64,000 bases of DNA from the NCBI GenBank assembly GCA_005879795.1, contig VBKJ01000135.1:286-64285 (forward strand). Direction: 5' to 3'. Below, one piece after another: positions 1 to 64,000 of the stretch (the stretch's first letter is position 1; every line of letters begins with the position of its first letter). A program made the translations under genes and the position numbers. The notes beneath the pieces were generated by a model that saw nothing but the letters and a program-made list of their open reading frames with translations, had not been told where the DNA came from and made no database searches. Source of the stretch: Deltaproteobacteria bacterium. Lineage in GTDB: Bacteria > Desulfobacterota > Binatia > DP-6.

Positions 1-160
1 GGTCGGTGATGACGAGGTGGTAGCCCGGCTCCGCGAGCCGCCGGAGGGCCTCCTCGCCCGAGAGCACGGCATCGACCTCGTGCCCGCGCGCGCCGAGCAG
101 GCGCTGGATGGCGATGCCGATCGCGCGCTCGTCGTCCACGACCAGGATGCGGCCCCTCAT
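1..160 (-). CDS. Response regulator, N-terminal receiver domain (continues beyond the left edge)
   Basis: Manual translation from ATG at 160: MRGRILVVDDERAIGIAIQRLLGARGHEVDAVLSGEEALRRLAEPGYHLVITD. ATGA overlap with the kinase stop at 157-159. Confidence 0.85.
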   Translation of the reverse strand, partial: MRGRILVVDDERAIGIAIQRLLGARGHEVDAVLSGEEALRRLAEPGYHLVITD

Positions 161-2202
161 GGCGCCTCCGCGAGCGGCAGGGTGACGCGGACGGTCAGAC
201 CCGCGCCCGCCGCGGGGCTGGCGACGATCGTCCCGCCGTGGGCCTCGACCGCATGGCGCGCGATCGCGAGACCGAGGCCCGTCCCGCTCTGCTTGGTGGA
301 GAAGAAGGGCTCGAAGAGGCGCGGCAGCGCGTCGGCGGGGACGCCGGGGCCGTTGTCCGTGACCAAGAGGCTCGCGCCCCCCTCCCCGTTGCGGACGGCG
401 ACCGTGACCCGTCGCGGCGAGGGGGACGTCGCCAGCGCATCGCGCGCGTTCTCGAGCAGGTTGACGAGCACCTCGCGGAGCTTGTCCCGGTCGGCGCGCG
501 CGACCACGCCGGGCGGCGCCTCCAGGGCGGCGGCGATCCCGGCGGCCTCGAGCCGGGGGCGGAGCGCGCCGAGCGTGGCGCGGGCCAGCTCGCCCAGATC
601 GACCGGCTCGAGGCGGAGCTCGTCGCGGCGCGCGAAGCGGAGCAGCTGCCCCATCTGCCGCTCGACGCGCTCGAGCTCCTCGAGGATGAGGCGGTGCTCG
701 GCGACCCACGGTAGCCCGGGCTCCCGCGCGAGCTGCTGCGCCAGGCTGCGCGCGGCGGCGACGGGGTTGCGGATCTCGTGCGCGATGCGCGCCGCCAGCT
801 CGCCGATGGCGGCGAGCTTCTCGGCGTGGGCGAGCGCGCGCTCCACCGCGACCGTGCGCGCGAGCAGGTCCGCGCCGTCGAGCAGGAGGGCGAGCTGCGC
901 CACGAAGGCGCAGAACCCCTCCACGTCCTCCTCGTGGAAGAGGCCGCCGAGCATGCCGGTGTTCATGAAGAGCCACCCCCAGCGGCGGCGCGGGCTCAGG
1001 ATCGGCGCGGCGCCCAGCGTGACGTGGGCCCGCACGAGCGCCTCGCGCAGGGCGAGCGGGAGCGCGCGCAGCTCGATGCTGCCGAAGCTGCGCGCGGGGA
1101 GCGCGTCGGCGGCGGCGCCGCGCGGCCAGACGCGGACCAGCGGCGCCAGCTCGAAATCGCCGTGGGCGATCGCTTCGCCGTCGTCCAGGATGATGGCGGT
1201 ACCGGCCACGCGCCGCACGCGCACCAGCTCGGCGAGCGCACGCCGGCAGCACTCGCGCGTCCCGAGCTCGGGCGACAGCGTGTGGAGGAAGCTCTGGAGC
1301 GCCGCCTGCTGCTGGCGGCTGCGGTGCAGGACGAGGCGGTTGGTCGCGGCCCGCAGCCAGGCCTGCCCCGGCATGAACACCAGGGCGAGGGCCAGGGCGG
1401 CCGCGCAGTGAAGGAGGGGCAGGTCACGCGCGTCGAGGTGCGCCGCGAGCGCCGTGTGCGCGACGAGCACGCCGCCGGCCGCCGCGAGCAGCGTGGCCGT
1501 GACGAGCACGTCGGGGATGACGACGCCGAGCAGGCGCAGCGCGACGGGCGCCGCGATGGCGAGCGCGATGCCCGCGTCGAGCAGGACGAGCCCGAACGGC
1601 ATCTGGCCCGCCGCCGCCAGCGCGAGGAACGCCGCCACCGTGCCGAGGAGGCCCCACCCGACCAGCGCGACGTCGGGCTGGCGCATCTCGATCGCACCCT
1701 CGGGCCCCCAGGCGCCCGGCCGCGCGGTTCTCCATCCCTCCCACAGGCAGAGCAGGCCGAGCGGGAGCGCGCAGAACCGGGCGAGCGTTTCGGTAGGGGA
1801 AACGGCCGGCTCCGGGAGCGCGTGCGCGAGCGTGAGCGCGAGGCCTGCGCTCGCCGCAAAGCCGTAATTGGCGGCGAGCCAGGCCCGCCCCGGCGGACGC
1901 TCCGGGACCGGCATGAGCCGGATGGCATGCCGGCCGAGCGCGAGGCTCCCGACCAGGGAGAGATCGCGCGCCAGCCCGAGGCCGAGGGCGAGGGTGGACG
2001 GGCCGCCGGCGGGAAGGAGCGCCACCGCCACGTGGCTCGCGAGGTGGAGCGCGATGGCGCTGGTCGCGAGCCGAAAGACGTCGAACGTGGGGCTGTGCGG
2101 CCGCCCCGTTCGGAGATAGGCCCACAGCTGGCGCGCGATGATCGCCCACACCAGCGCGGGCACGAGATAGAGGGTCGCGGGGAGGAGCCCCGACGCCGTC
2201 AC
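157..2202 (-). CDS. Membrane sensor histidine kinase (multi-TM N-terminus, GAF-like region, HisKA, HATPase)
   Basis: H-box AHEIRNPV, N-box LVNLLENA, DNGPG, FEPFFSTK and GTGLGL motifs; long hydrophobic N-terminus. Confidence 0.92.
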   Translation of the reverse strand: MTASGLLPATLYLVPALVWAIIARQLWAYLRTGRPHSPTFDVFRLATSAIALHLASHVAVALLPAGGPSTLALGLGLARDLSLVGSLALGRHAIRLMPVPERPPGRAWLAANYGFAASAGLALTLAHALPEPAVSPTETLARFCALPLGLLCLWEGWRTARPGAWGPEGAIEMRQPDVALVGWGLLGTVAAFLALAAAGQMPFGLVLLDAGIALAIAAPVALRLLGVVIPDVLVTATLLAAAGGVLVAHTALAAHLDARDLPLLHCAAALALALVFMPGQAWLRAATNRLVLHRSRQQQAALQSFLHTLSPELGTRECCRRALAELVRVRRVAGTAIILDDGEAIAHGDFELAPLVRVWPRGAAADALPARSFGSIELRALPLALREALVRAHVTLGAAPILSPRRRWGWLFMNTGMLGGLFHEEDVEGFCAFVAQLALLLDGADLLARTVAVERALAHAEKLAAIGELAARIAHEIRNPVAAARSLAQQLAREPGLPWVAEHRLILEELERVERQMGQLLRFARRDELRLEPVDLGELARATLGALRPRLEAAGIAAALEAPPGVVARADRDKLREVLVNLLENARDALATSPSPRRVTVAVRNGEGGASLLVTDNGPGVPADALPRLFEPFFSTKQSGTGLGLAIARHAVEAHGGTIVASPAAGAGLTVRVTLPLAEAP

Positions 2203-4289
2203 CGGGCGCCCTCCTCGGCGAGCGGCAGCTCGACGCTCACGACGAGCCCGCGCTCGCCCCCCGCGCGCACCGCGATCCGGCCTCCGTGGGCCTCGACCGT
2301 GCGCCGCGCGATCGCGAGCCCGAGGCCGGTGCCGCTCGGCTTCGTCGAGAAGAACGGCTCGAAGAGATGCGGCAGCGCGTCCGCCGGCACGCCCGGGCCG
2401 CTGTCGCGCACCTCGAGCGCGGCGGCGCCGTGCCCGTTGGCGACCGCGACCGAGAGCGTGCGGGGCCCGCCCGCCTCGGCGGTCATGGCGTCGAGCGCGT
2501 TCTCCAGCAGGTTGACCAGCACCTGGCGGAGCTTCTCGCGGTCGGCGCGCGCGGTGACGCCGTCCGCCAGCTCCAGCTCGAGCGCTACGCCGCTCCCCTC
2601 GAGGCGGGGGCGGAACGCCTCCAGCGTCGCCCGGGCCAGCTCGCCCAGATCGACCGCCTCGAGGCGGAGGTCCTCGCGGCGCGCGAAGCGGAGGAGCGCG
2701 GCGACCTGCCGCTCGACGCGCTCGAGCTCGCCCAGGATGAGGCGGTGCTCGGTGGCGAAGGGGGAGGCGGGCTCACGCGCGAGCTGCTGGGCGAGGCTCC
2801 GGGCGGCGGTCACGGGGTTGCGGATCTCGTGCGCGATGCGCGCCGCCAGCTCGCCGATCGCCGCGAGCTTCTCGGCGTGGGCGAGCGACCGCTCGACCGC
2901 GACGGTGCGCGCGAGCAGCTCGGCCGCGTCGAGCACCAGGCCGAGCTGATCGGCGACCGCGTCGATCGCCTGGTCGTCCTCGTCGCTGAAGCTGGCGCGC
3001 AGCAGATCGGTGCGGACCAGCACGTGGCCCCAGAGACGGCGCGGGCTCGCCACCGGGACGATCGCAATCACGTTCGCCTCGAAGAGTGCCTCGAGGAGCG
3101 GCAGGGGCAGGTCGCGAAAGCGGCTCTTCCCGATCGCGTGCTGTGGGAGCGCGTCCGCCCAGCGCCGCCACGCCGCCGCGAGCGGCTCGAGCGCTAAGGC
3201 GCCGTGGGTGACGGCTTCGCCGCTCGGGAGCAGGAAGGCGGCTCCCCGGAGCTGCAGGGCCCGCGCCACCTCCGCCAGCGTCCGCCGGCAGCACTCGAGC
3301 ACGCCCAGCTCGGGCGAGAGCGTGCGCAGGAAGGAATGGACCTCCGGCCAGCGCTGCCGGCGGCGGCGGAAGACGAGGCGGTCGATCGCGGCGCGCAGCC
3401 ACCCCTGCAGGGGCACGAGGACGAGGACCACGCCGAGGACGGCGCCCAAGTCGAGCAGGCGGCGGAGCTCCGCGTCCGCGACCCGCGCGCCGAGCGCGTG
3501 CACGCCGAGGACGAGCCCGGCCGTGGCGGCGATCATGGCGGCGGTGGTGACGAAGCCGCGCAGCGTGTCGGCGAGGTCGCGCACCACGAACGGCACCGCG
3601 ATCAGGAGGCCGGTGCCCGCGTGCAGCAGCACGTTGGCGGCGACGGCCGGCGAGGCGCTGCCCTCGCCGGCGAGCAGCCGCCCGGTCGCTCCCGCGAGCC
3701 GGTCGACGGCGAGCGTGGCCGCCAGGGCCGCGAATCCGAGGCCGAGCGCGATCACATCGGCGGAGCTGTACTCGTCCAACCGCCCCGGCTGCCACGCGCC
3801 GCAACGCGCGAGCCGCCGGACGTCCCACACCGTGAGCGCCCCCATCGCGAACAGGTAGGCCGCGAAGGCAACGAACGCGGTGCCCCCCGGAAGCGCGACC
3901 GTGTCGAGGTCGGCGAGCACGAACACGCTCCCGGCCACCGCCGCCGCTCCGTAGTTGACGGCAAGCCAGGCAGGCCGCGGCGAGTCGGCTCGCACCGGCC
4001 AGGCTCGGGCGAAGTGTCGGCCCACCGCGAGCAGCGCGGCGGCACCGAGGTCGCTCGCCGCGAGGAGGAGGACGCGCGTGGAGCGGCTCGGCGCGAGGAC
4101 GAGCAGCGTCCAGAGGACGTAGTGGAGGGCGAAGAGGGAGCCCAGGCTGAACAGGATGACGAAGACGCGGCTCCCGGGCCGGCGCTTGTGGAGGAAGCCC
4201 CAGATGTCACGCGCGAACACCGCCCACAGCAGCGCCGGGACGAAGAGCACGGCGGCGGCGAGGAGGCGGAAGGTGGGCGGATCGCTCAT
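2199..4289 (-). CDS. Membrane sensor histidine kinase, tandem paralog of 157..2202
   Basis: Same architecture and motifs (AHEIRNPV, DSGPG, GTGLGL). Start refined to MSDPPTF at 4289. Confidence 0.92.
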   Translation of the reverse strand: MSDPPTFRLLAAAVLFVPALLWAVFARDIWGFLHKRRPGSRVFVILFSLGSLFALHYVLWTLLVLAPSRSTRVLLLAASDLGAAALLAVGRHFARAWPVRADSPRPAWLAVNYGAAAVAGSVFVLADLDTVALPGGTAFVAFAAYLFAMGALTVWDVRRLARCGAWQPGRLDEYSSADVIALGLGFAALAATLAVDRLAGATGRLLAGEGSASPAVAANVLLHAGTGLLIAVPFVVRDLADTLRGFVTTAAMIAATAGLVLGVHALGARVADAELRRLLDLGAVLGVVLVLVPLQGWLRAAIDRLVFRRRRQRWPEVHSFLRTLSPELGVLECCRRTLAEVARALQLRGAAFLLPSGEAVTHGALALEPLAAAWRRWADALPQHAIGKSRFRDLPLPLLEALFEANVIAIVPVASPRRLWGHVLVRTDLLRASFSDEDDQAIDAVADQLGLVLDAAELLARTVAVERSLAHAEKLAAIGELAARIAHEIRNPVTAARSLAQQLAREPASPFATEHRLILGELERVERQVAALLRFARREDLRLEAVDLGELARATLEAFRPRLEGSGVALELELADGVTARADREKLRQVLVNLLENALDAMTAEAGGPRTLSVAVANGHGAAALEVRDSGPGVPADALPHLFEPFFSTKPSGTGLGLAIARRTVEAHGGRIAVRAGGERGLVVSVELPLAEEGAR

Positions 4290-4594
4290 GGCGACGACCT
4301 GCGTCCTACGGCAAGTCCGGTGCCAGAGGACGCCCGCTCGGCACCCGCCGCCGGGCGCGGCTCCCGAGCCGACCCCTCGCACGACTGCCTAACGGCATAT
4401 GCATCGAGCCGCCCAACCGCTTATACACCACCGGCCTCCCCCGGGGGGACCAGGGCGGCGCCCTGCGCGCCATGCGCCTCGTGCAGCACCGGATCTGCGG
4501 GCCTGCGCGGGGAGCGCGGAAATTCCGACGCATACCAGCCGATCCGCCCCTGGCACGGTCCGTGAAGGTCGCGACGGACACGAGAGGAGGGCTC

Positions 4595-5563
4595 ATGGAA
4601 GGGACCATCACGCTCGGACCGGGCTGGGCGCTGCCGGAGGAGGAGCGGATCGCCGCCACCTACCAGCACCTGCTCCGGCGGCTCAGTCACCAGTCGGTGG
4701 TGAAGCACTTCGACGCCTACGCCGACATCGACTGGGACGCCGACGAGCACCGCATCGACCCCGAGGATCCGCGCTGGGAGCTCGGCTCTGACGACGTCCT
4801 GGGCGCGACGGCGTGGTACCGGGCGCAGCCGCAGGCGACGCGGGCGCGCCTCGGGCTCCACCTGGTCGCCACCAAGATGAAGATCGGGACGCAGTTCGAG
4901 AACGTGCTCCAGCGTGGCCTCCTCGAGTTCGCCTGGACGCTGCCGAACGGCGCGCCGGAGTTCCGCTACGTCTACCACGAGGTGATCGAGGAGGGGCAGC
5001 ACTCGCTCATGTTCCAGGAGTTCGTGAACCGGACGGGCTTCGACGTGCCCGGGCTCGGCTTCTGGGACCGCCTCGGGGCGCGGCGGGTGATCGCCGCCGC
5101 GCGGCGCTTCCCCGCGCTCTTCTTCGTCTTCGTGCTGGGCGGCGAGGATCCGATCGACCACGTGCAGCGGACGGCGCTGCGCAGCGGACAGCCGATCCAT
5201 CCCCTCCTCCGGCGCATCATGCAGATCCACGTGACCGAGGAGGCGCGCCACCTCTGCTTCGCGCGCCACTATCTCCGCGCCGCGGTGCCGCGCCTGGGAG
5301 CAGCCGCGCGGGCACGCCTCGCCCTCCAGGCGCCGCTCGTCCTCGGCCAGATGGCGCAGGCGATGCTACGCCCGTCGGCGGACGTGGTGCGCACCCACGG
5401 CATCCCCGTCGACGTGATCGCCGAGGCGTACACGCGAAACCCGCGCCACCGGGAGAACACGCTCGCGGCGCTCGCGAAGCTCCGTGATCTGTGCTGCGAA
5501 GTGGGCATCGTCACACCGTGGTCCGTGCGGCTCTGGCGCGCGGCCGGCATCTGGGCGGACTAG
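4595..5563 (+). CDS. AurF-like ferritin-fold diiron oxygenase
   Basis: Diiron ligand motifs EVIEEGQH, GEDPID, HVTEEARH. AGGAGG Shine-Dalgarno just before ATG 4595. Confidence 0.85.
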   Translation: MEGTITLGPGWALPEEERIAATYQHLLRRLSHQSVVKHFDAYADIDWDADEHRIDPEDPRWELGSDDVLGATAWYRAQPQATRARLGLHLVATKMKIGTQFENVLQRGLLEFAWTLPNGAPEFRYVYHEVIEEGQHSLMFQEFVNRTGFDVPGLGFWDRLGARRVIAAARRFPALFFVFVLGGEDPIDHVQRTALRSGQPIHPLLRRIMQIHVTEEARHLCFARHYLRAAVPRLGAAARARLALQAPLVLGQMAQAMLRPSADVVRTHGIPVDVIAEAYTRNPRHRENTLAALAKLRDLCCEVGIVTPWSVRLWRAAGIWAD

Positions 5564-5567
5564 CGCG

Positions 5568-6980
5568 ATGGCGACCCCGGCCGCCGCGCTCGAGCTGGAG
5601 CGCGCCCAGCCGGGCGCCCTGCCGCCCGGCCCGCGCCTGCCGGCCCTCGTCCAGTTCCTGCACCTGGGCTTCCGCCCGATCGCGTTCCTCGAGGAGTGCG
5701 CCCGGCGTTACGGCACGCCGTTCACGCTCCGGGTTCCCGCGCGGCCGCCGCTGGCGATGTTCAGCGACCCCGAGGCGATCCGGGAGATCTTCACCGGGGA
5801 TCCCGAGACGCTGCGCGCGGGCGAGGCGAACAACCTGCTCGAGCCCATGCTCGGGCAGCACTCGCTCCTCCTGCTCGATGGTCCGCGCCACCTCCGCCAG
5901 CGCCGCCTCATGCTGCCGCCGTTCCACGGCGAGCGCATGCAGGCCTACGGGCGCGTCATGCGTGAGATCGCCGACCGCTCGATCGACGCCTGGCCCGTCG
6001 GCCGGCCCTTCCCGATCCACGACCGGATGCAGGCGATCACGCTCGACGTGATCCTGCGCACCGTCTTCGGGCTCGACGAGGGCGCGCTGCTCGACCGCCT
6101 GCGCGAGCGCCTCCGCCGCCTGATGGCCTTCGTCTCCGGGACCGTCGGCGTGCTCCTGCTCATCCCGTGGCTCCAGCGCGACCTGGGTCCCTTCACGCCG
6201 GGCGGCCGCTTCGTCCGCCTCGCGCGCGAGATCGACGACCTCCTGTTCGCGGAGATCGCGCGTCGCCGGGCGGAGGGCGCGGCGGGACGCGAGGACATCC
6301 TCTCCATGCTGATTGCGGCGCGCGACGAGGACGGCAAGCCGATGAGCGACCGGGAGCTGCGCGACGAGATGATCACGCTGCTGCTCGCCGGTCACGAGAC
6401 GACGGCCACCTCGCTCGCGTGGGCCTTCCATCGCCTGCTCGGGCGGTCGGACGTGCTCTCGAAGCTGCGCGCCGAGCTGCGCGGGGTCGCCGATGATGGG
6501 CCCGCCCTGCCCGAGCACGTCGGCCGGCTCGAGTACCTCGACGCGGTCGTCAAGGAGACGGCCCGCCTGAGCCCCGTGATCCCCCAGGTCAGCCGCCGCC
6601 TGCAGGTGCCGATGCGCATCGGCGGCTGCGACCTGCCCGCGGGGATGGTCGCGTCGCCCTGCATCTACCTGACCCACCGCCGGCCCGATCTGTGGCCCGA
6701 TCCCGCGCGCTTCGACCCCGAGCGGTTCATCGGCGTCCGCCCGAACCCGTACGCGTTCTTCCCCTTCGGGGGCGGCGTGCGCCGCTGCATCGGGGCGGCG
6801 TTCGCGACCTACGAGATGAAGATCGTGCTGGCGGAGGTCCTGTCGCGCGTCGAGCTCCGCGCCGCGCCGGGCCACACCGTCCGCACCGTGCGCCGCACCG
6901 TCACCCTCGCGCCGTCGGGCGGGATGCCGGTGGTGGTGGATCGCGTGGCGCCGGCCCGGGCGCAGACGCAACCAGGATAG
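5568..6980 (+). CDS. Cytochrome P450
   Basis: I-helix AGHETT, ETAR (ExxR), FDPERF, heme motif FGGGVRRCIG. Start refined to 5568. Confidence 0.95.
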   Translation: MATPAAALELERAQPGALPPGPRLPALVQFLHLGFRPIAFLEECARRYGTPFTLRVPARPPLAMFSDPEAIREIFTGDPETLRAGEANNLLEPMLGQHSLLLLDGPRHLRQRRLMLPPFHGERMQAYGRVMREIADRSIDAWPVGRPFPIHDRMQAITLDVILRTVFGLDEGALLDRLRERLRRLMAFVSGTVGVLLLIPWLQRDLGPFTPGGRFVRLAREIDDLLFAEIARRRAEGAAGREDILSMLIAARDEDGKPMSDRELRDEMITLLLAGHETTATSLAWAFHRLLGRSDVLSKLRAELRGVADDGPALPEHVGRLEYLDAVVKETARLSPVIPQVSRRLQVPMRIGGCDLPAGMVASPCIYLTHRRPDLWPDPARFDPERFIGVRPNPYAFFPFGGGVRRCIGAAFATYEMKIVLAEVLSRVELRAAPGHTVRTVRRTVTLAPSGGMPVVVDRVAPARAQTQPG

Positions 6981-7111
6981 CCACACTCGCTGCCGCCCAT
7001 GCGCACGGTCCTTTCGTACCTGGATCCGGACCGGTGAAGGAATCGGCGAGCCGCCGAGCCTAGCAGGCCCGGGGGAAAGGTCATGAAAACCAACAGTCCG
7101 AAGGAGATGTA

Positions 7112-8014
7112 ATGCGGCTCAGCGGGACGCGTGTGCTACTAACGGGAGCCTCGACGGGGATCGGGCGTCAGCTGGGGCGCGCGTTGGCCCAGCGAGGAGC
7201 GGTGCTGGCCGTGGCGGCGCGCCGGCGCGCGTTGCTCGACGAACTTGCAGCCGATATCGCCGCGGTCGGGGGTCACGAGCCGGTCCGGCTCGGCGTCGAC
7301 CTCGCGCGCCGCGGGTCGGCGGCCGAACTAGCGGCCGCGGCGCGGACTGAGCTCGGGCGAGTCGAGGTCTTGATCAACAACGCCGGCTCGAACTTGCACG
7401 GCTGTCCGAGCGCGGTCGGGGATCGAGACGAGGCTCGCGAGCTTTTCGAGCTCAATTTCTGGAGCCCGCTCGCACTGATACGCGAGATCGTGCCCGAGAT
7501 GCGCCAGCGAGGCGCGGGAATGGTCGTCAACGTCACCTCGCTGGCGGTCGTCGCGCCGTTCCCAGCGGTCGGCCACTACTGCTCCTCAAAAGCCGCGCTG
7601 AGCCTCGCAACGGAGTCGCTGCGCCTTGAGCTGCGCGGCACGGGCGTGGACGTTCTCGAGGTGCTCCTCGGCCCGATCGAGACCAACGGTTCGAGGGAAA
7701 ACCGGATGATCGAGGGCGCCGAGAAGTGGCTCGACTCGGCCAAGGCCGGCAGGCCCGAGAAGGCGGCGATTGCGATCGCGCGGGCCATCGAAAGGGGGCG
7801 CCGGCGGCTGATCTACCCCCGGCGGATGAGCCCCTCCTATCACTTGCCGCTGCTTGGTCGTCTCTACGCCAGCACGGTCGCCCGGGGCTTTGAGCCCGAG
7901 CGCGTCGTGGTACGTCGGACCGGCTGGCGAGCAGAGGACGCCGGCGCCGCGACGGATCTCGCTGCGGGTCCAGCCGTCGGCGCTGCGGTTGCGAGCGCCA
8001 GAGGGAGTTCTTAG
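7112..8014 (+). CDS. SDR family oxidoreductase
   Basis: TGASTGIG, NNAG, YCSSK. AAGGAG Shine-Dalgarno. Confidence 0.9.
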   Translation: MRLSGTRVLLTGASTGIGRQLGRALAQRGAVLAVAARRRALLDELAADIAAVGGHEPVRLGVDLARRGSAAELAAAARTELGRVEVLINNAGSNLHGCPSAVGDRDEARELFELNFWSPLALIREIVPEMRQRGAGMVVNVTSLAVVAPFPAVGHYCSSKAALSLATESLRLELRGTGVDVLEVLLGPIETNGSRENRMIEGAEKWLDSAKAGRPEKAAIAIARAIERGRRRLIYPRRMSPSYHLPLLGRLYASTVARGFEPERVVVRRTGWRAEDAGAATDLAAGPAVGAAVASARGSS

Positions 8015-8667
8015 AGAAGTGCCGCCACGTCGAGGGCTCTCGCGGCATCCGCTGGCGCCGGGCCGTGGCCGAGGACGCCGAGGCACCGGAGCCCCGTGAG
8101 CGCCGCGATCGTCTCGGCGTTCGTCGCGGCCGACGCGTCCGTCTCGGCCGCCGGCTGCGAGAGCACGAAGCCGCGCACGACGAGCGCCGCCGTCGCCGCG
8201 ACGCGCGCCGTGAGCGCGCAGTGGTTCACGGTGCCGAGGCGGTTGGCGCCGACGATCAGGAGCGGCAGCCCGGCCCGCGCCGCCAGCTCGGCCCAGGTCG
8301 TGCGCGCGTCGAGCGGGACGAGGAGCCCCCCGGCGCCCTCGACCAGGAGCACGTCGGCGTCTTGGCGGCGCCGCGCGACCAGCGTGAGCAGCCGCGCCAC
8401 GTCGATGGTCACGCCTTCCAGCCGGGCCGCGACGGCGGGCGCGAGCGGTGCGCGTAGGCGGTACGGGCAGATGTCGCCGAGCGGCGCGGGGTCGGCGGCT
8501 GCGGCGCGGAGCGCGAGGGCGTCGGCGGGTTCGCCCTCGACGCCGGTCTCGACCGGCTTCATCACCGCGACGCGCCGGCCGCGCTGGCGGAGCGCGGTCG
8601 CGAGCGCGCAGGCGACGAAGGTCTTGCCGACGCCCGTGTCGGTGCCGGTGATGAGGAGGGCGCTCAC
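8011..8667 (-). CDS. bioD: Dethiobiotin synthase
   Basis: ITGTDTGVGKT P-loop, MKPVETG, VEGAGG, LGTVNH; operon with bioA and bioF. Confidence 0.95.
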   Translation of the reverse strand: MSALLITGTDTGVGKTFVACALATALRQRGRRVAVMKPVETGVEGEPADALALRAAAADPAPLGDICPYRLRAPLAPAVAARLEGVTIDVARLLTLVARRRQDADVLLVEGAGGLLVPLDARTTWAELAARAGLPLLIVGANRLGTVNHCALTARVAATAALVVRGFVLSQPAAETDASAATNAETIAALTGLRCLGVLGHGPAPADAARALDVAALL

Positions 8668-8692
8668 CCGCGCGTCGCCTCCCGAGGGCGCG

Positions 8693-10048
8693 TCACGCGC
8701 CCGTGACCTCTTCGATCGCCTCGCGCGCCACGTCGACCAGCAGTTCCAGCTCGGCGGGCGCGATCGCGAGCGGGGGCATGAGGACGATCACGTTGCCGAG
8801 GGGGCGGAGGAGCACGCCGCGGGCGCGCGCCGCGCGCACCACGCACTGGCCGATGCGCGCGGCGGGCGGGTAGGGGACACGTCCCGCGCGCTCGGCGACC
8901 AGCTCGATGCCGACCATGACGCCCTGCTGGCGCACGTCGCCCACGTGCGCCAGCGGCGCGATGTCGGCCGCGAGCCGTTCGCGGAGCCGCGCGATCTTGG
9001 GGCCCAGGCGCTCGAGGGTGCGCTCTTCATGGAAGAGCCGCAGGCTCGCGAGGGCGACGGCGCAGCCGAGCGGGTTCCCGGTGTAGGTGTGGCCATGGAA
9101 GAAGGCGCGGAACTCCTCGTAGGGGCCGAGGAAGGCCGCGAACACCTCCTCGGTCGCGAGCGTCGCTGCCAGCGGCAGGTAGCCGCCGCTGATGCCCTTC
9201 GCCAGGCACATCAGGTCGGGCGTGATGCCGGCATGCTCGCAGGCGAACATCCGTCCCGTGCGCCCGAAGCCGGTCGCCACCTCGTCGGCAATGAGGAGCG
9301 TGCCGTGGCGGTGGGCGAGCTCGTGAAGCGTCTTCAGATACGCCGGCGGGTGGACCCACATCCCCGCCGCGCCCTGCACCAGCGGTTCGACGACGACGCC
9401 GGCGAGGATCGGGCCGTGTGCGGCGAGCGTCCGCTCGGCCTCGTCGAGCGCGGCGGCGAGCGCCGCCTCCGTGTCCAAGCCGCGCTGCCAGCGAAAGACG
9501 TGCGGCGGCGTGAGCCGCACCGCGGGCGCGACGGCGCCGGCCACGAAGCGATGGAACGTCTCCGAGTAGCCGACGCCGACGGCGCCGAGCGTGTCGCCGT
9601 GGTAGGCCTCGACCAGGGAGGCGAAGCGCGTGCGTCCGCGCTCGCCGCGCAGCTGGTGGTACTGGAGTGCCAGGCGGAGCGCCGCCTCGACCGCGGTGGC
9701 GCCCGCGTCCGAGTAGAAGACGCGGGCGAGCCCGGGCGGCGCGACCTCGATCAGCGCGCGGGCGAGCTCGATCGAGGGCACGTTGGCGAGCCCGAGCAGC
9801 GTCGAGTGCGCGACGCGCGCGAGCTGGTCGCGGAGCGCTGCATCGAGCGCCGGGTGCCGGTGACCGTGCACGTTGCACCAGAGCGAGGAGACGCCGTCCA
9901 GGTAGCGCTGCCCGCGCGTGTCGACGAGCGTACAGCCCTCGGCCTCGGCGATCACCAGCGGCTCCTCGGCGAGCCAGTCCGCCATCTGCGTGAAGGGGTG
10001 CCAGAGGTAGCGCCGGTCCCAGGCGGCGAGCGTCGAGCCGTCGGTCAT
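8693..10048 (-). CDS. bioA: Adenosylmethionine-8-amino-7-oxononanoate transaminase
   Basis: WHPFTQM, DGVSSLWCNVHGH, YHGDT, ADEVATGFGRTG, PLP lysine in AKGISGG. Start refined to 10048 (ATGA overlap with bioF). Confidence 0.95.
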   Translation of the reverse strand: MTDGSTLAAWDRRYLWHPFTQMADWLAEEPLVIAEAEGCTLVDTRGQRYLDGVSSLWCNVHGHRHPALDAALRDQLARVAHSTLLGLANVPSIELARALIEVAPPGLARVFYSDAGATAVEAALRLALQYHQLRGERGRTRFASLVEAYHGDTLGAVGVGYSETFHRFVAGAVAPAVRLTPPHVFRWQRGLDTEAALAAALDEAERTLAAHGPILAGVVVEPLVQGAAGMWVHPPAYLKTLHELAHRHGTLLIADEVATGFGRTGRMFACEHAGITPDLMCLAKGISGGYLPLAATLATEEVFAAFLGPYEEFRAFFHGHTYTGNPLGCAVALASLRLFHEERTLERLGPKIARLRERLAADIAPLAHVGDVRQQGVMVGIELVAERAGRVPYPPAARIGQCVVRAARARGVLLRPLGNVIVLMPPLAIAPAELELLVDVAREAIEEVTGA

Positions 10049-11211
10049 CGCCCGAGGCCCGTCGCGCGCGCCGCGTCGGCGAAGGCCGCGAGCGCGCGCT
10101 CGAGCTGCGCCGTCGTGTGCGTCGCCATCGGTGTGACGCGGAGCCGCGCCGTCCCCGGCGGCACGGTGGGCGGGCGGATCGCGAGCGCGTGCACGCCGCG
10201 CGCGAGGAGCGCGTCGGCAAATGCCAGCGCGGCCCGGTTGTCGCCCACCACGAGCGGCACGATATGCGTGTCGCCGCGCGCGTCGAGGCCGAGGGTGCGC
10301 AACCCGTCGCGCAGCCACGCGACCTTGCGCACGAGCGCCGCGCGCCGCTCCGGCTCCGCCGCCACCACCGCCAGCGCCGCGCCGGCCGCCGCCACCGCCG
10401 CCGGCGCGAGCCCGGTCGTGTAGATGAAGGCGCGCGCGCGGTTCACGAGCACTTCGACCAGCGCGCGCGCCCCGGCGATGTAGGCGCCGGCGCCGCCGAG
10501 CGCCTTGCCGAGCGTCCCCATGTGGACGGTTACGCGCGCGCCCACGCCCTCGGCCGCGGCGAGGCCGGCGCCGCCGGGACCGAGCACACCCGTCGCGTGG
10601 GCCTCGTCTACCATGAGCCAGCTGTGGTATTCCTCGGCGAGCGCGGCCAGCGCCCGGAGCGGTGCCCGGTCGCCGTCCATGGAGAAGACCGAGTCGCTCA
10701 CGATGAGCCGGCGGCCGCCGCGTGGGGTGGCGGCGAGCTCGGCCTCAAGGGCCTGCACGTCGCGGTGGGGATAGACGTGGACGCTGGCCCGCGAGAGCCG
10801 GCATCCGTCGACGATACTCGCGTGGTTGAGGGCATCGCTGTAGACGTGGTCGCCGCGGCCGACGAGCGCCGTGATCGCGCCCACGTTCGCCTGGTAGCCG
10901 GAGGGGAAGAGGAGCGCCGCCTCGGTGCCCTTGAGCGCCGCGAGCTTCGCTTCGACCTCGGCGTGCAGCTCGAGGTGCCCGGCGATCAGGCGCGAGGCGC
11001 CCGTGCCGCAGCCCCAGTGCTCGATCGCCGCACATGCCGCCGCCTTCACGGCCGGGTGGGTGGCGAGCCCGAGGTAGTTGTTGGAGGAGAGGAGGAGGAC
11101 GCGGCGTCCGTCGAGCATCACCTCGGCGTCGGAGGCGCTCGCGAGCGGGCGCAGGCGGCGGCGGAGGCCCGCGTCCTCGAGCGCCGCGAGCTCCGCGTCG
11201 AGGACTCGCAC
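10045..11211 (-). CDS. bioF: 8-amino-7-oxononanoate synthase
   Basis: [41 protein letters not shown] start at 11211 is inferred. Confidence 0.93.
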
Positions 11212-11239
11212 GCGGCGGTCATGCCGGGCACGGTCGCCC

Positions 11240-11271
11240 TTGTCAATCTCGAGCGGCCTCATGGTTGACAA
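11240..11271. promoter_or_regulatory. Candidate BirA operator TTGTCAATC-N14-GGTTGACAA
   Basis: Inverted repeat CCTTGTCAA/TTGACAAGG directly upstream of bioF; one mismatch from the delta-proteobacterial BirA consensus as I recall it (TTGTCAACC-N14-GGTTGACAA). Confidence 0.8.
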
Positions 11272-12631
11272 GGCGGGGCGCTCGGCCTTCGTGTGCCAGC
11301 AGTGCGGCCATGCGGCCCCGCGCTGGCTCGGGCAGTGCCCGGGTTGCGGCGCGTGGAGCACGATGGTCGAGGAGGCGCTCCCCGAGCCACGCGCCCGCGG
11401 CGCCCGCGCCGGCGCGCCGAGCGGCCAGAAGGCGCGGCCGCTCGCCGCCGTCACCGCCGGCGCGGCGCTCCGCCGTACGACCGGTCTCGCGGAGCTGGAC
11501 CGCGTCCTGGGCGGCGGGCTCGTCGCGGGCTCGGTCGTGCTGGTGGGTGGCGACCCGGGGATCGGAAAATCGACGCTCGCCCTTCAGGCGTGCGGTGCGC
11601 TCGCGCGCCAGGGGCTGCCCGTCCTCTACGTCGCGGGCGAGGAGTCGCCGGAGCAGGTGCGGCTGCGCGCCGACCGCCTCGGCATGGCCGAGGCGGGCGT
11701 GCTCGTCGTCGCCGAGACGGTGGCGGAGAGCGTGGCAGAGCTGATCGGCGAGACGCGGCCCGCGGCGGTCGTCGTCGACTCGATCCAGACCCTCCACACG
11801 AGCGCGCTCGGCTCCGCGCCCGGCAGCGTGGGGCAGGTGCGCGAGTCGGCGGCGCTGCTGGTCGCGCGCGCGAAGGCGAGCGGCGTCGCCTGCTTTCTCA
11901 TCGGCCACGTGACCAAGGAGGGCACGCTCGCCGGCCCGCGGGTGCTCGAGCACCTGGTCGACACCGTCCTCTACTTCGAGGGCGACGGCGCGCATGCGCT
12001 GCGGGTGCTGCGCGCCGTCAAGAACCGGTTCGGCTCGACCAACGAGGTGGCGGTGTTCGAGATGGGGGAGGGCGGGCTCGAGGAGGTCCCGAACCCCTCC
12101 GCCGCCTTCCTCGCCGAGCGGCCGGCCGGCGCCCCGGGCTCGGCGGTGCTCGCGACGCTCGAGGGGAGCCGCCCCCTGCTGGTCGAGATCCAGGCGCTCG
12201 TGTCGCAGTCGGGGCTCGCCCTGCCGCGCCGGACCGCCATCGGCCTCGACCCGGGCCGCGTGGCGCTCCTCCTCGCCGTGCTCGAGAAGCGCATGCAGCT
12301 CCCGCTCCACGCCGAGGACGTGTTCCTGAACGTGGCGGGCGGACTCCGCGTCGACGAGCCGGCGGCCGACCTGGCCGTGGTCGCGGCGGTCGCCTCCTCC
12401 GCCCGCGGCCGCGCGCTGGTCGCCGACGTGGCGGTGTGGGGCGAGGTCGGGCTCACCGGCGAGGTGCGCGCCGTCGGGCGCTCGGAGGCGCGCCTCCGCG
12501 AGGCCGCGCGGCAGGGCTTTCGGCGCTGCGTGCTCCCGGCCTCGAACGCGCGCGGCCTCGCGGTCGACGGGACGCGGGCCGAGGGTGTCGCCGCGCTCGA
12601 CCAGCTCTTCGAGGTGCTCGGCCTCGCATGA
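11261..12631 (+). CDS. radA: DNA repair protein RadA/Sms
   Basis: Zn finger CQQCG...CPGCGAW, Walker A GGDPGIGKST, KNRFG motif, Lon-like C-terminus. Start refined to 11261. Confidence 0.95.
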   Translation: MVDKAGRSAFVCQQCGHAAPRWLGQCPGCGAWSTMVEEALPEPRARGARAGAPSGQKARPLAAVTAGAALRRTTGLAELDRVLGGGLVAGSVVLVGGDPGIGKSTLALQACGALARQGLPVLYVAGEESPEQVRLRADRLGMAEAGVLVVAETVAESVAELIGETRPAAVVVDSIQTLHTSALGSAPGSVGQVRESAALLVARAKASGVACFLIGHVTKEGTLAGPRVLEHLVDTVLYFEGDGAHALRVLRAVKNRFGSTNEVAVFEMGEGGLEEVPNPSAAFLAERPAGAPGSAVLATLEGSRPLLVEIQALVSQSGLALPRRTAIGLDPGRVALLLAVLEKRMQLPLHAEDVFLNVAGGLRVDEPAADLAVVAAVASSARGRALVADVAVWGEVGLTGEVRAVGRSEARLREAARQGFRRCVLPASNARGLAVDGTRAEGVAALDQLFEVLGLA

Positions 12632-14505
12632 CGTTCCTCGCCCTCTTCTGGCTGAACGTCGGGCTGCTCGCGCTCTTCGCCGTCCTCGTCCAACGCGAGG
12701 GGCTCCTCGGCTTCGCGAAGGGCGGCAAGTGGTACCTCACCTGGTTCGCCACCGGCCTCATCACGCTGATGGACGAGCTCACCTCGATCTTCTACGTGCC
12801 GGCGGAAGCCCACCGCTTCATCGGGACCCGGGCGATCTTCTTCATCGCCATCACCTCGCTCCTCATGCGGGTGCTCTCGACCCGCATGGTCGAGATCGCC
12901 CAGATCCTCGAGCTGCACGACCTCCGGGGCGGCGGAGTCTACTCGTTCTCCTACTTCGTGCTCGGCCCGGTCGCCTCGTTCGTGGCGGTCGCATCGATCA
13001 TGGTCGACTACATCCTGACCGCCTGCATCTCGACGGTGAGCGCGGTCTACAACGGGACCGCCTTCCTCCCCATGGGGCCCGCCGCGCAGTACGTGCTCAT
13101 CTTCGCGGCCGTCTGGGCGGTCGCGGGGCTCAACATCCTCGGCATCCGCGAGAACGCGCGCGTCACCTTCGGCATCTTCATCGTCGCCGCCATCGTGCTG
13201 CTCAATCTGATCGCCCTCGGCGTCCTGCACATCGACCCGCAGAGCCCGCACGTCATCTACGAGAGCGGGGCGAGTGTCGTGCGGGACGTCAGGCACCACG
13301 GCTTGCCGCACGCGATCGCCACCCTCACGACCGGGGTGGCGTTCTGCGTGCTCGCATACTCGGGCATCGAGTCGGTCATCCAGACCGCCGGGCTGGTGGA
13401 AAGCTGGCGCGACATCTCGAAGGCGTACTGGTTCCTGGCGCTCACGGTGGGGATCGTCACCCCCCTCATCTCGGCGCTCGCCCTCTCGGCCCCGGTCGAC
13501 TTCGCCGCGCACGAGGAGGACCTCATCACCCACTGGGCGGCGGTCGTCGGCAACGTGCCCTTCGGGGTGCTGGTCGGCGTCCTGGGGAGCGTCATCCTCA
13601 TCATGGCGGTGAACACCGCCTACGTGGCCTCGAGCGAGCTCCTCGAGCGGGTCGCGCACCGCTACAACCTGAACTGGCTGGTCGCGACCAACCGCCGGGC
13701 GTCGCTCTACCGCATCCACATCCTGAACGGGCTCATGTACTCGGGCATCATCGTGCTCACCAAGGCATCGCAGGCGATCCTCGCCGACATGTACGCGATC
13801 GGGCTGCTCGCGAGCTTCTGCATCAACATCGGCTGCCTGCTGATCTACCGCTACTTCCAGGGGACGAAGGAGATCCGCGACTACCACACCTCGCGCACGG
13901 GCACGCTCGCGCTCGAGGCGATCCTGGTCGCCTGCTTCGTCTATCTCGCCCTGCACAAGCCCTACGGCGTGGCGCTCTGGGGGAGCGTGGTGGCGGTGCT
14001 CCTCTGCCTCGGCATTCCGCTCTCGCGCCGCTACGGCCCCGAGGCGAAGGAGGTCCGCCGCAGCGACTACCCGATGGAGATGCTGCTCGCGCTCGGCGAG
14101 ACCGACGGGCCGCTCGACGTCTACTTCCGCCGCCCCGGCGAGGTGGACATCGTGACGGGCTCGCCGAATGCCGCCTTCGTGACGTTCTTCTCGCCGCGCC
14201 AGCCGATCCCCCAGAAGCTCGCGCCCAACCACTATCGCTTCCCGATCCAGGGCGGGAGTGTGTACCGGAGCATCCGGGCGATCCTCGCGCTCCTCGTCGA
14301 GGAGCTCGAGGGGCGCGAGGTCCACGTGCACTTCGGCTGGCCGACGTCGTCGTGGCTCGATCGCATGGCGGTCGGCGTCTTCGTGGCGAGCCTCATGCGG
14401 CTCCCGAAGGCGTTCCCCAGGCTCACCTTCTCGATGGACTACAGCGCCCGGGCTGACCGGCCGGCGGACGCGGCGGCCCCGGGCGAGCGCGTCGCCGGCA
14501 GCTAG
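12628..14505 (+). CDS. APC-superfamily permease with soluble C-terminal domain
   Basis: Many predicted TM helices, AYSGIES and MAVNTAY motifs; ATGA overlap with radA. Confidence 0.75.
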   Translation: MTFLALFWLNVGLLALFAVLVQREGLLGFAKGGKWYLTWFATGLITLMDELTSIFYVPAEAHRFIGTRAIFFIAITSLLMRVLSTRMVEIAQILELHDLRGGGVYSFSYFVLGPVASFVAVASIMVDYILTACISTVSAVYNGTAFLPMGPAAQYVLIFAAVWAVAGLNILGIRENARVTFGIFIVAAIVLLNLIALGVLHIDPQSPHVIYESGASVVRDVRHHGLPHAIATLTTGVAFCVLAYSGIESVIQTAGLVESWRDISKAYWFLALTVGIVTPLISALALSAPVDFAAHEEDLITHWAAVVGNVPFGVLVGVLGSVILIMAVNTAYVASSELLERVAHRYNLNWLVATNRRASLYRIHILNGLMYSGIIVLTKASQAILADMYAIGLLASFCINIGCLLIYRYFQGTKEIRDYHTSRTGTLALEAILVACFVYLALHKPYGVALWGSVVAVLLCLGIPLSRRYGPEAKEVRRSDYPMEMLLALGETDGPLDVYFRRPGEVDIVTGSPNAAFVTFFSPRQPIPQKLAPNHYRFPIQGGSVYRSIRAILALLVEELEGREVHVHFGWPTSSWLDRMAVGVFVASLMRLPKAFPRLTFSMDYSARADRPADAAAPGERVAGS

Positions 14506-14510
14506 GCGTC

Positions 14511-15119
14511 TCAGGACTTGAGCGGCTCGCCCTTCGCGTTCTTCTCGCGCAGGACGTCGAGGAGCTTCGCCGGCCCGCCGCTGCTCATGATGTCCTGGAA
14601 CTGGGAGCGGAAGTTCGCGACCAGGCTCACGCGCTCGATGACGACGTCGATGATGCGCCAGGCGTCGTTCTCCTGGCGCAGCCGGTAGTCGACCAGCACG
14701 TCGGCGTTGCCGCCGCCGCGCAGGATCTTCGTCTTCACCGTCCAGTCGCCGTGCCCCTCGTCGCGCTCGCCCACCACGTCGACCTTCTCGTTGCTGTAGC
14801 TCTCGATGCTGCGCCCGTAGGTGAGCGAAAGGTGCGCCTTGAAGAGCCGCAGGAACTCCGCCTGCTGGTCGGCGGAGAGCCGGCCCCAGTTCCGCGCCAG
14901 CACGAGGTGCGACATGGTGTCGAAGTCGATGTTGGCGCCGGCCAGGTCCTCGATGCGGTGGCGCTTCTCCTCGCTCGAGAGGCCTTTGTTGCCGAGCACG
15001 TCGATGGCGGCCTGGGTCATCTTCTCGACGATGGCGCGGGGGCTGTCGCCCGCGCGCGCCACGGCGGCGAGGCACGAGGCCAGGGCGACGACGGCGAGAG
15101 TGCGATGGCGGATGCTCAC
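14511..15119 (-). CDS. mlaC: MlaC/Ttg2D phospholipid-binding periplasmic protein
   Basis: Signal peptide, IDFDTMSHLVLARNW, WRIIDVVIERVSLVANFRSQF; GTG at 15119. Confidence 0.9.
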   Translation of the reverse strand: MSIRHRTLAVVALASCLAAVARAGDSPRAIVEKMTQAAIDVLGNKGLSSEEKRHRIEDLAGANIDFDTMSHLVLARNWGRLSADQQAEFLRLFKAHLSLTYGRSIESYSNEKVDVVGERDEGHGDWTVKTKILRGGGNADVLVDYRLRQENDAWRIIDVVIERVSLVANFRSQFQDIMSSGGPAKLLDVLREKNAKGEPLKS

Positions 15120-15880
15120 GGCTTCTCCTCCAGGTCGAACTCGGGATGGTACAGCTCCTCGCTCTCCTCCGCGCTCGTCTCCGCGAGGTCGCGCACCAGG
15201 GCGCGGCGGCGCTGGAGATAGGCGTTGCGCACGAAGACGTAGTAGTCGAACGCCGAGGCCTTCGCATCCTCGACCTGCTTGAGCACGAAGGAGCGCGCGT
15301 TCACCGTGTCGGCCACCTGCGCGCCCCACAGGATCGCCTCGTCGATGAAGAAGGGCGTCACGCTGAGCGCGTAGTCGACCGCGAAGCCCGCCGCGTCGCG
15401 CGGGTCGGAGGGCCCGAGCAGCGGCAGCACGAGGTAGGCTCCCGGCGGCACCCCCCACACACCGAGCGTCTGGCCGAAGTCCTCGTCGTGCTTCACGAGC
15501 CCCCATCCCGAGGCGGGATCGAAGAGGCCGAGCACGCCGACGGTGGTGTTGACCCCGAAGCGCCCGACGTCGGAGGCGCCGTCCTTCACCTTGCCCTGCA
15601 GGAGGTCGTTCACGGTGACGATCGGGAAGCGGAGGTTGCCGAAGAAGTTCGAGACCGACGTTCGCACGCAGTGCGGCGACACCTTCTCCCAGCCCCTCGC
15701 GACCGGCGCGAGCACGTAGACGTCGACCTTGTCGTTGAACCAGAATATCTTCCGGTTCACGCACTCGAGCGGGTCGCGCTCGGTGCCGACGTCCTCCGCG
15801 GCGCTCGCCCGGCGGACGGCGGCGGCCCACGACAGGACGAGCACGGCGGCGAGGAGGGGACCCATCCGCCCCGGCCTCAC
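15116..15880 (-). CDS. mlaA: VacJ/MlaA family protein
   Basis: DPLECVNRKIFWFN, NTTVGVLGLFD, EDFGQTLG, LVLPLLGPS, YVFVRNAYLQRR. Confidence 0.92.
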   Translation of the reverse strand: MRPGRMGPLLAAVLVLSWAAAVRRASAAEDVGTERDPLECVNRKIFWFNDKVDVYVLAPVARGWEKVSPHCVRTSVSNFFGNLRFPIVTVNDLLQGKVKDGASDVGRFGVNTTVGVLGLFDPASGWGLVKHDEDFGQTLGVWGVPPGAYLVLPLLGPSDPRDAAGFAVDYALSVTPFFIDEAILWGAQVADTVNARSFVLKQVEDAKASAFDYYVFVRNAYLQRRRALVRDLAETSAEESEELYHPEFDLEEKP

Positions 15881-16338
15881 TGGCTCTTCCCCCGATCGGC
15901 GCCGTAGATCAGCTTGCCGATCACCCGTTCCAGGACGACGGCGGACTCGGTCATCGTGATCTGGTCTCCCGGTTGCAGCAGCTTGTCGTTGCCGCCGACC
16001 TGGAGGGAGACGTAGCGATCCCCGAGCAGGCCCGCGGTCATGATCGAGGCGGTGGTGTCGATCGGCAGCTTGAGCGCCGCGTCGACGTCGACCCGGACGT
16101 GCGCGCGGTAGCTCTGGTCGAGGGTGATCGAGGCCACCTGGCCGACCTTCACACCCGCGATGACCACCTGGGCGCGCGGCTTGAGGCCCCCGGTCTCGTC
16201 GAAGTCGGCGTAGAGCGCCATGTGCCTGGGGCCGCCGTAGGAGACCCTGCCCACGCTGAGCGAGAGGTAGGCGACGGCGCCGAGGCCCGCGAGGACGAAG
16301 AGACCGACCAGGAGATCACGCACGGGCGCACGGCTCAT
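15877..16338 (-). CDS. mlaD: MlaD (MCE domain) lipid-binding protein
   Basis: N-terminal TM anchor, GLKPRAQVVIAGVKVGQV, TAGLLGDRYV. Confidence 0.92.
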   Translation of the reverse strand: MSRAPVRDLLVGLFVLAGLGAVAYLSLSVGRVSYGGPRHMALYADFDETGGLKPRAQVVIAGVKVGQVASITLDQSYRAHVRVDVDAALKLPIDTTASIMTAGLLGDRYVSLQVGGNDKLLQPGDQITMTESAVVLERVIGKLIYGADRGKSQ

Positions 16339-16342
16339 CCGT

Positions 16343-17116
16343 TCACACCCCCCACAGCGCGGTGATGAAGTAGTCGAAGATCAGCACGCTGACCGACGCG
16401 ACCACCACCGTCGAGGTGGTCGCGGCGCCGACGCCGGCCGAGGTGGGGACCGCGGTGTGACCCCGGTACGTGGCGATGAGGCCGACCAGCACGCCGAAGA
16501 TGAGGGCCTTCAGCAGGCTGCCGAGCACGTCGTCGCGAAAGTCGACCGCCGACCGGAGGCTCGACATGTAGCTCCCCGGGTCCACACCCATGAGCCCCAC
16601 GCCCACCAGGTAGCCGCCGAAGAGCCCGCACACGATGAAGAGCGCGGAGAGGAGCGGCATGGCGGCCGTCATGGCGAGCGCGCGCGGAGTCGCCACCAGG
16701 TCGATCGGGTCGACGGACATCATGCGCAGCGCGTCGAGCTGCTCGGTGGCGACCATGGTGCCGATCTCGGCGGTGGTGGCCGAGCCGGCGCGGCCGGTGG
16801 CCAGCAGCGCGGTCAGCACCGGGCCGAGCTCACGGATGAGCGAGAGGCCCACCACCGCGCCCAGCGACTGCTCGGCGCCGAAGCGCACCAGGGTGGTGTA
16901 GCCCTGGAGGCTCAGCACCATGCCCACGGCGAGCCCGCACACGCAGATGATGACCAGCGAGAGCACGCCCAGCTTGAAGAGCTCGTCGACGAACAGGCGC
17001 GCACGCACGGGCGGGGAGAGCGCCGCGCGTCCGATCTGCGCCCCGAAGCGGGCGAGTCGGCCCAGGTCGGCGACGAAGCGGACCGCCGCCCAGCCGAGGT
17101 CGCGGATCGCGTTCAC
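16343..17116 (-). CDS. mlaE: MlaE ABC permease
   Basis: IRELGPVLTAL, GRAGSA, EIGTMVATEQLDALRMM. Confidence 0.95.
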   Translation of the reverse strand: MNAIRDLGWAAVRFVADLGRLARFGAQIGRAALSPPVRARLFVDELFKLGVLSLVIICVCGLAVGMVLSLQGYTTLVRFGAEQSLGAVVGLSLIRELGPVLTALLATGRAGSATTAEIGTMVATEQLDALRMMSVDPIDLVATPRALAMTAAMPLLSALFIVCGLFGGYLVGVGLMGVDPGSYMSSLRSAVDFRDDVLGSLLKALIFGVLVGLIATYRGHTAVPTSAGVGAATTSTVVVASVSVLIFDYFITALWGV

Positions 17117-17874
17117 GCGCGGGCCCCGCCCGGCGCGCCGTCCTCGTCGAGGAAGCCCGCCACGCGGCGGTCGGTCGTGCGCCGGAGCTCCGCGGGCGAG
17201 CCCTCGACGGCCCGGTCGGGCAGCAGCAGGACGACGTGATCGGCGATGCGCATGGTCGACGCGATGTGGTGCGAGACGATCAGCATGGTCGCCTGGAGCC
17301 GGTGGTTCACGTCCACGAGGAGCGTCTCGATGAGCCGCACGGACGCCGGATCGAGGCCCGAGAAGGGCTCGTCGCAGAGGAGGATCACCGGCTTCATGAT
17401 GATCGCCCGGGCGAGCGACGCGCGCTTCACCATGCCGCCCGAGAGCTGGTTGGGCAAGAGCTCTTCGATACCGGCGAGCCCCACGGCGGCGAGGGCCTCG
17501 CGCACCGCGGCCGCGATCTCGGGCTCAGTCATCGCGGTGTGCTCGCGCAGGGGGAAGGCCAGGTTGTCGAACAGCGTCAGCGAGTCGAGCAGCGCGCCGT
17601 CCTGGAACATCATGCCGAGCTTCCGGCGCACGGCGTACATCTGCCGCTCCGAGCGGTGGGTGATCTCGTCGCCGTCCACCACGATGCGGCCTGCCTGGGC
17701 ACGCACCAGGCCGCCGATCAGCCGGAGCAACGTGCTCTTGCCCGAGCCGCTGCCGCCGAGGATGACCGATACCCGGCCGCGCGGGAAGCGGCACGAGAGG
17801 TCGCGGAACACCACGCGCTGCCCGAAGGCCATGCGCACGCCGCTGAACTCGACCTGAGCATTGGACGGGCTCAC
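17113..17874 (-). CDS. mlaF: MlaF ABC ATPase
   Basis: GGSGSGKS, LSGGM, LLCDEPFSGLD. Confidence 0.95.
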   Translation of the reverse strand: MSPSNAQVEFSGVRMAFGQRVVFRDLSCRFPRGRVSVILGGSGSGKSTLLRLIGGLVRAQAGRIVVDGDEITHRSERQMYAVRRKLGMMFQDGALLDSLTLFDNLAFPLREHTAMTEPEIAAAVREALAAVGLAGIEELLPNQLSGGMVKRASLARAIIMKPVILLCDEPFSGLDPASVRLIETLLVDVNHRLQATMLIVSHHIASTMRIADHVVLLLPDRAVEGSPAELRRTTDRRVAGFLDEDGAPGGARA

Positions 17875-18129
17875 GCGGGCGCAGGGTGCTCCCTTTCCGA
17901 CATAGGGCTCGGCTTCCTTGTTATCCGTTTGGGAGCCCAGGCAAGGCTCGTGCCGCAGGGAATTGGGGGGAAATACTATTGTGACAGGGGCAGTGCAAGC
18001 AAAAGTCGACTCACACTTTACTCACAGGGTGAGTGTCGTCGGCCCGCGACGCCAGAGGCGGAACACCCGCACCGGGTGCGCTGCACACGGTCCCGAAGAG
18101 CAGCCTGCGCCGCCCGAGAGGACGTTCTC

Positions 18130-18333
18130 GTGGCCGCACGCCTGATTCGACATTGGGAACCGAATCCCGACCGCCGACCAGCGTTGCGAGAGCAAGTTGC
18201 GCGATCTTCGCGACTTCGGATTCGAGACGGTGAGTTCGTGGATCGGGCCGTCAGCGGGACCAGGGAGAGGCGTCGTTCGCTCGACCGCTTGCTGAGCGGT
18301 GACCGGGTCGACGTGCTCGTGTCAGTGAAGGGG
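18130..18333 (+). pseudogene. Possible decayed serine recombinase (resolvase) N-terminal fragment
   Basis: Frame reads NPDRRPALREQ...EFVDRAVSGTRERRRSLDRLL..RVDVLV, resembling the resolvase pattern EYVD-G-SG----RP-LDRL...DVVLV. No start codon and no catalytic YxRVS. Boundaries approximate. Confidence 0.45.
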
Positions 18334-18365
18334 GCTGCCGCGCCGCATGAACGCCGTCCCCCCGG

Positions 18366-19319
18366 TCAGATGGGGATGCGGATGCCCCGCCGCGCGAGGA
18401 TGATGGTCAGCGCGCTCAGCGCCGCCAGCGCGGCCAGCACGGCCGCCATGCCGCGGAAGAGGGGCAGGCGCTGCCACGCCGGGAAGACCAGCCATGCCGG
18501 GTAGTAGACGAGCACGTACTGCAGCACCCACGCGGTGAGCGCGTTGGCGCCGACGGCGAGGAGCCAGGCGGGGAAGCCCACGCCCGCGCCCTCGAGTCCG
18601 GCGGTGGCGAGCAGGAGCGCGGCGGAGGCGGCGGTCGCGACGGCGACGAAGCTCGAGGTGCCGACCGTCTTGTTGAAGGGGACGCCGGCCAGCTGGGCGA
18701 CCACGGTCCAGCCCAGGCCGGTGACGGCGACGGCGGTCGCGCGTCCGATCAGCCGGCGCGGCGGGGCGCCGCCCACGAGCCCGCGGCCAACCAGCAGCCC
18801 GGCCAGCGTGAGCGGCGCGAAGGCCAGGGCGGCGAGCGGGTTGTGATGCACCTCGCCGGGCGCCCCGCGAAAGAAGAGGGCGAGGAGCCCGAGCGCGAGC
18901 GCGGCCACGACGCCGTCCGGCAGCTGCGCGACGCCGGTGGCCACCACGCCCCCCAGGGCGAGCGTCTGCAGCACGCCCCACTTCGGCCTCGCGGTGAGCG
19001 TCCCGACCGAGTCGAGCACGATGCCGAGGCCGGCCAGGAGCGCGAAGCGCCACACGGCCGTGAAGCGTGCGGCGCCGGGCGCGAGTCCGCGCGCCGTGCG
19101 CTTGTGCAGGAAGAGGACGAGCGACACGCCGATCAGGAACTGGAAGACCGGCGCGGGGAAGTCGAAGGCTCGCAGCACGTCGCCCTCGTTGTGCTGCAGG
19201 ACCTCGGGCACGCGGCGCAGGAAGACGTTCATCATGTTGGCGAACAGCATGCCGAGCACCGCGAGCGCGCGGCAGACGTCGACGAAGGCGAGCCGGGGAG
19301 CGGCGCCCTCGCCCGCCAC
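18366..19319 (-). CDS. DUF1624 / heparan-alpha-glucosaminide N-acetyltransferase-like membrane protein
   Basis: RLAFVDVCRALAV, FQFLIGVS, WGVLQTLA; many TM segments. Confidence 0.7.
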   Translation of the reverse strand: MAGEGAAPRLAFVDVCRALAVLGMLFANMMNVFLRRVPEVLQHNEGDVLRAFDFPAPVFQFLIGVSLVLFLHKRTARGLAPGAARFTAVWRFALLAGLGIVLDSVGTLTARPKWGVLQTLALGGVVATGVAQLPDGVVAALALGLLALFFRGAPGEVHHNPLAALAFAPLTLAGLLVGRGLVGGAPPRRLIGRATAVAVTGLGWTVVAQLAGVPFNKTVGTSSFVAVATAASAALLLATAGLEGAGVGFPAWLLAVGANALTAWVLQYVLVYYPAWLVFPAWQRLPLFRGMAAVLAALAALSALTIILARRGIRIPI

Positions 19320-19320
19320 C

Positions 19321-20346
19321 TCAGTGCACCTCGGCGATGCGGTCGAGCAGGCCCGACTTGACCCGCCCGTAGAGCTCGTTCGGCCGACAGAAGCGGCGGA
19401 GCAGGTCGCCCAGCATCGGGAGCTGGCTCCGGTACTCGCCGAGCGCCCCCTCCTTGGCGGCCAGCTCGGCGGGCACGAGGTCGGTCTCCGTCCACAGCGT
19501 GTCGGGGATGTTCTGACGGGAGGGCGGCGCGAGGCGGTCGCGGTCGGTGCCGGCGCTCGGCCACACGGGGTTGTGCACCAGGTAGGTGAGGACGAGCACG
19601 TGCTCCGGGAGCACGTGTGCGGCCTGGAGCGCGTCGAGCGCGTCGATCACGAAGTAGCTCGCGGTCGCATGGTCGAGGTGCGCGTCGTAGGGGTGCGGGA
19701 TCACCACCACCGTCGGCCGGAAGGTGCGCAGCTCGCGGGCGACGAGCGAGGCCAGGTCCTGCCCGTCGTACTCGGCGCCGTCGGGCGCGGGAGGGCTGTC
19801 CTCCTTGGTGTAGGGCGAGGTGTAGGGGTTGGTGCGCGACCAGTGATCGCGCCAGAGCTGAGCGAGGCCGCCGTCGGGGAATCCGAGGAAGACGAGGTCG
19901 CGGCGGTGGAGCCCCAGGTGACGGGCGGCGGCAACCGCCTCGCGCCGCCGGAGCTCCCCGAACTCGAGGTAGTCGGTGTCGCGCGGCTTCTGCTCGTGGA
20001 AGTCCTGCGCCACCGCCTGCGGGTAGCCGTCGCCGTTGGTGACGAACACGATGCGCACCGGGGCGCCGCGGCGCGCGAGGCGGAGGATCAGGCCGCCGGC
20101 GCCGATCGTCTCGTCGTCGGGGTGCGGGGCGATGACGAGCACGCGCGCACCCGGGGGGACGACGAGCGGCGCACGCCGCGGGCGGGTGCCGGCCGGGACG
20201 GCCCCCAGGGCCGCGGCGGCGGCGAGGAGGACGCCCAGGAGCGACGCGAAGCCCGGGTGGGCCCGCGGGAGACGGCTCGGGGTCTGCAAGCGTTCGGGGA
20301 CGACGTCCTCGAATCTACGCTGCACGCGCGGCGCGGGCAAGCGCAC
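19321..20346 (-). CDS. PIG-L/LmbE family deacetylase
   Basis: APHPDDE, RRREA, LGFPDG, HLDH motifs. Start uncertain; a hydrophobic signal-like segment lies near residues 35-50. Confidence 0.88.
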   Translation of the reverse strand: MRLPAPRVQRRFEDVVPERLQTPSRLPRAHPGFASLLGVLLAAAAALGAVPAGTRPRRAPLVVPPGARVLVIAPHPDDETIGAGGLILRLARRGAPVRIVFVTNGDGYPQAVAQDFHEQKPRDTDYLEFGELRRREAVAAARHLGLHRRDLVFLGFPDGGLAQLWRDHWSRTNPYTSPYTKEDSPPAPDGAEYDGQDLASLVARELRTFRPTVVVIPHPYDAHLDHATASYFVIDALDALQAAHVLPEHVLVLTYLVHNPVWPSAGTDRDRLAPPSRQNIPDTLWTETDLVPAELAAKEGALGEYRSQLPMLGDLLRRFCRPNELYGRVKSGLLDRIAEVH

Positions 20347-20375
20347 GTGGCGGCTCCCGGGCTGGCTGGGAATCC

Positions 20376-20398
20376 ATATCGCAACACGATATATATCG
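20376..20398. promoter_or_regulatory. Overlapping palindromes ATATCG-N5-CGATAT and CGATATATATCG, probable MarR operator
   Basis: AT-rich dyads ending 8 bp before the MarR GTG in otherwise very GC-rich DNA. Confidence 0.6.
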
Positions 20399-20405
20399 AC
20401 CGACC

Positions 20406-20867
20406 GTGGTCGCTCGCGACGTCACGCTGGCGGAGTACCGGGCGCTGGCCGAGTTCCGCCAGACGCTGCGGCGCTTCTACACCTTCAGCGCCGAGGCGGC
20501 GCGCGCGGCCGGGCTCCAGCCACAGCAGCACCAGCTCCTGCTCGCGCTCCGCGGCCTGCCCGGCGGCGCCGAGGCGACGATCGGCATGCTCGCCGAGGGG
20601 CTCGGCATCCGGCACCACAGCGCCGTCGAGCTGGTCGATCGCATGGAGGCGCGCGGCCTGGTCAGGCGAGCGCGCGGCGCGCGCGACCGCCGCCGGGTCC
20701 TGGTGCGACTCGCCCCGCACGGGCGGGCGCTCCTGCTGCGGCTGACGCTCGCCCATCGCGCCGAGCTGCGCTCGATCGGCCCCGCGCTGGTGCGTGCACT
20801 CGGCCGGCTCGTCCGCCCGCCCGCGCCGGCGCGGCGGTCTGGAGGTCGCCATGCGGGCCGGCGCTGA
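20406..20867 (+). CDS. MarR family transcriptional regulator
   Basis: GLQPQQHQLLLAL, HHSAVELVDRMEARGLVRR, DRRRVLVRL. Confidence 0.92.
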   Translation: MVARDVTLAEYRALAEFRQTLRRFYTFSAEAARAAGLQPQQHQLLLALRGLPGGAEATIGMLAEGLGIRHHSAVELVDRMEARGLVRRARGARDRRRVLVRLAPHGRALLLRLTLAHRAELRSIGPALVRALGRLVRPPAPARRSGGRHAGRR

Positions 20868-22677
20868 GCCGGGGGCGGCCGCCCCCGGCGACTTCACCAC
20901 CACCTGGCGCGTCGTCCCGATGGCGCTCGCCGGAGTCGGGATCGGCGTCCTGGCGGCCTACGTCGCGCTCGCGCTCCTGCGCCTGATCGGGCTCTTCACG
21001 AACCTCTTCTTCTTCCAGCGCTGGGACACTGCGCTCGTCTCGCCGGCGGGCAACCGGCTCGGCCCGCTCGTCGTCCTCGTGCCGGTGGTGGGCGCGCTCC
21101 TGGTCGGGCTCATGGCGCGCTACGGCTCCGAACGCATCCGCGGCCACGGCATCCCCGAGGCGATCGAGTCGATCCTGATCGGCGGCAGCCGGGTCCAACC
21201 GCGGCTCGCCCTGCTCAAACCCCTCTCGGCCGCGATCTCGATCGGCAGCGGCGGTCCGTTCGGCGCCGAGGGGCCGATCATCATGACCGGGGGCGCCTTC
21301 GGCTCCCTGGTGGCGCAGTTCTTCGAGCTGACCGCCGCGGAGCGGAAGACGCTCCTCGTGGCCGGCGCGGCGGCGGGTATGTCGGCCACCTTCGCCTCGC
21401 CGGTGGCCGCAGTGCTGCTCGCGGTCGAGCTCCTTCTCTTCGAGTGGAAGCCGCGCAGCATGGTCCCGGTGGGCCTCGCCAGCGCCACCGCCGCCGCGGC
21501 GCGACGCTACATCATCGGGCTCGGGCCGCTCTTTCCGACCCCGCCGCACCCGCTCTTCATCGGCCCCGGGGGTCTGGTCGGCTGCGTGGTGACCGGGCTC
21601 GCCGCGGGCGCGCTCTCGGCGCTCCTGACGCTCGCCGTCTATGGTGCCGAGGACGCCTTCCGCCTGCTCCCCATTCACTGGATGTGGTGGCCGGCGCTGG
21701 GCGGGCTGGTCGTCGGCCTGGGCGGGCTGGTCTTCCCTCAGGCGCTCGGGGTGGGCTACGACACGATCGGGGCACTCCTCCAGGGCGAGCTGCCGCGCCG
21801 TGCTCTGATCGGCATCCTGCTCGTCAAGTCGATCATCTGGAGCGTGTCGCTCGGCTCCGGCACCTCGGGCGGCGTGCTCGCTCCCCTCCTCCTCGTGGGC
21901 GGCGCGCTGGGCGGGCTCGAGGCCGCGTTCCTGCCGTCGGAGGGGGCGGGCTTCTGGCCGCTCGTCAGCATGGGCGCCATGCTCGGCGGCACCATGCGCT
22001 CGCCCTTCACGGGCGTCGTCTTCGCCGTCGAGCTGACGCACGACGTGAGCGTGCTCCTCCCCCTCCTGCTCGCGGTCACCATCGCGCACGCCACGACCGT
22101 GCTCGCGCTCCGGCGCTCCATCCTGACCGAGAAGGTGGCGCGGCGCGGCTACCACCTGACCCGCGAGTACGCGGTCGACCCGCTCGAGATCCTCTTCGTG
22201 CGCGAGGTGATGCGGCCCGGCGTCGCCGTGCTGCCCGCGGAGCTGCCGCTCGCGGGGCTCGAGCGCTGGCTCGAGGCCGACGGGCGCACGCGGCGGGAGC
22301 GCCTCTACCCGGTGGTCGACGCCGAGCGCCGTTTGCTCGGCGTGGTGCGCTGGGGCGACCTCCCGGAGCTCCTGCGCGAGCAAGGCGCCGCGGCCGGCCG
22401 CCTCCTCGCCGAGGTGGTGCGCCGCGAGGCGGTGGTCGCCCACCCCGACGACCCGCTGCGCGTGGTCGCCTACCGGATGGCCGAGACCGGGCTCACGCGC
22501 TTCCCGGTGGTCGAGCGGGGCGAGGGACGGCGGCTGGTCGGCATCATCGCGTTACGCGATCTCCTCGAAGCGCGGATGCGGATCCTGGAGGCCGAGCACC
22601 GGCGCGAGCGCGTGCTGCCCCTGCGTCTGGTCTTCCCCTGGAGCAAGCGCCGGCGGCCGAGCGATGCCGCCGCGTGA
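20851..22677 (+). CDS. ClC chloride channel/antiporter with C-terminal CBS pair
   Basis: GHGIPE, GAEGP, GVGYD, GTSGGVLAP; CBS region. GGAGG Shine-Dalgarno before ATG 20851. Confidence 0.93.
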   Translation: MRAGAEPGAAAPGDFTTTWRVVPMALAGVGIGVLAAYVALALLRLIGLFTNLFFFQRWDTALVSPAGNRLGPLVVLVPVVGALLVGLMARYGSERIRGHGIPEAIESILIGGSRVQPRLALLKPLSAAISIGSGGPFGAEGPIIMTGGAFGSLVAQFFELTAAERKTLLVAGAAAGMSATFASPVAAVLLAVELLLFEWKPRSMVPVGLASATAAAARRYIIGLGPLFPTPPHPLFIGPGGLVGCVVTGLAAGALSALLTLAVYGAEDAFRLLPIHWMWWPALGGLVVGLGGLVFPQALGVGYDTIGALLQGELPRRALIGILLVKSIIWSVSLGSGTSGGVLAPLLLVGGALGGLEAAFLPSEGAGFWPLVSMGAMLGGTMRSPFTGVVFAVELTHDVSVLLPLLLAVTIAHATTVLALRRSILTEKVARRGYHLTREYAVDPLEILFVREVMRPGVAVLPAELPLAGLERWLEADGRTRRERLYPVVDAERRLLGVVRWGDLPELLREQGAAAGRLLAEVVRREAVVAHPDDPLRVVAYRMAETGLTRFPVVERGEGRRLVGIIALRDLLEARMRILEAEHRRERVLPLRLVFPWSKRRRPSDAAA

Positions 22678-22765
22678 GACCGCGCGCCGCCCCAGGGGTG
22701 TGGCGAAGCGCCCCGCCCGGCCGCGCGCGGGCCCGTCTTCTCGGCGCCGCGTGCCTGACTCCGCC

Positions 22766-22781
22766 CGGAACGGCCCATGCA
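22766..22781 (+). promoter_or_regulatory. Possible sigma54 promoter CGGAAC-N5-ATGC
   Basis: GG at 22767-68 and GC at 22779-80 have -24/-12 spacing, upstream of the receiver gene. Confidence 0.35.
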
Positions 22782-22796
22782 AGCGGCCCGGTCGTG

Positions 22797-23219
22797 ATGC
22801 CCGCCCCGGCCCCCGGCGCCCCGCCCCGCCGCCAGCCGCTCGTATTGCTCGCCGAGGACGACGCCGAGTTCCGCCACCTGCTCGCCACGGTGCTGGCGGA
22901 GGAAGGCTACGAGGTGGTCGAGGCCGGGGATGGGCTCGCCCTCCTCGCCTCCATTGAGGACACCCTGACCGTCCGGCGCGAGCGCCCCGAGGCTTTCCTG
23001 GTGGTGACCGACGTCCGCATGCCGGGCCTCACCGGCCTCGACGTCCTCGCCATCCTGCGCTGCGCGAACCGGGTCACCCCCGTCATCCTGATCACCGCCT
23101 TCGGCGACGAGGCGACGCACGCCGAGGGGCGCGAGCTGGGCGCGGTGGCCGTGTTCGACAAGCCCTTCAACGTCGACGCGCTGAGGGCCACGGTGCTGGA
23201 GACGATCCCACCGCGGTGA
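22797..23219 (+). CDS. Single-domain response regulator
   Basis: LLAEDD, VVTDVRMPG, ITAFG, FDKPF. Confidence 0.88.
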   Translation: MPAPAPGAPPRRQPLVLLAEDDAEFRHLLATVLAEEGYEVVEAGDGLALLASIEDTLTVRRERPEAFLVVTDVRMPGLTGLDVLAILRCANRVTPVILITAFGDEATHAEGRELGAVAVFDKPFNVDALRATVLETIPPR

Positions 23220-23283
23220 GCGCGGCGGGGCCCTCCGCCCGCCAACTCTTGATGAATGGCCGCGAGCCAGGCACGACACTGGC

Positions 23284-23841
23284 GTGGAGGACTTCCTCGC
23301 CCGCTACGGCCTGCTCGCCGTCTTCGCGGCGGCCGCCATCGAGGGCGACGCCAGCGTGGTGCTGGCCGGCGTCGTGGCCCACCTGGGCTTCTTCTCGCTG
23401 CCGCGCGCGGTGCAGGCGGCCTCGCTCGGCGGCCTGGTCGGCGACTCGGCGTGGTACGCGCTCGGGCGGCTGAACGCCGCGGCCGTGCGCCAGAGCCGCC
23501 TCTATCTCCGCGCCGCGCCCCTCATCGAGCGGCTGGTCGCGCGCCTCGGCGCGCGCGAGATCGTCATCTCCCGGTTCGTCTACGGCACGCGCATCGCGAG
23601 CATGTTCTACTGGGGGGTGCACGGGCTGCCATACGGGCGCTTCGCGCTCTTCGACCTCGTCGGCTGCGTGCTCTCGGCGAGCGCGCTCGCCGGCCTGGGC
23701 TTCGTCCTCAGCACGAGCGCCGTGGCGCTGGTCGGCCGGGTCAGGCGGGCCGAGCTCTGGCTGCTCGCCGTGCTGGGGACGAGCCTGACCGTCCTCGCCG
23801 TCGTCCGGCACGTGGTGCGGCGAGTGGCGCGCGAACGGTGA
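23284..23841 (+). CDS. DedA family membrane protein
   Basis: IEGD, GDSAWYALGR, SRFVYGTR motifs. Confidence 0.88.
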   Translation: MEDFLARYGLLAVFAAAAIEGDASVVLAGVVAHLGFFSLPRAVQAASLGGLVGDSAWYALGRLNAAAVRQSRLYLRAAPLIERLVARLGAREIVISRFVYGTRIASMFYWGVHGLPYGRFALFDLVGCVLSASALAGLGFVLSTSAVALVGRVRRAELWLLAVLGTSLTVLAVVRHVVRRVARER

Positions 23842-23900
23842 GAGCCTGGGCAGGGAACCCGCTCGCCCAGCCGGCGGGTTTCGGGTAGCGTTGGCGAGCC

Positions 23901-25423
23901 GTGCACCGTACGCTGCGCCTGCAGCTGATCGCGATCGTGGTGGCCACCGTCGCCACCGTGCTGGCCGCCTCCCAGTGGCTCGACACCCGCCTCTCGGAGA
24001 GCGCCCTCGAACACGACCTCGAGGAGCGTGCGGTTCTCTACCTGCGTACGGTCGAGTCACTCTGGGGGCGCACCGGTGCCGAGGCGCTGCGCCGCAAGCT
24101 CCAGACGCTGGTCGACGGCGACCGCGAGCTCACCGCGGTGGACGTGCTCCGGCAGCGGGCGGGCCGCTTCGAGCTCGCGCTCACCACCCGGCCGGCGGGC
24201 GAGAGCGCACCGCTCGAGCTCGATGCCGCGCAGCAGGCCGCGCTCCTGGCCGAGGGGGTCCTGCGCACCGCGACCGCGACCGAGGGCCGTGAGGGCGCGG
24301 AGATCTGGCGCATGGCCGGCCCGCTCGTGCGCGACGGTGCGCTGGCGGGCGCGGTGCAGGTGGAGTTCTCCCTCCTCGAGGTCGCACGCCTCGAGCGCCG
24401 GCTGCGCAGCATCGGGGGCATATTCCTGGTGTCCTCGATCGGGCTCATCTCGTTTCTCCTGGCGCTCTTCCTCGAGCGGCGGGTGGGGCACCCGGTGGCG
24501 GCGCTCGTCGGCGGCATGCGCCGCGCCGAGGCGGGCGAGCTCGAGGCGCGCGTCAGCGTGCCGGGGGGCGGGGAGTTCGCCTTCCTGGCGGGGAGCTTCA
24601 ATCGCATGCTGGCGCGGCTCGAGGACCTGACCGCCGGGCTCGAGTCGCGGGTGCGCCAGGCGACGCGCGAGCTGGCCGACGCGAACCGCGAGCTCAAGGA
24701 GGCGAACGAGAAGCTCTGGAGCGCGCAGCTCGAGGTCGGCCGCAGCGAGCGGCTGGCCGCCCTCGGGCAGATGGCCGCCACCATCGCCCACGAGCTGGGC
24801 ACGCCGCTCAACTCGGTGCTCGGCTACACCCAGCTTCTCCTGCGCGAGGACCTGCCGGCCGAACACGCGAACAAGCTCGCGGTGATCGAGTCGCAGGTGC
24901 AGCGCATGATCGAGACCATCCGCAGCGTGCTCGGCCGCACCCGCGATCGCGAGATCGGCCGTGGTCCGGTGGCGCTCGCGCCGCTGGTCACCGAGGCGCT
25001 CGCGCTGGTCGCGACCCGCCTCGCGGGCCGCGCGCTCGTGCTGCGCAGCGAGGTCCCGCCCGACCTCCCGCCAGTGCCGGGCGACGTGGCCGCGCTGCGC
25101 CAGGTGCTCATCAACCTCCTCGCCAACGCCATCGACGCCACCGAGCCGCCGGGTACGATCGTGGTCGGCGCCGGCGTGCTCTCCCCGAACGGCCGCGGGC
25201 CGCACCTGGAGATCACGGTCCGCGACAGCGGCCACGGCATGCCGGAGGACGAGATCCGGCGCGTCTTCGAGCCCTTTTACACCACCAAGGCGCCCGGGCG
25301 CGGCACCGGCCTCGGGCTCGCCATCGTGGACCACGTCGTGCGCGCGCACGGCGGCCAGGTCGTGGTCGAGTCGAGCCCGGGCCGGGGCACGACGATGCAC
25401 GTGCGCCTGCCGCTGGAGGCCTG

Positions 25424-25424
<1 letters not shown>
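23901..25424 (+). CDS. HAMP-domain sensor histidine kinase
   Basis: Two TM helices, HAMP ([12 protein letters not shown]), [19 protein letters not shown]. Confidence 0.93.
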
Positions 25425-26776
<1,352 letters not shown>

Positions 26777-26854
26777 CCGAGACCGATTGCCACACCGCCG
26801 GGGCAGGCGGTCCCGCTCCCGCGGGCGATCCGGCCGCAATCGCGCCATTCGCCG

Positions 26855-26871
26855 TTGGCACTCCGCTTGCT
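26855..26871 (+). promoter_or_regulatory. Sigma54 promoter TTGGCAC-TCCGC-TTGCT
   Basis: Exact match to TGGCAC-N5-TTGC, about 80 bp after the sigma54 activator stop. Confidence 0.75.
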
Positions 26872-26880
26872 CGCCCGGGC

Positions 26881-27060
26881 ATGAGCCGTTTCCACGCTGT
26901 CGCCGTTCCCGCTTCGCCGGTCATGACCCGCGAGGTGGTGGACCCGCGGCGGGCCCGTTGCGGATCTCGGAGTGAAGACGTCGGCGGTCCCGTCCGTCCA
27001 AGGGCGTGGATGAGGACATGGCGGGAGCGCTGGCGCTGGTTCGGTCTCGCGCAGGAATGA
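26881..27060 (+). CDS. Possible small protein (59 aa) downstream of the sigma54 promoter
   Basis: ATG 26881 to TGA 27060 (MSRFHAVAV...[10 protein letters not shown]); no SD, would be leaderless. No family recognised. Confidence 0.25.
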
Positions 27061-28033
27061 CTCCCGCGTCCTGCGCGTGTGTGGCGCGGAGCGGGCCTCG
27101 GCTCATCCCCCCATGGGCCACCCGCTCCGCGTCGTCTTCTCTCCCGGCGGGGCGGGCGTGAGCCGGCCCGCGCCGTCCTTCGAACGGCATCGAGTCGAGG
27201 GTCCGCGACGTCGGCGGCGAGCGCGGCGTCGCCGTCAGCATCGAGCGGGACAGGGCGGTGCAGCCGCTGCCTCGACCCGGCCGAGGAAGTCGGCCGCGAG
27301 ACGCGCCACCTCGTCGCGGTCGTAGTCGAGCGTCACCACGTGCCAGCTCCGCTCGAGCACGTGGCTCTCGATGACGCGCGAGCCGAGGCTCCGGCGCGCC
27401 AGCTCGAGGTTGGCGAGCGGCACGCTGTGGTCGTGGCGCCCGTGGAGGAGGAGTGCCGGCTGCGTGACGCGTCCGATCTCGCCTCGCACGAGGGCCTGGA
27501 GGCGCAGCACCTCGAGCACCGCGGCGAGCGGCATGGCGCGGTAGCTCCGGCTCGCGGCGCGCACGGCGGGATCCGCGATGTCCGGCCCGCCGGGCTTGGG
27601 GATCGTGGCCCAGCGGCGCGCGATCCACGGGATGCGCGCGAGCAGCGGCAGCCAGCGCGCGCCCGCGCCGCCCAGCTTTAGGGGCGTGCCGCAGAGGACG
27701 AGGGCCGAGACCTCCGAGGGGCGCGTCGCCGCGAGGTGGAGCGCCAGGAGCGCGCCAAGCGACATGCCGGCGACCGCGAGCGCGGGCACGTCGCGGCGGA
27801 GGCGGTCGGCGCCCTCGGCGACGGACGCGAACCACTCCGCCCAGCGGGTGGCGGCCAGGTCGGCGACCCGGGTCCCGTGGCCGGCCAGGCGTACGGCGCG
27901 GACCGGGAAGCCCCGCGCGGCCAGCGCCTCGCCGAGCGGGCGCATCTCGTCGGGCGTGGCGGTGAAGCCGTGGATCAGGAGGCAGCCGAGGGGCCGGGAG
28001 CCCGCGAGCGCGAAGCCCTCGGCCGCGGGCGCG

Positions 28034-31131
<3,098 letters not shown>

Positions 31132-31308
31132 CGCGGCGCGAGAAACGCGCGCCGCGCGCAATCACCCAACCGACCCCCACCATGGAGGGAGGCTGAGCGC
31201 GAGAGCGCTCAAGCCAGCCGACGGGGTCTGGGGCGCGCGGCGGAGCCGCGCGGGCGTTGGACGCGGAGCGCCCGGAGGGCGCGAGCACCGGACGGGCCCC
31301 CGGTAACG

Positions 31309-32160
31309 TTGGACTACATCCGTCGCAACGGCGTCGTGCTCACCGTGGCGCTCTGCCTCGTCGTCGGGGCAGCGCTGGTCGTGCGCAGCGGCCGCACCGC
31401 GGGCCGCGCCGACCCGCTCGGACGCGCCTTCCTCGAGCTGATGGCGCCGCTCGAGCGCGCCGCTTCCGCCCTCGGCCGCGCCATCTCCGGGAGCTGGCGC
31501 GGCGTGGCCGACCTGGTGCGCGCGCGGGGCGAGAACGCCGCGCTGCGCGAGCGGGTGCGGCGCCTCGAGCAGGAGCTCGATCGGCTCTCGGAGGTGGAGC
31601 TCGAGAACGCGCGCCTCCGCCCGCTCCTCGACTTCCGGCAGACGCTGCAGGGGGAGCTCCTCGCCGCGCGCGTCATCGGACGGGACGCGACCGGGCTGGC
31701 GCGCACGCTCACCATCGACCGCGGCGAGAGCGCGGGGCTGGCGCGGGGGGCGGCGGTGCTCGTGCCCGAGGGCATCGTCGGGCAGGTGTTCCTCGTGAGC
31801 CGGCATGCAGCTCGCGTCCTGCTCGTCACCGACCACAACAGCGGGGTGGATGCGCTCGTGCAGCGCACGCGTGCCCGTGGCATCGTACAGGGGACGGTGG
31901 ACGCGGGCTGCGTGCTCAACTACGTGAAGCGCACCGAGGACGTACAGGTGGGGGACACGCTCGTCACCTCCGGGCTCGACGGCATCTTCCCGAAAGGCCT
32001 GCCCATCGGGCGCGTGACGACCATCGACAAGCGGGGGCAGGGCCTCTTCCAGTCGGCCGAGGTCACGCCCGACCTGGATCCCGAGCGGCTCGAGGAGGTG
32101 CTCGTGACGCGCGGTCCGGTCACGCCCGTCGAGCCCGCGCCGGCGGCGCCGGGGAAGTAG
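31309..32160 (+). CDS. mreC: Rod shape-determining protein MreC
   Basis: TM plus coiled coil ELENARLRPLL, GIVGQV, GDTLVTSGLDGIFPKG. Confidence 0.95.
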   Translation: MDYIRRNGVVLTVALCLVVGAALVVRSGRTAGRADPLGRAFLELMAPLERAASALGRAISGSWRGVADLVRARGENAALRERVRRLEQELDRLSEVELENARLRPLLDFRQTLQGELLAARVIGRDATGLARTLTIDRGESAGLARGAAVLVPEGIVGQVFLVSRHAARVLLVTDHNSGVDALVQRTRARGIVQGTVDAGCVLNYVKRTEDVQVGDTLVTSGLDGIFPKGLPIGRVTTIDKRGQGLFQSAEVTPDLDPERLEEVLVTRGPVTPVEPAPAAPGK

Positions 32161-32161
32161 G

Positions 32162-32653
32162 GTGCGGACCGGAGTCGCGCTGGCGCTCGCGGCGGTCGTC
32201 GCCATGCTCATCCAGACTACGATCTTCCCGTCGCTCCCGGGCCTGCCGGTCGTGCCCGACCTGATCCTCGTCCTGGCGGTGTACCTGGGCGCGGCACACC
32301 ACACGGTCGGAGGTGCGGCCGGCGCGTTCCTGCTCGGCTACTTCCTCGACACCTTCTCGGGCACCCTGCTCGGGCAGAACGCCTTCGCGCTCTCCGCCGT
32401 GTACTTGAGCGTGCGGTTCTTCGCCCGCCACCTCTGGTTCGAGCGGGGGCTCCCCGTCATGGCGCTCGCCTTCTACGGGAGCCTGGTGCACAGCGCGGCG
32501 GTGGTGGCGGCCGCCACGCTGGCAGCGACGCCCAACCCCGTCGGGCACCATGCGCTGCGCACCGGGTTCGCCTGCGCGGCCCTGGCGGCCCTGGTCGCTC
32601 CGGCGGTGTTCGCCGCGCTGGCGTGGGAGAAGCGCCTCCTGGGTCTCGCCTGA
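32162..32653 (+). CDS. mreD: Rod shape-determining protein MreD
   Basis: Hydrophobic, PDLIL and GYFLDTFSG motifs; operon position. Confidence 0.88.
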   Translation: MRTGVALALAAVVAMLIQTTIFPSLPGLPVVPDLILVLAVYLGAAHHTVGGAAGAFLLGYFLDTFSGTLLGQNAFALSAVYLSVRFFARHLWFERGLPVMALAFYGSLVHSAAVVAAATLAATPNPVGHHALRTGFACAALAALVAPAVFAALAWEKRLLGLA

Positions 32654-32654
32654 G

Positions 32655-34553
32655 ATGTCGACCCGCGCCGTTCACGTCGTCTCGCGCGAGGTGCCGCCCG
32701 AGTTCCAGCTCCGCATGGCGGTGGCGGTCGGCGTCGTGTTCGTCGCCTTCGCGCTGGTCGGGCTTCGCCTGTGGTACCTCCAGGTCGAGCGCGGCACGCA
32801 GATGCGCGTGTTCGCGGACCAGAACCGCATCCGGCTGGTGCGGGTGCCGGCGGCGCGGGGCGTGGTGTACGACCGCCACGGGGAGATCCTGGTCGACAAC
32901 CGCCCGTCGTTCGACGTCGTCTTCGTCCCCGAGGACGCCCGCGAGCGCCGCCGCCAGGTGTTGAAGACCCTCGCGGGGTACCTGGGCGACGAGGAGACCG
33001 CGCTCCACCAGGCGATGCGCGCGCCCGGAAAGGAGCGCGAGCGCTTCCAGGGCGTCGTGCTGCGGCGCGACGTCGACTGGCAGGGGGTGGTGGCGCTCGA
33101 GACGCACCAGCTCGACCTGCCCGGCGTCTCGCTGCAGGTGGCGCCGAAGCGCTACTATCCGTTCGGGCCGCTGGCCGCGCACCTCCTCGGTTACGTCGGC
33201 GAGGTGAGCAAGGGCGAGCTGGCAGGGGGCGACGGCGACGGTTACGTCCCCGGCGACCTGGTCGGCAAGGCTGGCCTCGAGAAGGCCTTCGATGCGGATC
33301 TGCGCGGCAAAGCCGGGGGGCAGCAGGTGGAGGTGGACGCGCTCGGGCGCCGCGTCCGCGTGCTCGAGGAGGTCTCGGACCTGCCCGGCGGCACGCTCAC
33401 GCTGACCCTCGACCGCGATCTGCAGGAAGCCGCCGACCGTGCCCTGGGCGAGGCCGACGGCGCGATCGTCGCGCTCGATCCACGCACCGGCGAGCTGCTC
33501 GCGATGGTCTCGCACCCGTCCTTCGACCCCAACGTGTTCGCGCGCGGCATCCGCGGTGCGGAATGGCACGCGCTGGTCGAGGACAGGAAGCACCCGCTCA
33601 ACAACCGCGCCGTCCAGGGGGTGTTCCCGCCCGGCTCGACCTTCAAGGTCGCGGTCGCGGCCGGCGCGCTCGAGGAGGGCGCGGTGACCCCCTTCACCGG
33701 CGTGACGTGCACGGGCGGCATCCCGTTCGGCCACCATTTCTTCCACTGCTGGAAGAAGGGGGGGCACGGCGCCGTGAACCTGCACAAGGCCATCGTCGAG
33801 TCGTGCGACGTGTTCTTCTACCAGGCGGGGCGCCGGCTCGGCGTCGACGGGATCGCGGAGTACGCGCATCGCCTCGGGCTCGGCCTCCCCACTGGCATCG
33901 CCCTCCCGCACGAGCAGAGCGGGACGATCCCCGACACGGCGTGGAAGCGGCGGCGCTTCGACCAGCCCTGGTTCGAGGGCGAGACGCTCTCGGTGGCGAT
34001 CGGCCAGGGCTACGTGACCGTCACGCCGCTCCAGATGGCGAACCTGGCGGCGACCATCGCCAACGGCGGCACCCGCCGCCGGCCCTTCTACGTGAAGCGC
34101 GCTGTCGGCGCGGAGGGGAGGGTGCTCGAGGTCGAGCCCGAGGTGCTCGGCGAGGCGCATCTCAAGAAGAGCACGCTCGCGCAGGTGCGCGAGGGGATGC
34201 GCGACGTGGTGATGACCGAGGGCGGCACGGGCAAGAAGGCGCGCGTGCCCGGCGTCGTGGTGGCGGGGAAGACCGGCACCTCGCAGGTGGTGAAGATGGG
34301 CGAGGACCGCGCGCGCGCGAACCGCGGCGCCGAGGTGATGCGCGACCACGCCTGGTTCATCGCCTACGCGCCCCTCGACGCGCCGGAGATCGCCATCGCC
34401 TGCATCATCGAGCACGCGGGCGGCGGGGGCGGCGCCTTCGCCGCGCCCGTCGTGCAGCAGGTGCTGGCCCACTACTTCGACCGCAACCAGGGGCCCATGC
34501 CTCCGACCCAGCAAGCCAATGCGGTTCGACCGCCGACTGATCACGCACTTTGA
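32655..34553 (+). CDS. mrdA: Penicillin-binding protein 2
   Basis: RGVVYDR, GKAGLE, PPGSTFK (SxxK), SCD, KTGT. Start refined to 32655. Confidence 0.95.
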   Translation: MSTRAVHVVSREVPPEFQLRMAVAVGVVFVAFALVGLRLWYLQVERGTQMRVFADQNRIRLVRVPAARGVVYDRHGEILVDNRPSFDVVFVPEDARERRRQVLKTLAGYLGDEETALHQAMRAPGKERERFQGVVLRRDVDWQGVVALETHQLDLPGVSLQVAPKRYYPFGPLAAHLLGYVGEVSKGELAGGDGDGYVPGDLVGKAGLEKAFDADLRGKAGGQQVEVDALGRRVRVLEEVSDLPGGTLTLTLDRDLQEAADRALGEADGAIVALDPRTGELLAMVSHPSFDPNVFARGIRGAEWHALVEDRKHPLNNRAVQGVFPPGSTFKVAVAAGALEEGAVTPFTGVTCTGGIPFGHHFFHCWKKGGHGAVNLHKAIVESCDVFFYQAGRRLGVDGIAEYAHRLGLGLPTGIALPHEQSGTIPDTAWKRRRFDQPWFEGETLSVAIGQGYVTVTPLQMANLAATIANGGTRRRPFYVKRAVGAEGRVLEVEPEVLGEAHLKKSTLAQVREGMRDVVMTEGGTGKKARVPGVVVAGKTGTSQVVKMGEDRARANRGAEVMRDHAWFIAYAPLDAPEIAIACIIEHAGGGGGAFAAPVVQQVLAHYFDRNQGPMPPTQQANAVRPPTDHAL

Positions 34554-35619
34554 GTGGCTGCTGCCGCTCCTCGCGCTCGCGGTGAGCGGCCTCGGCGCCA
34601 TGACGGTCTACAGCGCGACCCACGCGCCGGGGACGAGGGGGCTCTCGCCGCTCGCCCTGCGCCAGCTCCTCTGGCTCGCGGCCGGCTGCCTCGCGATGCT
34701 CGCCGCGCTCGTCTTCGACTATCACCGTCTCGAGCGCAGCGCCTTCGTCATCTACCTGCTCGTGCTGCTCGCCGTGCTCGCCGTACCGGCGTTCGGCCGC
34801 ATGGGCGGCGGCTCGCGGCGCTGGATCCCGCTCGGTCCGGTGTCGATCCAGCCCTCGGAGTTCATGAAGCTCGGGCTCGTGCTGGTGCTGGCGCGGCACT
34901 TCGCGCGCACGTACGAGCGCGGCCTCGGGCTGCGCGCGGCCATCGTGCCGATGCTCGCGACCGCCGTGCCGGCGGCGGCGATCCTCGCGCAGCCCGACCT
35001 GGGCACGGTCGCCATCCTGGGCATCGTGTCGCTCACCATGCTGATGCTGGGCGGCATCCGTCTGCGCTGGTTCGTCCTGCTCGGCGTGGTGGTCGCGGTC
35101 GCGGCGCCGCTCGGGTGGCCGCACCTGAAGGTCTATCAGCAGAAGCGAATCCTCACCTTCCTGCATCCCGAGATGGATCCGCTCGGCGCCGGCTATCACG
35201 TCCTGCAGTCGAAGATCGCGGTCGGCTCGGGGATGACGTGGGGCAAGGGGTTCCTGCGCGGCACGCAGAACCATCTCAACTTCCTCCCCGAGCAGCACAC
35301 GGACTTCATCTTCTCGGTGTTCGCGGAGGAGTGGGGCTTCGTCGGCGCGCTCGTGCTGATCGCGCTCTACGTCGCGCTCGTGCTGCGCGGGATCGTGATC
35401 GCCACCCGCGCGCGCGACCGCTTCGGCGTTCTCCTGGTCCTCGGTCTCACCGCCACCGTCTTCTGGCAGGCGGTCATCAACGTGGGCATGACCACCGGCC
35501 TCCTCCCCGTCGTCGGCATCCCCCTCCCGTTCTTCAGCTACGGCGGCTCCTCCCTCCTCTGCCTCCTCGTCGGCGTCGGCCTCACCATGAACGTCTCGAT
35601 GCGCCGCTACTTCTTCTGA
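34519..35619 (+). CDS. rodA: SEDS peptidoglycan polymerase RodA
   Basis: RRWIPLG, IQPSEF, QPDLGT, PEQHTDFIF, PFFSYGGS. Confidence 0.95.
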   Translation: MRFDRRLITHFEWLLPLLALAVSGLGAMTVYSATHAPGTRGLSPLALRQLLWLAAGCLAMLAALVFDYHRLERSAFVIYLLVLLAVLAVPAFGRMGGGSRRWIPLGPVSIQPSEFMKLGLVLVLARHFARTYERGLGLRAAIVPMLATAVPAAAILAQPDLGTVAILGIVSLTMLMLGGIRLRWFVLLGVVVAVAAPLGWPHLKVYQQKRILTFLHPEMDPLGAGYHVLQSKIAVGSGMTWGKGFLRGTQNHLNFLPEQHTDFIFSVFAEEWGFVGALVLIALYVALVLRGIVIATRARDRFGVLLVLGLTATVFWQAVINVGMTTGLLPVVGIPLPFFSYGGSSLLCLLVGVGLTMNVSMRRYFF

Positions 35620-35688
35620 GGGGAGAGGGGTGGGGCGAGCGCGCAGCGCGGGCGGCCCCGCCGCTCGCGCCACCGGCGCACGCCCGCG

Positions 35689-36015
35689 CTACGCCACGAC
35701 CGAGCTGATCGCCTTGACGAGCTGCGCCTTCGGGACGGCGCCGACGATCTGCTCCTTCACCTGCCCGCTGTGGAAGACGATCAGGTTCGGGATGCCCCGC
35801 ACGCCGTAGCGCGCCGGCGTCTTCGGGTTGTCGTCGACGTTCATCTTCATGACCTTCAGCTTCCCGGCGTACTCGCGCGCGATCTCCTCGACCACGGGCG
35901 CGATGGCGCGGCAGGGCGCGCACCAGGGAGCCCAGAAATCGATGAGCACGGGCGTGGGGCTCGCGAGCACTTCGCGATCGAACGAGTCGTCAGCAACCGG
36001 TAGCACGTCGGCCAT
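35689..36015 (-). CDS. trxA: Thioredoxin
   Basis: DFWAPWCAPC, GVRGIP. Confidence 0.95.
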   Translation of the reverse strand: MADVLPVADDSFDREVLASPTPVLIDFWAPWCAPCRAIAPVVEEIAREYAGKLKVMKMNVDDNPKTPARYGVRGIPNLIVFHSGQVKEQIVGAVPKAQLVKAISSVVA

Positions 36016-36070
36016 TCGTCCTCCTTACCAGCGCGCACGATAGCAAACGGGTCGGGGTGACGGAAGGACG

Positions 36071-36646
36071 TCAGCCGGTCTGGTGATGGAAGGGACCGAA
36101 GCGCACGACGCTCGTCTTGCCGGCCTTCACCTCGACCCGCCGCTCGACCGTGTCGAAGCCGCGCGCGCGCACCGCGAGCGTGTGCTCGCCGTACGGGACC
36201 GCGAGCCAGCGCCGGTCGAGGTTCTCGGCCGTCAGCCAGAAGCGCCCGTCGAGATCCACCGCGGCGCCGTCGGGCACGCCCTGGAGCTGCACGAGGCCGT
36301 AGCTGCCGCGCTCGGTCTCCTCGCGCGACGGCGGCGCGCTCTCCGCGCGCGCCTCGCCTTCCGCTTCCGGGGGCGGCTCGCTCCAGCCCTCGACGTCCGG
36401 CGGGGGGTACACCGGATAGGGCAGGTAGTAGGGGTAGTCGTACGGGAAGAAGAACGGGTCGAAGAAGAAGCCGCCGTCGATGAAGACGCGGGAGCCGGGG
36501 TGCGAGTGGAAGAACGGGCGGTGTCCGACGAAGGGCCCATGATGGAAAGACGGCCCATGATGGAAAGACCCCCGCGCGTGCGCGTCCGTGCTCCCGGCGA
36601 GGCCGAGCGCGAGGCCGAGCGCGGCGACGGCCAGCGGGCGCTTCAC
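36071..36646 (-). CDS. Secreted protein with His/Phe/Tyr/Pro-rich N-terminus and PEGA-like C-terminal domain
   Basis: Signal peptide ending AHA, SFHHGP tandem repeat, C-terminal PDGAAVDLDG...GEHTLAVRARGF. Confidence 0.7.
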   Translation of the reverse strand: MKRPLAVAALGLALGLAGSTDAHARGSFHHGPSFHHGPFVGHRPFFHSHPGSRVFIDGGFFFDPFFFPYDYPYYLPYPVYPPPDVEGWSEPPPEAEGEARAESAPPSREETERGSYGLVQLQGVPDGAAVDLDGRFWLTAENLDRRWLAVPYGEHTLAVRARGFDTVERRVEVKAGKTSVVRFGPFHHQTG

Positions 36647-37029
36647 CGCCGCTCCTCGCCTCCCCGCGGCGGTGGGGGCGGCGCCTCGACGCCGCCCTTG
36701 GCGCCGTAGCTGACCGTGCGGCTGAACACTTCGAGCGGCGCCACGAGGATGTAGTAGACGCCGTATCGTACCACCAGCCCCGCCGCGTAGAAGGGCGCGT
36801 AGATCACGCGCATGACCGGCGAGAGGGGCGGGGGCGGCGCGACCCGCGGCGGAGGAGGGTAATAGTAGCGCGGCGGGGGAGGAACGGGCCGGGCGACCGG
36901 CGGAGGTGGCGGCGGATAGGGCGGCGCGGGCTCCGGGTCGGCGGCCAGCAGGCCGCTCGGCACGACGAGCAGCAGGGCGAGCGCGCCGGCCACGCTGCGA
37001 CGCCTGAGCGATGCCTGGGCGCCCGTCAT
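36643..37029 (-). CDS. Small secreted proline-rich hypothetical protein
   Basis: Signal-like N-terminus, poly-Pro with YYYP, conserved-looking IYAPFYAAGL..PLEVFSRT helix; 4-nt overlap with the next gene. Confidence 0.6.
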   Translation of the reverse strand: MTGAQASLRRRSVAGALALLLVVPSGLLAADPEPAPPYPPPPPPVARPVPPPPRYYYPPPPRVAPPPPLSPVMRVIYAPFYAAGLVVRYGVYYILVAPLEVFSRTVSYGAKGGVEAPPPPPRGGEERR

Positions 37030-37030
37030 G

Positions 37031-37276
37031 TCACCTGAGGTGCGGCGGCACCCACACCCGGTAGGGCCGTCCCCACGGGTCGTAGCGCCATTCCCACTGG
37101 CCGGGCACCCATCCCGGCGGGGGGACCTCGTAGGCGGGGTACGGTACCGCGTACGGATAGTAGTAGGGATAGGGGTAGGCCGGGAAGCCGACGGCGCCGC
37201 CGACGAAGACATGGACACGGGCGCTGGCCGGCCGTGCGGAGCCCAGGAGGAGCACGCCCAGCAGGGCGGCCGCCAT
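37031..37276 (-). CDS. Small secreted Tyr/Pro/Trp-rich protein (YXWGXW-like)
   Basis: Signal peptide ending ASA, YPYPYYYPY, PPGWVPGQWEW...VWVPPH. Confidence 0.65.
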   Translation of the reverse strand: MAAALLGVLLLGSARPASARVHVFVGGAVGFPAYPYPYYYPYAVPYPAYEVPPPGWVPGQWEWRYDPWGRPYRVWVPPHLR

Positions 37277-37359
37277 CACGCCCGCGCGCCGCCAGCAGTT
37301 CCTCCCGGCTGTCACGCGCGGCCGCAACACGCGGGCGGCATCGGAGTTACGCGGGCGGC

Positions 37360-37385
37360 CTGCCGAGGAGGGGAGTCGAACCCCT
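37360..37385 (-). repeat. 26 bp duplicate of the tRNA-Leu 3' end (att site)
   Basis: CTGCCGAGGAGGGGAGTCGAACCCCT, identical to 43685..43710. Confidence 0.92.
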
Positions 37386-37666
37386 CGAGAGTGAATTCCG
37401 TCAGGGCAACCGTCAGGAAGGGGCGTCATCGGGCACGAATTGTGCCCACCGGGCACAATTTGCAAGACGCCGGGGGGAGAGGGGAACACCCTTGTGTACG
37501 AGTCGCGCGACGCCCTTCGCGCGCCACACGCTCGGCGCCGGATGAGCGGCCTCGAGGCCGGCGACCCAAGCGCGGGGGCACGGGGGATGCCGAGCTCCTC
37601 GGAGGACGCACGCCTCGGTCGCCCGCGCCGTGCCGGACTCGGGGGACTCCCGCCCGCCGTGCCGGC

Positions 37667-37849
37667 CTACTGCTCGAGCTCGTCCCGGAACGCGCCGCTC
37701 GGCGAGCACTCGGGACGCGTGAGGTCGACGGACGCGGCCGGGAGCGTCGGCGGCGTCGGGAAGCTCACCTTCTTGAACTTGAACAGGCGGAGCAGCGGGT
37801 CGGCGTTCGCGTCGCGCTTGGTGAGCGCGGGCAGATCGAAGCGCGTCTC
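37667..37849 (-). pseudogene. 3' remnant of a phosphoesterase/phospholipase C family gene
   Basis: ETRFDLPALTKRDANADPLLRLF resembles the family's C-terminal motif; the rest of the gene is absent. Confidence 0.55.
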
Positions 37850-37950
37850 GCGAGCGCGATGGCGAGCAGGGCGATGTTGCGCATGAGCACGCTTACCACG
37901 GCTCGCTACGCGCCCGTCAAACATATCTTCAGACGGTATCGAGCCCGGCC

Positions 37951-39447
37951 TCACTCCCCGATGTGCGAGGCGGCGGCCCAGTCCTTCATGAGCTTCACGT
38001 CGGGCCTGAGGAGGAAACCGGTCCTGATCGCCCGCCTGGCCGCCTTGTCGTACGCGACGACGAAGGCGCGGTGGTTCGGGTAGAGCGACGCCAGAGTCGT
38101 CGCGTCGAAGGGCGTGGTGGTGCCGAACAGCCGGCAGAAGAGCGAGCCGCTCTGCTCGCCGGTGAACGTGGCGATCGGCACGTCGACCTGCGGCGTGCGG
38201 ATGCCGCCGCGGGCGTTGCCGTGGCTGTCGCGCATGATCGCGACGGGCGGGCCGGCCGCGACGGCCAACCGCGGCGCCGAGCGGGGCGGCCGCCCGGTCC
38301 GCACCCAGCGGTTCAAGGCCGCGAAGGCGGCATTCACGACGAAATGATGCGGTCCGGAGTTGATCGGGCTGCCGCACATGATGAGGCCGGGGATGGGCGA
38401 CGCGGTGATCAGGAGATCGACGATGCCGGGCGAGTTGCCGAGATCCCCCGGGCCCGTGACGAGCGTGTACGTGTCCGCGTGCGCCGTCCCGGCCACTTCC
38501 CAGAGGCGAAAGTGCCGGCTGTCGTCCTGCCGAGCCGAGAAGTATGCGAGGAACGTCAGGTCCGTCTCCGTCTCGAGCGCGAGCACCGGCACGTCGACGT
38601 CGCTCCGGATCGCCGCCGCGCCCGGCGCCGGGATCGCCGGCTGCGGCGCCTCGGACAGCGGAGTGCCGAAGGCCCCACGGCTGTGCACCAGGTAGCCGTC
38701 GTAGACGTGCGCGATCGGATGAATCGCGTCGATGTAGTCGACCAGCCGGAAGGCCGACTGCGAATCGCCGGAGGCGATCAGTCTCTTCACCTTGAGCCCG
38801 CCGAGGGGGCTCGGGCCCGCCGGCTGTCGGATCGCCTGCCCCGCCTGCGAGAAGATGTCGTACGAGAAGCTGTCTCCCGGGTGGTTCAGCGAGCCGTACC
38901 GCGCCGGATTCACCGCCTTGAGCGGCAGGCTCACGACGCCGACCAGGGCGGTACCGCCTTCTACGCCGACGCGCTGCGCGGAGACGCCCATCCACGCGAA
39001 GCCGTCACGGATGAGCTCGGTGTGGGCCGTCGTCCAGTCGACCGCGGTGTCGAGACCGCCGCTCACGTTGAGCCACTCGACGACGACCGTGCCGTTGAAC
39101 TTCTTCGGGCTCGTCGGCCGGTAGACGAGGATGCGCGTCTTGTAGGGCGTCATCTCGCCGGGCGCCACCGTCCACTTGCCGTCGGTGCCGAGCGGCCCGA
39201 CGTTCGTGTAGGCGCTCGCCGTGCCGGATATGAAGAACTCTTCCGCCATGTGTCCGACCTGGGAGAGGTCGAACCCCGTCCCGAAGACGAACGGGACCCC
39301 GGGGCCGGTGATCGGCCCTTCGATCGTCGGGCTCGGCACCGCCGCCGACGCGCGCGGTATGACTGCCGAGCAGTGGAGCAGGGCGGTGAGCGCCAGAACG
39401 ACCACGCCGAGCCGGGTTCGATTCACGTGAGCGGACGTGCGCGACAT
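37951..39447 (-). CDS. Secreted alpha/beta-hydrolase-domain protein
   Basis: Signal peptide, FNGTVVVEWLNVSGG, GDSQSA, WEVAGTAHAD, GGIRTP. Own ATG at 39447 but in frame with the upstream PadR remnant. Confidence 0.8.
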   Translation of the reverse strand: MSRTSAHVNRTRLGVVVLALTALLHCSAVIPRASAAVPSPTIEGPITGPGVPFVFGTGFDLSQVGHMAEEFFISGTASAYTNVGPLGTDGKWTVAPGEMTPYKTRILVYRPTSPKKFNGTVVVEWLNVSGGLDTAVDWTTAHTELIRDGFAWMGVSAQRVGVEGGTALVGVVSLPLKAVNPARYGSLNHPGDSFSYDIFSQAGQAIRQPAGPSPLGGLKVKRLIASGDSQSAFRLVDYIDAIHPIAHVYDGYLVHSRGAFGTPLSEAPQPAIPAPGAAAIRSDVDVPVLALETETDLTFLAYFSARQDDSRHFRLWEVAGTAHADTYTLVTGPGDLGNSPGIVDLLITASPIPGLIMCGSPINSGPHHFVVNAAFAALNRWVRTGRPPRSAPRLAVAAGPPVAIMRDSHGNARGGIRTPQVDVPIATFTGEQSGSLFCRLFGTTTPFDATTLASLYPNHRAFVVAYDKAARRAIRTGFLLRPDVKLMKDWAAASHIGE

Positions 39448-39519
39448 CGACGATCCTCCTCGGTCGTTCTCGATGGTGCTTTCGACGGGGCCCTCTCGCC
39501 GTGAGTACGACGGGTTGGC

Positions 39520-39705
39520 CGCTGCGGAGACGAAGCCCTTCGCTTCGAGTCGGTCGAGTGTCGCGTAGATCGCACCGAAGGAGTAGTCGCGCCGCGTGCG
39601 GTCCTTGATGGCGCGGTGGATCGTGACGCCGTAGGCGTCGCCGTGGGTCTGGAGAACCGCGGCGAGAACGATCTGCTCGAAGCCGCTCAGATAGTCGCGT
39701 GCCAT
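39520..39705 (-). pseudogene. Truncated PadR-family regulator, fused in frame to the hydrolase
   Basis: MARDYLSGFEQIVLAAV...AYGVTIHRAI...GAIYATLDRLEAKGFVS; the C-terminal wing is missing and there is no stop. 3' boundary approximate. Confidence 0.75.
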
Positions 39706-40172
39706 GAGCAATCTCTGCACTGTAGGGAAAGAGAGATCAAGGCGGTTCGGCAGGGTCGGGTAGGTCAGGGGGGTAGCTCGAGGGGCTGCTCCCTCGCGCT
39801 GGGCGCCAGCCGGGATGCGTCTCATCCGGCTGGCAGCCAGGCCAGTGCTGGTCGCCACCGCCCGCGCCGAGCCGCGGGTTTACCGCAGCCCCGACCGCGG
39901 CGTTCCGCCGGGCGCTCTCGGCCGCGGCCCGTCATCGCGTGCAAATCGGACCGAGGCCAGAAGACTTCGAGAGCGCGGTTCGCGAGGCGCTGCCCCTCGC
40001 GCACAGCCCGGCGGCGCGCCACCTGCCGGGCTTCCTGCCGGCACGGCGGGACTGAGCGAGCCCGCTTTGTGCGGTGTCCGGAATGTGCAGGGAACGGCCC
40101 GGCATGAGCCGCGGTCGAGCCGGCCCCGTTCGAAGCCCGACCCCCCGCGGTCTCGGAAGCGCCGTCGGCCGC

Positions 40173-42941
40173 CTACGGCGAGACCGCGAAAGCGCCCGCC
40201 AGCGGCAGGTCGCGCGACGACGGCCCGACCTCGACCGTGTACGCGATCGGCTCGACGACGAGTGCGCCTGCGCCCGCGTCCCAGTACGCGAGGTCTGGTG
40301 CCCGCACCTCGAACGGGACCGTGCGGGTCTCGCCGGGCTCGAGGTGGACCCGGGCGAACGCCTTGAGATCACGCACCGCACGGTCGACGCGCGAGCCCCT
40401 GTAGCCGACGTAGAGCTGCGCAACCTCGTCGCCTGCGACGGGGCCCGTGTTCGTCACGTCGGCGGTCACGCGCACGCGGCCCCACGGTGAGGCGGTCGCA
40501 GGTGTGATCGCGAGGTTCGAATAGCGGAACGTCGTGTAGGCGAGCCCGAAGCCGAAGGGGAAGAGCGGGGCGGTGTCGTTCCGGTCGAGGTAACGGTAGC
40601 CGTGGAAGTAGCCGTACTGGACCGCGGGGCTCGTGTCGTCGAACGGCGGGAGGTCGCTCTCCGCGCGCGGGAAGGTGACCGGCAGCTTGCCGGACGGATT
40701 CACGTCGCCGAAGAGCACCTCGGCGATCGCCGTCCCGCCGGCCTCGCCGGGATACCAGGCCATCAGCACGGCGGCCACCTGGTCGAGCCAGGGCATCAGG
40801 AGTGCCCCGCTCCCCTCGAGGACGACGAGGGTTCGAGGGTTCGCTGCCGCCACTGCCGCGACGAGCGCATCCTGGTCGCGCGGCAGGGCCAGCGACGGGC
40901 GGTCGCCGATCGTGATCAGTCCCTCGCCCTCGTCCTGGAACGTGAGCCCGACGACGACCACGGCCGCGTCCGCCGCCGCGATCAGCGCCAGATCGGCGGG
41001 GGAGGGTGAGCTCGTGTCGACGTAGGCGACCGTCACGCCGCCGGCGCGCGCGCGGATGCCGGCGAGCGGCGACACGGCAGAGGCGGGAACGACGAGGCTG
41101 CTCCCGTGGTCCCCGAGGTCCGCCATCGCGGCGAGCGGCCCGACGACCACGAGCGAGCGCGCGCGCGCCGCGTCGAGGGGCAGCGCCCCGGCTTCGTTGC
41201 GGAGCAGCACGATCGACTCGCGGGCCGCCTGGAGGGCGAGCGCCACGTGTGCGGGGGTCTCGACCTGGGTCGGGTCCACCTTCGGCGGGTCGGAATCCAG
41301 GCGGAAGCAGAGCTGTACGCGCAGGGTGCGACGCACGGCATCGTCGATCGTCGTCAGGCGCACCTGGCCGGCCGTCACGGCATCGGCGAGCGGCTTGCCG
41401 AAGTAGCTGGGGGCCGGCATCTCGACGTCGAGCCCCGCCTCCACCGCGGGCACCGTGCTGCGCGTTCCGAGGACCCAATCGGACTCGACGAAACCCTGGA
41501 AGCCCCAGTCGCCGTCGAGCACCTCGCGCAGCAGGTGGGTGTTCTCGCTGCAGTGCGCGCCGTTCACCTGGTTGTATGCCGCCATGACGGCGCCCGCGTG
41601 CCCCTCCTGCACGGCACGGCGGAAGTGTGGGAGAAAGACCTCGCGTAGGGACCGCTCGTCGACCGCGACGTCGACGGTGAAGCGGGTATCCTCGATGCTA
41701 TTGAGCGCGTAGTGCTTGGGGTTCGCGATCACGTGGCGCTGTGCACCGCGCACGAATGCGACCCCCATGCGGCCCAGGTGGACGGTGTCCTCGCCGTAGG
41801 TCTCCTGCGCCCGCCCCCAGCGCGGGTGGCGCAGGATGTTCACGACGGGCGCAAGGATCATGCTCCCGCCCTTCGCGCGGGTCTCGACGCCGATCGCCTC
41901 GCCGACGCGCTCCTCGAGCGCCTCGTCCCACGTCGCGCCCCTCGCCATGCCGACCGGGAAGCACGTCGCGTTCCCGCTGACGGCGCTCACGCCGCGCGCC
42001 CCGTCGAGCATCCCGATGCCGGGGATGCGCAGGCGCGCAACCGCCGTGATGCGACCTGCGAGACCCGGGGTGAAGAGGCTGACGCCGTGCATCTGATCGA
42101 GCTTCTCGGCGAGGGTCATGCGGGCGAGGAGTCGATCGATGCGACGCTCGACCGTCGCGCCCGTATCGCCGCAGAAGCCCGGGTTGGGGCGCTCGGCCGC
42201 GAGCGCGTCGTCGGCGGCCGCGCCGGCCACGCGGAGAAGGCACTGCGCGAGCGTGCCGCCGTCCGCCGGCGCGTCGCACGGGACGCCGAAGTGGGCCGCG
42301 CCGAGCGCCGCGCCCCCGCAGCGGGCGGCAATGCGGGCCGCCGCCCGGCTCCCGAGCCGCGCGAGCCGGGCGGCGAGCGGCGGGTATTCGGCACAATCGC
42401 TCCCGGCCGCGAGGGCGCGCGGCGGATGCCGGTGGCATGCCGTGAGGAGGTGAACGCGGCCGAGGAGCACCTCGCGCGTGCGGCCCGTCGCCTCGAGCTG
42501 GCACGCCCGTGCTGCCTCGGGCAGTGCGGCGGGCGCGGCGTCGGAGACGGCCAGCACCGCGTCTGCGTCGGCATCGTGGGTGCCGACGAGGCAGCCAGCG
42601 ACCGCGTCCGGGGTGCGGGCGTCGGCGCAGTCCCCACCCAGGTGGAGCGCCGCCGCGGCCTCGACCGAGCACGCGCGGCCGAGGCGGCGGCGCGCGGCCC
42701 GCGCCGCGGCCGCCCGGCGCCGCGCAATCGCTGGGTCGGCGAGGCAGTCGGTGCTCGCGGCCCGCGCCCCGGTCGCCACCGCGCGCGCACACGCGGCAAG
42801 CAGCCCCGTCGAGCGAGCGAGCAGGCGCGGTCCCACCCTGGCGAGCGCCCGCTCGCACCGCCGTTCGGCGGGTCCAGTGGCGCGCGCGGCGCCGGTCGCG
42901 AGCAGGATGACGAGGAGTCCCGCCGCCCCGCACGTAGGCAT
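40173..42941 (-). CDS. Secreted GH3 beta-glucosidase with Cys-rich N-terminal extension and Fn3-like C-terminus
   Basis: GRAQETYGED, KHY, ESDW nucleophile, WYPGE, PLFPFGFGLAYT, EVAQLY. Start refined to 42941. Confidence 0.92.
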   Translation of the reverse strand: MPTCGAAGLLVILLATGAARATGPAERRCERALARVGPRLLARSTGLLAACARAVATGARAASTDCLADPAIARRRAAAARAARRRLGRACSVEAAAALHLGGDCADARTPDAVAGCLVGTHDADADAVLAVSDAAPAALPEAARACQLEATGRTREVLLGRVHLLTACHRHPPRALAAGSDCAEYPPLAARLARLGSRAAARIAARCGGAALGAAHFGVPCDAPADGGTLAQCLLRVAGAAADDALAAERPNPGFCGDTGATVERRIDRLLARMTLAEKLDQMHGVSLFTPGLAGRITAVARLRIPGIGMLDGARGVSAVSGNATCFPVGMARGATWDEALEERVGEAIGVETRAKGGSMILAPVVNILRHPRWGRAQETYGEDTVHLGRMGVAFVRGAQRHVIANPKHYALNSIEDTRFTVDVAVDERSLREVFLPHFRRAVQEGHAGAVMAAYNQVNGAHCSENTHLLREVLDGDWGFQGFVESDWVLGTRSTVPAVEAGLDVEMPAPSYFGKPLADAVTAGQVRLTTIDDAVRRTLRVQLCFRLDSDPPKVDPTQVETPAHVALALQAARESIVLLRNEAGALPLDAARARSLVVVGPLAAMADLGDHGSSLVVPASAVSPLAGIRARAGGVTVAYVDTSSPSPADLALIAAADAAVVVVGLTFQDEGEGLITIGDRPSLALPRDQDALVAAVAAANPRTLVVLEGSGALLMPWLDQVAAVLMAWYPGEAGGTAIAEVLFGDVNPSGKLPVTFPRAESDLPPFDDTSPAVQYGYFHGYRYLDRNDTAPLFPFGFGLAYTTFRYSNLAITPATASPWGRVRVTADVTNTGPVAGDEVAQLYVGYRGSRVDRAVRDLKAFARVHLEPGETRTVPFEVRAPDLAYWDAGAGALVVEPIAYTVEVGPSSRDLPLAGAFAVSP

Positions 42942-43685
42942 GGCGCGACTCGCGCGCGGCCCGACGACAGTTCGCTCGAGCGTCACGGCAGCGTGCGGCT
43001 CTCGCTCGTCGTCGGCCCTCCGAGATCTCCGGCACCGAACGACGCCGGTCGGAACGCGAAGGCATCGTCCGTGATCGTCTTCGGCTGGACCGCGGTGGCC
43101 GCGAGCGACAAGGGCTCCCTCCGATTACGTCTGCCTACCCCAATGAGATCCCCTACCTCAAGGGAAATGCCACCAGTGCGGTGCGACCGGGCCAGGGCCA
43201 CCCGTGGCGACGTGGTCAGTCGGCGTACCCGAGCGCAAGCAGTCTGTGGCGCTGCTCACCGTCGTCGCGTCGTCCATCCGCCCCCCTCCATGACCGCCAA
43301 CCCAGGCGGTTCGCGCGCCAGCGTCATCGCTCGACACGCTCATCTGGGAAATGGCTAAAGCGTGTGGCCGACGAGGTCAGTGTGCCGTTCCCGGAAGACA
43401 TCCACTTCCAAGGTGAGCCGGAGCAGAAGTAGCCCGCGCAGTGAGGGAGACGGTCCGGGGACTACCCTGCGGCATGCCCGCCCTCCGTGCGACGTGAGGT
43501 TCCCCGATGGACGCGACCATGACAAATCCGAGAGGCCCGCGTCGCTGTGAACGCGCTGGAGGCTGCTCTCTCAAGGCCGGTGCCGCAAGAGCATCAGCGG
43601 GCGGTGCAGGCGCTCAGCCTTGCCATAGAGCCCGAGGCTGAGCCGACACGGGTGTTCGCATGATCGTAAGTGGCTGGATCCTGAC

Positions 43686-43769
43686 TGCCGAGGAGGGGAG
43701 TCGAACCCCTACACCCTCGCGGGCGGAGGATTTTGAGTCCTCTGCGTCTGCCAGTTCCGCCACCTCGGC
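43686..43769 (-). tRNA. trnL: tRNA-Leu (CAA)
   Basis: GCCGAGG acceptor stem pairs with CCTCGGC, anticodon arm GAGGA-CTCAAAA-TCCTC, long variable arm, T-arm AGGGG-TTCGACT-CCCCT; CCA not encoded. Confidence 0.97.
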
Positions 43770-43858
43770 GCGCGCGCCAGCGTAGCCGCTTCGCGCGGCA
43801 CCCGCCAGCACGGGACCATCGAGGCGCTGCCGAGCGCCCGGCGCACCGCGCCTGACGG

Positions 43859-44563
43859 CTACGGCTTGGCGGGCGCACCCCCCTGGTCCCGGCGGTCGAC
43901 CGCCAGCGCGCGCGGCACCACCGCGGGTGCGGGGCGCGCGCGGATCTTGCGGGCGGCTTCCGCTGCCAGGCTGCGCAAGAGCGGGTCCTGCGCGTCCCTG
44001 GCCAGGACCTCGAGCGACGGCAGGGCGGCCGGATCACCGATGTCGCCGAGCGCGAAGATCGCATTGCCGCGCACCGCGGGGTCGACGTCGCGCGAGAGGA
44101 AATCCATGATCGGTCCGGTCGCGCGCGTGTCGCCGATCCTGCCCAGGCTGGCGAGGATGCGTTGCTTGGTGCCGAGGTCGGTGTCGCGCATGAAGAGCTG
44201 CTGGACGAGAAGCGGAGTCGCGTCCTTGGCCTTGATGTGGCCGAGCGTGTCGATCGCCTTGATGCGCACGCGCATATCGGGGTCACTCGCCGCCGCGACC
44301 AGGTATTCGGTCGCCTTCGGATCGTCGAGCTGCCCCAGGGTGCGGATCGCGTCGAGGCGCTCCTCGACGTCCTCGCTCTTCAGCTTGCGCGCGCTGTCAC
44401 TCAGCTTCTGGCTGTTCTCCGGCTTGCGGTAGCGGTCGCGGAGGTGGCCCCGGGGAGAGTCCTCCTGACCGAAGGGCACGATGGCGTCCTGCGCGAACGC
44501 GAGCGCCGGGAGAAGGACGGTGGCGAGTGCGAGCCGGGCGCTCGGCCGCGCGCGGGGCGACAT
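43859..44563 (-). CDS. HEAT/PBS-lyase-like repeat protein with signal peptide
   Basis: Repeats RLDAIRTLGQL, RIKAIDTLGHI, RGNAIFALGDI. Start refined to 44563. Confidence 0.8.
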   Translation of the reverse strand: MSPRARPSARLALATVLLPALAFAQDAIVPFGQEDSPRGHLRDRYRKPENSQKLSDSARKLKSEDVEERLDAIRTLGQLDDPKATEYLVAAASDPDMRVRIKAIDTLGHIKAKDATPLLVQQLFMRDTDLGTKQRILASLGRIGDTRATGPIMDFLSRDVDPAVRGNAIFALGDIGDPAALPSLEVLARDAQDPLLRSLAAEAARKIRARPAPAVVPRALAVDRRDQGGAPAKP

Positions 44564-44683
44564 CGCGCGGAGTCTCGCGCAGGCCGGCGCGGATTGCAAC
44601 CGACCGCGGACCACGCGCAGAAAAATGGCTTCCGCCCGCCGGAGGTTCTTGCTAGAAGCGGCGCGCACCGAAGGCACGGGGCG

Positions 44684-45466
44684 ATGGGACGAGCGACGAC
44701 CAGCCGGCGGGCGACCCTGGACGGCCTCGCGCGCATCCTCGATGCGGGGGCGCCCGAGGAGCTCTTCACCGGGCCGCAGGAAGAGGCGCACTTGCTATAC
44801 GGGCTCCTCGTCGATGCGGCCCGGGGGCGCAGGTCGGCGCACTACTGGGAGATCTGCCGCACGGCCCGCCGCCGGGGCGTCGTGCCCGAGTACGTCGCGG
44901 ATCGCGCCGCGGTCCTGCTCGCCACCATCGAGGACCGGCGGCGGACGGACCTCTACCGCATCCTCGGCGTGCCCGCGCTGTCCTCCGGGGAGACCATCCG
45001 CGAGCACTGGCTCGAGCTCGCCAAGCGGCTTCATCCGGACGTGGGCGGCGACGGCGCGCGGTTCCGCCGGGCGCAGCAGGCCTATGAGGTCCTGCGCGAC
45101 CCCGCGCGCCGCGCCGAGTACGAGCGCTTCTGGCTGCGTGCGCTCGGCCCGTTCGAACGCGTGGCGCCGCGCGAGGACCTCCCGCCGCTGGAGGTGATGG
45201 GGGCGACGGTTCTGCCCGTGCGGCGTCCGCCGGTCGAGGAGCCGCTGCACGCGGCGCCGCCCTCGGTCACGGAGCCCGCCCTGGCGCCGGTCGCAGGGGC
45301 CGACGTGACCGGCGTCCTCGCGCGCATCACGGCGCTCCTCGCCCCGATCGGCGCTGCCGATCTGGAACGCCTGCGGGGCGAGGTGGCGCGCGCGATCACC
45401 GACCTCGAGACCGTGCGCGACGAGCTCCGCGCGCTGGCGAGCCTCAAGCTGGCGCTCGACGCGTAG
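44684..45466 (+). CDS. J-domain protein with central J domain
   Basis: DLYRILGV...LAKRLHPDV...QAYEVLRDPARRAEYE. Start refined to 44684. Confidence 0.88.
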   Translation: MGRATTSRRATLDGLARILDAGAPEELFTGPQEEAHLLYGLLVDAARGRRSAHYWEICRTARRRGVVPEYVADRAAVLLATIEDRRRTDLYRILGVPALSSGETIREHWLELAKRLHPDVGGDGARFRRAQQAYEVLRDPARRAEYERFWLRALGPFERVAPREDLPPLEVMGATVLPVRRPPVEEPLHAAPPSVTEPALAPVAGADVTGVLARITALLAPIGAADLERLRGEVARAITDLETVRDELRALASLKLALDA

Positions 45467-45506
45467 CAGCGCAGCGACGGCGGCTGCGGCCCCCGGACGT
45501 GCGCTC

Positions 45507-46142
45507 CTACTCCGCCGCGAGCGCAAGACGCGGCGGCTCCTCCGCCGGCGTCTCGCGGCGCGCGAGCGCCGCCTCCCAGGGCGCCGTCGCGGCGAGGAGA
45601 CGCGCCACGTCGAGCACCGGCAGCGTCGTCGTGGGCACGCTCGCGAGGCGGCTCCGTCCCTCCGCGAGCAGGCTCCGTGCCCCGCGCGGGTTCCCGTGCG
45701 CGAGGTGATGGTAGGCGACCGCGATCTGGATCACGCCCTGGAGCGCCTGCCGCTCCGCACCGGCCGCGGTCTTCCACGCCGCCTCGAGCACCTCGTGCAC
45801 CTCGAAGAAGAGCCGCTCGTTCCAGAGCGCGGCGGCGACGCGGCAGGCGCGCACGACGCCGGCGCCGGCGGGGCCCTGCCGAAAGGCGGCGGCGGCACGC
45901 AGCGCGCGGCTCGCGTGTGCGGCCACCGCTGCCGTGTGCGGCGCGTGCACGGGAAGGAGCGCGCGCCCGCCCGGGTCGATCAGGTGCACGGCCGCGAGGC
46001 GCGCTGCGGCAGCGGGCGGCGGCGCGGCGGTGGGCGCGGCGAGCCAGCCGAGCGCGGCGGTGGCCGCGTCGTCCTCGCAGGCGGCGAGCGCCAGCTCCGC
46101 GAGCGCGTTGCGCAGCGGGAGCGGAAAGCCGGGTGTGGCCAC
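45507..46142 (-). CDS. DUF309 domain protein
   Basis: LWNERLFFEVHEVLEAAW, LQGVIQIAVAYHH. Confidence 0.85.
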   Translation of the reverse strand: MATPGFPLPLRNALAELALAACEDDAATAALGWLAAPTAAPPPAAAARLAAVHLIDPGGRALLPVHAPHTAAVAAHASRALRAAAAFRQGPAGAGVVRACRVAAALWNERLFFEVHEVLEAAWKTAAGAERQALQGVIQIAVAYHHLAHGNPRGARSLLAEGRSRLASVPTTTLPVLDVARLLAATAPWEAALARRETPAEEPPRLALAAE

Positions 46143-46194
46143 GCGCGTCTCTCCCCTGTTCTCGGCGTCCCTGGTGTGCTACCAGGCCGGCGTC

Positions 46195-47055
46195 GTGGGT
46201 CCTGTCTACACCGCGCACGTCACCGTCCGCCACGACGAGCTCGACCGCTTCGGGCGCCTCCACCCGGGCGTGTACCTCCGCTACCTGGCGCACGCCGCGG
46301 TCGAGGCGAGCGCGGCGGCCGGCTGCGACGGGGCCTGGTATGCGCGGGCGGGCGCGATGTGGCTCGTCCGCCGCTCGACGCTCGCGGTGGCGCGCCCCGC
46401 GCGGGCGGGCGAGCGCCTGGCGATCCGGACCTGGGTGGAGGACTTCCGGCGCGTGCGCTCGCACCGCCGCTATGCGGTGCAGGCCGCCGACGGCGCACCC
46501 GTCCTCGATGCGCTCACCGACTGGGTCTACGTCGACGTCGAGAGCGGGCGGCCGCGCCGCGTGCCGCGCGAGCTGGAGACCGCTTTCGGCTTCGAGGCTG
46601 GCAACGGGCGTGGACGCGACCCGTGGAGCGCGCCCGCGGCGCCGCCGGCGCCGGCGCAGGGCGCGCACCGCGTGCGTGCCTGCGAGGTGGACTCGATCGG
46701 GCACGTCAACAACGCCGTCTACCTCGACGTCGCGACCCAGGCGGTGCTGGATGCGATCGAGGACGCGGGCTGGTCGCTCGATCGCATGCTCGCGGCGGGC
46801 CATGTGCCGGTCCTCACGCGCGCCGACCTCGAATACCTCGAGGGCGCGCGCTACGGCGACCGGCTCGAGGTCGCGACCTGGTTCACGTGGGCGCCCGAGG
46901 CGCTCGACGCGCACCAGCGCATCGTGCGCGCGGGCGGCGAGCGCCCGCTCGTCCGGGTGAGCACCCGCTGGCGCTGGGTCGCCGCGGCGGGCGGCGAGCC
47001 CCTCGCGGTGCCGGACGGCGTGCGCGCCGCGCTCCGGCCGCTGTTCGCGGCCTGA
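46195..47055 (+). CDS. Tandem hotdog acyl-ACP/acyl-CoA thioesterase
   Basis: VRHDELDRFG and EVDSIGHVNNAVY in two hotdog halves; GTG start inferred. Confidence 0.85.
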   Translation: MGPVYTAHVTVRHDELDRFGRLHPGVYLRYLAHAAVEASAAAGCDGAWYARAGAMWLVRRSTLAVARPARAGERLAIRTWVEDFRRVRSHRRYAVQAADGAPVLDALTDWVYVDVESGRPRRVPRELETAFGFEAGNGRGRDPWSAPAAPPAPAQGAHRVRACEVDSIGHVNNAVYLDVATQAVLDAIEDAGWSLDRMLAAGHVPVLTRADLEYLEGARYGDRLEVATWFTWAPEALDAHQRIVRAGGERPLVRVSTRWRWVAAAGGEPLAVPDGVRAALRPLFAA

Positions 47056-47058
47056 AGA

Positions 47059-47826
47059 ATGGCGGACACCACGGCGCTCGCGGGCCGCGTGGCCGTGGTC
47101 ACCGGGGCGTCGTCCGGCATTGGCCGGGCGGTGGCGCACGAGCTGGCCGCCGCGGGTGTGCGCGTCGTGCTCGCCGCCCGTCGCGCCGGCCGGCTCGCGG
47201 AGGCGGTGGCGGCGATCCGCGCCGCCGGCGGCGGGGCGGAGGCCGTCGTCACGGACCTGCGCGACGAGGCGGCGGTCGAGCGGCTCGTCGAGGGCGCGGT
47301 CGCGCGCCACGGGCGCCTCGATGCGCTCGTCAACAATGCGGCCGTCGGCCACATCCGTCCCGTCGCCGAGGGGCGAACCGAGGAATGGCGCGCCGTCCTC
47401 GAGACCAACGTCCTCGGCACGCTGGTCGCGTGCCGCGCGGCGCTCCGTCACATGCTGCCGCGCGGCGCGGGCGACATCGTCAACATGACCTCGGCCTCGG
47501 CGCACGAGGCCTGGCCGTACCTGGCCGCCTACTCGGCCTCCAAGGCGGCCGTGCACACGCTCTCGCGCGCGCTCCGCGCCGAGGTGGCGGCGCAGGGCAT
47601 CCGTGTGATGACGATCGAGATCCACAACGTGGCGACCGAGTTCGCATCCAACTTCGATCCGGCGCTCCTGCCGGCGGCGACGGAGCGCTGGAAGGAGCTC
47701 GGGCTCCTGAATCCCCACACTCCGCTGCTCGCGCCCGAGGACGTGGCCCGCGCGGTCGCCTTCCAGCTCGCTCAGCCCGCGCACGCGAGCGTCCACCACC
47801 TGACCCTCCGCTCGCGCGCGAACTAA
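47059..47826 (+). CDS. SDR family oxidoreductase
   Basis: TGASSGIG, NNAA, YSASK. Confidence 0.92.
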   Translation: MADTTALAGRVAVVTGASSGIGRAVAHELAAAGVRVVLAARRAGRLAEAVAAIRAAGGGAEAVVTDLRDEAAVERLVEGAVARHGRLDALVNNAAVGHIRPVAEGRTEEWRAVLETNVLGTLVACRAALRHMLPRGAGDIVNMTSASAHEAWPYLAAYSASKAAVHTLSRALRAEVAAQGIRVMTIEIHNVATEFASNFDPALLPAATERWKELGLLNPHTPLLAPEDVARAVAFQLAQPAHASVHHLTLRSRAN

Positions 47827-47862
47827 CCGTGGGACGGGGCACGCCCGTGCGTCGGCGCCCGG

Positions 47863-48393
47863 CTACGAGGCGCGCGCCAGCGGGGGCGCGCCGAGGAGCG
47901 CGCGGCAGCGGGCGAGCCAGCGCAGGTGCGCCTCCGCCTGGCCGAGCGCGGCCTCGTGCGCGAGCCGGCGGGTGACCGGCGCGTCGGGCCGAGCCGCCTC
48001 CTCGCGGACGAGCGAGAGGTAGCGGCGGTACTCGGTCTCCTGCCGCTCGAGCTGGGCGAGGACCGCGGCCGGCCCGCCACGCTCTGCCGCCAGCAGGCGG
48101 ACGAAGATCTCGTCGCGCAGCGGCGCCGGCCAGCCCGGCCGCCGGGCGAGCCAGGCGCCGAGCGCCCGCTCGCCGCGGGGGGTCAGGCGGAAGACGCGGC
48201 GCGTGCGCGTGCCCACGTCCTCGTCGCGCCGGGCGACGAGCCTGCGCCGCTCGAGCTCGTGCAGGAGCTGATAGACTTGCCCGATGTTGGGATGCCAGAA
48301 AGGCCCGATCCGCCGGTTGAAGCGCTTCAAGAGCTCGTAGCCGTGCGCTTCACCTTCGCCGAGCAGCGCCAGCAGCGCGTACCTCAAGTGCAT
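47863..48393 (-). CDS. PadR family transcriptional regulator with C-terminal domain
   Basis: LRYALLALL, HGYEL, GQVYQLL, RRVFRLTPRG. Start refined to 48393. Confidence 0.92.
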   Translation of the reverse strand: MHLRYALLALLGEGEAHGYELLKRFNRRIGPFWHPNIGQVYQLLHELERRRLVARRDEDVGTRTRRVFRLTPRGERALGAWLARRPGWPAPLRDEIFVRLLAAERGGPAAVLAQLERQETEYRRYLSLVREEAARPDAPVTRRLAHEAALGQAEAHLRWLARCRALLGAPPLARAS

Positions 48394-48420
48394 GCCCCTG
48401 CCCTCCCCGCCGGGGCGGGA

Positions 48421-48436
48421 AGCGAGCGGCGTGCCA
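48421..48436 (-). promoter_or_regulatory. Candidate sigma54 promoter TGGCAC-GCCGC-TCGCT
   Basis: One mismatch from consensus, about 28 bp upstream of the PadR ATG. Confidence 0.5.
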
Positions 48437-48593
48437 GCGGCGGAAGCGCGTAGATCTCGTGTCCGCGGTGCGCGCCCGTCAGCCGAGGCTGACGGCCGCG
48501 CCCCCTCCGCGCGGCCGGTGCTGCGACCGGTCCGTGACCGGCCGTTCACACCCGCCGGGCCCGCTCGGCGCGGCTCGTCCTCGCGCGGTCGGC

Positions 48594-48827
48594 TCAGCGG
48601 GCCGGACCCGGCTCCTTCTCGTCGTCCAGCGTGGAGTCCTGCTCGCCCGCGTCGCTCGTGACGGTGCCCGGTGGGGGTGTGATGCCAACCGCCTGACTCC
48701 AGTCGATGTCGTCGTCGACCCCCTCCGCCGCCTTCTCGCGCCGGTCTCGCTTGCGAGCCTCCTTGGCCTCGTGCTTGGCCTTGCGCTGGAGCTCCTTGGC
48801 CCGCTTGTTCGAGCGGAATCGCGCCAT
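48594..48827 (-). CDS. Small hypothetical protein with basic N-terminus and acidic C-terminus
   Basis: 77 aa, K/R/E-rich helix then DDDIDW; lysine-rich, unlike GC shadow ORFs. Confidence 0.65.
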   Translation of the reverse strand: MARFRSNKRAKELQRKAKHEAKEARKRDRREKAAEGVDDDIDWSQAVGITPPPGTVTSDAGEQDSTLDDEKEPGPAR

Positions 48828-48905
48828 GGGGATTCTTTACCAGGCGATTCTGCCTTCGTCCACGGCGCACTTGACTCGCCGGAGGGCGCGTGCGAGCGCG
48901 ATCCC

Positions 48906-49697
48906 ATGTCGCCGCCGGAGCGCGCCGAGTTGCTCGCGCTGATGGATGCCAACATGGTCGCCGTCTACGTGGCCGACACGCGCGCGACACCGGGGGGAGC
49001 GGTCGCGGAGACGCCTGGCCTCGTCATGTGCCGCACGCCGCACGGCACGGTCGCGACCAACATGGCGATCGTCACGGGCCGGACCGACGCTCCGAACCTG
49101 CGCGCAAGGGCGCTCGCCTTTTACGGGCCGACCGACAGCCCCTTCTCGGTGTGGACGCGCGAGCACGCCGACGCGGGGCTGGAGGCGGACCTCGGCGCGT
49201 CCGGCTTCCATCCCATCCATCGCGAGCCCGGCATGGCGTTGCTCCCGGGCGCCGGGCGTCCCCCGCCGCCGCCCCCCGGGGTCGCCATCCGTCCCGTGAC
49301 CGACGACGCCGGCCGCGCGGACTACGCCCGTGTCATCGCCCGGGCCTTCGCGCTCTACGGCGCGCCCGAGGCCTCGACCACCGAGCACTTCGCCCGCCTT
49401 GCGGGCGTCGTGGGGCCGACGACGCAGGCCTACCTCGCCTACCGGGACGGGCGCGCGGTCGCGGGCGCCATCCTCTACATGGCGTACGGCGTGGGCGGCA
49501 TCGGGTGGGTCGGCACCTTGCCCGAGGAGTTCGGGCGCGGCTACGGCCGGGCGGTCACCTGGGCGGCGATCACGGAGGGGCTGCGCCGCGGCGCGCGCTT
49601 CACGAACCTCCAGGCCTCGCCCATGGGCGAGCCGATGTACCGCCGCATGGGCTTCACGACCGCGACGCACTACCGCTGGTTCCTGGCCACGACGTGA
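48906..49697 (+). CDS. GNAT family N-acetyltransferase
   Basis: VGTLPEEFGRGYG acetyl-CoA motif, QASPMGEPMYRRMGF. Start refined to 48906. Confidence 0.88.
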   Translation: MSPPERAELLALMDANMVAVYVADTRATPGGAVAETPGLVMCRTPHGTVATNMAIVTGRTDAPNLRARALAFYGPTDSPFSVWTREHADAGLEADLGASGFHPIHREPGMALLPGAGRPPPPPPGVAIRPVTDDAGRADYARVIARAFALYGAPEASTTEHFARLAGVVGPTTQAYLAYRDGRAVAGAILYMAYGVGGIGWVGTLPEEFGRGYGRAVTWAAITEGLRRGARFTNLQASPMGEPMYRRMGFTTATHYRWFLATT

Positions 49698-50977
49698 AGA
49701 CGCGCCCGGCGCGGATCTTCCACGGCTGGTGGATCGTTCTGGTGGCCTTCATCTGCCACGCCGTCAACACGGGCATGATCTTCTATGCCTGGGGTGTCTT
49801 CTTCACGCCGCTGGCCGCGGCCTTCGGCGGGCACGTGCCGGTGGCGAGCGGCTTCTCGGCGCTCCAGTTCGCCGCCGCCGGCTACTCGCTCCTCGTCGGC
49901 CGGGCCGTCGACCGGCACGGCGCGCGCCCGGTCGAGATCGTGGGCGCGCTCGTACTGGCGGCGGGCTTCCTCCTGCTCTCTCGTGCGCACTCGCTCGCCG
50001 CGCTCTATCTCTGCCTGGCCGGCCCGGTCGCGCTCGGCTCCACCTGCATCGGTCACCTGCCCAACAACTCCGCGGTGGCGCGCTGGTTCGTGCGCCGGCG
50101 CGGCCGGGCGCTCGGCATCGCGACCGCCGGCATCTCGGCGGGCGGGATCGTGTTCGCGCCGCTCGCCGAGCGCCTCGTCTCGGCCTTCGGCTGGCGGGCG
50201 GCGTTCGCCGTGCTCGGCGTGCTGGAGGCGGCGATCGTCCTCCCTCCCGTGATGCTCCTCATGCGCCGCGACCCCGCCGACCTGGGCCTCCTCCCCGACG
50301 GGCTCCCCGCCGCGGGCCACGCCTCGCCCGCCGACCTGGCGCTCGCAGAGCACGAGATCGAGCGCTCGGTCCGGCCGGAGGCGGCGGTCCGGCAGGCGAA
50401 CTTCTGGCTGCTGGCGGCGGCGTTCAGCCTCACCATGGCGGGCCTCGCCTCGGTGCTGCTCTACCAGATGCCCTTGCTCGTGGACCGCGGGCTGCCCGAG
50501 TCGGTCGCCTCGCTCGTCCTCGGCGCGACCGCGGCCATGGGCGTGGTGGGGAAGCTCGGCTTCGGCGCGTTGCTCGACCGCTTCGACCAGCGGCGCGTGG
50601 CCGCCGTGTGCTTCTGCCTGCAGAGCGCCGGCGTCCTCCTCCTCTGGACGACGCGCAGCGAGCCGCTGCTCGCCTGCTACGTCGTCCTCTACGGCTACGC
50701 GATGGGCGGCAACGCGACGCTGCTCGCGAGCCTCAACGCGGCGGCCTTCGGCCGCCTCCACTACGGCGCGATCGCGGGCCGCATGAGCCCTCTCCTGGTC
50801 CTCGCGCAGGGGATCGGCGTGCCGGCGACGGGCTACCTCCGCGACCACACGGGGAGCTACGGGCCCGTGCTCGGGACGGTGCTCGCGGCGAGCCTCCTCG
50901 CCGCGGGCATCGTGCTCCGCGTACGCCTCCCGGGGCGCTTGCAGCCCGTAGCGGCTTCGCATACGAACCCGCGCTGA
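49694..50977 (+). CDS. MFS transporter (oxalate/formate or MCT-like)
   Basis: FHGWWIV, GRAVDRHGAR, RWFVRRRGRALGI; about 12 TM; GTGA overlap with the GNAT gene. Confidence 0.9.
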   Translation: MKTRPARIFHGWWIVLVAFICHAVNTGMIFYAWGVFFTPLAAAFGGHVPVASGFSALQFAAAGYSLLVGRAVDRHGARPVEIVGALVLAAGFLLLSRAHSLAALYLCLAGPVALGSTCIGHLPNNSAVARWFVRRRGRALGIATAGISAGGIVFAPLAERLVSAFGWRAAFAVLGVLEAAIVLPPVMLLMRRDPADLGLLPDGLPAAGHASPADLALAEHEIERSVRPEAAVRQANFWLLAAAFSLTMAGLASVLLYQMPLLVDRGLPESVASLVLGATAAMGVVGKLGFGALLDRFDQRRVAAVCFCLQSAGVLLLWTTRSEPLLACYVVLYGYAMGGNATLLASLNAAAFGRLHYGAIAGRMSPLLVLAQGIGVPATGYLRDHTGSYGPVLGTVLAASLLAAGIVLRVRLPGRLQPVAASHTNPR

Positions 50978-50979
50978 CC

Positions 50980-51366
50980 ATGCGCGGGCTCGTCATCCGC
51001 TGGCTGGTGAGTGCGACCGCCCTCTATCTCACGAGCCTGATCGTGCGCGGCATCGATATCCAGGGGGTCACGGCTCTCCTCTTCGCCGCCATCACGATCG
51101 GCGTGCTCAACGCCCTCGTGCGTCCCGTGATCCTGATCCTCACGCTGCCGCTCAACATCCTCACCCTGGGGCTGTTCACGCTGGTGGTGAACGCCGGCAT
51201 GCTGTGGATGGCGTCCAAGGTGGTGATCGGGTTCAGCGTGCACGGTTTCTGGTCGGCGCTCGGCGGCTGGCTGCTCATGTCGTTCTTCACCTTCCTCATC
51301 AACCTCCTGATCGGCGAGACGGGGAAGATCGAGATCGTGCACGTGCGGCAGGTCGTCCGCTTCTGA
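50980..51366 (+). CDS. YvlD-like 4-TMS membrane protein (phage holin superfamily IV)
   Basis: GVLNALVRPVILILTLPLNILTLGLFTLVVNA. Confidence 0.88.
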   Translation: MRGLVIRWLVSATALYLTSLIVRGIDIQGVTALLFAAITIGVLNALVRPVILILTLPLNILTLGLFTLVVNAGMLWMASKVVIGFSVHGFWSALGGWLLMSFFTFLINLLIGETGKIEIVHVRQVVRF

Positions 51367-52538
51367 TGCGCTACGCGTACACGTCCGAGCAGCTCGCGTG
51401 GCGTGACGAGGTGCGCCGCTTCCTCGCGACGGCCGTCACGCCGGCGCTGGTCGCTGAGATGCGCCAGGCGGGCAACGAGGGGGACGGACCGCTGGCGCGC
51501 GCCTTTCACCAGCAGATGTTCGAGAAGGGCTGGTGGGCCATCGGCTGGCCGACGGAGTTCGGCGGCCTCGGCAAGTCCGCGGTCGAGCAGTACATCTTCA
51601 TCGAGGAGATGATGGCGGCGGGCGCGCCCGCCATGCGGCTTGCGGTGAGCTCGGTGGCGCCCACCATCCTGCGCGTCGGCACGGAGGAGCAGAAGGCGCA
51701 CTGGCTGCCGCCCATCCTCCGGGGCGAGATCGACTTCGCCGTCGCGTACTCGGAGCCCGACGCGGGGACGGACCTGGCGAATGTGAAGACCCGCGCCGTC
51801 CTCGACGGCGACGAGTGGGTCATCAACGGGCAGAAGATCTGGAACACCGGCGCGCATACCGCGAGCCACAACTGGGTCGCGGTCCGCACCGAGCCCGAGG
51901 CACCCAAGCACAAGGGCATCTCGATGATCATCGTGCCCATGGACCGCCCGGGCATCACCGTGCAGCCGCTCTGGACCTGGTCCGGCATACGCACCAACGC
52001 GGTCTTCTTCGAGGACGTGCGCGTGCCGCGCGATCACCTGGTGGGGGAGCGCGGCATGGGCTTCTACTACGCCATGATGGCGCTCGACTTCGAGCGCATC
52101 ATGATCGGCTCGGTGGGGATGATCCGCCGCATGCTGGACGAGCTGATCGCCTTCGTGCGGCGCACGAAGCGGGACGGGCGCCCGCTCGGCTCCGTCCCGT
52201 GGGTGCGGCGCGCGCTCGCCGACCTCGAGATGCGCGTCGAGGTGGGCCGGCAGATCGGGCTCCTCAACGCCTGGCTCATCGACCAGGGCGAGGTGCCGAC
52301 CAAGGAGGGCTCGATCGCCAAGGTCTACGTGAGCGAGCTGAACGCGCATCTCGCCTCGGTCGGCATGGAGATCCTCGGGCTGGCCGGCCAGCTGGCGCCC
52401 GACGACCCGGCTGCGCCGCTCGCGGGGCGCCTCCAGTGGCTCTACACGACCGCGCCGATGCAGCGCTTCGGGGGCGGCACCAACGAGATCCAGCGCGCCA
52501 TCATCGCGCAGCGCGGGCTCGGGCTGCCGCGGAAGTAG
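51366..52538 (+). CDS. Acyl-CoA dehydrogenase (probable catalytic subunit)
   Basis: YSEPDAGTDLA, WVINGQKIW, LDFER, FGGGTNEIQR. Confidence 0.93.
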   Translation: MRYAYTSEQLAWRDEVRRFLATAVTPALVAEMRQAGNEGDGPLARAFHQQMFEKGWWAIGWPTEFGGLGKSAVEQYIFIEEMMAAGAPAMRLAVSSVAPTILRVGTEEQKAHWLPPILRGEIDFAVAYSEPDAGTDLANVKTRAVLDGDEWVINGQKIWNTGAHTASHNWVAVRTEPEAPKHKGISMIIVPMDRPGITVQPLWTWSGIRTNAVFFEDVRVPRDHLVGERGMGFYYAMMALDFERIMIGSVGMIRRMLDELIAFVRRTKRDGRPLGSVPWVRRALADLEMRVEVGRQIGLLNAWLIDQGEVPTKEGSIAKVYVSELNAHLASVGMEILGLAGQLAPDDPAAPLAGRLQWLYTTAPMQRFGGGTNEIQRAIIAQRGLGLPRK

Positions 52539-52540
52539 GG

Positions 52541-53677
52541 ATGCAGCTCGCGCCGACGGAAGAGCAGGAGGCGATCCGGCAGGCGGCGCGCCGCTTCCTC
52601 GCCGCCGAGATCACGCGCGAGCGGCGCCTCGCGTGGGACCGCACCCCCGAGGGGCACGACCCGGCATTCTGGGAGGCGGTCGCCCGCCTCGGCTGGTTCG
52701 GCTACGGGCTCCCCGCGGCCCACGGGGGGCAGGGGGCGTCGCTGCTCGATGTGGGGCTGCTCGTCGAGGAGCTCGGCCGCGCCGCCGCTCCCTTCGGCGT
52801 CTTCGCGGCGATCGCGGGCGGGCTCGCTCTCGCGGCGCTCGGCACGCCGGCGCAGAGGCGCGAGTGGCTGCCAGCCATCGCGCGCGGCGAGAAGCTGGTG
52901 ACGCTCGCGGTCGCGGAGGAGAGCGCGAGCGCAGCCCCCGCCGCCTTCGCGACCGTCGTGCGCCGAGGCGGCCAGACCCTGCGCCTCGAGGGCGAGAAGC
53001 GCTACGTCCTCCAGGGCGTGACCGCCGCCGCCTTCCTGATCGCGGCGCGCGATGGGCGGGGCGTGTCGGCCGTCCTCGTCCCGGCCGACGCGCCGGGCGT
53101 GAGCGTCCGGCCGCAGAAGACCTTCGGCAAGGACCGGCAGAGCGCCGTGCGCTTCCGGGACGTGGCGCTGCCGCGGAGCGCGCTCGCGGGACGGCCCGGG
53201 GCCGCCTGGCCGCGTTTCGCCGCGCTGCGCGCGCGGCTCGCCGCCCTCCTCTGCGCCGACATGATCGGTGGCGCCGGCGCGGTCCTCGAGATGACGACCC
53301 GCTACGTGTGCGAGCGCGAGCAGTTCGGCGTGAAGCTCGGCACCTTCCAGGCCGTGCAGCAGATGGTGGCGGTGATGGCGATCGAGCTCGAGGGCGCGCG
53401 GCACGTGACCCGCCAGGCGCTCTGGCGCCTCGCCGAGGGCCTGCCGGCGGCGCGCGAGGTCGCGGTCGCGAAGGCGTGGACGGGTCGCGCCTACCGCGAG
53501 GCAACGCTCACCGCCCACCAGCTCCACGGCGGCGCGGGCTATGTGATCGAGCACGAGCTGCACCGCTACTCGGCGCGCGCCAAGGAGGCCGAGCTGCGCT
53601 TCGGCTCGACCGAGGAGTGGCTCGAGGCGCTCGCCGACGAGCTGCGGCTCGCGCGCGACGGCGCCCGCTCGCGATAG
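52541..53677 (+). CDS. Acyl-CoA dehydrogenase (probable partner subunit)
   Basis: REQFGVKLGTFQAVQ, HQLHGGAGY; lacks the SEP and GGTxE motifs. Confidence 0.9.
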   Translation: MQLAPTEEQEAIRQAARRFLAAEITRERRLAWDRTPEGHDPAFWEAVARLGWFGYGLPAAHGGQGASLLDVGLLVEELGRAAAPFGVFAAIAGGLALAALGTPAQRREWLPAIARGEKLVTLAVAEESASAAPAAFATVVRRGGQTLRLEGEKRYVLQGVTAAAFLIAARDGRGVSAVLVPADAPGVSVRPQKTFGKDRQSAVRFRDVALPRSALAGRPGAAWPRFAALRARLAALLCADMIGGAGAVLEMTTRYVCEREQFGVKLGTFQAVQQMVAVMAIELEGARHVTRQALWRLAEGLPAAREVAVAKAWTGRAYREATLTAHQLHGGAGYVIEHELHRYSARAKEAELRFGSTEEWLEALADELRLARDGARSR

Positions 53678-53692
53678 GAGGCTCTCAGCGCC

Positions 53693-54628
53693 ATGCGCTT
53701 CGGCATCCACGCCGGCCCCCAGGACTGCTCGATCGCCGATCTCCGCCGTCTCTGGCGGATCGCCGACGAGCGCGGCTTTCACTGGTGCTCGGTCTGGGAC
53801 CACCTCTTCTCGGTGTCCGACCTCTCCGACCCGGCGAAGCCTGCCTTCGAGGGTGTGGCGACCATGGCCGCGCTCGCCTCGGAGACGAAGCGAGTGCGGG
53901 TCGGCTGCCTGGTCTTCTGCGTCTGCTACCGACCCGTCGGTCTTCTCGCGAAGGCGGCGGTCACCATCGATCACCTGAGCGGCGGGCGCTGCGAGCTCGG
54001 CATCGGGGCGGGATGGAACGAGATCGAGGCGCGCGCCTTCGGCATCCCGTTCCCGTCGATCAAGGAACGGCTCGACCGGCTCGAGGAGACGGCGAAGACC
54101 CTGCGCGCCCTCTTCGACGGCGAGCGCGTCACGCTCGCGGGCCGGCAGCTCCATCTCGAGGACGCGCTCTGCGAGCCGCGGCCGCTGCAGCCGCGCCTGC
54201 GCCTCTGGATCGGCGGGCAGGGGGAGAAGCGTCTTCTCCGGCTCGTGGCGCGCCACGCCGACGGCTGGAACGTGCCCTTCCTCGCGCCGGAGATATTCGC
54301 ACAGCGCAACGCGACACTCGACCGCTGGTGCGAGCGCGAGGGCCGCGACCCGCGCGCCATCACGCGCACCGTCAACCTGGGCCTGGCCCTCGGCCGGGAC
54401 GTGGCTCAGGTCCGCCGGCAGGAGGAGAGCCTGCGTCTCATGTTCGGTCCGATGACGGATTTCGTGCGGCCGGGCATCCTGGTCGGCACGCCGCCTCAGG
54501 TGGTCGAGCGCGTCCGGGAGTACGCCGCCGCCGGGGCGGAATGGGTCATCCTGGCCCTCCGGGCCCCCTTCGACTGGGAGGGCCTCGACCTCTTCATTCA
54601 AAAAGTAATGCCGGAGTTCCCGGCCTGA
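53693..54628 (+). CDS. LLM-class oxidoreductase, probably F420-dependent
   Basis: MRFGIH, VWDHL, ELGIGAGWN, WIGGQGEK. Confidence 0.88.
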   Translation: MRFGIHAGPQDCSIADLRRLWRIADERGFHWCSVWDHLFSVSDLSDPAKPAFEGVATMAALASETKRVRVGCLVFCVCYRPVGLLAKAAVTIDHLSGGRCELGIGAGWNEIEARAFGIPFPSIKERLDRLEETAKTLRALFDGERVTLAGRQLHLEDALCEPRPLQPRLRLWIGGQGEKRLLRLVARHADGWNVPFLAPEIFAQRNATLDRWCEREGRDPRAITRTVNLGLALGRDVAQVRRQEESLRLMFGPMTDFVRPGILVGTPPQVVERVREYAAAGAEWVILALRAPFDWEGLDLFIQKVMPEFPA

Positions 54629-54668
54629 CCGTTCGGGCAGGCTTTTCGACGGCTCGGCCCGAAGGGTG

Positions 54669-54696
54669 TTGACCGCCCGGGTTGCCGGGCTACGAT
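54669..54696 (+). promoter_or_regulatory. Sigma70-like promoter TTGACC-N16-TACGAT
   Basis: Ends 22 bp upstream of ATG 54719, which has an AGGAGG SD. Confidence 0.5.
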
Positions 54697-54718
54697 GTCA
54701 CGCACCCAGGAGGGAGCC

Positions 54719-55918
54719 ATGTCAAGCGTCCGCCGTCTTTCCCTCGTCCTGGCCCTCGCGACCGCAACCGCGCTCGCCGTGACGCCGCCGGCCCACGCGC
54801 GCCGTACCATGAAGCTCAAAGTCCCGCGCTTCGTGGTGCCGCCGCGCAGTGACCGCGAGGTGTGCACCTTCGTCCGCCTGCCGATGCGCAAGACCTTCGA
54901 CCTGGGCGGCTCGGTCATCGCGAACGTCGGTATGAACTCGACCTTCACCAGCCATCACTTCCTCATCTGGGTGTACAACGGGACCGACCTGAACGCCTTC
55001 CCGCCCAAGGGCCAGCTGGTCGACAGCAAGGCCTGCCTCGACTTCGGTCCCACGGACACGAACCGGCGCACGTTGATCGGTGGCTCGCAGCAGCCGTTCC
55101 TCCAGGTGCGCCTGCCCGAAGGCCTGGGGCAGCAGATCGAGCCAACCGTGAGCGGCGATCAGCGGGCGGCCGGCATCATCCTGAACTCCCACTGGATCAA
55201 CGGCTCGAACGCGCCGCAGCGCGCCGCGGTGAAGATCAAGCTGATGGCGGCACCGAAGCACTCGGTGCGCCAGTACGTGCTCCCGCTCTTCGACGTGGTC
55301 GCCAACGGGTTCATCGATGTACCGCCGGGCCAGAAGACGTCCGTGCACTGGGACTGGCGGCCCAAGGGGCTCGATTTCGGCGGCTCGCTCGGCGGCGGCG
55401 CCTTCCCGAAGGGCCCCGCCTGCGTCACCTCGCTCACCTCGCACATGCACAAGCGCGGCACGCTCTTCACCATCGAGTTCCTCGACGGCAGCACGGTGGT
55501 CGAGTGTGGACCACAAGGGACAACAACGTGTCTGACCGCCACGGACTACGCTGACCCGCCGCAGATCCCGTTCGACCCGCCGCTCCTCGTTAACGTGGGC
55601 CAGGGTCTGCGCTACACGTGCACGCACGCCAACGGCACGGACGGCCGCCCGATCAAGATGGGCTGCGAGGAGCAGCCCGGCGTGACCCCCGGCGTGTCCG
55701 CGGCGACCGCGCTCTTCTCCCACCGCGGCTTCACGGGTGCGGCCAAGCGCTGCGAGACCGACGCCGACTGCGCCGGCTTCGGTACGGGCAAGTGCGTCCC
55801 GGCGAACCTCGTCTTCGGCTTCACCTCCGACGACGACATGTGCATCATGCCCGGCGCGTGGTACCCCGCGAACGCGGCCGGCAACTGCGACCTGAGCGGC
55901 CTCCCCCTGCTGAACTAG
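54719..55918 (+). CDS. Secreted copper type II (PHM/DBH-like) monooxygenase homolog 1
   Basis: Signal peptide ending AHA; SHHF, LNSHW, SHMHKRG and DDMC in the order of the CuH and CuM ligands. Confidence 0.8.
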   Translation: MSSVRRLSLVLALATATALAVTPPAHARRTMKLKVPRFVVPPRSDREVCTFVRLPMRKTFDLGGSVIANVGMNSTFTSHHFLIWVYNGTDLNAFPPKGQLVDSKACLDFGPTDTNRRTLIGGSQQPFLQVRLPEGLGQQIEPTVSGDQRAAGIILNSHWINGSNAPQRAAVKIKLMAAPKHSVRQYVLPLFDVVANGFIDVPPGQKTSVHWDWRPKGLDFGGSLGGGAFPKGPACVTSLTSHMHKRGTLFTIEFLDGSTVVECGPQGTTTCLTATDYADPPQIPFDPPLLVNVGQGLRYTCTHANGTDGRPIKMGCEEQPGVTPGVSAATALFSHRGFTGAAKRCETDADCAGFGTGKCVPANLVFGFTSDDDMCIMPGAWYPANAAGNCDLSGLPLLN

Positions 55919-55943
55919 GCTTGGCGGCCGGCGGGTGCGACGC

Positions 55944-56636
55944 TCACTGCCGCGGCGACCAGCCCGCGCAGCGCAGGAGCTTCGATTCCCAGCGGTCGCG
56001 GTAGCGCAGGCCCTCCTCCATCCAGCCACCGGGCTCGGCGGGCGGCTCGCCCCGGGTGAGCAGGCGCGAGAACTGGCTCCAGTCCTCGATCCTCTGGAGC
56101 AGGACGACCTCGTGGTGGCGGCCCGTGCCGGGCGCGACGGTCCAGCACGCCGCCACCGAGATCATGTGCGTGCGCCGCGTCTGCGGGTAGAAGATGGTGC
56201 CCAGCGCCTCGACGTAGTCCTCGAGCTTGCCGGCGAAAGGCCAGCCGGTATCGTGGAGGTAGAGCGCGGGGGTCTCGGTCTGGTTTGCGGAGGGCGCGGC
56301 CGCGAGGTCGACCTCCCGGAGCGGCGACCAGGGAACGGGCAGCAGGATCTTCGCCGTCACCTCGCGGCGGAGCGTCCACACCCGGCGCTGCCAGGCGCGG
56401 AAGCGCGGATCGCTCGCCCCGCGCGCGACCAGCGCGCCCCACGTGGCCCAGTCGCGCACGGCGGTGATCGACACGGCCTGGTAGCTGGCGCCGGTGCCGT
56501 GCGCGAGCTGCCAGAACCAGAGGAGGCGCGCGCCGTCGCCCTCCTCGACGAGCGGGCGCCACTCCGCGCGCACCGCCTCGCCGAACTCCGCCATCTTGCC
56601 GCCCAGGATCTCGTGCACCTCGTGGACGTAGATCAT
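55944..56636 (-). CDS. NIPSNAP-like duplicated dimeric alpha/beta barrel protein
   Basis: MIYVHEVHEI, two similar halves (GTGASYQAVSI / GTGRHHEVVLL), ESKLL. Start refined to 56636. Confidence 0.65.
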   Translation of the reverse strand: MIYVHEVHEILGGKMAEFGEAVRAEWRPLVEEGDGARLLWFWQLAHGTGASYQAVSITAVRDWATWGALVARGASDPRFRAWQRRVWTLRREVTAKILLPVPWSPLREVDLAAAPSANQTETPALYLHDTGWPFAGKLEDYVEALGTIFYPQTRRTHMISVAACWTVAPGTGRHHEVVLLQRIEDWSQFSRLLTRGEPPAEPGGWMEEGLRYRDRWESKLLRCAGWSPRQ

Positions 56637-56796
56637 GGCGCCCGCCATAGCGAGATGCCATCGCCTCGCGCAAGGCACGCGGCGCGATCTCGCCGCAAGC
56701 GCTCGCTTTTTGCCGCCGTGCTGGGGCGAGCGCCGCGTCGAACCGCGCGGGCGGGCGCCGCTGCTCGTGGCACGTCGGTTGCTCAGTCGAGCCCCC

Positions 56797-57015
56797 ATGC
56801 CTGAGACCACGCGCAGCCTGATCCGCACTCTCCGCCAGCAGCTCGGCATGACGCAAGAGGAGTTCGCGCACCAGATCGCGGTCACCGTCTCGACCGTCAA
56901 CCGGTGGGAGAACTCGCATGCCGAGCCCTCGAAGCTCGCCTGGAAGGCGATCCGCGACCTGGCGACGCAGCGCGGCCTGCCGACGGACACGGGAACCGCG
57001 AGCGGAACGTACTGA
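56797..57015 (+). CDS. Small XRE/HTH_3 DNA-binding protein
   Basis: IRTLRQQLGMTQEEFA...STVNRWEN..AEPS. Start refined to 56797. Confidence 0.88.
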   Translation: MPETTRSLIRTLRQQLGMTQEEFAHQIAVTVSTVNRWENSHAEPSKLAWKAIRDLATQRGLPTDTGTASGTY

Positions 57016-57072
57016 CCGACCGGTCCGCCCCCCGCTTGACCCATCCGGGTCCGTGCGGGACAAGCGAGGCCG

Positions 57073-58044
57073 ATGGTACGGGCGTCCCCTCTCGTCCTCG
57101 TACTGCTCGCCCTGCCCGCGCTCGCCTCCGCCGCGACCTTCCGCGCCCATCTCCGCCGACCGCGACACGGGCTCCAGATCCGCCTCTCCCCCATCACGGT
57201 CGCGCCCCGCTCGGAGCGCGAGGTCTGCCAGCTGGTCACGCTCCGCAACCGCCGCGCCATGGATGTGAGCGAGATCACGATGGCGATGCCGAGCGGCGCC
57301 ACCTACGCGAGCCATCACTTCGCGATCTTCCTCTACCAGGGCGAGAACCCCGAGCGCATCCCGAAGGGGCCGTTCGACCGCGTCGGCTGCGCCGGGGTCG
57401 GCGACCAGATCGTGTCGCCGATCGTCGCCTTCGTGCAGCGCCCCCGGCAGACGATCCGTTTCCCCGCCGGCGTGGGGGTCGGGCTCGGGCCGCACCAGCG
57501 CCTGCTCCTCAACTCCCACTATCTCAACGGCGGCACCGAGCGGGTGACCGTCGACGTCGCGGTCGACTTCCGCGCCGCGCGCAAGGGGACGGTGCGCCAC
57601 CACACGCGGAGCTTCCAGCTCGGCACGCTCGCCATCGACGTGCCCCCCGGTCAGGCGGGCAGCGCGAGCGCCTCGTGGCTCGCGCCGTTCCCGATGAACG
57701 TCGTGTGGGTCAGCACGCACAGCCACAAGCACACGCAGTCGGTGGACGTCGACCTGGTCCGCCAGGGCGTGGTCGGGCCGCGGGAGCTGGAGACGCTCTC
57801 CTACTCGGAGCCCACGGTGAAGCTGTACGACACGCCGCTCCGCCTCGAGGCGGGCGACGGATTCCACTGGACGTGCAACTACCGGAACGACACGCCGACC
57901 CGGCTCACCTTCGGCGTCACCAGCAACGACGAGATGTGCTTCACGGTGGGCTTCTTCTACCCGGACGACGACGCGGCGCCGCTGCCGCCCGTGGCGCGCT
58001 GCTTCGGGGGCGGCGGCGGGCTCGTCTGCCCGTTCAATCACTGA
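57073..58044 (+). CDS. Secreted copper type II (PHM/DBH-like) monooxygenase homolog 2
   Basis: Signal peptide ending ASA; SHHF, LNSHY, THSHKH and DEMC. Confidence 0.8.
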   Translation: MVRASPLVLVLLALPALASAATFRAHLRRPRHGLQIRLSPITVAPRSEREVCQLVTLRNRRAMDVSEITMAMPSGATYASHHFAIFLYQGENPERIPKGPFDRVGCAGVGDQIVSPIVAFVQRPRQTIRFPAGVGVGLGPHQRLLLNSHYLNGGTERVTVDVAVDFRAARKGTVRHHTRSFQLGTLAIDVPPGQAGSASASWLAPFPMNVVWVSTHSHKHTQSVDVDLVRQGVVGPRELETLSYSEPTVKLYDTPLRLEAGDGFHWTCNYRNDTPTRLTFGVTSNDEMCFTVGFFYPDDDAAPLPPVARCFGGGGGLVCPFNH

Positions 58045-58093
58045 GGGCTTCCAGCCGCCCCCCGCGCCTACCGCCTGGTGTGGAGCGCCCCTG

Positions 58094-59224
58094 TCAGCCG
58101 CGGAAGCGCGGCATGATCTCCTTCGCGAACAGCTCGATCGAGCGCATCACCTTCGCGTGCGGGATGCGGTCGGCCTGCATGAGCGCGATGAAGTGGTCGA
58201 GTCCCGCCTTCTGGTAGCGCTCGACCTTGCGCACGCAGTGGTCGACGTCGCCGACGATCACCATGTCCTCCCGGTCGAGGTCCTCGAAGGTGCATTCGCC
58301 GCGCTGCATCTTGACGATGATCGGGTACTCCCTGGCGATGAGATCGCGGTAGGGCGTCGACTTGATCTCGAGCTCGGCGTACTCGCGCTGCATGCCGCGC
58401 CCGCTCGGGTCGGCGAAGCCGCCGAGGACGCGGAAGGCGTAGAGGAGATAGTTGATCGCGGCCTCGGTGCCGCCGTTCGCGACCGCCGCCTCGTGCGTCT
58501 CGGCCACGTGCACGATCGTGAACGCGCCCACCCTGTCGTTGACGAACCTCCCGACCGGCTTCGCGTGTGCGAGCGCGGCGCGGTAGGCGCGCACGCGGTC
58601 GGCGAGCTGGGGGACGCTCACGAAGAGGGTGAGGCCGAGGATGCCGATCCCGTTGCCGCCGGCGATCTCCCAGGACTGCGGGCTGGTGGCCGCCATCCAG
58701 ATGGGCGGATGCGGCTTCTGGAGCGGCTTCGGGAGGATGCTCCGCGGCGGCACCGAGACGAACCGCCCCGCGTACTCGAACGGGTCCTCCGTCCACATGC
58801 GCGGGATCATCTCGAGCGACTCCTGCCACATCTCGCGCGAGAGCTCGGTGTCCACCTCGAAGCCCGCCTGCTCGAACTGGCTCGAGCGGCCGGTGCCGAA
58901 CTCGACCCGCCCGTCGGAGAGGATGTCGAGCGCCGCGACGCGCTCGGCGACGCGGATCGGGTGGTTGAACTTGTGCGGCAGGAGGACGACGCCGTGCCCG
59001 AGGCGGATGCGCCTCGTGCGCTGCGCGACCGCGGCGAGGAACACCTCGGGGGCGGAGGAGTGCGCGAACTCGTTCAGGAAGTGGTGCTCCACCTCCCACA
59101 CCGTGTCGTAGCCGAGCCGGTCGGCGAGCTCGATCTGCTCGAGCGCCTCGTGATAGCAGCGATACTCGCTGCGCTCGTCGTGCGGCTTCGGGGCCTGCAG
59201 CTCGTAGAGGAGGTCGAATTTCAT
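58094..59224 (-). CDS. LLM-class flavin-dependent oxidoreductase (luciferase-like)
   Basis: MKFDLLYE, EVEHHF, RVEFGTGR, PKPLQKPHPPIW. Start refined to 59224. Confidence 0.9.
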   Translation of the reverse strand: MKFDLLYELQAPKPHDERSEYRCYHEALEQIELADRLGYDTVWEVEHHFLNEFAHSSAPEVFLAAVAQRTRRIRLGHGVVLLPHKFNHPIRVAERVAALDILSDGRVEFGTGRSSQFEQAGFEVDTELSREMWQESLEMIPRMWTEDPFEYAGRFVSVPPRSILPKPLQKPHPPIWMAATSPQSWEIAGGNGIGILGLTLFVSVPQLADRVRAYRAALAHAKPVGRFVNDRVGAFTIVHVAETHEAAVANGGTEAAINYLLYAFRVLGGFADPSGRGMQREYAELEIKSTPYRDLIAREYPIIVKMQRGECTFEDLDREDMVIVGDVDHCVRKVERYQKAGLDHFIALMQADRIPHAKVMRSIELFAKEIMPRFRG

Positions 59225-59270
59225 GCCTGGCCGTATGCGCCAGCCGGGCGCGGTCCTGCAAGCGGCGGCC

Positions 59271-60101
59271 TCAGAGCCGGTGCCGCGCCAGGAACGGCCG
59301 TACCGCGCCGATGAAGCCGCTCGGGTTGTCACCCATCACCGAGTGGCCGGCGCCCGGCACCTCCACCACCGTGCTCCCCGCCAGCTCCCGCACGAAGCGC
59401 GCCGCCGCCTCGCGCGAGAGGATGGCGCTCTGCGCGCCGCGCACGAGGAGCGTCGGGCAGCGGATCTGCCGCACCTGCTCCCACAGGCGCTCGAAGTCCG
59501 CCTCCAGCCCACCGCCGCCGATGCCGGGGTCGAACTTGTAGCTCCAGCGGCCGTCGGCGCCCTGGCGGAGCGCGTGGCGGAGGCGGGCGCGGATGTTCTC
59601 GGCCGAGCGGAGGGGGTTGAACGCCTGGGCGCGCGCGACTGCCTCCTCGAACGACGCGAAGTCCCGCACCTGGAGCTGCGCCGCGATCGCCTTGCCGCCC
59701 GTCTGCGAGATGGTGGGTGTGACGTCGACCACGACCAGGCCGGCGATCCGCTCCGGGTGGGTCGCCGCGAAGGCGATCGAATTGAGGCCGCCCAGGCTGA
59801 GCGCCACGAGCGTCGCGCGCTCCCAGTTCCGGTCGTCGAGGAAGGCGCGGATGTCGGCCACGAAGTCGTCGCGGCGGTAGCGGCCCCCGGGCGCCCACTC
59901 GGTGTCGCCGTGGCCGCGCTGGTCGAGGGCGAGCACGTGGTGGTCGCGCGCCAGGTCGGGCGCGACCTCGTCCCAGCTGTGCGCGGTCTGCGCGCCGCCG
60001 TGGAGGAGGAGCGTGGGCGGCTCGCCCCGGGTGCCCCAGTCGAGGAAGTGGAAGCGCAGCCCGTTCAGGCTCGTCGTGCCGTCGGCGGGGGAGGCGGTCA
60101 T
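59271..60101 (-). CDS. Alpha/beta hydrolase
   Basis: LLHGG, DQRGHG, ALSLGG, GAGHS. Confidence 0.9.
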   Translation of the reverse strand: MTASPADGTTSLNGLRFHFLDWGTRGEPPTLLLHGGAQTAHSWDEVAPDLARDHHVLALDQRGHGDTEWAPGGRYRRDDFVADIRAFLDDRNWERATLVALSLGGLNSIAFAATHPERIAGLVVVDVTPTISQTGGKAIAAQLQVRDFASFEEAVARAQAFNPLRSAENIRARLRHALRQGADGRWSYKFDPGIGGGGLEADFERLWEQVRQIRCPTLLVRGAQSAILSREAAARFVRELAGSTVVEVPGAGHSVMGDNPSGFIGAVRPFLARHRL

Positions 60102-60141
60102 GACGCACGCCTAGCCCGGCGGGCCGCCGTCTGTCCAGGCG

Positions 60142-61404
60142 TTGACGCCCACCCCGGGGGCGGCTATCGCTCGGCCGGTGATCCCGGTCGGCGAGGCGCT
60201 CGCCACGGTGTGCGCGGCGGCCCCGGTGCTGGGCGACGAGCGCGTGACGCTCGCCCAGGCGCTCGGCCGCGTGGCGGCGGCCGACGTCGTCTCCGCGCGC
60301 GCCGTCCCGGCGGCGCCCAACTCGGCGATGGACGGCTTCGCCGTGCGGCACGCCGACCTGGCGAGCGCGCCCGCGTGCCTGCGCGTCGTCGCCGTCGAGC
60401 CGGCGGGCAGCGTCGTCGACACGCCCGTGGGGCCCGGCACGGCGGTCAAGCTCTTCACCGGCTCCGTGATCCCGCGCGGCGCCGACACCGTCGTCAAGGT
60501 CGAGGACACCGAGGAGCGCGCCGGCACGGTCGTGGTGCGCGCGGCACCCCCGTCCGGCGCGAACGTGCGCGCCGCGGGCGAGGACATCCGGCCCGGGCAG
60601 GTGGTGATTGCTGCCGGGACGGCGATCGGCCCCGCGGACCTGGGAGTGCTCGCCTCGATCGGCTGCGCGACGCTCGCCGTCCACCGCCGCCCGCGGGTCG
60701 CGATCCTGCCCACGGGCGCCGAGCTGGTCGAGGTGGATGAGACGCCGGGGCCGGGCCAGGTCGTCAACTCCAACGCCTACTCGCTCGCCGCCGCCGCGCG
60801 CGAGGCGGGTGCGGAGCCGCTCGTGCTGCCGATCGCGCGCGACCGCGCGGCCGACATCCGCGCCGGCCTCGCCCGGGCGCTCGACGCGGACGTCGTCCTC
60901 ACCAGCGGCGGCGTCTCGGTGGGCGAGCTCGACCTGGTGAAGGACGCGCTCGCCGCCGCCGGCGTCGAGCGGATCTTCTGGCAGGTGGCGCAGAAGCCGG
61001 GGCGGCCGCTCGTCTTCGGCCGTCGCGACGAGCGGCTCGTGTTCGGGCTTCCCGGCAATCCGGTCTCCGCGCTGGTGTGCTTCTACCTCTACGCGCGGCC
61101 GGCGCTCCGCCGCATGCAGGGCCATCGCCGGCTCCACCTGCCGGTGGTGCACGCGATGCTCGCCGCGCCCGCGCGCAAGGTGAAGGGCCTGACCGAGTTC
61201 CTGCGCGTCCGCCTCGAGGAGACGGGCGACGGGCCCGTCGCCACGGCGCTTGCCGCGCAGGGTTCCGGGGTGCTGAGCGCGCTCGGGAGCGGCGCGGCGC
61301 TGCTCGTCGGTCCGCCGGAGCTGGCGGAGCTGCCGGCCGGGAGCCGCTTTCCCGTGATCGTCCTCGGCGGGGCGACGCTCGCACGCGAGGCGCCGCCCTT
61401 CTGA
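60142..61404 (+). CDS. moeA: Molybdopterin molybdotransferase MoeA/Glp
   Basis: SAMDGFA, TGSVIPRGADTVV, GGVSVG, QKPGRP, GLPGNP. Confidence 0.93.
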   Translation: MTPTPGAAIARPVIPVGEALATVCAAAPVLGDERVTLAQALGRVAAADVVSARAVPAAPNSAMDGFAVRHADLASAPACLRVVAVEPAGSVVDTPVGPGTAVKLFTGSVIPRGADTVVKVEDTEERAGTVVVRAAPPSGANVRAAGEDIRPGQVVIAAGTAIGPADLGVLASIGCATLAVHRRPRVAILPTGAELVEVDETPGPGQVVNSNAYSLAAAAREAGAEPLVLPIARDRAADIRAGLARALDADVVLTSGGVSVGELDLVKDALAAAGVERIFWQVAQKPGRPLVFGRRDERLVFGLPGNPVSALVCFYLYARPALRRMQGHRRLHLPVVHAMLAAPARKVKGLTEFLRVRLEETGDGPVATALAAQGSGVLSALGSGAALLVGPPELAELPAGSRFPVIVLGGATLAREAPPF

Positions 61405-61478
61405 ATCCGGAGTGACGCAATCCATAGTGCAATCCTGGGCGTCGCGCGCCGGCCGCAAAGCTGCTAATCGGCACGCGC

Positions 61479-62240
61479 ATGGCGAGCGAGCGTGCCGAGA
61501 ACGCGACGGTCGGCGCGGCGCCCGCGGCGCGCGATGCGCACGGGCTCCGCGTCGCGCTCTCGCCCTACCTCTTCCGAGGCATGCTGGTCGGGATGGCGGC
61601 GGTCGCGGTCGGGCTCCACCGCGCCACGGGCAGCCGCGACCTCGCCTGGCGCTTCGCCAAGGCGCGGGCGCGGACCCTCACCTGGATGCTCGGCGTCGGG
61701 GTACGCGTGCATGGCCTCGAGCGCCTGGCGGGCGGCGGGCCCTTCGTGTTCACCCCGAACCACCAGAGCCATCTCGACATCCTCGTCCTGCTCGGCTTCC
61801 TGCCCGGCCGGACGCGCTTCGCGGCCAAGAAGGAGCTGTGGACGCACCCGGTCGTGGGCGCCGTCCTCGACACGCTCGGCATGGTGCCGATCGACCGCGA
61901 CCGCCCCGAGCGGGCGATCGACGCGCTCGATCGCGCGGCCGCCGAACGGCACTCGCTCGTGATCTTCCCGGAAGGCACACGCAGCCGGACGGGGCAGCTC
62001 CTGCCCTTCAAGAAGGGGGCCTTCGTGCTCGCCGCCGAGGCCGGGCTGCCGATCGTGCCCGTCGTCTGCCGCGGAACGCGGCGCCTCATGCCACGCGGCA
62101 GCCGGCTCGCGGTCCTTCCGGGCGAGGTGGAGATCGTGATCGAGGCGCCCATCCCGACCGCGGGCCTCGGCTACGCCGATCGCGACAGGCTCGCGGCGCG
62201 CGTGCGCGAGGTCATCGAGCGTCACCACACGGGCTGGTGA
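61479..62240 (+). CDS. Lysophospholipid acyltransferase (PlsC family)
   Basis: NHQSHLD, AKKEL, IFPEGTRS, PFKKG. Confidence 0.92.
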   Translation: MASERAENATVGAAPAARDAHGLRVALSPYLFRGMLVGMAAVAVGLHRATGSRDLAWRFAKARARTLTWMLGVGVRVHGLERLAGGGPFVFTPNHQSHLDILVLLGFLPGRTRFAAKKELWTHPVVGAVLDTLGMVPIDRDRPERAIDALDRAAAERHSLVIFPEGTRSRTGQLLPFKKGAFVLAAEAGLPIVPVVCRGTRRLMPRGSRLAVLPGEVEIVIEAPIPTAGLGYADRDRLAARVREVIERHHTGW

Positions 62241-62251
62241 GGGGCCGTGAG

Positions 62252-63283
62252 ATGAGCGCCATGCGCGCCGCCTTCTGCCACGCGGTCGGGAAGCTCGTCG
62301 TCGAGGAAGTGCCGCGCCCGACGCCCGGCCCCGGCGAGGTCGTGGTCCGGGTGCGCAACTGTGGTATCTGCGGCTCGGACCTGCACTGGTACCACGATCA
62401 GATGATGGTCCCGGCGGTCTGCCCCGGGCACGAGATCGCGGGCGAGGTGGCGGAGGTGGGCGCTGGGGTGACGGCGCTAAAGGCCGGCGATGCGGTCGCG
62501 ATCGAGGGGATCGCCTCGTGCGGCACGTGCCGCTACTGCCTCGCCGGCGACTACCAGCGCTGCCTCGCGATCGGCTTCGTCGGCCTGACGATCCCGGGCG
62601 GCTTCGCCGAGTACGTTCGCATGCCGGCCCGGCACTGCTTCCGCGTGCCGGCGGGCGTCGACTTCGCGACCGCGGCGCTCAGCGAGCCGCTCGGCGTGGC
62701 CGTGCACGGCGTGCGGCTCTCCGGGCTCGAGATCGGCCAGCGGGTCGCGGTGCTCGGCGCGGGGACGATCGGCCTCGCGGCGGTGGTCGCGGCGCGCGCC
62801 GGGGGCGCCGGCGAGATCGTCGTCGTCGCGCGACGCCCGCAGCAGAAGGCGGCGGCGATGGCGCTCGGCGCAGACCGCGTGATCGACGACGGCGATCCCG
62901 GCGGCCTCCTCGCGGATGCCGCCGACGCGCCGATCGATCTCGTGATCGAGACGGTTGGGGGCACCGCCGACACGCTCGACACCGCCGCGGCGGCCTGCCG
63001 CCCGGGCGGCACGATCTGCGTCCTCGGGGCGTTCACCAGGTCGCCGCCCTTCCCGGCGCTCTTCGTGCTCGCCAAGGAGCTCCGCGTGATCGGCTCCCTC
63101 GTCTACGGCCGCGCCGGCGCGCGCGCCGACTTCGACATCGCGCTTGACATCCTGCGCCGCCAGGGCCGGCGCATCGCCGAAACGCTCATCACGCACCGCT
63201 TCCCGCTCGCGGAGATCGGCACGGCCTTCGCAACCGCCGCCGACAAGACGACCGGGTCGATCAAGGTGACGATCGAGGCGTAG
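62252..63283 (+). CDS. Zinc-dependent alcohol dehydrogenase (MDR family)
   Basis: CGSDLH, GHE, CGTCRYC..G....C, GAGTIG. Confidence 0.93.
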   Translation: MSAMRAAFCHAVGKLVVEEVPRPTPGPGEVVVRVRNCGICGSDLHWYHDQMMVPAVCPGHEIAGEVAEVGAGVTALKAGDAVAIEGIASCGTCRYCLAGDYQRCLAIGFVGLTIPGGFAEYVRMPARHCFRVPAGVDFATAALSEPLGVAVHGVRLSGLEIGQRVAVLGAGTIGLAAVVAARAGGAGEIVVVARRPQQKAAAMALGADRVIDDGDPGGLLADAADAPIDLVIETVGGTADTLDTAAAACRPGGTICVLGAFTRSPPFPALFVLAKELRVIGSLVYGRAGARADFDIALDILRRQGRRIAETLITHRFPLAEIGTAFATAADKTTGSIKVTIEA

Positions 63284-63517
63284 GGACCGACCGAGCCAGG
63301 GCCTACGATTGCCTTGACCACCCCTTCGTCCGCGGCGTAGCGTCGCACGGGAAGAGCCGGAACGCGTGCAAGAGGGGGTGCGGGGCAACGTCTGATCAAC
63401 AACGCGCGGGCGTGCTGCGTCCTGACGATGCTGGACACGCCCGCGTTGGAGCGGAAGCGGACGTCCCGCCCGCGCGCCCCACCGCGCGCGCCATCAGCGG
63501 CGCTGCGGAGGAAGTCC

Positions 63518-64000
63518 ATGCCCACGATTCCGATTGGTAACGGTCTCCTCCGGGTCGCCTTCGCGAGCGTCCTGGCCGCGGCCTCGCAGCCCGAAGCCGC
63601 CTGCGCGAGCAACCGCGGCGCCGATACGACCGCGGTCGAGAACGTCCGCGCGCTGCTGTCGTCGGCGTGCAGGTGCACGGGGGCGACGTCGCACGGCCGG
63701 TACCTTCACTGTGCGAACGGCATCGTGCGCGCCGCGCTGTGGGGTGGATCGAAGGCACTGCGGCCCACCCCGTCGCCCGTGGCGCTCCGCCAGGAACCCG
63801 GCGGCGGCAGCCGCTGCATCGACACGACGGCGGTCGAGAGCGTCCGCGCGTTGGTGTCGTCGGCGTGTGAGGGCGTGGGGGCGCGGGCGCGCGGCCGATA
63901 CCTCCGCTGTGCGAAAGGCATCGTCCGCGCCTCGCTGCGCGCCGGACCGATACCACGGCCCGTCCCAGCGCCCGTGGCGTTCCGCCAGGAACCCGAGGGC
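63518..64000 (+). CDS. Secreted Cys-containing repeat protein (runs off the right edge; absent from the ORF track)
   Basis: GGAGGA SD, ATG 63518, open to 64000; hydrophobic leader, then two 66-aa units. Confidence 0.7.
   Translation, partial: MPTIPIGNGLLRVAFASVLAAASQPEAACASNRGADTTAVENVRALLSSACRCTGATSHGRYLHCANGIVRAALWGGSKALRPTPSPVALRQEPGGGSRCIDTTAVESVRALVSSACEGVGARARGRYLRCAKGIVRASLRAGPIPRPVPAPVAFRQEPEG
63623..64000 (+). repeat. Imperfect 198 bp tandem repeat
   Basis: GATACGACCGCGGTCGAG at 63623 recurs as GACACGACGGCGGTCGAG at 63821; CCGCCAGGAACCCG also recurs. Confidence 0.85.

Follow-up and report, generated by a model that had tools for sequence, protein, structure and literature searches.

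A probable CIME-like island remnant at the 3' end of tRNA-Leu(CAA) in an uncultured soil Binatia-like bacterium

Introduction

An exact repeat of a tRNA 3' end, lying downstream of an intact tRNA gene, is the usual footprint of insertion by a tyrosine integrase. Islands bounded in this way, including P4-like prophages, pathogenicity and metabolic islands, ICEs and IMEs, share with the locus analyzed here the same target, a regenerated tRNA, a bounding repeat, a variable presence among relatives, and integrases in other occupants of the same site. They differ from it in that the present segment is devoid of any integrase, excisionase, transfer or phage gene, shows no compositional contrast with its host, and measures only 6.3 kb. 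CIMEs are decayed ICEs or IMEs that retain attL and attR but lack integration and transfer genes (PMC5704250). The att-like flanking repeats, the lack of integration and transfer genes and the use of the site for further integrations are also found here. However, CIMEs have been described in Firmicutes, whereas the present host is an uncultured soil Binatia-like bacterium; its att sites and its descent from a conjugative element are putative, and no tandem partner element accompanies them. Lastly, relatives of this bacterium carry integrase-bearing islands at tRNA-Leu(CAA) (G010, G015, G020 and G024), with the same tRNA and conserved flanks. The islands of G010, G003 and G006 display the same repeat class as the present one, covering tRNA positions about 60-84. 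In contrast with the present island, those of the relatives still encode integrases, and no similarity to its ends or cargo was found in them.

The locus lies within a window of 64,000 nucleotides, the whole stretch of contig VBKJ01000135.1 that was analyzed and to which all positions refer. A scan of genome contigs with RodA returned distant relatives only (60% or less) and served to place the organism near Binatia. The segment at this locus is probably a decayed, integrase-less, CIME-like island fixed in the species, the remnant of an element that a tyrosine integrase inserted into the tRNA-Leu(CAA) 3' end. A decayed island without integrase at a tRNA is an ordinary, well-known kind of genomic island.

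The target tRNA and its repeat

43686-43769, minus strand: intact tRNA-Leu(CAA), the integration target (ARAGORN and Rfam RF00005)
43685-43710, unstranded: repeat copy at the tRNA, attL side, an exact match to the distal copy
37360-37385, unstranded: repeat copy far from the tRNA, attR side, the displaced or duplicated tRNA 3' end
37386-43684, unstranded: inserted segment of 6,299 bp, absent from sister organisms

The target is the only tRNA-Leu(CAA) of the assembly and scores 54.6 bits with Rfam, for a gathering score of 29. The two copies of the 26-nt direct repeat (CTGCCGAGGAGGGGAGTCGAACCCCT) are 100% identical and comprise the final 25 tRNA bases (T-arm, 3' acceptor strand and discriminator, as placed by alignment) plus one additional base. 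The attR-side copy precedes the ATG at 37276 by 83 bp. The genome contains no further copy of the 26-mer, and the search for similar sites returned no third one genome-wide with up to 6 mismatches and no additional one between 36 and 45 kb with up to 7 mismatches. At this G+C, the probability of a chance 26-mer match is estimated at about 1e-9 for the window. The repeat reported in the preliminary description is thus exact and bounds the segment, and the tRNA is intact according to both ARAGORN and Rfam.

Empty sites and other occupants in relatives

37031-37276, minus strand: 81-residue Pro/Tyr-rich exported protein (the 37276 gene), left flank, native and outside the island
43859-44791, minus strand: HEAT-repeat protein, right flank, native, adjoining the tRNA family-wide

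The flanking genes follow a family-wide order, RodA-Trx-PEGA-P128-P81-(variable)-tRNA-HEAT, with variable DNA at exactly this point, the tRNA-to-RodA distance ranging from 1.8 to 18 kb at the family level. The shortest distance is that of G008 (1.8 kb); in G017, G021 and G005 it amounts to 2.5-2.9 kb including an extra gene. Homologues of the 81-residue protein gene adjoin the tRNA in the empty-site contigs presented below; in G004, G005, G017, G018 and G021, 0.6-2.2 kb separate the two.

The preliminary description proposed to look in related genomes for an empty site joining tRNA-Leu to the 37276 gene. Such a site, precise to the base, is present in four metagenome contigs from sister organisms (L079, L085, L086 and L088), in each of which the HEAT gene, tRNA-Leu and the 81-residue protein gene occur together with the 26-mer in one copy. 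The sequences matching 36002-37385 and 43683-43815 of the window are contiguous in all four, and the tRNA 3' end directly joins the homologue of window positions 37359-37255. Since the sister species lack the island and the present species has it fixed, its arrival postdates the species split, although in principle the empty sites of the sister species could come from precise excision there and not from insertion here. A further contig, L072, was set aside as possibly chimeric: its flanks are 98.5% identical to those of the window, but different DNA follows the tRNA, a patchwork resembling contigs C247, C266 and C261 of the genome under study.

The preliminary description had named as adverse to its reading the case that all relatives carry the same segment. 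The segment is not shared by relatives: the tRNA-to-RodA distance varies from 1.8 to 18 kb, and the cargo homologues in the relatives' genomes sit at other loci, as ordinary chromosomal genes. At the same tRNA, the relatives hold unrelated inserts, four of which carry tyrosine integrases. A 449-residue integrase of G010 (contig C164) overlaps with the 3' end of the tRNA. The repeat of this island belongs to the class found here (tRNA positions 61-84), while the islands of G015, G020 and G024 have repeats of 52-55 nt. With at least five different occupants plus the empty state in one genus-level group, tRNA-Leu(CAA) is a family-wide integration hotspot. The genome under study itself has integrases adjoining tRNA-Ala, tRNA-Asn and tRNA-Gly, and a fragment of tRNA-Leu(UAA) with a decayed integrase next to it. 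The empty sites, the unique repeat, the relatives' integrases at this tRNA and these tRNA-adjacent integrases together support the reading of the repeat as a tyrosine-integrase footprint.

Support for the assembled junctions

The genome is a MAG of 280 contigs and 4.1 Mb, and the possibility of an assembly or binning artefact, in which a chimeric contig would have been joined through the tRNA-like 26-mer, must be weighed. The tRNA sequence is common to many organisms in these soils, as reflected by a depth of 75-245 over the tRNA as compared with 5-10 alongside, and many of the relatives' contigs end at this tRNA. Against such a chimera, each of the 12 soil runs examined contains the island, and its distal junction is spanned by independent assemblies in 11 of them, the twelfth ending before the junction. 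Single unitigs, originating from several independent soil studies, cross this junction with 0-1 differences (37176-38074, 37136-37879, 37115-38208 and 37115-38872). Other unitigs join the island to the 3' part of the tRNA (43081-43712), and flank and island are found together in the same runs. The artefact reading, also raised in the preliminary description, has thus been tested and effectively refuted, and we regard it as extremely improbable.

Content of the inserted segment

37667-37909, minus strand: 3' remnant of a PF04185 phosphoesterase gene, about its last 75 codons plus the stop
37951-39444, minus strand: secreted Abhydrolase_10 protein (PF20091, E 1e-154)
39445-39705, minus strand: truncated PadR-family gene (PF03551, 31.3 bits, profile positions 4-55 of 75)
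40173-42941, minus strand: secreted GH3 glycosidase with an intact frame (PF00933, PF01915 and PF14310)
42942-43684, unstranded: tRNA-proximal stretch of 743 bp without recognizable gene or Pfam match

The segment comprises the GH3 gene, the Abhydrolase_10 gene fused to the PadR piece, the PF04185 remnant, and ~1.5 kb without recognizable gene. The cargo announced in the preliminary description is confirmed, the two hydrolases having signal-peptide-like N-termini (as judged by eye from the translations) and the gene fragments being two in number. The GH3 protein possesses an N-terminal Cys-rich domain of about 250 residues and shows 62-73% identity to the copies that family relatives carry at other loci. 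The Abhydrolase_10 gene, present in a single copy in the genome, has its own Shine-Dalgarno sequence (GAGGAGGA), ATG and signal peptide; a few metatranscriptome contigs match it, which is weak evidence of its transcription. The PadR piece retains only the N-terminal winged helix and reads in frame, with no stop, into the Abhydrolase_10 gene, and gene callers fuse the two into a 584-residue product (P0003). The phosphoesterase remnant shares 52% amino acid identity with residues 372-438 of the PF04185 phosphoesterase on contig C267 of the same genome. At the nucleotide level, an identity of 77% over 135 nt was obtained for the remnant. Neither a PadR nor a phosphoesterase gene was found beside the relatives' Abhydrolase_10 homologues.

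Regarding the signal-peptide codons of the Abhydrolase_10 gene, they contain a 19-nt look-alike of the repeat (39360-39378). It was considered as an internal degenerate att copy, such as would mark the accretion of two elements, and was rejected as a chance match since it can not be extended.

The G+C of the island is about 0.72 (0.73 for the genome), and the GC3 of its coding parts, 0.90, is like that of host genes, so that the coding parts show no contrast with the host in composition or codon usage. Only the non-coding ends of the island exhibit a G+C drop, to 0.66-0.69; at the tRNA-proximal end, these values come from the 300-nt windows at ~42900-43800. In all reading frames, the stretch at 42942-43684 returned no Pfam match at E<=1; this tRNA-proximal position is occupied by the integrase in several relatives. 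Rfam analysis of the island reported no non-coding RNA apart from the tRNA, and comparison of its ends with the relatives' islands revealed no homology beyond a 21-nt palindrome. The nearest homologues of the cargo are found in the same bacterial family, as genes of the chromosome (57-74% identity). Together with the host-like composition, this points to a relative as the donor, or to cargo that was shuffled in later.

Integrase search and present-day mobility

A PF00589 scan of the genome, with stops read through, gave no match on this contig, a six-frame Pfam scan of the island at E<=1 identified no integrase or remnant thereof, and tblastn with the G010 and G015 integrases returned no match in the island beyond their overlap with the tRNA. 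The preliminary description saw no integrase, and these searches did not uncover even a remnant of one. Since no trace of it survives, the type of the original element can not be named. The further claim of the preliminary description, that of an old, eroded island, is borne out as to the erosion, given the truncated genes and the missing integrase; as to age, the data place the island after the species split.

Could the island still be mobilized as a CIME, its attL and attR being functional if a cognate integrase were supplied by an incoming element at the same tRNA (accretion) or from elsewhere in the genome? The attL-side and attR-side repeats do not differ at a single base, integrase-bearing elements repeatedly use this site in relatives, and CIMEs by definition keep attL and attR, CIME-ICE tandems having been seen to transfer (PMC5704250). 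Nevertheless, tblastn in the same genome retrieved only a 94-residue remnant on contig C159 with the G010 integrase as query, and a 35%-identical gene beside tRNA-Ala plus a pseudogene with that of G015. The island lacks the arm-type motifs that occur in the relatives' elements (GACCACGTTC, twice). The contigs of the 12 soil runs, from which rare variants drop out so that they weigh little here, contain neither a joint skipping 37386-43710 nor a circular junction; with no attP or attB form found, nothing points to mobility at present. We hold mobilization to be highly unlikely.

Formation and significance

In the preferred reading, that of a decayed CIME-like island, an integrative element would have entered the 3' end of tRNA-Leu(CAA) through site-specific recombination by a tyrosine integrase, a step that we infer from the scar and from the relatives. 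Recombination of attP with the region from the T-arm to the 3' end of the tRNA would restore an intact tRNA and leave the second 26-nt copy at the far end. Deletion would presumably later have removed the integrase along with any genes for excision or transfer, in an order of decay events that is our reconstruction. Internal deletions or recombination may then have produced the present mosaic of the GH3 gene, the PadR stump fused to the Abhydrolase_10 gene, and the phosphoesterase stump. The island is no longer self-mobile and has become fixed in the species. Judging from the families to which they belong, both intact exported hydrolases were most likely kept for extracellular glycan or ester breakdown in soil.

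The significance of the locus mostly concerns annotation. The public 584-residue call merges the PadR stump with the Abhydrolase_10 protein, and this gene model can be corrected. In addition, tRNA-Leu(CAA) is documented as a much-used hotspot for integration within a soil lineage that is uncultured, a decayed island can reach fixation while holding only extracellular catabolic genes, and the locus provides a clean positive control for att-scar logic.

The GH3 gene in other contexts

Copies of the GH3 gene with 93-96% nucleotide identity occur in three other contexts (contigs L170-L172, which are short and do not cover the region upstream of GH3). Their downstream neighbors encode a PF04185 phosphoesterase, a DUF1697 protein and an unknown protein, and in each context the similarity ends at the stop codon, give or take a few bases. 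This changing downstream neighbor of near-identical GH3 copies is the one mild oddity of the locus. The phosphoesterase gene adjoining GH3 in L170 is the orthologue (91% nucleotide identity) of a gene on contig C231 of the genome under study. An integrase pseudogene and an att fragment of tRNA-Leu(UAA) lie at a distance of 7 kb from this C231 gene. An insertion of the Abhydrolase_10 gene into an ancestral GH3-phosphoesterase pair of the L170 kind was considered and rejected, because the stump in the island resembles the C267-type paralogue and not the C231/L170 type.

These copies bear on whether the scar and the cargo have separate histories, an element having left the att duplication and the hydrolases, never carried by it, having arrived later by recombination, homologous or illegitimate, with other islands or with loci on the chromosome. 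The near-identical GH3 copies whose similarity ends near the stop, the link of the L170 phosphoesterase to the tRNA-Leu(UAA) att fragment, the internal rearrangement attested by the PadR and phosphoesterase stumps, and the ordinary chromosomal location of the relatives' Abhydrolase_10 and GH3 homologues all agree with it. However, modular exchange of cargo among related islands, which is normal island evolution, gives the same pattern, nothing inside the island, such as a degenerate att copy, marks a seam, and L170-L172 are silent upstream of GH3. We deem separate histories unlikely.

A broader proposal, which we hold to be very doubtful, is that secreted-hydrolase genes behave as single-gene cassettes in these soil Binatia-like bacteria, moving between tRNA-Leu (CAA/UAA) islands and chromosomal loci with breakpoints at gene boundaries and with no need for a resident integrase. 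The hints for such cassettes are the occurrence of GH3 (93-96% nucleotide identity) with four downstream neighbors and a similarity ending at the stop codon, and the orthology of one of these neighbors to a gene beside the other tRNA-Leu att remnant.

Repeat and target tRNA

The window corresponds to bases 286-64285 of contig C114 from a MAG of 280 contigs (4.1 Mb, 73% G+C), whose RodA protein finds its best named matches in "Candidatus Binatia" MAGs (54-60% identity). ARAGORN reports a sole tRNA in the window, a tRNA-Leu(CAA) (minus strand, 43686-43769), in agreement with Rfam (54.6 bits), and this is the single gene of its kind in the whole assembly. The 26-mer CTGCCGAGGAGGGGAGTCGAACCCCT is present as direct copies at 43685-43710 and 37360-37385; no further copy exists in the whole genome, nor any near-match with up to 6 mismatches genome-wide or up to 7 within 36-45 kb. 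Alignment to the tRNA indicates that the repeat spans the T-arm, the 3' acceptor strand, and the discriminator plus one extra base, the first T-stem base being precisely where identity begins. A chance origin of such a repeat of the tRNA 3' end is impossible. The exact repeat and the intact neighboring tRNA announced in the preliminary description are both borne out.

The island sequence is present in 20 soil metagenome runs from many studies, with its flank in largely the same runs. Coverage of the region was examined with the contigs of 12 runs, and unitigs cross the distal junction in 11 of them, the twelfth (X13) stopping at 37342. Single unitigs span this junction with 0-1 differences (37176-38074, 37136-37879, 37115-38208, and 37115-38872), while others lead from the island into the 3' part of the tRNA (43081-43712). 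Depth reaches 75-245 over the tRNA versus 5-10 beside it, and unitigs break there because the tRNA is common to many other organisms. The artifact explanation therefore fails, and the island structure is real. None of the contigs from the 12 runs skips the island or joins its ends. Excision has left no sign in them, bearing in mind that contigs conceal rare variants; the island appears fixed in this species.

Island cargo

The segment between the repeats (37386-43684, 6,299 bp) contains two real genes according to codon-position G+C, both on the tRNA strand:

40173-42941, tRNA strand, GH3 glycosidase (PF00933, PF01915, PF14310)
ATG at 39444, tRNA strand, Abhydrolase_10 protein (PF20091, E 1e-154)

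The GH3 N-terminus exhibits a signal-peptide-like start followed by a Cys-rich region of ~250 residues. The Shine-Dalgarno motif GAGGAGGA precedes the Abhydrolase_10 ATG, and the codons after this start specify a typical signal peptide. An open frame runs into this gene from upstream of its ATG, comprising 87 codons of a PadR winged helix (31.3 bits); of the 75 profile positions only 4-55 are matched, which leaves PadR without its C-terminal part. Of note, public gene calls join this stump and the hydrolase across 39436-39705 into a 584-residue "fusion" (protein cluster P0003, 29 member sequences). A phosphoesterase gene is represented by its last part only, 42 bases past the Abhydrolase_10 stop, with 52% identity to residues 372-438 of a PF04185 open frame (449 residues) on contig C267 of the same genome. 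Pfam searches in all frames (E<=1) return no match for the 743 bp beside the tRNA, the 467 bp separating GH3 from the PadR stump, or the 280 bp at the distal end. A PF00589 scan of the whole contig, stops read through, is likewise negative, and tblastn with two integrases from relatives' tRNA-Leu(CAA) islands matches the island only in a short overlap with the tRNA. The cargo had been described as two secreted hydrolases plus gene fragments, devoid of an integrase, and given these genes, stumps, and empty integrase searches, that account is accurate.

A palindrome, AATTGTGCCC-ACCG-GGCACAATT, lies at 37438-37460, ~50-75 nt inside the distal end, and may form a hairpin or bind a protein. A 20/21-nt match to it, TTGTGCCCGGCGGGCACAA, is found 75-100 nt past the tRNA in unrelated inserts of two relatives' loci (L074, L077).

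The locus in family relatives

The order RodA, thioredoxin, PEGA-domain protein, 128-residue protein, 81-residue protein, tRNA-Leu(CAA), and HEAT-repeat protein is conserved across 24 family genomes. The 81-residue neighbor (start at 37276) is an exported Pro/Tyr-rich protein; together with the 128-residue protein, also small, Pro/Tyr-rich, and exported, it occupies 36643-37276 upstream of the PEGA-domain gene, and neither returns a Pfam match. The tRNA-to-RodA distance differs greatly among genomes, from 1.8 kb (G008) through 2.5-2.9 kb (G017, G021, G005) and 3.9 kb (G004) to 8.8-18 kb (G009, G014, G022, G024, G003), with 8.1 kb in the window. Several inserts carry at their far ends partial copies of the tRNA 3' end, of two classes:

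tRNA positions ~60-84, 23-26 nt, short class (window, G003, G006, G010)
tRNA positions ~30-84, 52-55 nt, long class (G002, G015, G020, G024)

Four relatives bearing such copies possess a tyrosine integrase at the site. The 449-residue integrase of G010 and the 445-residue integrase of G015 read into the tRNA 3' end and overlap it, while those of G020 and G024 are placed at the distal end. Integrase-less remnants recur at this tRNA: G003 harbors, directly past it, an islet of 1.4 kb (L042, contig C8, 14830-16355) whose G+C is visibly lower and whose limits are marked by a 23-nt copy of the tRNA 3' end, and G006 has a 7.6 kb insert with a 24-nt repeat.

Empty sites and other occupants

Searching metagenome contigs with the HEAT protein yielded 18 loci, of which 17 belong to closer relatives (72-91% amino acid identity) and one matches at 62%. 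In L079, L085, L086, and L088, the homologue of the 81-residue gene directly follows the tRNA, and in the last three the remaining left flank is present beyond it. The window's left flank aligns to these contigs up to 37385 and its right flank from 43683, both alignments overlapping on one 26-mer copy; the 83 bp from the repeat to the ATG at 37276 can be aligned base by base with their tRNA-to-gene spacer. The site in these four contigs is a precise attB, the very join of tRNA and 37276 gene that the preliminary description proposed to look for in relatives. Further contigs of the group contain unrelated DNA at this place. L073 and L078 display a STAS, ECF-sigma, and ABC-transporter set past the tRNA, L083 and L076 an element featuring GACCACGTTC in tandem (likewise in G018), and L074 and L077 another insert type. 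The tRNA-Leu(CAA) site is a hotspot with several occupants, the 6.3 kb segment among them.

The tandem GACCACGTTC is located 65-90 nt downstream of the tRNA (L083:4932-4952, L076:8024-8044, L031 of G018, contig C14:4-24, and L073:3425). It resembles arm-type binding sites for the integrase of one element family, and is absent from the 6.3 kb island. In another metagenome locus (L072:2069-5318), a HEAT and tRNA flank 98.5% identical to the window precedes a dockerin-like phosphoesterase gene past the tRNA, and pieces further on are 81-97% identical to contigs C247, C266, and C261 of the MAG; L072 is either chimeric or stems from a conspecific strain with another occupant at the site.

Proposed history

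The most likely history, which we regard as quite probable, comprises three events. tRNA-Leu(CAA) would first have recombined with an integrative element whose tyrosine integrase was of the T-arm/3'-end class, the element would then have lost this integrase along with its mobility genes, and later deletions would have left two intact exported hydrolase genes, perhaps of selective value, and two gene stumps. The island belongs to a well-known kind, the closest named category being the CIME, a decayed island in which att sites are kept and integration and transfer genes lost, the att function being putative here. The scar, the empty sites, the hotspot, the stumps, and the missing integrase are established, while the recombination mechanism, the succession of events, and the benefit of the hydrolases are inferred. 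The eroded tRNA island of the preliminary description stands in observation and interpretation, its qualification as "old" being unproven.

Origin of the cargo

All genera of the family possess Abhydrolase_10 homologues (57-70% identity), located elsewhere than at this tRNA, and about half of the genera have GH3 homologues (62-73%), those closest by RodA identity not being among them. In a set of 5.8 billion proteins, the best Abhydrolase_10 match past the species' own cluster reaches 74%. It follows that the donor was a relative or that the genes were reshuffled inside the lineage, in agreement with the island's lack of compositional contrast with its host.

GH3 copies with 93-96% nucleotide identity are found on three short contigs (L170, L171, L172), with downstream neighbors that all differ: a PF04185 phosphoesterase, a DUF1697 protein, and an unknown protein. 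In all three, similarity to the window is lost no more than a few bases from the stop codon (window 40169-40175, L170:2067, L171:2149, L172:1674). Modular cargo exchange among related islands is the simplest reading of this pattern, which is the only feature left partly unexplained and does not alter the verdict on the island. The L170 phosphoesterase has a 91% nucleotide orthologue on contig C231 of the MAG. At a distance of 7 kb from that gene, C231 bears an integrase pseudogene and a 55-nt piece of the 3' part of tRNA-Leu(UAA), a tRNA that is nowhere intact in the assembly. This frameshifted tyrosine-integrase pseudogene (C231:30258-30839, outside the window) is 54% identical to the integrase of the G015 tRNA-Leu(CAA) island, and the adjoining tRNA fragment covers everything between anticodon loop and 3' terminus; together they form a second decayed att site.

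Follow-up and report, generated by a model that had tools for sequence, protein, structure and literature searches.

Two genes, termed here A and B, of a soil bacterium belonging to the uncultured group Binatia, are likely to encode Sec-exported, disulfide-stabilised periplasmic monooxygenases of the two-copper PHM/DBH type, which, as independent genes, would act on a substrate other than peptidyl-glycine and probably receive electrons from a cytochrome. We infer that both proteins bind copper and have monooxygenase activity, and they are members of a known enzyme kind, the bacterial family of which is very large and previously unstudied.

PHM (peptidylglycine alpha-hydroxylating monooxygenase) and DBH (dopamine beta-hydroxylase) are known from textbooks as enzymes of animals, the role of PHM being the amidation of animal hormones. 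Literature searches returned no work on PHM/DBH homologs from bacteria, and a review of metalloproteomes from 2020 classed both enzymes among the eukaryote-only copper proteins (PMC7435645). A family profile search retrieved 3793 clusters at 50% identity, so that bacterial members of this enzyme class are not rare.

The locus and its two exported proteins

The features of the locus are collected in Table 1, where positions refer to the window, i.e., the whole stretch of 64,000 nucleotides that was analysed.

Table 1. Positions and basis of the features at the A and B locus
Feature	Positions	Strand	Basis
Upstream luciferase-like monooxygenase (LLM), without signal peptide	53693-54628	+	Pfam Bac_luciferase, 162 bits
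Sigma-70-like promoter match, TTGACC-16-TACGAT, 22 nt 5' of the gene A start	54669-54696	+	Consensus match alone
Gene A, exported PHM-fold protein, 399 aa	54719-55918	+	ORF; family alignment; AF2; Foldseek
Gene A, predicted signal peptide MSSVRRLSLVLALATATALAVTPPAHA	54719-54799	+	Read from the sequence
Gene A, putative CuH ligands H79/H80 (TSHHF)	54953-54958	+	Translation; codon coordinates checked
Gene A, putative CuH ligand H158 (LNSHW)	55190-55192	+	Translation; codon coordinates checked
Gene A, putative CuM ligand H242 (SHMH)	55442-55444	+	Translation; codon coordinates checked
Gene A, putative CuM ligand H244 (SHMH)	55448-55450	+	Translation; codon coordinates checked
Gene A, Cys-rich insert in the CuM domain, ~residues 305-365	55631-55813	+	Gap in B opposite
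Gene A, putative CuM ligand M374 (DDMC)	55838-55840	+	Translation; codon coordinates checked
NIPSNAP-like gene, 230 aa, without signal peptide	55944-56636	-	Pfam NIPSNAP
Small XRE-family HTH protein, 72 aa	56797-57015	+	Pfam HTH_3; translation checked
Gene B, exported PHM-fold protein, 323 aa	57073-58044	+	Pfam Cu2_monoox_C; profile; AF2; Foldseek
Gene B, putative CuH ligands H81/H82 (SHHF)	57313-57318	+	Translation
Gene B, putative CuH ligand H149 (LNSHY)	57517-57519	+	Translation
Gene B, putative CuM ligand H216 (THSH)	57718-57720	+	Translation
Gene B, putative CuM ligand H218 (THSH)	57724-57726	+	Translation
Gene B, putative CuM ligand M288 (DEMC)	57934-57936	+	Translation
Downstream LLM, without signal peptide	58094-59224	-	Pfam Bac_luciferase, 183 bits

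The initial annotation had described a NIPSNAP-like gene and an XRE regulator gene between two signal-peptide proteins, each carrying His-His, His, His-x-His and Met in this order, and the translations do show these motifs, with codon coordinates that were checked for both genes. The two intervening genes are likewise borne out by their Pfam scores, 31.3 bits against a gathering score of 22.3 for PF07978 (residues 9-105 of the NIPSNAP-like protein) and 44.1 bits for HTH_3. The NIPSNAP-like gene is oriented towards A and away from the HTH gene, and the downstream LLM gene is convergent with B.

The start chosen for A (MSSVRR...) agrees better with the family alignment than the upstream ATG at 54695. 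Its predicted signal peptide has a positive n-region, a hydrophobic core and AHA before the cut, which would fall between TPPAHA and RR, while that of B would comprise residues 1-20 and be cleaved between ALASA and AT; both are readings of the sequence alone, and AF2 models the N-terminal helix with low confidence in B as well as in A (pLDDT 56-65). Six Cys are conserved in the alignment of the B family and ten in that of the A family, which together with the signal peptides fits an oxidising compartment. The stretch SVRRLSL might point to Tat export of A, but we rejected this reading because the RR pair varies across the family and because ten conserved Cys speak for Sec export followed by periplasmic folding. 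The Cys-rich insert of A, of ~53-60 residues, lies between the strand bearing C301 and the Met loop; it contains the invariant C316, C345, C351 and C359 (A2 alignment), and is modelled by AF2 with a pLDDT of 80-95.

Fold, putative copper ligands and the bacterial family

The AF2 models (pLDDT 91 for B and 88 for A) support the PHM fold when compared with the PDB: with Foldseek, the top 31 matches of B (best E 7.2e-15) and the top 29 of A (best E 1.7e-11) are all PHM or DBH structures, with TM values of 0.57-0.68 normalised to the target and a sequence identity to PHM of 15-19%. The HMM search suggested along with the initial annotation gave a divided answer. The C-terminal model, PF03712 (Cu2_monoox_C), matches B with 34.2 bits against a gathering score of 23, and a precomputed match exists for a few members of the A family, although gene A itself is without one and has no Pfam or NCBIfam match at all; the N-terminal model, PF01082 (Cu2_monooxygen), gives no match for either protein at E up to 1. 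The N-terminal domain is recognised solely by profile-to-PDB alignment and by the fold. Single-sequence phmmer searches of the PDB with A and B returned nothing relevant, and none of the NCBIfam models covers A, B or the NIPSNAP-like protein. Most proteins of the A family, missed by both Pfam and NCBIfam, carry the label "hypothetical protein".

The profile of the B family aligns with residues 21-278 of rat PHM, across both domains, with E 0.0015, and in this alignment H81, H82 and H149 of B correspond to the CuH ligands H107, H108 and H172, while H216, H218 and M288 correspond to the CuM ligands H242, H244 and M314. In the PHM/DBH class, the third CuH His follows the His-His pair by ~65 residues, and the CuM Met follows His-x-His by ~70. 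The profile of the A family alone finds no sequence-level match to PHM, and the correspondence of A runs through the hhalign comparison of the A and B profiles (E 9e-42, ligand on ligand), in which H79, H80 and H158 line up with the CuH ligands of B, and H242, H244 and M374 with its CuM ligands. By this route, the proposed equivalence of the His/Met sets with the two copper sites of PHM holds directly for B and via B for A, the clustering of the ligands in space being predicted from the alignment to PHM, which has the same fold, rather than from distances.

Rat PHM, the catalytic core of PAM (PDB 1PHM, 1OPM, 1SDW and 3MLL; PF01082 + PF03712), resembles A and B in several further respects. It consists of two beta-sandwich domains in ~300 residues; the Met-Cys motif recurs in B, with M288-C289 facing M314-C315, and so does its disulfide (C268-C289 for C293-C315); an amide residue occupies the position of Q170 (N147 in B); and A and B are, by prediction, exported and disulfide-rich proteins as well. 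They differ from it in having neither a PAL domain nor a PAL partner and, in the case of A, in the ~53-residue extra Cys-rich insert. DBH, tyramine beta-monooxygenase and MOXD1 have the catalytic core and the ligand set in common with A and B, and human DBH (PDB 4ZEL) appears at Foldseek ranks 5 and 9 for B and 15 for A. In contrast to this group, A and B consist of the core alone, with 300-370 residues in the mature protein, and have no DOMON or dimerisation domain: neither has a Pfam match to DOMON, and the catalytic core opens the mature proteins.

By analogy with PHM, the His3 copper site for electron transfer (CuH) would lie in the N-terminal beta-sandwich, and the His2Met site for oxygen activation (CuM) in the C-terminal one. 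CuM would bind O2 and hydroxylate a C-H bond of the substrate, and the second electron would come from CuH across the solvent cleft between the domains.

A and B are paralogs with 26% identity in BLASTP (E 3e-28), and a ~53-residue gap in B faces the insert of A. In alignments of 31 sequences per family (mean column identity 59% and 50%), none of the six ligand residues varies, and among 127 divergent relatives, taken as full-length representatives at most 50% identical to each other, 116 have all six in the aligned columns. Because of this retention the motifs are not a product of chance. Seven of the 11 exceptions, including the row of gene A itself, reflect merely an alignment gap at the Met column; counted by residue in B numbering, H218 is kept in 127 relatives, H216 in 124 and M288 in 120. 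The tree shows the A family and the B family as monophyletic groups, which belong, with 8 other clusters, to a common supported subclade (0.96). A pattern scan of the GTDB species genomes gave 6 loci, all in Binatia-like MAGs and too few for a taxonomic survey.

Substrate pocket and probable electron donor

In PHM, the carboxylate and the backbone of the peptidyl-glycine substrate are held by R240, N316 and Y318. The profile alignment to rat PHM places S214 of B opposite R240, and the equivalents of R240, Y318 and N316 are S214, V292 and F290 in B, and T240, P378 and I376 in A. The initial annotation had noted Thr or Ser at the first of these positions and had argued for a substrate other than peptidyl-glycine, which is a reasonable reading now that all three residues are found to be replaced. 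Across the 127 relatives, the R240 equivalent is T, S, A or V, and the N316 equivalent is I, F, M or V.

These replacements bear on the idea that A and B are true peptidyl-glycine enzymes, which would alpha-hydroxylate a secreted or ribosomal peptide at its C-terminus in a bacterial form of amidation. PHM does provide the closest solved structures, and the Met-Cys motif is kept with its disulfide partner; however, Arg occurs at the R240 position in none of the 127 relatives, and no conserved PAL-like lyase or precursor-peptide gene was found near the A and B homologs in the loci compared, so that we hold this idea to be very unlikely indeed. Because Ser/Thr and hydrophobic residues replace R240, N316 and Y318, peptidyl-glycine is an unlikely substrate, and the nature of the replacing residues suggests one that is uncharged and probably hydrophobic. 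Since A and B are old paralogs with unlike pockets, that of A having the disulfide-rich insert of 53 residues beside the Met loop, they probably act on different substrates.

Relatives of the two proteins give an indication of the reductant. In about 20 of the best 150 relatives there is an additional domain at the N-terminus that contains CxxCH or Cx4CH together with MPLG, and the profile of this fused domain matches c-type cytochromes, namely FoxE (E 1.4e-4), the cytochrome domain of hydrazine synthase alpha (E 5e-3) and cytochrome c6, with a weak match to Pfam PSCyt1. These haem-c-fused bacterial PHM-like proteins (P0264, P0271, P0288, P0289, P0295, P0321, P0346, P0355, P0377 and the Cx4CH forms) are related to A and B within one bacterial superfamily by the A1 profile (E 1e-28 to 1e-39), by the same HH/H/HxH/M ligands, and by a conserved acidic residue (E/D) at the position of E48, before the first conserved Cys. 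They differ in the N-terminal mono-haem cytochrome c domain itself, of ~130 residues, which A and B do not have, and in lacking the Cys after the Met. In the tree they form their own clade, with A and B in a separate clade. As a sister clade within the family carries this fusion, A and B probably take their electrons from a periplasmic cytochrome of the c type and not from ascorbate, an unlikely reductant for the proteins of a bacterial host, which is a further point of difference from rat PHM. No cytochrome gene adjoins A or B, which makes the case for this donor an indirect one.

The fusion also has a bearing on whether the PHM scaffold could serve here in non-catalytic copper proteins, which might for instance buffer copper or shuttle electrons in the periplasm, or in binding proteins similar to PNGase F. 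The fold is common to the copper-free PNGase F superfamily, and a PNGase appears for A at Foldseek rank 49 (E 1.2e-3), below the PHM and DBH structures that occupy the top ranks. Yet the full ligand sets of both PHM copper sites are kept across thousands of clusters, including the Met of the O2-activating site, the cytochrome c fusion in relatives suggests that electrons are consumed, and no cop/cus copper-homeostasis genes were found near the A and B homologs in the loci compared. A non-catalytic role is, in our view, improbable, and two-copper monooxygenases are the preferred reading of A and B.

Gene neighbourhood, transcription and significance

Four other contigs show the genes in the same order, ACAD-ACAD-LLM-A-NIPSNAP-HTH(-B-LLM)-hydrolase, at identities of A down to 47%. 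This recurrence is the argument for the proposal of the initial annotation that A and B work with the LLMs, ACADs, hydrolase and NIPSNAP-like protein in one extracytoplasmic oxidation pathway, possibly under the local XRE regulator. The proposal does not hold up against the remaining evidence, and we regard such a pathway as highly unlikely. The LLM, ACAD, hydrolase and NIPSNAP products are without signal peptides in their translations and would thus reside in a different compartment from A and B, and the conserved block is long and also contains unrelated genes (MoeA, acyltransferase and ADH), as would be expected of ordinary synteny between related genomes. B is absent from two of the syntenic blocks, in which NIPSNAP and HTH remain; since NIPSNAP keeps the HTH gene as its neighbour in these loci, the HTH protein is not a regulator specific to B. 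Conservation of the neighbourhood therefore applies to the block in related genomes and fails in distant homologs, which lie beside Mla, Lpt/Kdo, Dlt/MBOAT, LolA or P450/radical SAM genes, or beside nothing recognisable. Small ORFs just 5' of two distant homologs (L003 and L015) were examined as candidates for conserved partners and discarded, being unrelated to each other and without an informative Pfam match.

Among the nearest neighbours, the NIPSNAP-like gene adjoins A in four related contigs, and the downstream LLM is present without B in one locus and missing along with B in another. The upstream LLM precedes A in four related loci and not in one further homolog locus, and is a syntenic neighbour rather than a demonstrated functional partner. 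A has its own promoter-like site (1 found vs 0.1 expected in shuffles), and its transcription also sets it apart from this LLM. Gene A is transcribed in soil, as exact metatranscriptome contigs match it in three runs, one of them beginning at 54712; the NIPSNAP-like gene and B have one contig each (56032-56189 and 57869-58019), and the flanking LLM genes have no exact contigs in the soil data, all these contigs being of low depth with DNA carry-over possible. A and B are, in conclusion, independent units and not part of an operon-encoded pathway with their neighbours.

Binatia are alkane- and C1-oxidising bacteria. A broader and more tentative view, which we consider possible but rather doubtful, is that A and B represent a large unrecognised class of bacterial PHM-type copper monooxygenases that work without ascorbate. 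With c-type cytochromes of the periplasm as electron donors, they would hydroxylate substrates that are hydrophobic and not peptides, and would do so in the cell envelope, with envelope lipids or, in Binatia, hydrocarbon-like compounds as equally tentative candidates. If true, C-H hydroxylation by copper enzymes of the PHM kind would not be an animal speciality but would take place widely in the periplasm of soil bacteria. As the number of clusters indicates, soil bacteria abound in the two-copper catalytic core of PHM and DBH, with all of its ligands retained, an altered substrate pocket and, in certain clades, a cytochrome as part of the protein. The long-range electron transfer between CuH and CuM has long been debated, and a small bacterial homolog that consists of the core alone would lend itself to its study, and might also yield new catalysts for C-H hydroxylation.

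Predicted copper ligands and fold of the two PHM-like genes

The copper-ligand motifs described in the initial annotation are present in genes A and B, and their codon coordinates were checked. In both families, alignments of 31 sequences each (mean column identity of 59% for the B family and 50% for the A family) show no variation at HH, H, HxH or M, nor at six Cys in the B family and ten in the A family, a constancy far beyond chance. Each gene has hundreds of metagenomic homologs. The two proteins share 26% identity (E 3e-28; profile-profile E 9e-42) and, judged by their sequences, are paralogs.

The Pfam check proposed in the initial annotation gave a divided result: B passes Cu2_monoox_C (34.2 bits vs a cutoff of 23), searches of Pfam and NCBIfam with gene A returned no match, and the N-terminal model Cu2_monooxygen matches neither protein. 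Aligned by profile, positions 36-297 of the B family cover both domains of rat PHM (residues 21-278, E 0.0015), and place H81/H82 and H149 of B at the CuH ligands H107/H108 and H172, and H216/H218 at the CuM ligands H242/H244, with M288-C289 at M314-C315 and N147 at Q170. The residues that handle peptidyl-glycine are replaced, i.e., F290 stands at N316, V292 at Y318, and S214 at R240, the position already read as non-Arg.

AlphaFold2 models, built from the family alignments, are confident, with pLDDT 91 and pTM 0.86 for B, and pLDDT 88 and pTM 0.81 for A. When these were compared with the PDB by Foldseek, the leading matches were exclusively PHM or human DBH, down to rank 31 for B (best E 7.2e-15) and rank 29 for A (best E 1.7e-11), at TM 0.57-0.68 normalised to the target. 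A gap of at least six orders of magnitude separates them from the next ones, so that the PHM fold expected earlier is borne out for both proteins. Because the ligands align within a fold shared with PHM, we infer that they would group into two copper sites, and homology of A and B to PHM in fold and ligands is held with high confidence.

A gap of ~53 residues in B lies opposite the Cys-rich insert of A, which is placed between the strand of A ending at C301 and the Met loop. Within the A family this insert comes in two lengths, the short ...DADCAGFGTGKCV and the longer ...GPDPTECPATDPAYPGRTFTGNCV. The A-family profile is also weakly similar to the disulfide-rich head domain of a P2X receptor (E 0.38), a likeness that is probably just compositional. 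As for export, the stretch SVRRLSL within A's signal peptide (window 54719-54760) looks like a twin-arginine motif, but its RR varies across the A family, and for this reason the Tat route was set aside and Sec export seems more likely.

The bacterial family and its haem-fused clade

When 1.84 billion proteins were searched with the B-family profile, 3793 clusters (50% identity representatives) were found at E <= 1e-3, of which 1560 also pass E <= 1e-10. Among the best 150, 127 representatives are full-length, and 116 of these have the ligand residue in every one of the six aligned columns; seven of the 11 exceptions, including the row of gene A itself, differ only by a gap in the alignment where the Met would stand. 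Pfam misses most of these relatives. Arg never occurs at the R240 equivalent in the 127 representatives, which have T, S, A or V there, while the N316 equivalent is I, F, M or V and that of Q170 is N, E, Q or D. In a FastTree phylogeny of the core domain, the A and B families are each monophyletic (support 0.985 and 1.0) and, with eight other clusters, form one subclade (0.96).

About 20 of the 150 best relatives, which form their own clade apart from A and B in this tree, have an N-terminal extension of ~130 residues with a conserved MPLG and either CxxCH (P0264, P0271, P0288, P0289, P0295, P0321, P0346, P0355, P0377) or Cx4CH (P0263, P0274, P0277, P0290, P0292, P0315, P0331, P0360), at a fixed spacing of ~175 residues ahead of the HH motif. 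In the PDB the extension profile matches the c-type cytochromes FoxE (E 1.4e-4), many cytochromes c6, the cytochrome domain of hydrazine synthase alpha (104 positions, E 5e-3) and, weakly, Pfam PSCyt1, and the extension is predicted to be a mono-haem cytochrome c domain. Some members carry further N-terminal modules (DUF5648, FG-GAP repeats), and M, S, G or Q takes the place of the Cys after the ligand Met in this clade.

Gene order, context and expression

Features of the locus (window G+C about 72%)
Feature	Position	Strand	Remarks
LLM (luciferase-like monooxygenase), upstream	53693-54628	+	precedes A
Sigma-70-like promoter match	54669-54696		22 nt upstream of A; 1 found vs 0.1 expected
Gene A	54719-55918	+	399 aa
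Cys-rich insert, CuM domain of A	55631-55813	+	A residues about 305-365
NIPSNAP-like gene	55944-56636	-	230 aa; Pfam 31.3 bits vs cutoff 22.3
XRE-type HTH gene	56797-57015	+	72 aa; HTH_3 44.1 bits
Gene B	57073-58044	+	323 aa
Second LLM	58094-59224	-	after B

Many soil metagenomes contain this stretch. Among species-representative genomes, those with the nearest relatives of B are without exception MAGs, labeled Candidatus Binatia, Candidatus Binatus, "delta proteobacterium" or Thermodesulfobacteriota, and the record of one homologous protein gives a Candidatus Binatia bacterium as its source. The host is thus most likely a soil-dwelling Binatia bacterium.

Conservation of the arrangement holds in part. 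Two MAG contigs, in which B is 80% and 63% identical, repeat the full LLM-A-NIPSNAP-HTH-B-LLM order, while two more (A at 59% and 47%) keep the block without B, as ACAD-ACAD...LLM-A-NIPSNAP-HTH...hydrolase-MoeA-acyltransferase-ADH, one of them also lacking the second LLM; elsewhere the contexts vary. In one relative the HTH gene is followed by the second LLM with only 375 nt between them, and in another the hydrolase gene comes directly after the HTH gene. B and, separately, the second LLM behave as insertions/deletions inside an otherwise conserved syntenic block (window 57073-59224 compared with a JGI contig and locus L016), and locus L001, the closest MAG relative, has a SAM-methyltransferase gene (6248-7099), absent from the window, between the second LLM and the alpha/beta hydrolase gene.

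B homologs lie divergent from an MlaA/MlaC ABC cluster (locus L006), downstream of DltD-ACP-ligase-MBOAT-M20 genes (L014), upstream of LolA (L018), or amid unrelated or unknown genes; A homologs follow a Kdo/LpxL/Lpt cluster (KdsA/B/D, LpxL, LptC/A/B; L015) or amidohydrolase-P450-radical SAM genes. No conserved partner gene was found across the neighbourhoods compared, and the small ORFs that precede two distant homologs were rejected as shared partners, being unrelated to each other. Since signal peptides are missing from the window's LLM, ACAD, hydrolase and NIPSNAP products and no partner is conserved, ordinary synteny between related genomes is the best explanation of the conserved order, and the proposed pathway with these neighbours falls away. 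B is best read as a gene gained or lost independently, and it is NIPSNAP rather than B that the HTH gene accompanies. The sole recurring theme is genes for trafficking or modification of envelope lipids or lipoproteins, in four of eight unrelated contexts (Mla, Lpt/Kdo, Dlt/MBOAT, LolA), a weak hint that may be chance.

Soil metatranscriptome contigs from one study in Logan match A exactly in three runs (seven pieces, 54712-55692), one starting at 54712, 7 nt ahead of the start codon. The NIPSNAP gene was matched once and B once (one mismatch), and no contig falls within either flanking LLM gene. Because the pieces, from contigs of low depth and with possible DNA carry-over, concentrate on A, they suggest independent transcription of this gene in soil.

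Proposed mechanism and relation to known enzymes

A and B would be exported, disulfide-rich two-copper monooxygenases acting like PHM, in which CuM (His2Met) would activate O2 and hydroxylate a C-H bond of the substrate, with CuH (His3) as the source of the second electron. That both are active monooxygenases is likely. The substrate would be something other than peptidyl-glycine, probably an uncharged or hydrophobic compound, and the two specificities probably differ. Given the cytochrome fusions of the sister clade, a periplasmic c-type cytochrome is tentatively put forward as the reductant.

PHM and DBH are the closest known enzymes and have the core fold, the two sets of ligands and the Met-Cys disulfide in common with A and B; however, A and B differ at the substrate residues, are without the PAL, DOMON and dimerisation parts, and come from a bacterial host. 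A 2020 review classes PHM and DBM as eukaryote-only (PMC7435645), and our literature searches found no experimental paper on any bacterial PHM/DBH-like member. Some JGI records name B "copper type II ascorbate-dependent monooxygenase-like" and Pfam already flags it, while the A family is without annotation. Members of the PHM-like family abound in soil bacteria; the locus is a genuine finding that merits biochemical follow-up.
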